Shown: positions 1 through 64,000 of the stretch, one piece after another
How positions within the stretch are numbered: position 1 is the first letter of the stretch
Layout: each line of letters starts with the position of its first letter
Origin: Magallana gigas
Taxonomy: Eukaryota
DNA length: 64,000 bases
Direction of reading: 5' to 3'
Assembly (NCBI RefSeq): GCF_963853765.1
Contig: NC_088859.1
Location: forward strand, 2,294,001-2,358,000
Program-made: the position numbers and the translations under genes
The notes under the pieces: model-generated
The model's input: the letters and a program-made list of their open reading frames with translations, nothing else
What the model was told of the DNA's origin: nothing
Databases searched by the model: none

Positions 1-14300: not shown

Positions 14301-17300
14301 TCTTCTATATCTAGATAAATCTTCTGTTTTATATGATGAGAAGTTGAAAACTAATTGATTCTGTTGCAGTTTTTTTAATTACTGAATTCACATAGATTTT
14401 ATTTCCTTTCTATATAATGACATTGTAGTATGTGCAGATTTATATGAAGTTCCCTGAATGTTGCAAAGCCTGCGGCATCGCAGTACTGCATGTACATCAA
14501 CTGAATCTTCATAATCTTTTGCTTAGTCCATCATCTATGTTAGTTTGTAATACAGTATACAGATTAAAGAAATTGTATCTTCCATGGTAGTGAAAAGAGA
14601 GCTTTTGTTATTATTGAGATGTCAGCTATCCATGTATCCAGATAACCATTAACTTTCTGGGTCCTAGTAATGATCAGAATCAATAAGCAATATAACAAAC
14701 ATTCTGTCCCTCCCTCCTGGCTCGCAAACTTCCTGAGGGGTGACATGACATAAATCAGAGGGGGGGGGGGGGGTCATCAATGTCACACTCACACAGATGT
14801 GTACCAATAAACTGATGCCACATGCAATGGCTTACCATCGGTGGTCCTCATTACAACTCTTATTTTACTGACGTGTATGATTATGGTATATTGTTATTAC
14901 CGGTATGTGTTTTTAGAGAGGGCATTTGGGGGGGGGGGGGGGGGGGGTTTGAACTTGAACTTGGGTTCAATTCATTCTTTTTTATTTGGAAGGCACCATT
15001 GAACTGTTTATGTAGAAACTGATGGAGAAAATGAAGAGTTCAGACTGAACAGACTGGATTTGTTTTATCCCTGTCAGATCTCCACTGGAGTATGGGTGTG
15101 ATCAGTTGGGTTGTTTACCAAGAAAACAGGCAATTATCTAGAACAAAAATAAACAGGGCCTGCAGCCTTCAACTCTTGGGGTTGAGGGTGAAAATTAAGA
15201 TTTTTAACGGTAGATGGGATCATATTAGCTGGAGTTTGTGTTTTAATAGATGTGTAGAATTTGTAGATTGTGGAGATCAGGAACACTGGAATTCAGGCTA
15301 TAATGGTGTTTGGCTTTAAATTTACATTTATATCATTTATGTGACTCAGGGTATAGTTTGTATGTGTACATGTTAAAATGTCTGTCATTTTACCCTAATA
15401 TTAAGTCCATTACAGTAATTAAAGTGTTTAAATGGTGTTACATTTTTCAAATCAAATACCCGGTCTGCTGGCCCGGGGCATGTAATGTTATAAAACTGCT
15501 AATAATGTCCAGGAGATACGTGTTGTTAACGTTGGCTTGGGCTTTATACATACCTTGTACACCCTGAACTATGTCCCATAGCTTGTGTAGGAATTCTGTT
15601 TTTAATCTGCAGTAATAGCTGTGTATTTATTTATATTGTTTTCTAAATTCTTCAGGATGAGCACAAAAACGGATTATACCTATTCCAGAAGGTATGTTAT
15701 TTTCTTTTTATGAAGAATACAATTGAATACATGTACTTATCTAAAGAGCCTGCTACCCAATTCAAGAAAACACATTTTTCTAAGCATTTGTATTAATTTG
15801 TTATTCAGATATAAGAACCTGGATATAAATTTATGCAGTCACCAGTGTGTGCACCGACATAAAAATTTCTCTAGCTTTCTCTGCAGCATGCTTATAATTT
15901 TGATAACTACCGGTACAACATGCATTGAGTCACAATAAGCAGTGCTAGCATTCAATTCTGAGATGTAGAGGAGAGAGAGGAGTGGTTCAGGAAACAAATT
16001 GTGCATTCATGAGTGGGAGTTGTTTTTATGCTGTTTAAAGCTAAAAGACGTACACTTTTAAAAAATTTATTTAAAAAAAAATTTGTGTCACTGATAGTGA
16101 GGCACAAGGAAAGGGTTTATTTTGATTTGATGTAAGCATTTAATGTGTTTTCTGTGTGTTTAGTCAGTCAAGAAAAACAAAATAACACCTTGCTTTACGC
16201 TTTACTGAGCACATGAATTATTCTGGATTGGATTCTCGCAGTGCCTCACCGGTTTCTGTACGTCTACATACAGAAATAAAATGATGTTATGTAGGCTGTG
16301 ATGTGAAATCTCTTTGATACATGATACCGGCATTTTGTGACTTTTTACTTTCAGTCCTAGTTATAGAAGAAAAGTAGAAAGTGCTTACTACCAAATACCA
16401 AATATGTCTCGGGCACATGTGAGAGGAAAAGCCGGGACCAATGTGACCGGTGATTTATATGTGAGCTCTGATGATGAGGACATTAATTACATAACGAAGG
16501 AAAGATTGTCCACTCGTACAGGTAAAATACATGCCAGGATTCACACCCAGGACAGAAATAGTGCTATGTTTATTCAGCTATACTATGTCCATATAATCAG
16601 CCAACACAATCATTGTTAATGGAACAGTGTGTATTTCCTACTCGAATGTTGATATTGCTATTTACATAGTCGTTTGATGTATTGTTTGACTTTTATGAAA
16701 CACTTGGGCTATGAATGAGTTGTTGCTATTCTGTAGTCACTGTAAGAGATTTTGTTTTCTTGAAATAACAAGGTCAATTATCTTTTAAGATACTTAATAA
16801 ATGTTTTGTTGTAAATCCTCACACTTGCTTTAAATTTGCACCAGCGTTTACCTGAGCTATAAATACATGTACAGGTGTGTAGTAATTTGTAGAGATTGGA
16901 TTCACTTGCATGCAGATACCTTTAAATTTAAAACTTTAAACCCCTTTTTCTCCCTATAATCAATCACACAGAAAAAATGTAACTTAATTTATCGTACCAA
17001 ATTTATTCAATGAATAAGATATTTGGGTTGGATAAGAAATTTTATATACAAAATTTGCTAAAAAGAAGAGTCATTGATAAGGCTTTACAGTGTGTGTTTG
17101 TTGAATTGTCTGCCCTAGGTATCCATACCCTCTGATCCCATGTATTTGAGGTAAACAATGCACCTTTGTTTTAGATACATACCATACCTGTATTTTTCTG
17201 ATTCTGTTTTTTAAATGACCTAAATAGGTTGGAAAATGCATCAAAAGAGGAAAATAAGTCATTAGTCTGCCTATTTGTGTAGTGGTTTTTCTGTTATTTT

Positions 17301-20300
17301 ACAGTTTATGAGGATGGAATACTCCTGAGGTCAGGCAACAGTCTGAGGAATGCCAGGATGTTAACGGAGAGACAAAATGTAAAGAACAGAAGATCCCTGC
17401 AAGCTCTGAACACCAACAAGAATGCGAGGGAGGTCCGGCGATCCCTACACTCTGTCAACACAATGGAGGACTCCAGATTGTCCCGCAGCACAACACGGGG
17501 TTCCAGATCCCGGAGATCCCAGGCCTCGGACTACGTCACCAGTACAAACCGAATAACCGAGACAGCATCATCCTCGGCCTCTATGTCATCTTATACGTCG
17601 TCGTCAAAATCATCTGTCTTAGAACCAGTCCGGAAAACTCTCATCAGGGAGTTTGATGATCTGGAAATGGAGAAAGGAATGAAAGAAATTCAGAACTCCA
17701 ACAGAAAAATCAAGTTATATGGTACAGTTATCTCTGAATGAGTCTTTACATATTGTAAAACCATTGGACAGTGCATCATTATTTAAATTTCGACATCCTA
17801 TTTGTGAAAAGGTCCTTTTTCAGATTAATTAGATGAAAATGTATTGTCCAATACCTTCTTAAAGATTATAACAATAACTTTTTTTATCTTTTAAGGTCTA
17901 GATCAGGTGGACTCTGATGAAATGTCTGGTATGTGACTTTATCCTAGAAACAATATGTTCCTCAATGATTTTTTTTTTTTTTATAAGGATTTTATTCATG
18001 ATTTATTGTTATACAGTCGTAAATGGTGTATTTAAAGTTTGCAATGGGATTTTTTATTTATTATGACTTGCGCATGTATAGAAATATTTTGCGCTGTATA
18101 TCAGTACATGTAATAAATGAGTTGGATTTTACTTGTTTTGTAGGAATGGAATCAGAATCCGAGTTTACTGGTAAGTACTCTGAACTATCATAATTTTGAG
18201 GAGTAATTCAGATTAGAGAACTAGCTGTTTTCACTTTCTGTTCAAACATGAGAAGATTTGGGGTGTATGTGTTTCCAGGAACCAACATGTCTGGCTACCT
18301 CTCCAACTCCCGGTACAGTAGGAGCAGCCCCCGGAGGTCAAGGTCAGACACCACGACTTCTACCTCAGCATCAGACTCCTCTACTTCCATGGTCACCACG
18401 GTCACCACCACCGTAGTCACCACCATCATAGGTAAGTATACAGAGACCAGACTGTAAAAAGAATATGGAACTCAGATTGAATAAGAGCTGAAAGTCTATG
18501 TAATTCTGAATACCTGGAATGAATTAAATACTTTTCATGTACCTATATATAGTGAAACTTTGTTATCAAGTGAAGATTTCGTTTTAAATATAATACAATA
18601 TGATGAAACGTCATGTTCAAAAATGGTATTTAAAGTGTATTCAATTTTTTTCCCCATAGAAACCATCACCTCCACTGCAAGACCTGTGGCCCAGCCATTA
18701 TGGAACAATGTGGGACGACCCATGTGGACCAGTGTAGGCCGGCCGGTGTGGAACCGCGTGGGGGAGCCAGCATGGCAGTACCTGGGTAGACCTGTGTGGC
18801 GGTACCTGGTCAGACCGGTCTGTTCACTGACCATCAGCCTATTGTCGGTGGCACTCTTGATGCTGTACCATCTGATCTGGACGTACTGTCTGCGACACAT
18901 TGTCAAAGCTTGTATGTTTGTGACCAGAAAAACGCTGTCCACTGCACGAGCCGTCGTAGTAAAAATGGTTGTTTGGGAAGTTGGACTTTTCTCAAGGTAA
19001 TAACTGTAGATTCCTAGTTAAATGTGAGGAATTAATTTCTGCGTAAAATCACAAAAAGCAACCCTCGTTGATTTTAAAATCTTGCTTTTAATTTTAAGAC
19101 AGTTTTGAACTGTAGGAAATTATAACAAAAAATTGGTGATTGTGATTTTATATTCTAGCAATTTGATACAAAACAGCAGAATTGCAGAATTAGGTGATCG
19201 CGTAAAATAAAGAATTTACAATAAGTTTTTCTTGAAAAATGAATATGGGATTTAAGTCATAGAAAATATACAAGATATTTGAATGAAACAGATATGTGTT
19301 CTGTTGTTGTCACAATATAAGGAAGAGACCTTTAAATGGTACTTCCCTGAAGCAATATGTTACATGTATGTGATATTTACCATACATGAATAAATGAATG
19401 ATTTTTTTCTAAAAGAATATGAAGAGAAATATGGGACTGTGTTTAGCAATCTGTTACAGATATGTACATCTGTATGACTTGTTTGTTACAGAATGTCCAG
19501 GCTTTCCCGTCTGTGCTGTATCATCTTGCCATTGATGCTTTTGTTGCCATTATTGTTTTATGCAGGTAAATATTTGTTTATAGATAAAATATTTGAGTTA
19601 ATAGCTATTAATTTTAAGCTTCGTAATATGACTATCAAGTAATTTATATCTCAGATAAAAAAAAAAGTATCCAAAGCAAACTAGATTGAATGTTTCACTG
19701 ATGAATCTCATTTGTGACATTCTAAATTATTGAAATTCTGGACTATATCTGTTGTCTCAGTTTAATTTGATCCTTTGTAAATGTATATGTTCAACAAACA
19801 TTTAAGTGAATATATTGACATTGTTGTATCATATATTTATAAGAAGTTAAGTCTTTATTTTTTTTAGCTTCCCCATTTGTGATGCATTCCAACTTGATGG
19901 AGATGTGGAGGGAGAGGACATATGGAGAGATTTCAGGGGTAAAAATCTTAACCACTAAAGGTTTTCTTTGCTCACTGAGATAAAGTCGGGGAAGCTTATG
20001 CTATACCCTATGGCTTGGCATCCGGACTATGCTTTTTACATAAAATGATTGGTAGTCTCATAAAAGTAATGCCTTGTCTCGGTGGGCTCTGTAATCTTTA
20101 ATTACCTAATTATGTTTTTTCAAGTAAGTTGAAAATATTTAGAGAAAATGAATTGGTACATGAGTACATGTATCGCTCTATCTTTTATCAGGTGGGCAAA
20201 GGGCTGAGTCCTCATGAGTTGAGAGAACATGTGAGAAGGATTGTCATACAGATTGACGAGGGCAGGGAACACTCCCTGTCGATGCCAGAGGTAGAGAGTA

Positions 20301-23300
20301 TCGTATCTACGATGGTGGAACAGCGACTGAATGAGGAAAAACTGGCCAATCAGAATCGCTGGTTGGAGGAGCAGGAGGCTGCTAAAAATGAGGTATATCA
20401 TTTCTTGCTGTGGTTATGGTGGTGTTGGGGTGTCTCTATGCACTGAACCTTTGCTAAATTGGTGACCTCACTGTATGCTTGAAATTTCTTTATAACACAC
20501 TAACTGGTAAATAACTGCTTTATCTTGCTTTGATTGAATGATGTACTTGAACATATAGTTGTAAGTTCCATTTAACATTTCATGTAGCTTAGGGATGCAC
20601 TAAGCAGTGTAAAAACTAATAGCAAAGAGGAAGAAAAAGATAGCCCTGTTGAAGACATCAACAAATCACGGATTAGTTCACAAGGACCAAAAGTACATGT
20701 AGATACTGAGGAACCAATAAACATTGATGAGGATTCTGGATTAGACATAAAGATCAACAAATCACATATAAGTTCACAAACACCTAAAGTACATGAACAT
20801 GTAGATACTGAGGAACCAATACACATCAAAGAGGATTCTGGAAAAGACATAAAGATCAATAAATCACATATAAGTTCACAAACACCTAAAGTAGATACAA
20901 AGAAACCAATACACATTGATGTGGGTTCTAGAGAAGATGTGAAGATCAACAAATCATCAGTCAGTTCTGGGACGCGTGACTTACATACAAGGGAGCCAGT
21001 TGACAATGATATGGATTCTGAAATAGATTTGGGGTGTGGGGGCCCTGAAATCTTGGACGCCCCGATGGATGATGGAGGAGTGTGTGAGGCACTTGATGTA
21101 CAGATCAGTGAGACGGACAGGACTGGGAGCCAAGGGACTGGGGGAACAATGGACGCTGGAGAATCTGAAGGCTCTCACGGAGTAGACACAGGAATAGCAG
21201 GACACACAGCCACAAGGAAACAGAGAGTTACCAGTGAACAAAAGCATGGAGATAATTCCACATCAATCACTGGTCACTCACAGAGCCCCTACAGGATCAG
21301 AGATATCTACAGAAACCTAATGCTTAATCCACGAAGAAGGTCAAGGTGTGAAAGGGTATCAAAGAAAGAGGTAAAGGTGAAGAAATCTGCCGGGAAGAAA
21401 CCTGTTAGAACGAGACCTGTACAACCCCACCTAGACAACATACTTGCTCCGCCTGTATGTAGTCCATTGCATCAGTTTCCTGTTCCAGTTGGTTGTTCAG
21501 ACCAGTGAAATTTGAGCTACATTTCCTTTTGGTTGCTTTTTCAAGTTAGCTTGCTTATATTTATTTTCAGTTCGTCTTTTTTTTTTTCAGGCATGCTTGT
21601 TAACATAATTTGATGATGTTTCTGTAATTGAATGTAATTTAATGCATCATGATATTTGTATTTTCTTGTTATTCAACAAGGTTTATGAATTAAGAAGGCT
21701 CACTACACCTAGAAATATTTTCTCAAATCAGCAGAAAATTACATGATTTTGATAGATATCATAATGGATAAGAAGTATTTAAGTTAAATAGGCAAAAAAT
21801 GTGCAATTTAGGATGAAAAATTACATTTATGAAAATTTAATTCTGTAAACATGAACAAAAGCTCCAGGCGGATTCGAACTCATGATCTGCGGTTCAGAAG
21901 CCCAATACTTTAACCACTGACCTACGAGGATATACAACCCAATCGAACTATATAAACAGTTTAACAAAACATTTAAATCGCCATCTTGTGACGTAGTGTC
22001 TTAAAAGGTATAAGTCTAGGTGTAGTGAGGTACCTTAAGATTTGTTTTATGTGTTTAATTTCATGTAACAAAATTTTTGTTATAATCTTTTATATTAAAG
22101 AGAGAGAAAAAATAATGTAATGATAAAAAAATCTCTTTAAATATACATGTATGTCTAACAGAGAAATAAAATTGTATGAGTTGTTAATGTAACATAATAT
22201 GTCATTCTTTTTACTGTAAATGTTAAATTAACAACCGGGATTGTTTTTGCAAAGGTGTCTAAATGCATAAGTTTGTGATAAATACAAAATATTTTAAAGT
22301 GCTGATGTTTTACTGTCTTTGTTAGATGGAGAGAACCAACCTTACTGAGGAGATCCTGAGGGTGCTGCAGCAGCTCAATGTGGGTGTGGGTGGGGGAACA
22401 GACACTCTGACCGAGGGAGATGTCAGAGCCATTGCCAGTCAGCTGGTGCAGCGGGAGGTCAGCGGGCTACAGGACAGAATCACTGAACAAACCCAGGCCA
22501 AGGTCAGTCCATCAGACAGCACTATGTTAGTGATTATATAGAAGCACATTTATTTTATGTTTTATACTTCAGTCCATTGCACTGTCAACATTATCAAAAT
22601 GATAAATACTGGTAAAAGCATAGGTATCCAATTTTATGTATTGTAAATTCCTTATTTCACATGAGTACTTAATTCCGCAATTCCACTGTTTTGTATCAGA
22701 TCACAAGAATATAAAATCACGATCACTAATTTTTTGTTTTAATTTCTCATTGTTCAAAACTGTCTGAAAAATAAAGACGAGATTTAAAAATTTGTAAGGG
22801 TTGCTTCTCGCGATTTTACATGGATATTAATTCCTTGCGTTTAATTAGGAATGTATAGTATTCTTCCTATAATGAGTATATATACACAATCAGTGACTCT
22901 ATTTAATGGATTTATTGTTCCTGAGCAGTGTTCTTGTATTTTCTCCCTCATGTTTAAAAGCTTTCTTTACTGTTTACAGATGTCAGGGAGTGGAGAACAA
23001 GAAGAAAGAATTCTTAATCTTCAGAATGATTTAAAAACCAGTATAGTGGTGAGTGGTGATGGTAAAACTTTGGAAACTGATATTTCATTAATATTCATTA
23101 GCATCAAATTAGTTCAGTTTGGTAAAATTCAATGTTTCAAGAATAGAATGATACATTGAAAAAAAAAGTTTACTGAACTAAAGACATTTCTAAGGTCTCA
23201 TTGTTTATGCTCCTGAAATTAGAATAGTTTTTTTTCCCCATTTAATATCTTTGACCTTGTCTTCTTTGCAGAATCTTGAACAAAAGTTGACAGATGAATT

Positions 23301-25898
23301 GGATAGAATGAAAAGGTTTGGATGGATATGTTATATATTTCATTTGATTTGCACGGAGAGCTCTGGTAGGATGTTTTTATTACCTTTTTCTATGATTTAA
23401 ATGTTTGATTTCTTTGGTTTTAGTGAATCTGTTCGTGGTGAGGGAGTGGGTGATGAAGCGTCGGCGGCCCTCCTACAGATACAGGAGGACCTGTCTTCTG
23501 TCCGCACCCGCCTAGACAGTCTGGAGCTAGAGAGGCAGTCACTGGCTGGACAGCTGAAGAACTGCTGCCGGAACGACAGCTTCTACACCAGCCTAGTACA
23601 GGATCGCATCAATCTGATCCTGGGACAGGTAGGTGTCCCGCTGACTGGGAAGGCTCTATCATTCTACAGGATTTGTTTGTTTTTTAAAACAGTATACCCA
23701 AGAATCTGTCTAGATATCCTTTGATGTATATCATATTTGATCTGACAGCAGATTTTAAACAAGTTACTTATGTTGACAGTAGACCCATTTTTAATTTTTC
23801 TAAGCTTGGAGACATTTCCTGTGATGTCTAAAAGTGATGTTTTCTATAGAATGTCCAGTCTAGCCTTGTGGTAATCATACCAATGTTTACAGATAATGTC
23901 TGGCAATGACTCCGGCAGTGCTGACCAGTACACGTTTGGGGCATGGTTGAAATCGACCTACATCAAGAAGAGTGACCTGGAGGAGTACATGGCAGAGTTC
24001 AGTCAGGGGCTGACGGAGAAAATCATGAAGGAAATCCCACAGGCAGAGGCGACAGAGGTCTACGTGTCGGAGTCAGGGGTACAAGGCAAAGTGACGGAGA
24101 TGGTGAGGACATTCAAAACAATTTATACATTTTATTCACATGATTTCATTAGGTTTTAATTTCTACATTCTATTAACAGTTGATTTGTTTTTTATTAAAA
24201 ATAATTGTTTGAAAGTTTCAAATTTTAAAACCATTAGAATTTGAAATATTACCAAAGAGTCACTCACAAGTGGTCTACTATTAAACCTGAACCACGTTTA
24301 CATCATCAATTCCTTCTCTCTAAAAAATCAGCTGTGTAGTTTTACAGACCATATACCGGTAATAATTGTACACTTGTTGTAATGTCTACAGGCTGTGAGA
24401 CAGATTGTGACAGAAGCTCTAGAGAAGTTCAGTGCTGACAAGATTGCCATGCCTGATTTTGCACTGGAGTCTGCTGGTTTGTATTTGTCCTTTCCTCCAG
24501 TATGAAATATGTTCATGACTGATTTCTCTTTAACTGTTGTTAATTTGTGTGTAGTGTAAACAAGACTCGAATGACCATAAGTCTGTCATTGCAGGAGGAA
24601 GCATCATCAGTACAAAGTGCTCGGAGACGTTCCACAAGAACACCGCTCGTCTGAGTATACTGGGGATTCCCCTGTGGTACGTCTCCAACTCCCCACGCAG
24701 TGTTATTCAGGTAAGTCCACACTGTGGCATGCTGGGTAAGCTTTGATGGCATCTGCAGTTTTATAGTAAGGGACAGTAATTTGTTTACTGTATTGGTATA
24801 TCAAATGTAAAGGAATATGGGAATTGTGTTAGACAGATGTTGATTTATCACATGTACAGGATATTTTAGAAAGTTTACATAAAACTTGTGAGGTATTCTA
24901 TCCTCTGATAATAGAGAAAACTTTCACATGGGTAAATGACTGTTATTCCTTTATAAATGTCCAAAGGGGATTTCTGTCAACCATTGTTCTGCAGGTTGTG
25001 CTGATATTTACATAAATGTACATTTTGTTATGTATAATGTTCTTTTTGAACTCAGTGTCACTGAAGCAAAATTTATAAATTGCAAAATTATGTTATACAA
25101 AGTGTCTATGAAGCACAAAGATGTGACAGATTTTGTAGAACTGTAAACCTTCAATCATGGTGTATTTTTTCTTCAACAGCCTGAGATGCAACCTGGCTCT
25201 TGTTGGGCCTTTCAGGGCAGTAGAGGTCACCTAGTGATCGAGCTGTCAGCCAATATCACCCCCACAGCCTTCACACTGGAGCACATCCCAAAGTCAATTG
25301 CTCCCGAGGGGAAAATTGATAGCGCCCCCAAAGAATTCACTGTTCTGGTATGTTATTAGAGACCAGATGATATTAACGGAAGAAAAACTTTAATTTTTTG
25401 CATATGATACTCCTCCACATATTTTGATTTGAAATCTTTGATTTGATGGATATTTTGAGTAAATGACATTGTATTTTCTTGGTGCAGGGTCTGAGTAATG
25501 AATTTGACACAGTGGGAAGTAACCTAGGTAATTTTACCTACAATGAGTCCGGGCCTCCTCTACAAACCTTCAGCATAAAGGTAACAAAATAGGTCACACA
25601 CCATACAACATGTATATATCATTATTTGCAGTATATGTGTAATCTTTGTCCACTCTCAAAGGTTGCAATATAGGTTGCACTTGATGCAGCATGTACATTG
25701 TATTTCAATTACCAGTACATGTATTTGTATATCCTTTGTTAACTGTCAACTGTTTCCTGTTTGTGATTTCAGAAACCAAACGTTGGAAACTACAAGTTTG
25801 TTCAACTGAGTGTTTTAGAAAACCATGGAAACCCGTTATATACATGCATCTATAGATTCAGGGTGCATGGAATTCCGTATAAACCAAAGAAAAAGTAG
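11319..25898 (+). CDS. SUN1: SUN-domain inner nuclear membrane protein (SUN1/SUN2 pro-orthologue), ~970 aa
   Basis: Exons 11319-11329, 13154-13246, 15656-15691, 16355-16521, 17305-17721, 17896-17928, 18144-18170, 18279-18431, 18660-18996, 19492-19565, 19868-19938, 20192-20392, 22326-22502, 22980-23048, 23272-23315, 23424-23628, 23893-24102, 24392-24476, 24595-24710, 25180-25347, 25488-25580, 25773-25898 (2913 nt, all GT-AG, in phase). N-terminal DYTYSRS...PNMSR resembles SUN1 YTYALS...PRMSRR; TM segment LCCIILPLMLLLPLLFYA; coiled coils; SUN domain ADKIAMPDFALESAGGSII, GIPLWY, QPGSCWAFQG, LEHIPK, SAPKEF, NHGNPLYTCIYRFRVHG. The first two exons are less certain (alternative start ATG at 15657). 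The symbol is a family label, not a 1:1 orthology claim. Confidence 0.92.
12170..12781. mobile_element. TTAA-flanked MITE (Kolobok-like termini AG..CT) in SUN intron 1
   Basis: Perfect 18-bp TIR agctgcttggtccgattt; TTAA at 12166-12169 and 12782-12785. Confidence 0.85.
20588..21508 (+). CDS. Candidate alternative (terminal or cassette) exon of the SUN gene; 306 codons, acidic/Ser-rich with 30-34 aa repeats
   Basis: Acceptor catgtag| at 20587 is phase 0, in frame with the upstream exon (..KNE|LRDALSSVK..). Frame is open to TGA 21506-21508; the supplied ORF 20921-21508 is its 3' part. Possible internal phase-0 donors at 21371 (GAG|gtaaag) and 21377. Confidence 0.55.
   Translation, partial: LRDALSSVKTNSKEEEKDSPVEDINKSRISSQGPKVHVDTEEPINIDEDSGLDIKINKSHISSQTPKVHEHVDTEEPIHIKEDSGKDIKINKSHISSQTPKVDTKKPIHIDVGSREDVKINKSSVSSGTRDLHTREPVDNDMDSEIDLGCGGPEILDAPMDDGGVCEALDVQISETDRTGSQGTGGTMDAGESEGSHGVDTGIAGHTATRKQRVTSEQKHGDNSTSITGHSQSPYRIRDIYRNLMLNPRRRSRCERVSKKEVKVKKSAGKKPVRTRPVQPHLDNILAPPVCSPLHQFPVPVGCSDQ
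21694..22034. mobile_element. TTAA-flanked MITE containing a tRNA-like cassette
   Basis: TIR core ctcactacacctaga (15 bp perfect); TTAA at 21690-21693 and 22035-22038; A-box/B-box-like sequence on the minus strand at 21861-21930. Confidence 0.7.
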
Positions 25899-26514
25899 AA
25901 AACAGACACATATCGCTACATGGCAGCAAAAACGTTTGAAATGGGGGAAAACGGTTTTCCCAAAATGATTTCTCCCGAGTGCATTTAATCAGGACTCTGT
26001 GATATAAACAATTCAAGGACTTTTATTTGTTTTAATGCCTTACCTTATGTTGAAGTTTACAAGGACTGACTAGGTACAGACTGTTTTATATTCTTCTGTT
26101 GACAGTTGTGAAGCACTGACTAAATATGGACGGTGTTGTTTTGTATTCTTCTGTTGAAGATAGATGTGCATAATTCTGACTCTGCTCGAGGAAGCTTACT
26201 CGTAACCACCAACGCTGTGTTCAGTTGTCGTCATGTTTTAATATTGTTAAATCATACATGTATATATATGTATATGCTGTTTATTTATGTACATTGTGTG
26301 AGATTTTGGTATTGTTAGTCTATATGCTGTTTATTTATGTATATGGTGTAAGATTTGGTATTGTTATGTCATATATGCTGTTTTTTAATGTGTATAGAGT
26401 ATGATAATTTTTCAAATCCTCAATATCAGGTAGTGTTTTTTACACAAGGATAGCAATTACTCAAATAATCAATGCATAGTATAAGTACAGAGCAGCTACA
26501 TGTAACTATGCTGG

Positions 26515-26848
26515 TTCATTAGGTAGATATACCTGGTTCATCAGATAGATATACCTGATTTATCAGGTAGGTATACCTGATTTATCAGGTAGGTATACCT
26601 GGTTTATCAGGTATATATACCTGGTTCATCATATAGATATACCTGGTTCATCAGATAGATATACCTGATTTGTCAGGTATATATACCTGGTTCATCAGAT
26701 AGATATGCCTGGTTTATCAGGTAAGTATACCTGGTTTATCAGGTATATATACCTGGTTCATCAGATAGATATACCTGATTTGTCAGGTATATATACCTGG
26801 TTCATCAGATAGATATACCTGGTTTATCAGGTAAGTATACCTGGTTCA
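26515..26848. repeat. 22-bp quasi-palindromic minisatellite (~15 copies) downstream of the SUN stop codon
   Basis: Unit tcaggta(g/t)(a/g)tatacctg(g/a)tt(c/t)a. Confidence 0.9.
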
Positions 26849-37986: not shown

Positions 37987-40900
37987 GGCGAAAGCGCGAA
38001 GATTCGAAGGCGAGAGTGCGAAGTTGCAAAGGCGAAGAAGCGGTAGTAGTATCACTTCTTCGCCTTCGCAACTTAGCACTTTCGTCTTCGCGCTTCGCCG
38101 TCGCATCTTCTATATGCTTCATATTGTACTTGCATTGATGATTTCCGCAACACAAACTGCTGGGTATACAAGTGCATCACTCAGAATTAATGATGAAGCC
38201 AAAATTATGAAAAGTTTACTCCACTGTTAGGCATTATAACCAAGCTGAATTTACAGCCATTACGCCAGTAGAGGTTAACGGCTAATAAGGAAAATCGTCA
38301 AAGTACTGAGAGTACTCGTACAGAAAATATTTTTTACTTTATCCTTGGCATACTTTAGTAAGTTTAGTTAATGCCACGATGATTAATGCATCAATAGTTT
38401 GTATGAGCATTAGTAACGTTGGATACAATAAAGATCGTGTGATCAAAATCAAGCGGGATATAAACCCCTAACATGGGTCCTAACCTCTTATCAACGCTTT
38501 TAGAAACAATCTTTTCTTATTATAATCGATCAGAGTTTATTATCTATTAAGATTTATTATAGTCAGGTACTCTTCACAAATTTGCTCTAAAAGAATAAAG
38601 TCTATCCATGATCACAAATACAACATTACAACAAATGATGTTCATGTATTACGTAGAAGAAAACAAAACTAACGCAGACTGCTTTAAAAAAAAAAAAACT
38701 TTCCCCAAGAACTGTAAATAAGAAGTATTCATATTTCTACGTTACCTGCCCCCATAGTCTTTTTCCATAAAGATACATACATGTATCATTCTTCTATTGA
38801 CAATTCATTCACCAATGAAATAAATATTGCTTATATTATTACAACAATTATTCTTTCATAATTATTGTTCGTTAATTATCACACAATATCCTCATTGTGT
38901 ATGAATTTTTCTTTATATGCGTCATTTCCCGCCGTTTGTCGACAAGAGAAGTAACGTAACTGTTAACAATCAATTTGTGACAATGTAAGAGTGTTTACGT
39001 GTGTTTGCTACGGATAGGAAAAACTAAATACAGCAATTTATTTACAAGATCGGTGTTTATAACTTCAAAATCAGTTGAACAGAGTGAAAAATAAAGTAAC
39101 TTCAAAGTCATATCTCGGATACGGAGTAACCAATTTCTATTCATGTTTACGGGGGGGGGGGGGGGGGGGGGTCATTTTTCTTCATGTTTCACATGAAGAA
39201 AAATAACCCCTGGGTCTTTTTTCTTCAGAAAAATCCAATTATTCTTCAGCTAGGGGGGTCATTATTCTACGTAGAAAAATGACCCCCGGTCATTATTCTA
39301 CGGGGGTCATTATACTTCATTACACTGGCGCTGCGCGCCGGCGAGCTGCGCTCGCTATAAAGGAATCTTACATTTGAGCGTGTGCATCAGTACATGTATA
39401 ATATAGAACTGCATTATTTGACCATTAAGAAACATACATTTAAACTTTATACTTTTCTCATTTTCATTTCTATGATTATTTTCTTAATATTACAACGTGA
39501 CCTCGAACAATCTTTTACTGTGCTAGAGCTATTGTTTACTAAACGTTATTTAGAATGGGCAAGATCATTATGTTTATTTGTTGTTATCCGAGGAGTCCTA
39601 AACGTTTTCCAAAATAAATTTAGATCTATTACATAAAATTTTTGATAAACAACGTTTTACCTGAAAGGAAGCAAAGGCGCAGAATTTTAAAAGAAAAGCC
39701 CCCTATGATTCGAACACCCTCTCAGCCGTGAGATACTGTCTATAGACCCCGCCTTTTTTTAAATTTATGTTTTATTTATAGACCTCCGCCTATCACACTG
39801 AGCTAAGTTGACACATACCAATCGTTGTGAAGTAGTTTGACGATTATAAATAAATTTTTAACGTTTTTGTGAAAAATAAAAAATTTGACCCATAATGGGT
39901 CAAGACTCCACTTTAAAAAATCAATAATAAAAAAGATTGAAAACTTATCCTTTTAACATAAGTACTTTTAAGATAGAGTCTAGACCCATTCGTACCAAAA
40001 TATTGCAATTTATCACAGTAATTGGTCAAGATTAAGGCATAAAACGTCGTGTGGCTTAATTTGGAAATCTACTTCTTGAGTTGATAGAATGAAAACACGT
40101 TATTAACGTGTATCGCGAAATTCATAGTGCATGTATTATCAATGTATACAAGCCAAGAAAACATATTTTATTAACATTCGAAGTAGTTTTTTTTTATTGC
40201 TTCAAGTGGGGGATATGGAAGGCCTTGTACGCCCCTGTCCGGTAGATTTTAATTAGTTTTACCAAGCTTGATTGATAGTTGGAGAGGATTAATAAAAATT
40301 ATAAATAATTCAGGTAAATTTTAGAGGATCTAGACATTAGATTTTTCATCGGTGTATTCCCGTTTTACTCTAGTTTGTGTATCAAAATAAATATTGATAA
40401 TTTGTGGTAAAAACCCGGAAGAGCTGGAAATTTTAAGAATTGTCGAAAAAATGTATACTGCGGAGAGTCGATATCCAGAAAATAAGCTTGTTAACATACA
40501 TGCATAGAGACTTTTATCTTCTGCTAGTTGTACATCTATCCATTAAAGAATTTCAATATTAAGTCTGATAATTGCCAAGTTTGAACTACCCTAAAATTTT
40601 CAATCTAACAGGAACATCTCTGCTGCATTGGCGAGAAAAAAGTTTATTTATCCGACTAAGACATTTTCAGACGTGCGCTTTTTTAATGGTTTGAGTCCAA
40701 TGTGTCTTGACATTTGAGTTTTTTTCTTCAAACATTGGCATAAAAAGCGCATATCTATAAAAAAATTATCGTTAATATCAGAACAATCGCCTTCAGTCTT
40801 TAAACCATTTGATGAAAGATGCAGTCTTCCACTTGTTTTTACTGGACTGTATAGTGCAGACGAAAGTGAATGATAAACAAGAGAAATCCAAGTTTGCATT

Positions 40901-41140
40901 TTTCCTAAAGATAAAATTATTTGTTATCTTAGAGTATTTAGAATTTCAGAAAGAACGACGAAAAGAAAAAAAAACAAACCAAAATTACCCCTGACTCACG
41001 ACAGAGTGCACAGGATCGTTCCCCATTAATTATCAGTTTATCTAAGACGGACAGATCCGCATTCCTTTCGTCTAACGACACCCAAGACCAGTACCCCAGG
41101 GGGTAACCAGGGTACCTTGATGACAAGGAAGAGAAAGTTG

Positions 41141-41147
41141 TATAAAA
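41141..41147 (+). promoter_or_regulatory. TATA box of LPMO copy 1
   Basis: TATAAAA ~50 nt upstream of the ATG, conserved in copy 2. Confidence 0.6.
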
Positions 41148-41196
41148 GAGAGAGGTAGACATCTGTGGAGTTATAACCAGACCAGACTCTATGACA

Positions 41197-42966
41197 ATGG
41201 AGACCATCAGTGTATTGTTTGCCCTGACTGTTGCCGGTGGGTTGGTGTCCCTTGCTGAGGCCCACGGACGCCTGATCCTACCCCCCTCTAGAAGCTCCAT
41301 GTGGCGGTTCGGGTTCCCCACCCCTAAGAATTACCAAGACATGCAGTTGTGGTGCGGCGGCACATGGGTGAGTTCTTTATAAAATGTTCATTTACCGGTA
41401 ATCTGTCCACTGTTTTATTGAGATAAGTAATTAAGGTTAAAAAGTTCGTAATGTAAAATATTTACAATATTTATTTGGATAATCAATTTGAATTTTTTTC
41501 AAATTGAAATTTGAAAGAAAATAACTTTTTAACGTTTTAGGACAATTTTCCGTTTAAAAGCTTTAAAAGCTCTTACGAAAAATCATACACTAGTACTTTG
41601 ATAGATTCTAAACAAATTTAGAAATAATAAACATAATATACAAAACAAAAAATAAGACAAATTGGTTGGCTTTTGTTACGAGTCTACTGGAATTAGCAAT
41701 TAAAAGTGAAATGTTTCAATTCAAGGCAAGTTTTTTTGCATCTATTTGAAAATACTACACAAAATTATTGGCATAAACAAATGTTGGTTCAGTTTTTCAT
41801 TAATTTTTTTTTTTTTTTTTGGGGGGGGGGGGGTAATTGCGAGACGACACAGTTACATGGTTGTATGTGGCATGCGTTAAAATACAAGTGTAGCAAAAGA
41901 ATATCTTTTTGTCCACAGAACCAGTGGGGTCTGAACGGAGGACGATGTGGTGTATGTGGAGACCCGTACCAACAGAATCCCCGCGAGAACGAGGCTGGCG
42001 GGAAATACGCCACCGGCATCATATCCCGATGCTACCGGTATTTTCCCGCCGGACAGATAATTGCCGTGCAGGTGGACCTCACGGTGAACCACTTTGGCTA
42101 CTTTGAGTTTCGACTGTGTGAGCACAACGATACCTCCACCCCTATAACCCAAGCCTGCCTGGACGCCAACCTCCTCCAGTTCGCGGATGGCAGCACGCGA
42201 CATTACGTGAGAGAGCGGGACTACGGGGTAATGACGTTAAACCTCCGTATACCACCCACAGTGGTGTGTACTCAGTGTGTACTGCAGTGGAAGTACCATA
42301 CAGGTATAACTTAAATGCATATTAATGTTTTATATCCAAATAAGGACAAGTTTACAGATAAAATTCTATATACTGACGCTGCAAACAATATTTTATTCGT
42401 GTACGAGAAAAAAAAGCCGTAAACCTGTTTTTCTGTAGTTTGTAATTTGTTTCAGACTTCGTCCCGAAAATAATTCACTGCAAACATGTTAATCACGCGT
42501 TCTTCCCAATTAAAGTCGATGTCTGAGAGCATTACCCCCCTCCCAGAGTTCTAAACCCTGTCTCTTTCGCACGTTAGAATAATAGATTATTGTTCTGTAA
42601 ATCACATATATACTAACTACGTCCGATCCGCAACTACAAATTCAAGTGTGATCTTCAGGTGTACTATTCATACTACTATAAAGGTGTAATTGTTCAATTG
42701 CAATACACTAATACCAACTCTATCACTACGTCTTCAGAGGAAGCAATGAACTCACCCACCTTTTTACAGTTTAGTTATCACTCTATCGACATAGTTGGAG
42801 TTAATCTCACACTTGACTTTGTTGTTTTGTAGGTAACAGCTGGGGTAGAGACGAGGGTGGGGAAGGCATTGGTCACGGTCCCCAGGAGGAATTCTACGGC
42901 TGTTCAGACATCGCCATCCTACCAAACTGTGATGACGTCACAGGAAAAGCAGCCACTCCCCACTAA
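41197..42966 (+). CDS. Secreted lytic polysaccharide monooxygenase (AA15-type, chitin-binding type-4/LPMO_10 domain), copy 1; 229 aa
   Basis: Exons 41197-41367, 41919-42303, 42833-42966 (690 nt). Signal peptide ..VSLAEA|HGRLILPPSRSSMWRFGF puts His at mature position 1; second His in LTVNHFGYFEFRLC; CGVCGDP, CTQCVLQWKYHTGNSWG, GPQEEFYGCSDI. An upstream in-frame ATG at 41191 is absent from copy 2. Confidence 0.93.
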
Positions 42967-44589
42967 GGCCCTTTCAGGGACGACGCAAGCCAAGACATAG
43001 TATCTGTAAACTATGATCACTTTGTTGCTGGAATTGGTTACAGGATGGTCCAAATGAATGCAAAGGTTTAAGTGGAGTTTTACAGCATGCGCAGACATCA
43101 TCTTCTTTAACAGAGGGAAAGACAGTGCAAGCAAAGTCAAGTTGTGTTGTCCTATGTATATATTGCAGTATATTTGTGCTTTTGCACTTTGAATTAATCA
43201 ATTTTGAAAGCTTTCTTCCTGTATTTCAATCTGCTTCGATTGATCTTATTGATAATTAATATCCCTAAGAGAAACTGCCTTTATAATTTTGTTCACATAT
43301 GATGATTGTTGAAAGTTGAACTTTCTTGAACAATTAATAAAAATTGAAAATTGTCTACTTTTGTATTGTGCAATAGCTTTTAATCACATGAAAATGAGAT
43401 ACAAACTAATTATTATCAGAATAAAGTGATTTTTTAATTATTTATTCTAATCTTTAATAACGCGATCTGCATCTTTCCTTTATTTCTTAATCATTATTGA
43501 GCATAAATGTGAACTATACTAGTTTGCATGAAGAAAAGCATGTCAACCAGTCTACTCAAAAGCTAAAGAGAGTGTGTGACCAGACAGTTTTACGAGACGG
43601 CTATTGTTGGCTTTTGGATAAAACAATGGTTCGATGGCTCCCAATAAAGAATAAATGCGCGTGAATGGTGCTCATTCAGAGCGGGAGTAGGTGTGTAAGG
43701 GGAGACATCTTCTCCTCTCCGACTGTTATAGCATAAGTATATCAAGGTATTTCATGGGGAAATTGATTTTATAAGGAAATACATGATTAAATCGGTTCGA
43801 AAAAAGACTAAGAAACACATAATTAATTCAACAGCACTTGTTTCTGTATTAGGCGTATTCTAATGCGTAGCTAACTTTGGTAAAAAAAAAAGAGAACTTC
43901 ATCATAGAAAAAACTATCTGTGTTCAATAGGTTTACAAGCACTCAATAGTGTATGGACAATTTCAAAAACTGGAATGATAAAGAATAAATATACGACTGC
44001 ATGGCAGTTTAAATGACCTGATCAGAAGAGATGAATCAAAACAATTCTATATTAATAATGTTAAGCTTGTCGCTATAATTACTATAGTGCACATACATGT
44101 ACTGAAGAATGATTGTATTTTTTTAACTTCACGTCGAGATTCTTTCAAGCCTTCCAGTTGTGACCCATGACCGGTGCTAGAGGTCATTGGACAGTAGGGG
44201 ATATTTGTCGTACCCATACGAGAACATAAACTTTTTTTCTGGAATATTGGAGAAAATTGACAAACTTGTTTCCACAAGAAGTATTCCTACCCAGACAATG
44301 ACAGCTGATAGTTGACACGACATTTCTGAAAAGTATGGCAAATGATACATAAATTTTTATTTAAAAGTTACACGTAGATCAATTTATTTTCTTGAGCCAA
44401 ATTTGAACATCTTGTTTCGTGGTTGCTGAATTGGGAATAAACTTTGAAATGTGTGCATGACCTTAAGTTTGTAGTTTACACTGACCGAAAGTTTTTTGAT
44501 CAATTTTTCCTTTGATATGTTGATCAAAAGAAGAAAAAAATCCGGAAAAAATTGACAATTTATTACCTGAAATTGAACAGTTAATGCTT

Positions 44590-46110
44590 AGGGGGTCTTT
44601 TAGTATTCCAGACACATCTGTTGATTTTGTTAAGAAAAATGTACAATGTATATACAATATACAAGCAATGTCTAACTCAGAGGCTACTGGTTTGGATGAC
44701 ATTTCTGTAAAATAGATGAAATTGAGTGTAGATGTGATTGCTGAAAGTTTGACTGTTTTTTTAACTATATCTTTGAAAAGATGTGGGGTTGTATATGAAT
44801 GGAAAAAGCGAGAGTTACTCCTCTTTTTAAATCAGGTGAAAATTTCATTGTAATCAATTATCGACCTATGTCAGTTTTACCAATTGTCAGCAAAATAATA
44901 GAAAAACATGTTTTAATTCCTTTTATCTGAATAAACTTTAACTGAACACCAATCTGGTTTTAGACCTACGAAAGTGTATTGTCTGATGGAAAAGATGTTA
45001 CAATTGGTGTTCCGCAAGGATCTATTTTGGGGCCTTTGTTTTTTTTTATATTATTTGTAAATGACTATCCAAAGTGTCTTAAACATTCAAATGTAAAATA
45101 TTTATGCAGACGTTACAACTCAAGATGTTTCCCATAAATGTATTGATATTATTGAACAAAAGTTGTATGAAGATCTTTTATATTCTGTAAATTGGATGAA
45201 CAGTAACAAGTTGACTTTAAACTTCGAGAAAACTCAGTGTATGTTTATTGGTACAAAACAAAAACTATCGAAATATAGAAAGTTGTATATCAAAGTTGGT
45301 GATGTTGTTTTAAATACTGTATAAAAGGCTACACATCTTGGTGTTACCATAGATGAATCGCTTACTTGGTCGGAGCACATTGAATTTTTAAGCAAAAACT
45401 CAAAAGTAGGTATTTTATATCGCCTTGATGTTTTTATGTCAAATGCGGCTTTATTAAAGATTTATAAGATTGTTATTTTCCTACATTTTAAGTACTGTTG
45501 TACAGTCTGGTGTTCAGCCAAAAACAATGGCCAAATTAAGAAAAAAATTAAATACAGAAAAGGACAGATAGAAATATACTAAATGTGAAAACCACTCAAC
45601 TTTCCTCTGTTGATATTTTTAGAGTTCTACAATGGATGCCTATTCAGGATAATTTATTTTCAAAAACTTTTGTTAGCTTTTAAAATTTAAAAGGGCATGA
45701 CCACAGAATACATGATTGTTTTTAGATATGTAAACCAAGTAAGTTCTAGAGAAACAGAAAGCTGTGTAAGTTGATTGTTATATGTACCAAGATCAAGAAC
45801 TTAATATTAGAAGTACTCTTTTAGATTATTATCAGCTATCTAATGGAATCAATTGCCAGATTGTGTTCGAACATGTAACAGCGCGGCTTCTTTTAAAACA
45901 AAGTATTTACAACAATATTATCTAGAAAAGAAAATGTTATAGATTATGATATCAAATCAGTGCATTTTTATTTATTAATGAGTTTGTATATTTCATCTAC
46001 ACCATTTATCTTTGTGTCTTATATTTATTGTTGTACATATGTTTTTTACAGGACCACAATGTAAATTAATACATTGTTACTGAATATGCTATTCTGCCTA
46101 AATAAAAGAC
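44590..46110 (+). mobile_element. Decayed non-LTR retrotransposon (CR1/L2-like) reverse transcriptase remnant
   Basis: Frameshifted translation gives ATGLDDIS, WKKARVTPLFK, NYRPMSVLPIVSKIIEK, GVPQGSILGP (45006), YADVT (45103), LGVTIDESLTWSEHI, YCCTVW, WNQLP; AATAAA at 46101. Many stops and indels. Confidence 0.85.
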
Positions 46111-46738
46111 TCTATCAATATTATAAAAAATTTAAAATCTCTTAAAAAAATATGCGTAGCTACAATTGGTTAATTTAATTCGGAAAAAGACTTAAAAGCA
46201 TCGACATATTGCCAGAAGGCTTCAGATATTATGACTAAGTATCAATGCAAATCAATTTAAAATATAACAGATCACAAACTTTAAAGTTTCACGGAAGTGT
46301 TGATATTTCATCCTGGATATAGGTTTAGTTTTCATTAATGATGAGAAAAAACTGAACATTTTGTTGTTAAGAAATCGCAACTTCAGATAAAGTTTCACAA
46401 AGCCCTGCAATATGAAAGACGTTGTCAGTATATGCACAGTCAACACAATGGTCACATTGCTTGACAAGAATATTGTGAGAGGACTTGTGCGGTACCACCA
46501 TTATTCATTGAACACTCATTTAATTTGATTTTTTTGCTTGGTCAATCCACAAAATGTGACACAAACTATTGTTTAGTCATTCAAGATTTCTAAACCCCCT
46601 AAATTTCATTAAATCAATGGAAATTAATGTCCACGAAACCACGGTATTACATTTTGTTACATATTTGGTGATTAAAGAAAACAATTCATTGGAGACTGTT
46701 TGATATAAGTGATATATAAAAATATATCATCTCCGATA

Positions 46739-46912
46739 CATATACCCAATACCTACAAAAAAATATCATCTCCATTACATAAACTGAATACATGATATAT
46801 ACTAGTACAAAGAAACAACCATTACATAAACTAAACCTCTTGACATACAACGACATTGAGCATAATCTTCACAACATAATACCAGCATTCCATTTACTTC
46901 CTATTCCTTCTA
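46739..46912 (-). pseudogene. Remnant of ependymin paralogue B: intron 4 plus the first ~14 nt of exon 5
   Basis: 46739-46770 catatacccaatacctacaaaa matches 54629-54650 catataccccatacctgcaaaa; 46861-46912 is nearly identical to 54831-54882. The rest of exon 5 is absent. Confidence 0.65.
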
Positions 46913-47975
46913 CCGATATACAATTGTTCTAAAATTGACTTTTTATCTATGAATATTAGAAGTAGTTAAAAGACTCAAAGCTAAAAAGACCAATCAGGTG
47001 TTTTTATAAAGACTTTACCGGAGTAAAATTTAGATTTTAATCTTTCAATTGTAGATTGATCTCAGTTTTACCAAGCTTGATTGATAGTTTGGGAGGAACA
47101 ATAAAACTACAATAAATTTAGGTAAATTTGAGAGGATCTAAACATTATCTATTTCATCGGTATGTACCCGTTTTGTTCTATTTTGTGAATCGAAAAAATA
47201 ATGATAATTTTTAGGTAAAAACCATGAAGAGCTGTAAATTTTCAGAGTTGTCAAAAGATGCATATTGCGGATAGGTGATAACCAGATAAAAAGCTTGTTA
47301 ATATGCATGCATACATATATATTTTGTTGTTAGTTCTACAACTATTCTTTAAGCAAAGTATTTCAAGAATGCCTAGTTTGAACTACCTTAACATTTTGAA
47401 TTTAACAAGAATGTCTTTATTGCAATGGTGAAAAAAGTTTTAAATATGCACTAAGAAAATTTCGGGCGTGCTTTGTTTTTTTATGATTTGAGTCCATTGT
47501 GTCTGACATTGGAATTCTTTTCTTCAAACATTGAATAAAAAAGCGCATATCTAAAAAAAACAGATTATCGTTAAACTGATGTGTTTAAGAGCTTGTGTTT
47601 CAGAACAATACCTTCAGTCTTTCAACATTTTGTTAAAAGATGGCCTTGCATGTACTTGTTTACCTATACTGGACTGTATAGTGCAGACGAAAGTGAATGA
47701 TAAACAGGAGAAATCCAAGTTTGCATTTTTTCCCAAAGATAAAATTATTTGTTATCTTAGAGTATGTAGAATTTCAGAAAGAACGACGAAAACCCCCAGA
47801 ATAAAAACCAGAAATGTTCCCGATCTGACTCACGACAGAGTGCAAAGGATCGTTCCCCCATTAATTATCAGTTTGTCTTAGACGGACAGATCCGCATTCC
47901 TTTCGTCTAACGACATCCAAGACCAGTACCCCAGGGGGTAACCAGGGTACCTTGATGACAAGGAAGAGAAAGTTG

Positions 47976-47982
47976 TATAAAA
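47976..47982 (+). promoter_or_regulatory. TATA box of LPMO copy 2
   Basis: TATAAAA ~50 nt upstream of ATG 48032. Confidence 0.6.
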
Positions 47983-48031
47983 GAGAGAGGTAGATATCTG
48001 TGGAGTTATAACCAGACCAGACTCTCTGACG

Positions 48032-49809
48032 ATGGAGACCATCAGTGTATTGTTTGCCCTGACTGTTGCCGGTGGGTTGGTGTCCCTTGCTGAGGCCCAC
48101 GGACGCCTGATCCTACCCCCCTCTAGAAGCTCCATGTGGCGGTTCGGGTTCCCCACCCCAAAGAATTACCAAGATATGCAGTTGTGGTGCGGCGGCTCAT
48201 GGGTGAGTTCTTTATAACGATAAAAATATTCATTTACTGGTAATCTGTCCAGTGTTTTATTGAGATTAGTAATCTAGGTTAAAAAGTTCGTAATGTAAAA
48301 TATTTACAAGGTTTATTTGCATAATCAATTTGAAATATTTTCAAATTGGAATTTGAAAGAAAATAACTTTTTTAAGTTTTAGGACAATATTCCGTTTCAA
48401 AGCTTTAAAAGCTCTTACGGAAAATCATACACTAGTACATAGATAGATTATAAACAAACTTAAAAATAATGAACCAAAAATACGAAAACAAAAAATATGA
48501 CACAAATTGGTTGGCTTTTAATTTGTTTCGAGTCTACTGGAATTGGCAATTAAAAGTGAAATGTTTCAATTCAAGGAAATTTTTTTTGGCATCTATTTGA
48601 AAATACTACAGAAAATTATTGGCATAAAAAAATCTTGGTTCAGTTTTTCATTAATTTTTTTTTGGGGGGGGGGATTGCAAGACGACACAGTTACATGGTT
48701 GTATATGGCAAGAGTTATTATACAAGTTTAGCAAAGGATTTTTCTTTTGGTCCACAGAACCAGTGGGGTCTTAATGGAGGACGATGTGGTGTATGTGGAG
48801 ACCCGTACCAACAGAATCCCCGCGAGAACGAGGCTGGCGGGAAATACGCCACCGGCATCATATCCCGATGCTACCGGTATTTTCCCACCGGACAGATAAT
48901 TGCCGTGCAGGTGGACCTCACGGTGAACCACCTTGGCTACTTTGAGTTCCGACTGTGTGAGCACAACGACACCTCCACCCCAACATCACAAGCCTGCCTG
49001 GACGCCAACCTCCTTCAGTTCGCGGACGGCAGCACGCGACATTACGTGAGAGAGCGGGACTACGGGGTGATGACGTTAAACCTCCGTATACCACCCACAG
49101 TGGTGTGTACTCAGTGTGTACTGCAGTGGAAGTACCATACAGGTATAAATGTATATTATGTTTTATATCCAAATAAGGACCAGTTTACAGATGAAATGCT
49201 ATATATATATTGACGCTGCAAACAATCGTTTATTTGTGTACGAGAAAAAATCGCCGTAAACCTGTTTTTCTGTAGTTTGTAATTTGTTTCAGACTTCGTC
49301 CCGAAATTAATTCACTGCAAACATGTTAATCACGCGTTCTTCCCAATTAAAGTCGATGTCTGAGAGCATTACCCCCCTTCCAGTGTTCTAAACCCTGTCT
49401 CTTTTGCACATTTGAATAATAGATTATGGTTTGATCTGTTATTATCACATATGTACTAAGTACGTCCCATCCTCAATTAAAAATTCAAGTGTGATCTTAA
49501 GGTGCAATATTCATCCTACTATAAAGGTGTAATTGTTCAATTGCAATACACTAATACCAACTCTATCACTACGTCTTCAGAGGAAGCAATGAACTCACCC
49601 ACCTTTTTACAGTTTAGTTATCACTCTATCGACATAGCTGGAGTTAATCTCACACTTGACTTTGTTATTTTGTAGGTAACAGCTGGGGTAGAGACAAGGG
49701 TGGGGAAGGCATTGGTCACGGTCCCCAGGAGGAATTCTACGGCTGTTCAGACATCGCCATCCTACCAAACTGTGATGACGTCACAGGAAAAGCAGCCACT
49801 CCCCACTAA
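48032..49809 (+). CDS. Secreted AA15-type LPMO, copy 2; 229 aa
   Basis: Exons 48032-48202, 48758-49142, 49676-49809. Same structure as copy 1; 6 amino-acid differences counted (GGT/SW, FPA/TG, NHF/LG, PI/T, T/SQ, RDE/KG). Confidence 0.93.
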
Positions 49810-51420
49810 GGCCCTTTCAGGGACGACGCAAGCCAAGACATAGTATCTGTAAACTATGATCACTTTGTTGCTGGAATTGGTTACAGGATGGTCCCAATGA
49901 AGGCAAACATTTGAGTGGAGTTTTATAGCATGCGCAGACACCATCTCTTTTAAGAGGGAAAGAAAGTGCAATCAAATTCAAGTTATTCTGTCCTATGTAT
50001 ATAACGGTATTGCTGTATATTTGTGCTACACACACTTTAAATCAATCAATTTGATAGCTTAAAGGCTTTTCTATATTTCTATAAGCTTAAATTCATCTTT
50101 TTGATAAATAACAGCCTTTAGTGTTTAATTACATACGATAATTGTTGAAAGTTGAACTTCCTTGAGCAATTTATCAAAGTTGAAATCACGGAAACTTGGT
50201 CTTAGCTAAGCATAGTAATCCAAAAGTGTTCTACTTTTGTATCGTGCAATACCTTTTCAATCACATGAAAATGAGATACAAAATACATGCAATTATTATC
50301 AGTATAGTGACTATGTCAATTATTTACTTTTAATCTTTAATAAAGCGATCTGCATCTGTGCATTTCTTTCTATCTCATTATTGTGCAGAAAAAAGAACTG
50401 TACTCCATACAAACGGAGAAAAACGTGCATACCAGTCCACGCAAAAGCTAACGGACGTTTGCGTCCATACAATTTTAAGAGACTGCTATTATGGCTTTTG
50501 AATAAAATAATGGTTCAATGGCTCCCAGCAAAAAATAACTGCGTGTGAATGATGCTTTTTGAGACTGGAAGTAGGTGAGTCAAGGGAGAGATAGTCCCCT
50601 CTCCGACTGTTATAAGCATAAGTATATCCTGGCATTTCTTTGGGGAAATTGAATTCATACGGAAATATATTACCAGATCGGTTCGAATAAAGACAAAAAA
50701 AACATAATTAGAAAAGTTCAATAGCACTTGTTTATGTGTTAAGTGTTCTCTAATGCGTAGTTGACTCTGGTAAAATAAAAACTTCATCACAGAAACACAT
50801 ATCTGTATTCAATAAGTATACTAGCGCTTACACTCAAATTCACTAAGCAGAGGCAGCTGATGTCCCGTCGTTTGATTTTTTCCTGTTTGTCGTATTGATA
50901 AAAATATTATTATTATGTCGCTTTCCAAACAGCAGATTATGGACATATTTGAATTGTCTTTTGTTTCAATGATTATTAATGGATTCTAAACTTTTTACAT
51001 CTAAATTTTAAATGTACGTTACTATCGCCTGTCGGAAGGTAACAAATTGCATGAATTTCTTTTAATAATAAGAATAAACTTTACAAAAAGAGAACCACTA
51101 TTGGATATTCACAAATATGCATCACATTGTCAAGAAGAAATCAAAGTACTGAAGAACTGACGGGAGTTGATTTTATCAATGTTTATTTATTTTAAAATCA
51201 TTGATATTTTATTTTGCATGACAAGTACATGTAGTTTCTAATTTGAATTATGCACATTTTTATAATATGAATTTTTGGACTTTCTCGACACGAATGTCGA
51301 AAAAAACCCCATATGAATCATGTTAAATCATATTAAAAGATAAAATTAGTTCAATCAAACTATGTATCAGTGACAGAAATATTTCTCGAAAATTGTATGG
51401 ATCCAAGCAATATTGAACTC

Positions 51421-51509
51421 TAGTCTGGTTCAACCAAACGCTCGGCTGACACCGTAAATCTCCGACAAGGATTTACGGAGACAGCCGAGCGTCGAGTTGG
51501 ACGAAACTA
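51421..51509. mobile_element. 89-bp hairpin MITE with 10-bp TSD
   Basis: TSD tattgaactc at 51411-51420 and 51510-51519; internal perfect stems cgctcggctg/cagccgagcg and ccgtaaatc/gatttacgg. Confidence 0.85.
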
Positions 51510-52610
51510 TATTGAACTCTGGCGTAGTAATACATACGAATACAAAAAATATTCAAATTGTTCGTACCATTTAAAATTTGACTATTTTCAAGGTATTTAT
51601 AAATAAGTTTCCTTGAAAAACAATGCTTTAGCATACATTACATCGAATTAATCAATTATTTTCAAGAACTAAGTCTTGTCAGCAGCAATGATTTGTGCTG
51701 AGGTCCAAACACTGTTTCACTTTCGGTTTGTCTGAGTGACTGCATAGGAGAGTTGATTAAAATCAACTCCCAAAAATGGTATCAAGAGAAAAGCATATCA
51801 TTCTGAAAAATGCATAAAAAAATTAAAAATGTACGTTACCTGCATCTCTCAGACGACACATTGATAGTTATTAAACTTAAAATAATCTGAAATAATAAAA
51901 TAATTAACTATTCAAGCAAGTATTAATTGAAAAACAGTTTTTACCTTTAGGTTTAAGACCTTTCAAGTGCGTACAATTGAGCCAATTACTATTGCAAAAT
52001 AAAACATTCTATTGTGCCCTCCAATACTGCTGCAATTGATTTTAGTTTTTGCTAATCATGGCATAAAAACAAAAACGTTGCAACATATACATACAGGTAT
52101 ATTTTTTAACGAACAAATACATTTAACAATCATATAAATGGTTCAATTTATTGGCTGATATAGGATAGATAAACATCAGGATATGTTTTAACTAAAACCA
52201 CAAACTTTTTCAAAGTCAAAATTTAACCCTGTGTTCAAGCAAATATCATTTTACCACATTTTATTTTTTGGACAATTTGGCATTTGAGCATCTTGTTTGG
52301 AAGTTGCTGGACTGGGAATAAACAACAATGCATTGTTCATTCACTTGCATTACATTCACATGACCCTTCGGAGTTTACACTCTACGAAAGTTTTCAGGTC
52401 AGTTTGTCCTTTGATACGTCGATCAAAAGAAAAATTAATAAATCCATTTCTTAAAATAAAGATGATAGACTTGTTGCCAGGACAATATATCAGTTTCGAG
52501 AACATACGTACATTGTAGTTTTATCTTACTTAGAAAGGAAAAAATAGGCATTAGTCACTAGCCTGGTGTTTTTTTAATTACAGACCCTGAAACGTGCTAC
52601 TACACCTTTA

Positions 52611-52765
52611 AAACGAACCGTACCGCTCCGTGCAAGAAACGAACCGTACCGTTCACAAAACGAAACGTACCGTTCACAAAGCGTATCGTACCGTTCACAA
52701 AACGAACCGTACCGTTCACAAAGCGAACCGTACCGTTCACAAAAACGAACCGTACCGTTCAAAAA
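52611..52765. repeat. 21-bp tandem repeat (~7 copies)
   Basis: Unit aacgaaccgtaccgttcacaa. Confidence 0.85.
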
Positions 52766-54493
52766 GCGTGCAAGATAATTTATGCAAGACCCGCCTCCAG
52801 ACGGACAAAAAAGCGTACCGTACCGTGCAACTTCCATACACGGCTTATTGGCCTAATGTCTTTGGATGAATACAGACGGAGATTATCGCTGACCAGTTAA
52901 GTTCAATATTATGCTAGATTATTTTAAACGGGATTAGATAACACATACTACGATTTAAAACTGTTATTCTTAAAACAGTTACAAATATTTTAATTTAATT
53001 TCCTTTCTAAGACAGTAATCATTTCTTTCGACAAAACTTCCAATGCCGATTTCTTAAACATTGTAAACTATTAATGTTCACACAATTCGTGGTTATACTA
53101 TGTTTATGAACTGTTTGAAACATTGGGTACATACTATAGACTTTACATAGACTTACGCGGACCAAGAAAATGATCGGTGCTTTCAACGTGAAGTTAATTT
53201 TTTGTGATCTGAAATCGTAAATGGAGACCTTTAAATTTATTTGTTCTAAGATAAATTCAAATTAATTTACCAAATATATTTATTAATCAATTGGTATATT
53301 ATCAAAATTCAAATCAATTTAAGTCATGTGCTTTTTGTAGTTATTGTGTCCAGGTCATTTCTGCTGGCATGGCAACTGTTACCATGACCTCAGATCTTGG
53401 TGTGATATTGAAATCCCAATATACCTCAGTATCTCCATAAGTATATCCAACATCTGGGGGAGAATAGGACGAAAATAACAAACCTTTACCCAGTTTTGGT
53501 TAATTTTATTCAGAAAAGACTTTAAAAAAGTACACATTCTAGTAGGTTAAACTTTTCCATTAGAAAAAACACACAAAACAATGAGGTAAACAAGCCCCCT
53601 CTTCTCTAAAGAAATTGTACAGAAGCATCAACTCAACGCCAGAAGGCTTCAGATATTATGACTAAATATGAATGCAAATCAATATGGATTTAGAAGGAAT
53701 GATCAGATATTAAAGTTACAAGAACATCGTCAATACAAAAAAGTGCAGATCACAAAATTTAAAGTTTCACGGAAGTGATGAGATTTCATCCTATATGGTT
53801 TAGTTTTCCTTTATGATTAGAAAATACTGGACATTTCGTGGTTCAGAAATCCAAACTTCAGGTAAAGATCCACAAAGCCCTGCAATACAAGAGACATATT
53901 GTCAGTTCACTTACACATTGGTCTCATTGCTTGTCAGGAATATTGTGAGGGAACCACTGTGGAGTGTGGTCTCACCATTATTCACTGAATACTCATTTAA
54001 TTTGTTGATTTTGTTGTTTGATTAATTCACAAAATGTGACAAAAACTATTGTTCACCCATTCAAGTATTCTAAACCCCCTTAATTTCATAAAATCCATGG
54101 ATATTAATGTCCATGATTGTTAATAAGACCATAATACAAGTATTACATTTTGATTACACATTTGGTAAAGTAAACAATTCATAGGAGACTGTTTTTTCCT
54201 TTATGGTTACCGGTAGATTTGAATCGGATACATGGATAAAGTTTACGTGAATTAATTAAGTAAAATTTTTTATTTTTAAAAATGTTTTTCAAGATATAAC
54301 AAAGTGGGCAATAATGACAAGAACAGAACAACCCAGAAATAAATTGTCACTAGTGAAATGTACTGCAAGACATCCTTTTAGCAAAGTGCCAGGGACAAAC
54401 TACGAGTATCTGTAATAAACATATCCTGCTGTATTTTGTTTGCTTATCATACATTTCCAGACTTGGGAGACTGACTTTGTTGTAAGCATGAAT

Positions 54494-57400
54494 TCATAAT
54501 AAGCTTGTTCCCTGTAGCAATGTTTTAGTGTATTTTACCTCCTCTACTTGGCTGCTGCATATCCTGGGTTTGTCAAAGACCCTGGGGTCTTTAATTCCTG
54601 GTTCAATCCCTGTGTACCCAACAGTGGACATATACCCCATACCTGCAAAAATATATCATCTTCAGTATATAAACTGAATTCCTAAAGCAACATTCATTTA
54701 CTGAATCCCGATATATATAGTACATGTACAAGGAAACAATCATTACATAAAATAAACCCACGGTTTAGTTGGGGTTTACTCTGGTGTTAGGTTGGGTCTG
54801 ATCGGTACTGTAAAACCATATTTAGCATAATCTTCACAACATAATACCAGCATTCCATTTACTTTGTATTCCTTCTAATCGTACACTTTCGTTCCATAAG
54901 CGGCATCCCCCTTCCACTCGTGCTTACCACTCCTGGGGAGGGTCCCAGTGATGGTCTCCCCCACAGGGACACACAGCTTGTTAGTGATGGTGAAGTAGCT
55001 GTTCCCTCCGATGCGTTTGCGGGCCATCTGGTACACGGTGACATCCAGGCTGTCATCAGCTGTCCCCATGTGTGTATCACTGACCGCCTTGGCTTCCTCT
55101 AAAAACAGAATCTTAATATAATCATGTTTCTGTCACAGCCATGGCTTCCACTAATGTACACAACAAGCTGCTATGTATTTATTTATTCCATCTCAAAGCA
55201 TTATCATCAGCATCTTCCCAAGTCAAGGGTTTCTGATCCGCATAGCTTCTTGTGAGAAGCTATGCGGATCAGAAACCCTTGACTTGGGAAGATGTATCAT
55301 CAGCTGACAGGGAAACATTAATTTGATCCCCCCACTCCCCCCCCCCCCCATTATGTAATCAGAAATAAATGGCTTTGAGTTTTATCATAGAATATGGTAG
55401 ATAAAGGTTAATCATTTAGCACTGGATCCATTGTAAATCATTCAACAAATTTTTTCTATCTTTCATTATAAATTATGATCACTCTTACAATTTGAGATGA
55501 GGCACATATTAGACCTTTATGAGCTGTGAGTACCAGAACTGTTTTGGAGAAGGAGAGTACTGTTTGTTAAAAATCTCTAAAAATACATTAAATATCGTGG
55601 ATAAGTGTTCTCTACAAAATGAGCATGCTGATTTAAATTTGCAAAAGATGATTCTGGGGTATGTGAACACAGGTATAACAGTCCAACCTGGTACCGGGTA
55701 TATTTACCATTCTTACCTGATACACAGGTATAAATATATATATGTCTTACCTGGCAAAGAGGTATATTTATCAGTCTTACCTGGTTCACAGGTATATTTA
55801 TCAGCCTTACCTATCAGCCTTACCTGGTTCACAGGTATATTTATCAGTCTTACCTGGTTCACAGGTATATGTATCAGTCTTACCTGGTTCACAGGTATAT
55901 TTATCAGTCTTACCTGGTTCACAGGTATATTTATCAGTCTTACCTGGCACACAGGTATATTTATCAGCCTTACCTGGTTCACAGGTATATTTATCAGTCT
56001 TACCTGGTTCACAGGTATATGTATCAGTCTTACCTGGTTCACAGGTATATGTATCAGTCTTACCTGGTTCACAGGTACATGTATCAGCCTTACCTGGTTC
56101 ACAGGTATATTTATCAGTCTTACCTGGTTCACAGGTATATTTATCAGCCTTACCTGGTTCACAGGTATATTTATCAGCCTTACCTGGTTCACAGGTATAT
56201 TTATCAGCCTTACCTGGCACACAGGTATATGTATCAGTCTTACCTGGCACACAGGTATATATATATATCAGTCTTACCTGGTTCACAGGTATATTTATCA
56301 GCCTTACCTGGTTCACAGGTATATTTATCAGTCTTACCTGGTTCACAGGTATATTTATCAGCCTTACCTGGCACACAGGTATATATATATATCAGTCTTA
56401 CCTGGTTCACAGGTATATTTCTCAGCCTTACCTGGTTCACAGGTATATTTATCAGTCTTACCTGGTTCACAGGTATATTTATCAGCCTTACCTGGTTCAC
56501 AGGTATATTTATCAGCCTTACCTGGTTCACAGGTATATTTATCAGCCTTACCTGGTTCACAGGTATATTTATCAGCCTTACCTGGCACACAGGTATATGT
56601 ATCAGTCTTACCTGGCACACAGGTATATATATATATCAGTCTTACCTGGTTCACAGGTATATACATTACTGCAGTATGTAAGTTTTACCTGGAATGCAGG
56701 CCTCCTTGAATTCCTTTTGACTCAGTCGGGTAGTGTTACAATGTCCATCCATGAACGTGTACTGAACTCCCTGAAAAACAAAGCATATGCAGCCATCTTA
56801 GATTCACAGGGCACAGACTTTCTACTTGGAACTACTCCGACATCCTCGACAATAAATTTATTGAACAGAGCACGGTGGAGTCACTTCCAAAGCCAGCTGA
56901 GGATTGTGGATTGCAGACTTTCATGTACAGCTCCATATTTAACAGAGCTGACCAAAACATGCAATTGCTAGGTAACTTTAAGGTACTCTGGATAACAATG
57001 GAGTTTTCCACTTCCTTATCAATACTGTAGATTCATTTTTTTACATGAGTACTCAACTTTAGGATCCCGCCGTTTTGTATCAAATCGCAAGAATATAAAA
57101 TCGCGAACACAGACTTTTAATTCTTTATTACAGCTCTCAAATCTCAGAAAATAATAGTGAGATTTTACAATCAATGAGGGGTGCTTTTCATGATTTTATG
57201 CGGATGTTATAATTTCTTGCATTTAGTAAGGAATCTACACCACTAAAGGTAGTGATCCTTTTCACTAATATTTTTTATTTGAATAAATAGTTAGATTAAC
57301 AAGGTTATTCAATAATTTATTAGTATACATATATTTACCTGGATTGGATGGTATAGGCCTATATAATATCAAAATTTCTTCAATTCTGTTGATACATACT

Positions 57401-60400
57401 GTTTCAAAATCCATGATCACTCCACCCTCAAATGGTCGTCCATCAACTACCCCCTTTGAGAATTCTGCAAATTTTCCGTTCCTTGCATCATAGAAAATTT
57501 TCACCATTCCCTGTGAAAAATAAAACCCCCACTATATACCATCAAGAAATTTGATGTCAGTTACTTTTAAATCACTCATTCTAAATTCACACTGCCTCAA
57601 ATCTGAGTTTTACAATGCATGCATATTATTAAAAATATATCTGATTCACTTATTCACGAATCATGCATGTCTCCTTCCCAGACTTTGAAATAAACCATGT
57701 GAAGAAATCAAGCACCGATGCACACATGGTGGTGTACAGTTACAGAATTGATGAAAATACACGTACATCCATTTATATATTTTCATTGTGAGAAAAATAT
57801 ATAATATCAGGTGCCTGCATGTTAAACTTATCTTTGATTCAGGTTGCTTCTTGAATAGGCCATATAACAAATATGAGTAGTCAAAAACTTGCAACTTTTT
57901 GTTATATATATTTCTTGCAAAAATCATTTTTGTAATTTCATCAAACATGCATCTGACTAAAATTTGCAAAAACCATGTAACTTCTCATCAAGCCAAATAA
58001 TTTTCAGCTATATAGCTAATTCAAGTTATTTATATCATAAGTTATTCAAAAGATTGTGTCGAACCTGAGCATGAATTTTCGTCACATTAAAGTTGTAAAA
58101 GTTCAAGGTCAAGATCTAATAAATAAATTTTGAGAGTTGTTTTAATTCTAGTGAGGTTATTATAATGTCAAAATTGATTTGTAACATTTTTTCCCGTACT
58201 TTACTGCTTTAAAAAATTATGTTGAAAATTGAAAAATTTCTTGATACTCTATATTAATTAAATAATTGGAAATTAAAGTATTTTGGATACCTATTCAGAT
58301 CCCTATACACATATCTCTTTAATTTGACATCATTAGAAAGAGGGGGTCTAAAACTTGTTTAATACTGTTTTAGGAGAGACTGTTGGCATAATAGATAAAT
58401 TTTAATAGCTAGAAATGGCCAAAACCCTGTCATTTGTTACTTATTTTCTTAATTTTCCATTTAAAAAATAGAAAAAACTAGGAAAAAACAAGATTTTCCA
58501 TTGATTTTCCCAAAATTAAGCCCCAATACACCTTATCAAACAAAGCTATTGTTATCTTTGCAAGAATTTGTTTATATCTTAAATTTCGGCACCTTTTACC
58601 AACTGGATTTTGATCTTAAAGAAATCTGTGTGAACTATTTGTATATTTATTGACTTTGTCTGACTTTGTCTTCATAGATCTATGCAATGCAAGCTAAGCC
58701 AGCTATNNNNNNNNNNNNNNNNNNNNNNNNNNNNNNNNNNNNNNNNNNNNNNNNNNNNNNNNNNNNNNNNNNNNNNNNNNNNNNNNNNNNNNNNNNNNNN
58801 NNNNNNNNNNNNNNNNNNNNNNNNNNNNNNNNNNNNNNNNNNNNNNNNNNNNNNNNTATACGAGGGTTGTTCGGAAATTATTGAGACATTTTCTCTTATT
58901 CTTTTAGTAAAAAAGATAATCTCTTGAAATTTCACCAAAACGTAAATCAGGATAGAGATTATCAATGTGAAAAGTTTCTTGTCCGTGGCATGAATAGATC
59001 ATTCCTGGTAAACTGACCAACGTGCCTTCGACCAGTGACCTGGCGCAACCGAAAACTTTTCGCAGCATCATTTTAACGCTTCTTATTGCTCCTGTGTTTT
59101 AAACACCTTACAAATGAACGGAAATAAGAATTATTCTTTATTTCTCATCTTTTGTTTTCATTTCAAGATGTCATCATTTACATTTTCTCTCATTCTTGTT
59201 TTTTTAGGGAAAAAAATCGAGTTATTTTTACCTGAAAGTCTAATTAGGCCTAAAAAAAAAATAGGTTTGTTTCCGCTTTCCCGACCGACCCTAACTTAAA
59301 CCCACCGACCCAAATTTTTTTTTTGAGTTTTTTCGTAAATTTCCGTTTTTATCCGTTTTTTGTTAAAATTTCGTTTTTATCCGATTAAAAAATTTATAAA
59401 ACCTATGTCATCAGTGTTGTGTAGATGTTTGTTATTTACAAATGGCAGCACATGTCGTGCCAGTTGAGCTCGAGAAATGTTCCCATCAGCCGGCAGCCGG
59501 GGAAAAAGTTCATCAGATCATTTAAAAAATGACAACAAATACTTGGTTGTTTTTTATCTTACCCAGTTTAATAGATAAATGGTTTAATAACCACAACTGA
59601 ACAGATGGAGAGGAAAAAAAAAAGATTAAAAAAAAAAAAAAAAGCCGACCTACCGACCTTAATTTTTTTCAGCCTGAAAGCGGAAACAAACCTATTTTTT
59701 TTTTAGGCCTTACTGTGAATGTCTCCTGCAGTCATTTTTTTTTTATATATTTTAGAACTGTTGACAACAGTTAGTGTGTCAAAAGTACTTGATAATTAAT
59801 CCCTTTGGCCTAATTCTAGTTAAACGAGATGTTTGTAAAACACTTATGCCCCCTCCCCGCCCCCCCCTCCCCTTGGAAATATCCACAAAGAAAATGAGCG
59901 GAAACTGCAAATATTTGGAATTTTTCAATTTCAATATGTTCATCCTCTGGAAAGAAAATGAATGGAAATTGTTGGTGGACCGACCGACAGACCGACAGAC
60001 AGCAGCAAAGCAATATGCCCTCCCTTCTTCGAAGGGGGGCTTAACAATCAGTGAAAAAAAATATGATGAGCTGCATAAAGCTTTATATACCTTGTATTGT
60101 CAAAGTATAGTTTATTAAGCAATTGCATGGCCTTAAAATGTCTCCTTCTGAGATTTCCACCAGTTTGACGGTTTTCAATGCGCCGCCTTGACGTCAAAAT
60201 TCAATGTAAAGTCGTCAGATTTCTTTTGTTTGGTAAATATAATATATGTGTACCATATCCGTTTATTTAAACTCTAACATCAGTGAAACTTAATCAAAAG
60301 TTAGTCGCAAAGAATAGCAAAATGAACATATTTAATTTGATTTCTTTTATCATTTCAGTGTTTATTTCCTTATTCTCAATTCAATTTTTACATGGTCACA

Positions 60401-60714
60401 GAAAAGTGGGGGGGGGGGGGCAATTCCATTTTAATTCAATTTTTTGTATGTAACTTTAAGAAAATTCTTTGCTACGCAAAAAAAAAGGGGGGGGGAGGGG
60501 GGGGGGAGGCCCCTCATGATGCTACGTGCCTGTAAGTAAACATGGGGTCAATAATCAGTACACTCACCGCCTGGTATCCACCCTTGCCGTTCCTGTTGGT
60601 GCCTACCATAAAGCCCATGTCCCCGGCCCACTGTTTAGGGACGCAGCACCCCCGGGCCCACGACAGGTGACAGAGGACAGAGAGCCCGACAATCGACAGA
60701 ATGAGAGACTGCAT
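54494..60714 (-). CDS. Ependymin-related secreted protein (paralogue B), ~219 aa
   Basis: Exons (minus) 60714-60568, 57510-57400, 56770-56689, 55098-54928, 54642-54494 (660 nt, same intron phases as paralogue A). Signal peptide then GCCVPKQWAG, FYDARNGK, DFETGVQY, HC..ACIPE, LCVPVGE, IEPGIKDPRVFDKPRIC. The extreme C-terminus is uncertain: a GAG|gtaaaa donor near 54539 could add a further exon. Confidence 0.88.
55211..55294. mobile_element. 84-bp perfect hairpin element with 9-bp TSD
   Basis: 40-bp perfect arms, 4-nt loop tgtg; TSD tatcatcag at 55202-55210 and 55295-55303. Confidence 0.92.
55690..56662. repeat. 30-bp minisatellite (~31 copies, with 34-bp variants) in intron 3 of ependymin B
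   Basis: Unit atcag(t/c)cttacctgg(tt/ca)cacaggtatat(t/g)t; explains the stacked pseudo-ORFs at 55519-56971. Confidence 0.95.
58707..58856. other. Assembly gap (150 N)
   Basis: Run of N. Confidence 1.
59247..59709. mobile_element. PIF/Harbinger (Tourist-like) MITE
   Basis: ~35-bp TIR ggcctaaaaaaaaaataggtttgtttccgctttc; TTA TSD at 59244-59246 and 59710-59712. Confidence 0.85.
59822..60046 (+). mobile_element. Short HINE/CvA(pearl)-like element
   Basis: tatgccccc near the 5' end, (gacc/gaca)n microsatellite, 3' hairpin cccttcttcgaaggg plus gggggctta. Confidence 0.55.
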
Positions 60715-63700
60715 TTCCGAGATTCTGTTTAAGGTTTACCGATATACGAAATCTTCCGGGTATTTATGTAAAGAATCACGTGTGTTTGTTACACCTCGTG
60801 ACTTTTTATTTTTAACGTTTTACAGAGTATTGCGAAAGTTGGTACCAGCCCACTTTTACACGTTAACCTAGTCTATTTCAAGAGATTACTGGACATCACA
60901 CATAAACCCACGTGAGATGCATTCGTTTGCTCTTTCATGCTAATATCAAGACGATAAGGAAATGATTATATAATCTCGCATATGTACGTCCCTGGTCTGG
61001 TTAATTTGTAATAACTTTGCACTCTGCAGCTCATATATCTATTGTTGTGATTCATCACTTTGAAGGAAGTAATAATATCTATATTTAGGCCTACTAAAAA
61101 TTCAAATGCGTTAGCGGCTTATGTACTACTTAGAGACGAATGAGGCATTTGACCCCCCCCCCCCTTAAAAAAAATGAAAAAAAAAAAACAAAATAAAAAA
61201 TAAAACGTTTCTGTTTCAAATTCTTTCTCATTTACCATTGTTTACCAAATGCTTAATAAGTCATAACTGTATTTCAAAACAAGATCCTAACCCCTTCTAA
61301 TTTTTACAATATACATGCGTTTTTACAAAAGGCATTAATGCCTAAATAATTTGTATTACTGAGTAAAATATTTTTTTTAGTCCTATGATAAACTATGTAA
61401 GATTTATATGTATTTTGGCATATGTACGTATGGGTGTTTAATGTATTGAGTATGAAAACATATACATATATATACTAATTAAATGTTCCTGGCTCTTTCA
61501 ATCATCCAACTCTTTCCCTCTTCTATATGTTTATTGAATGTTTTTTGTATAATCTTCATGTTGCCCCTTGAGGGCCATTAATTGGTCAATAAAGAAATTC
61601 TAATTGAATAAATATTTGAAATGTGCAAATATTGTTATAACTTATTGATTACAGCTATGATTTACACCAAACTGAAAGGATGCTTTATGCATCTTCTGGA
61701 ACTGTTTTCTCTAAGAATTTATTGTGTGGAATTGTCTTTTGCTGATTATAGGCCAAAGGCGGCGAATCCATGATCCACAAGCACACTGCTCTTGTTATAT
61801 TTATTATGATGTTACATACTTTCTATTTCTTCTTCTCATAACAGATGAAAATAAGACTTGATCTAAATCACTTGTCCGGTTTATTCAGTTCTAGTTTACA
61901 CGGATTCCCAAATAGTGTTGCTGGATGATTCATAAAAAAGAGAAACTTAAGTCATAATCAAAGTACTGAAAGTACTCATGGGAGTTGAACTTGCATAAAT
62001 TTATTTTCAGTAGTATGTTTGTAATTGTGCAATGTACGTTAATAACTAGACAGCATTGAAATAGTCACCATCTCAAGGGGCCCTGCTTAAATAATGGACA
62101 ATAGAATGAAAAGAATTTCAAAGAACTTTGCTTTGACATTGACCCATAAGTTAGAAATATTCCAGCAGGATAAGAACGTTTCTTTACAAATAAAGATACA
62201 TGTTCAAGACGATTCAATAAAACACATAGATATAGACGACTCTAGGGACAGAAAAGGACCATTTTCCACAAATGATTCACTTATATTGCCTGAGAGAGCA
62301 TCGTAGCAATGTGTTTTTAAAACAAAAATAATTTGGCAGATCACATGGATTTAAAAAAAACACGTGAAGCATACTGACAAACGTGCTGACACGACTCATC
62401 CCCATTTTTCAAAATGAAATCTATATCTCCTGAAGTCCAATCCAGAACTTCCTTTAAATTGAGATACTTGTACAAAATACTGATGAGTGCATTTGAAACA
62501 CACTGCCTTCCTAGACTCCATTTTGGAAATGTATTAGAACCTTGGTGAAAATACCAACCACACTTTTTTCAACATCACTGCTACCACAAGTACCTTTTTG
62601 TTGTTTCTTCCTATCAATAGAACAAGAAGGTGATATATATCTCTTTGGCATATATTGGTTTCAATTTTAAAAACGAAATTTTCTCATAATAAGTTGATAA
62701 ACTGAACATACACATATCAATACACCCTTCATTATATTGATGTATGTCAGAAAAATAACTGTTCTAGTCCCATATGTCCTTGATTTGCATTAAATTCCTC
62801 TCTTTTGAAAGTTCATCTCCAGAATGCTCATCTCTTTGTTTGTTCCATTTACCATTGGATGCTCAACTCTACGATTTAATCTCAATGATCAACTCTACGA
62901 TTTAATCTCAATAATCAATGTTAATTTTTTCATCTCCATGTTTTTCAACTCTTGATAAGTTCTTTATTTACATTAAAATCAACATCACATTTTTAGGTTA
63001 ACCATACATGCATTTGTTGTAAAGTGCAAAACTGAATAAGATTTCTAGTATATAAGGGGTTTCAAATTAACCTTTTTTTATTTCTCGGAATAAAAACCTA
63101 CCAACTCATAATACTTTGCCTCTTACACCCTGCAGCACAATGATTTCACAGATTACTACCATGTACAGTCATAGTAAATACCATTGCACAAATTAATAAA
63201 TACCACTAAAACATCAATGTCATATCATTTACACACACCCTTAATCACTGTAAAAAAGATATTTAAAGGGCACCTGCAGCCAAGCCGATGTGAAACATAT
63301 GTCAAAGAGTTTAATTACCAAAATGTAATGCAAAAAACAGCATCGAAATCGATGCAAAAATAACGGAGTTACGCCGCTTCAAAGTGGCTATTTTTACCTG
63401 CTTTGGGAAATCTAATCAAGAGAAAACAGAATTAGGCGATAACGAAGCTTCAGCGGAAGTGACGTCACGAGGTCAACACGAGGGAAATTTCTTTACAAAG
63501 CTATACAAATTAAATTCAATTTTTCAGCCAAAATGATTAATATAGGTCTGATGTTTTGACGTATCTATTTATTTTAAGTATTGTAGATTTAGAAATTTGT
63601 ATCCGTATTTATTTTATTACAGTCAGATTTATTTTTAAAGGATTTTAAAATTTGCTATTCTCGTCGCCCTTTTACCGATGAATACGATATCTAAAAACGC

Positions 63701-64000
63701 TTGCATGGGCAGATTTAGGTTCATTATTCATTCTGTGATTACATAATATCCTTTCACACACGAGTGATCCGAGACAATGACACAGGTAAACAGGTAAGCT
63801 AACGAAGCCACTGCTCCAGACACACGTGTATCTGGGGTATGTATACACATGGTACACGAGTCTGGTGAACAAAGAGAGGGTTTGACACCTTTGGACTGGT
63901 AAATTGAATTGTGTATAATTAGCTACTCAATTGTTAAACAATAAAAAAGAAAAATGAATTAGACTGTGTGAATCAAGCATTCGTAAGCTAATTCATGTAT

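What the first reader, a model, noticed from the sequence alone, without database searches (positions are those of the whole stretch)
20588..21508. Hidden in-frame 306-codon exon could give a SUN-domain-less or luminally extended LINC isoform
Seen: inside the intron after the exon ending ..AAKNE, a phase-0 acceptor opens a stop-free 921-nt frame. It encodes about 3.3 copies of a 30-34 aa repeat (DIKINKSHISSQTPKV..VDTEEPIHIxEDSG), an acidic Gly/Ser tract and a basic tail. Phase-0 donors at 21371/21377 could rejoin the exon at 22326. Known: SUN proteins bind KASH proteins through the luminal C-terminal SUN domain, and the luminal stalk spans the perinuclear space. Inference: either (a) a terminal exon giving a membrane-anchored protein without most of the coiled coil and without the SUN domain (a natural LINC decoy), or (b) a ~260-aa spacer lengthening the luminal stalk. 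It may be germ-line specific.
Basis: partly seen in the sequence, partly recalled or inferred. Interest (0 to 1): 0.72.

Follow-up and report, generated by a model that had tools for sequence, protein, structure and literature searches.

The report
Transcribed open frame in oyster SUN intron
An intron of an oyster SUN (nuclear-envelope bridge) gene holds a real, single-copy, transcribed 306-codon open frame, but the RNA data show it only as an unspliced run-on from the preceding exon, so a SUN-less transcript is shown while translation of the frame itself is not.

Summary
Window 20588-21508 (+) is a stop-free 306-codon frame with about 4 diverged 30-34 aa repeats, an acidic tract and a basic tail. 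It lies in the 1,933-nt intron between SUN-gene exons 20192-20392 and 22326-22502, in phase with both.

It is not chance and not a repeat:
- The other five frames carry 5-32 stops.
- GC is 0.43, against 0.23-0.35 in the flanking intron.
- It is single-copy in the genome, with no Pfam family and no homologue found.

It is transcribed on the sense strand in several studies, at roughly 10-30% of the depth of neighbouring exons, while other introns read 0. Neither proposed junction (20392->20588, 21370/21376->22326) appeared in four runs. RNA contigs run unbroken from the exon end through 20393-20587, which has six in-frame stops, and past the proposed donors to 21436-21586.

Twelve haplotypes keep the frame open: 83 SNPs with no stop, and only 102- and 108-nt indels. 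Synonymous changes are in modest excess in 20588-21370 (P about 0.008).

Best reading: an alternative 3'-terminal run-on that gives a SUN-less transcript (shown). The frame is translated only if the 195-nt mini-intron is removed (inferred, not seen). The cassette model is not supported.

The parts
19492..19565 (+). SUN-gene exon encoding the hydrophobic transmembrane segment (..LCCIILPLMLLLPLLFYA)
   Evidence: RNA joint to 19868 in X5/X6/X9. Acceptor and donor read; translation.
19868..19938 (+). SUN-gene luminal exon
   Evidence: Joints 19565->19868 and 19938->20192 with GT..AG ends in RNA contigs; in frame.
20192..20392 (+). SUN-gene luminal exon ending ..EEQEAAKNE (..AKQE in the common allele), phase 0. 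Its donor is GAG|GTATAT in the window and GAG|GTAAAA in most alleles.
   Evidence: Constitutive joint 20392->22326 in X21 (4 raw reads), X5, X9 and, as the Q allele, X6. Polymorphism is 10 synonymous to 6 non-synonymous. Alleles are shown.
20393..20587 (+). 195-nt stretch between the exon end and the open frame. It is GT..AG bounded and holds six in-frame stops, the first at 20444-20446. It is retained in all RNA contigs seen and is a candidate mini-intron.
   Evidence: Translation. Contigs X6 rec 8 and X9 rec 14 (from 20381) and X5 rec 2 (from 20420) run through it unbroken. 20567-20592 is invariant in 13 alleles.
20588..21508 (+). The 306-codon open frame plus TGA (342 codons in the common allele). 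It has about four 30-34 aa repeats, each with an N-K-S sequon, then an acidic tract and a basic tail.
   Evidence: Single copy. Open in 12 haplotypes with 83 SNPs and no stop. RNA depth is 3-39, against 33-199 on exons.
20695..20893 (+). 102-nt tandem repeat core, 2 copies at 92% identity. One unit is missing in allele L010 and in the RNA contigs of X5, X6 and X9.
   Evidence: 102-nt skips. L010 deletion.
21024..21025 (+). Site of a 108-nt (36-codon, acidic GESQLDMEES...) in-frame segment. It is present in all 12 other contigs and absent from the window haplotype.
   Evidence: The record arithmetic of X6 rec 8 and X9 rec 14 also gives +108.
21371..21505 (+). Tail of the frame after the two donor-like sites. 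It shows no coding signal and unusually high diversity.
   Evidence: 4 synonymous to 13 non-synonymous changes; pi 0.046, against 0.019 in 20588-21370. RNA contigs continue through it to 21436, 21459 and 21586.
21509..21696 (+). Unique sequence after the stop. It is still in RNA at least to 21586, and to 21784 if L014 is an RNA contig. There is no AATAAA or ATTAAA.
   Evidence: X5 rec 3 ends at 21586. L014 spans 20363-21784. Hexamer scan.
21697..22038 (.). High-copy 342-nt interspersed element that hides the 3' end of the run-on RNA.
   Evidence: At least 2,087 candidate copies, with full-length copies at 91-94% identity. RNA depth is in the thousands, with loose ends at both borders.
22326..22502 (+). 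Next constitutive SUN-gene exon (MERTNLTEEIL..), the start of the long luminal coiled-coil region.
   Evidence: Joints 20392->22326 and 22502->22980; translation.
25186..25356 (+). Exon of the C-terminal SUN (Sad1_UNC) domain, which identifies the host gene.
   Evidence: Pfam PF07738, E 3.5e-16, 59.9 bits against a cut-off of 22.

Best explanation
Window 20393 to at least 21586 is an alternative 3'-terminal run-on of SUN-gene exon 20192-20392.

Shown:
- In roughly 10-30% of transcripts, judged by contig depth, the donor at 20392 is not used.
- The RNA then continues on the sense strand for at least 1.2 kb. It appears to end before the last part of the intron.
- These RNAs cannot encode the SUN domain or most of the luminal coiled coil. 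Their product would be the nucleoplasmic N-terminus, the transmembrane segment and about 90 luminal residues.
- As observed, with 20393-20587 retained, the product ends 17 residues after AAKNE (VYHFLLWLWWCWGVSMH).

Inferred, not seen:
- In a fraction of these RNAs the GT..AG-bounded 195-nt mini-intron is removed.
- That would join AAKNE in phase to the 306-residue frame (342 residues in the common allele).
- The added tail would be lineage-specific, disordered, acidic-repeat and then basic, lying in the perinuclear lumen, with one N-x-S sequon per repeat.
- This is the simplest way to account for the frame staying open and showing mild purifying selection although it has no start codon of its own.
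For: - Transcription: seven runs on record as RNA, from several studies, hold 73-83% of the frame's sampled words.
- Depth: 3-6 in the frame against 33 on exons (X5), 36 against 133-199 (X6), 39 against 117-149 (X9). Four other intron bins read 0 in all runs, so this is not DNA carry-over.
- Strand: the few X21 raw reads on the frame have the same mate orientation as the SUN exons.
- Coding-like sequence: 0 stops against 5-32 in the other frames, and exon-like GC. GC1 > GC2 > GC3.
- Frame kept open: 83 SNPs with none making a stop (P 0.015), and the only indels are 102 and 108 nt.
- Synonymous excess in 20588-21370: 24 observed against 16.3 expected when SNPs are re-placed keeping their trinucleotide context (P 0.008; jointly with no stop, 0.0007). 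The shifted frames gave fewer synonymous changes and several stop-making variants.
- No own start: there is no in-frame ATG before codon 142, yet the N-terminal part shows 10 synonymous to 14 non-synonymous changes.
- Acceptor: TAG 20585-20587 and its surroundings (20567-20592) are invariant in 13 alleles.
- Phase: fits at 20392|20588.
- Not a repeat: single copy, with no paralogue.
Against: - No read or contig shows 20392->20588. Contigs in three runs, and L014, cross 20588 unbroken, so any spliced form is rarer than the unspliced one there.
- No called protein of 61-535 aa in the 5.8-billion-protein collection joins upstream exon sequence to the frame.
- The selection signal is modest. For the whole frame the synonymous excess gives P 0.067. 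Nucleotide diversity in the frame (0.019) is no lower than in the flanking intron (0.013-0.020). The last 45 codons look neutral.
- GC3 is 0.34, against 0.63 in the host's exons.
- No homologue in any other species was found. No poly(A) signal or 3' end was located.
- A polybasic tail is unusual for a luminal segment.
Confidence: 0.5

Rival explanations
1. The run-on RNA is the whole story. The donor at 20392 is skipped and translation stops at 20444-20446. The 306 codons are untranslated 3' UTR, and their openness is left over from an older coding past or from a repeat-rich, stop-poor composition.
For: - Every RNA contig seen keeps 20393-20587 with its six stops, and no junction into the frame was found.
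- Diversity in the frame is not reduced relative to the flanks, and the tail looks neutral.
- GC3 matches the intron background.
- There is no homologue and no predicted fold: mean pLDDT 42 from a single-sequence model.
Against: - 0 of 83 SNPs make a stop (P 0.015). There are no frameshifting indels in 1,026 nt across 12 haplotypes, while the flanks carry 1-8-nt indels.
- Synonymous changes are in excess in 20588-21370 (P 0.008) in this frame only.
- Chance openness is about 1e-6 or less.
Confidence: 0.3
2. The frame is a cassette exon (20588-21370 or 20588-21376) included between the two constitutive exons in some tissue. It would lengthen the luminal stalk by 261-263 residues, or 297-299 in the common allele, while the SUN domain is kept.
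For: - Both ends are in phase, with good donor-like sites (GAG|GTAAAG, AAG|GTGAAG).
- The coding signal is confined to 20588-21370. The 45 codons after the donors look neutral and are twice as diverse.
Against: - No 21370/21376->22326 joint and no 20392->20588 joint was seen in four runs, although the constitutive joint is seen in all.
- Contigs cross both donors unbroken to 21436-21586.
- Two of 12 haplotypes weaken the first donor (G>A at -1).
- No longer protein holding the frame turned up in the length-unrestricted search. That search also missed the frame's own cluster, so this counts for little.
Confidence: 0.1
3. A separate small gene is nested in the intron. Only the part from the first in-frame ATG (about 21009, MDSEID...) would be translated, as a 165-residue protein (201 in the common allele) that is acidic and then basic.
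For: - In X5 the depth of the 3' half (5.9) is higher than that of the 5' half (3.3).
- The polybasic tail looks like a nuclear-localisation signal, which would suit a soluble nuclear protein better than a luminal tail (the NLS reading is my own knowledge).
Against: - The 141 codons upstream of that ATG are also open in all haplotypes, with 10 synonymous to 14 non-synonymous changes.
- RNA contigs are continuous from the SUN exon end.
- The apparent 'MQLRD' start in proteins P0006, P0010 and P0013 is an artefact: the gene caller read TAG as Q. All 13 alleles have ATG TAG.
Confidence: 0.05
4. The frame is a recently abandoned exon. It was spliced in an ancestor and is no longer used, and it has not yet had time to decay.
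For: - Splice-like sites are intact and in phase, yet no junction is detectable.
- The constraint signal is weak and the tail looks neutral.
Against: The polymorphism sampled is deep (pi about 2%), so it already reflects a long period. Over that period no stop or frameshift has arisen in 12 haplotypes.
Confidence: 0.05

Closest known systems
Laboratory construct HA-Sun1-deltaL of mouse Sun1 (Crisp et al. 2006, PMC2063530)
   Same: [quoted passage not shown] This is the architecture that the oyster run-on transcript would encode. The paper reports that the construct still localises to the nuclear envelope, and that overexpressed Sun1 displaces Sun2.
   Different: It is an engineered truncation, not a natural isoform. 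It has no added repeat tail, and its effects were seen on overexpression. Nothing here shows that the oyster protein is made or is stable.
Composite terminal exons made by intronic polyadenylation or 5' splice-site read-through (general mechanism; my own knowledge)
   Same: A donor is skipped, the exon runs on into the intron, the transcript ends inside the intron, and a C-terminally truncated protein with a short intron-encoded tail results. This matches the coverage pattern.
   Different: No cleavage site or canonical poly(A) signal was located, because a high-copy element hides the 3' end. The run-on also contains a long frame that stays open and is in phase with the exon, which ordinary cases lack.
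Natural SUN1 splice variants and short testis SUN proteins of mammals (SUN1 isoforms, SUN3, SPAG4/SUN4, SUN5; my own knowledge, with the reviews listed)
   Same: The SUN gene family does diversify by alternative transcripts and by tissue-specific short forms.
   Different: The known SUN1 variants differ in the nucleoplasmic part, and all of these proteins keep the SUN domain. The oyster variant would change or truncate the luminal part and would lose the SUN domain.

Membership tests
SUN-domain (Sad1/UNC-84) inner-nuclear-membrane protein gene (host gene) | C-terminal Sad1_UNC domain | tested here: met
   PF07738 on window 25186-25356: E 3.5e-16, 59.9 bits against a cut-off of 22.
SUN-domain (Sad1/UNC-84) inner-nuclear-membrane protein gene (host gene) | A transmembrane segment upstream of a long luminal region that leads to the SUN domain | tested here: met
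   The spliced translation from the RNA joints reads ..LCCIILPLMLLLPLLFYA.., followed by about 400 residues of charged, heptad-like sequence. This was read by eye; no TM predictor was run.
SUN-domain (Sad1/UNC-84) inner-nuclear-membrane protein gene (host gene) | Binds KASH peptides in the perinuclear space | not testable with these tools
   Needs biochemistry.
Cassette (internal alternative) exon | Junction reads at both ends (20392->20588 and 21370/21376->22326) | tested here: not met
   Neither joint was found in one raw poly(A) run or in the contigs of three RNA runs. The constitutive joint is seen in all four. Contigs can drop rare forms and the raw run was shallow.
Cassette (internal alternative) exon | Length and phase keep the downstream frame | tested here: met
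   783 or 789 nt, phase 0 at both ends.
Alternative 3'-terminal exon / intronic polyadenylation isoform | RNA coverage that continues from the upstream exon into the intron and stops before the next exon | tested here: met
   Contigs run from 20381 to 21436-21586. Depth is 0 at 22088-22251 and in the other introns. A hole in contig data is weak evidence on its own.
Alternative 3'-terminal exon / intronic polyadenylation isoform | A mapped cleavage/poly(A) site with a signal hexamer | tested here: inconclusive
   There is no AATAAA or ATTAAA between 21400 and 22093, and no pile-up of read ends. The stretch 21697-22038 is masked by a high-copy element.
   No such joint was seen, and the 195 nt are retained in all contigs.
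Protein-coding sequence under purifying selection | Excess of synonymous over non-synonymous polymorphism in the frame, and no disabling alleles | tested here: met
   Across the whole frame there are 28 synonymous, 55 non-synonymous and 0 stop changes (no-stop P 0.015; synonymous excess P 0.067). In 20588-21370 there are 24 synonymous changes against 16.3 expected (P 0.008). There are no frameshifting indels. The signal is modest and absent in the last 45 codons.
Protein-coding sequence under purifying selection | Conserved homologues in other species | tested here: inconclusive
   The only hits are near-identical Logan contigs. No mollusc genome collection was available. The representative search also failed to return the frame's own cluster, so its blank means little.
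Transposable element or other dispersed repeat | Many copies in the genome | tested here: not met
   There is one DNA match and one six-frame protein match, both to itself, in the 564-Mb assembly.

The most novel reading that the evidence does not exclude
An oyster SUN gene has acquired a young, lineage-specific coding exon with no homologue anywhere. It would be a glycosylatable acidic-repeat tail with a basic end. Used as an alternative last exon after removal of a 195-nt mini-intron, it would make a natural SUN-less, membrane-anchored isoform with a 306-342-residue luminal tail. That protein would be a built-in modulator of LINC-complex assembly, possibly stage- or tissue-specific.
Probability: 0.4. 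Interest if true: 0.6.

Novelty: new variant of a known kind. Interest (0 to 1): 0.42.

Why it matters
Natural SUN isoforms that lose the SUN domain but keep the nuclear-envelope anchor are not part of the standard picture of LINC complexes. Truncations of this kind are used in the laboratory as probes. A transcript of this type at 10-30% of the gene's output would offer a natural way to tune nucleus-cytoskeleton coupling. If the open frame is translated, it would also be a clear case of a young orphan exon grafted onto an ancient gene. The case is also instructive for the scan: the phase-compatible splice sites looked convincing in raw sequence, yet the RNA shows a run-on rather than the proposed splices.

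Tried and rejected
- **Independent ORF starting at ATG 20582.** Three collection proteins begin 'MQLRD..'. All 13 alleles read ATG TAG, the loci do not translate to those proteins, and the Q is a recoded TAG. Rejected.
- **Repeat or transposon origin.** The frame is single-copy by DNA search and by six-frame protein search. Rejected.
- **Known domain or RNA family.** Pfam gave nothing and Rfam gave nothing meaningful.
- **Fold.** The single-sequence AlphaFold2 model has mean pLDDT 42 and no fold. This fits disorder but is weak evidence, so no fold search was run.
- **Homologues.**
  - HMMER against 1.84 billion representatives gave one spurious repeat hit at E 6e-4.
  - The word-index search gave one cluster of near-identical Logan contigs.
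  - The N-terminal 111 residues alone gave nothing.
- **Junction-bearing contigs.**
  - All 12 Logan contigs fetched run colinear with the genome and show no splice. Eleven look genomic.
  - L014 starts exactly 30 nt before the donor, as an RNA-derived k=31 contig would, but its library type could not be checked.
- **JGI metagenome contigs.** A scan for the exon end found nothing, so that collection does not hold this animal.
- **Allele-specific read-through.** Both donor haplotypes (GTATAT and GTAAAA) appear in unspliced contigs. Rejected.
- **Lower diversity in the frame than in the flanks.** Not seen.
Full report
**1. The observation**

Window 20588-21505 (+) translates without a stop for 306 codons and ends at TGA 21506-21508. 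It begins directly after TAG 20585-20587.

The frame holds about four diverged units of 30-34 residues (D[IV]KINKS.. ..EEPIHI.EDSG). TRF reports the two best units as a 102-nt period at 92% identity. After the repeats come an acidic Gly/Ser-rich tract and a basic tail. Net charge is -19 for residues 1-235 and +12 for residues 236-306.

The frame is not a chance product:
- The other five frames of the same stretch carry 19, 32, 18, 5 and 18 stops.
- GC is 0.43, against 0.23-0.35 in the unique intron around it and 0.50 in the neighbouring exon.
- From the stretch's own trinucleotide content, an open frame of this length has a probability of about 2e-8. It is about 1e-6 if two repeat copies are discounted.

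**2. The host gene and the position of the frame**

The exon at 25186-25356 matches Pfam Sad1_UNC (PF07738, E 3.5e-16). The gene ends about 25.9 kb into the window.

RNA joints define these exons:
- 19492-19565, the hydrophobic membrane segment
- 19868-19938
- 20192-20392
- 22326-22502
- 22980-23048, and further exons downstream

The frame lies in the 1,933-nt intron after exon 20192-20392, about 90 residues on the luminal side of the membrane segment.
- 20392 ends a codon and 20588 starts one.
- GAG|GTAAAG (21370|21371) and AAG|GTGAAG (21376|21377) are phase-0 donor-like sites.
- 22326 starts a codon.

**3. It is not a repeat, a known domain or a known RNA**

| Test | Result |
|---|---|
| DNA search of the 564-Mb assembly | only the frame itself |
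| Six-frame protein search of the assembly | only the frame itself |
| Pfam | nothing |
| Rfam | nothing meaningful |
| HMMER against 1.84 billion representatives | one spurious repeat hit, E 6e-4 |
| Word-index search of 5.8 billion proteins | one cluster of 20 near-identical proteins from Logan contigs, 231 or 344 aa |
| AlphaFold2, single sequence, common allele | mean pLDDT 42, no fold |

The representative search also failed to return the frame's own cluster, so its blank carries little weight. The low-confidence model fits a disordered polypeptide, but it is weak evidence on its own.

**4. RNA evidence (with runs)**

Seven runs on record as RNA, from several studies, hold 73-83% of the frame's sampled words. 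Reads or contigs of four runs were laid on 19300-24200.

(a) The constitutive joint 20392->22326 is present in all four runs. It appears as 4 raw reads in X21 and as contigs in X5, X9 and X6, the last in the AAKQE allele.

(b) No joint 20392->20588 and no joint 21370/21376->22326 is listed for any run.

(c) RNA contigs cover the frame and continue unbroken into the sequence upstream of it.

| Run, record | Covers | Contig depth | Depth on neighbouring exons |
|---|---|---|---|
| X6 rec 8 | 20381-21459 | 35.6 | 133-199 |
| X9 rec 14 | 20381-21436 | 39.2 | 117-149 |
| X5 rec 2 and 3 | 20420-21586 | 3.3-5.9 | 33 |

(d) Bins inside the other introns (19628-19791, 19956-20119, 23072-23235) read 0 in every run. 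So does the last unique part of this intron (22088-22251). The signal is therefore neither DNA carry-over nor general pre-mRNA.

(e) The few X21 raw reads on the frame have the same mate orientation as the SUN exons, so the RNA is in sense.

The 195 nt between exon and frame have six in-frame stops, the first at 20444-20446. The observed RNA therefore encodes ..AAKNE plus 17 residues, and the long frame sits in its 3' UTR.

The contigs also pass both donor-like sites without a break. Contigs drop minor paths and the raw run was shallow, with about two reads on the frame. A spliced form rarer than the unspliced one therefore cannot be excluded.

The 3' end was not found:
- There is no AATAAA or ATTAAA between 21400 and 22093.
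- The stretch 21697-22038 is a 342-nt element with at least 2,087 candidate copies, and its reads swamp the signal.

**5. Haplotypes**

Twelve Logan contigs were fetched (L002-L011, L013, L014). All are colinear with the genome, introns included.
- All carry 108 extra nt (36 codons, GESQLDMEES...) at 21024/21025. The window haplotype therefore has a private in-frame deletion, and the common frame is 342 codons.
- One contig (L010) lacks one 102-nt repeat unit. The RNA contigs of X6 and X9 show both indels and the X5 contig shows the 102-nt skip, and they stay in frame.
- All 13 alleles read ATG TAG at 20582-20587. The 344-aa proteins that start 'MQLRD' arise because the gene caller read TAG as Q. 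They are not an allele with a start codon.
- No indel of a length other than 102 or 108 nt occurs in the frame. The non-coding parts of the same alignment carry indels of 1-8 nt.
- The acceptor-like region 20567-20592 is invariant. The first donor-like site has G>A at position -1 in two haplotypes.

**6. Test for coding constraint**

With 12 distinct haplotypes the frame has 83 SNPs: 28 synonymous, 55 non-synonymous and none making a stop. The null model re-placed each SNP at a random site with the same trinucleotide context.

| Region | Synonymous : non-synonymous | Expected synonymous | P (synonymous excess) | P (no stop) | Joint P |
|---|---|---|---|---|---|
| Whole frame | 28 : 55 | 22.4 ± 3.4 | 0.067 | 0.015 | 0.002 |
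| 20588-21370 | 24 : 42 | 16.3 ± 2.9 | 0.008 | 0.049 | 0.0007 |
| 21371-21505 | 4 : 13 | 5.7 | none | - | - |
| True exon 20192-20392 | 10 : 6 | - | - | - | - |

Other points from these tests:
- The two shifted frames give fewer synonymous changes (18-20) and 6-7 stop-making variants.
- The part upstream of the first in-frame ATG (codon 142) shows 10 synonymous to 14 non-synonymous changes in the first sample.
- The last 45 codons have pi 0.046, against 0.019 in the main part.
- Overall diversity in the frame is not lower than in the flanks (0.013-0.020).
- The split at 21370 was chosen after seeing the data.

The signal points to mild purifying selection on this frame, far weaker than on the neighbouring exon. 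It is not beyond doubt. GC1 > GC2 > GC3 (0.52/0.42/0.34) is coding-like, but GC3 is at intron level while the host exons have 0.63.

**7. Interpretation**

Shown:
- An alternative RNA of the SUN gene ignores the donor at 20392 and runs on for at least 1.2 kb.
- It makes up roughly 10-30% of the local transcript depth in three independent data sets.
- It cannot encode the SUN domain.

Inferred:
- The frame has no start codon of its own. It stays open in all haplotypes, shows a frame-specific synonymous excess, and is in phase with the exon across a GT..AG-bounded 195-nt stretch.
- The simplest route to translation is removal of that mini-intron in part of the run-on RNAs. This would give a SUN-less protein with a 306-342-residue disordered luminal tail, with one N-K-S sequon per repeat.
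- I give this 0.5.

Rivals:
- Untranslated 3' UTR: 0.3. It fits all the RNA data but not the polymorphism pattern.
It fits the neutral-looking tail but no RNA observation.
- Nested small gene from ATG 21009: about 0.05.
- Recently abandoned exon: about 0.05.

**8. Comparison with what is known**

The nearest described object is an engineered one. [quoted passage not shown] In the same paper, overexpressed Sun1 displaces Sun2 (Crisp et al. 2006, PMC2063530).

By mechanism, the RNA looks like a composite terminal exon made by donor read-through or intronic polyadenylation (my own knowledge). The poly(A) site is unmapped.

The known natural SUN1 variants change the nucleoplasmic part, and the short testis SUN proteins keep the SUN domain (my own knowledge). 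This would therefore be a new variant of a known kind, not a new kind.

'Decoy' is only loosely apt. Without a SUN domain the protein cannot bind KASH. It could compete only for nucleoplasmic partners or for places in the membrane.

**9. Verdict**

The SUN-less outcome is supported at RNA level. The proposed splice junctions and the spacer model are not.
- Interest is moderate (0.42).
- The decisive data are junction counts in deep raw reads and full-length cDNA.

Noticed in passing
window 21697-22038: A 342-nt interspersed element with inverted ends (GGCTCACTACACCTAGA.. / ..TCTAGGTGTAGTGAGGTACC) and a tRNA-like piece on the minus strand (about 21860-21940) that ARAGORN does not call. The genome has at least 2,087 candidate copies, with full-length copies at 91-94% identity. 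RNA contig depth is in the thousands, on both strands in the raw run.
   Followed up: partly
window 21024/21025: The assembled haplotype lacks a 108-nt (36-codon) acidic segment that all 12 other public contigs carry. X6 and X9 contig arithmetic also gives +108, and X5's contigs break at the same place. The deletion is bounded by a short direct repeat (..AGAT).
   Followed up: yes
window 20375-20400; L013 around its position 222: The end of the constitutive exon is polymorphic: ..AAKNE, ..AAKQE or ..ETAKQE. The donor is GTATAT or GTAAAA. One allele (L013) has a 4-nt AGGT duplication that creates two tandem donors.
   Followed up: partly
proteins P0006, P0010, P0013 (loci L003-L005): The public protein collection holds 344-aa 'proteins' that start MQ... 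Their Q is a TAG stop read as glutamine by the gene caller, and the loci do not translate to them under the standard code. This could mislead anyone looking for start codons.
   Followed up: yes
window 22688-22907: A second stretch in the next intron is shared with abundant RNAs from elsewhere. It has sharp loose ends at 22688 and 22718 with near-perfect consensus flanks. Depth is up to 1,756, and the raw reads lie mostly on the opposite orientation to the SUN gene.
   Followed up: no
window 20393-20443: The 17-residue run-on tail (VYHFLLWLWWCWGVSMH) is strikingly hydrophobic and Trp-rich. It differs at only three positions (2, 11 and one silent change) among 13 alleles. Whether it matters for the truncated protein is unknown.
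   Followed up: no
(not a window place): The HMMER search of the 50%-identity representatives did not return the frame's own cluster (P0002 and its members), although the 90% collection holds it. Blanks from that library should therefore be read with care for Logan-only proteins.
   Followed up: no
window 26480-26860: Just downstream of the SUN gene's stop there is a tandem array of units of about 20-40 nt (..CCTGGTT[CT]ATCAG[AG]TAG[AG]TATA..).
   Followed up: no
window 55513-56968: The only stop-free stretches in the window longer than the studied frame (398 and 416 codons, + strand) lie here. They overlap the splice-site-like array noted by the scan as s1-369130.
   Followed up: no
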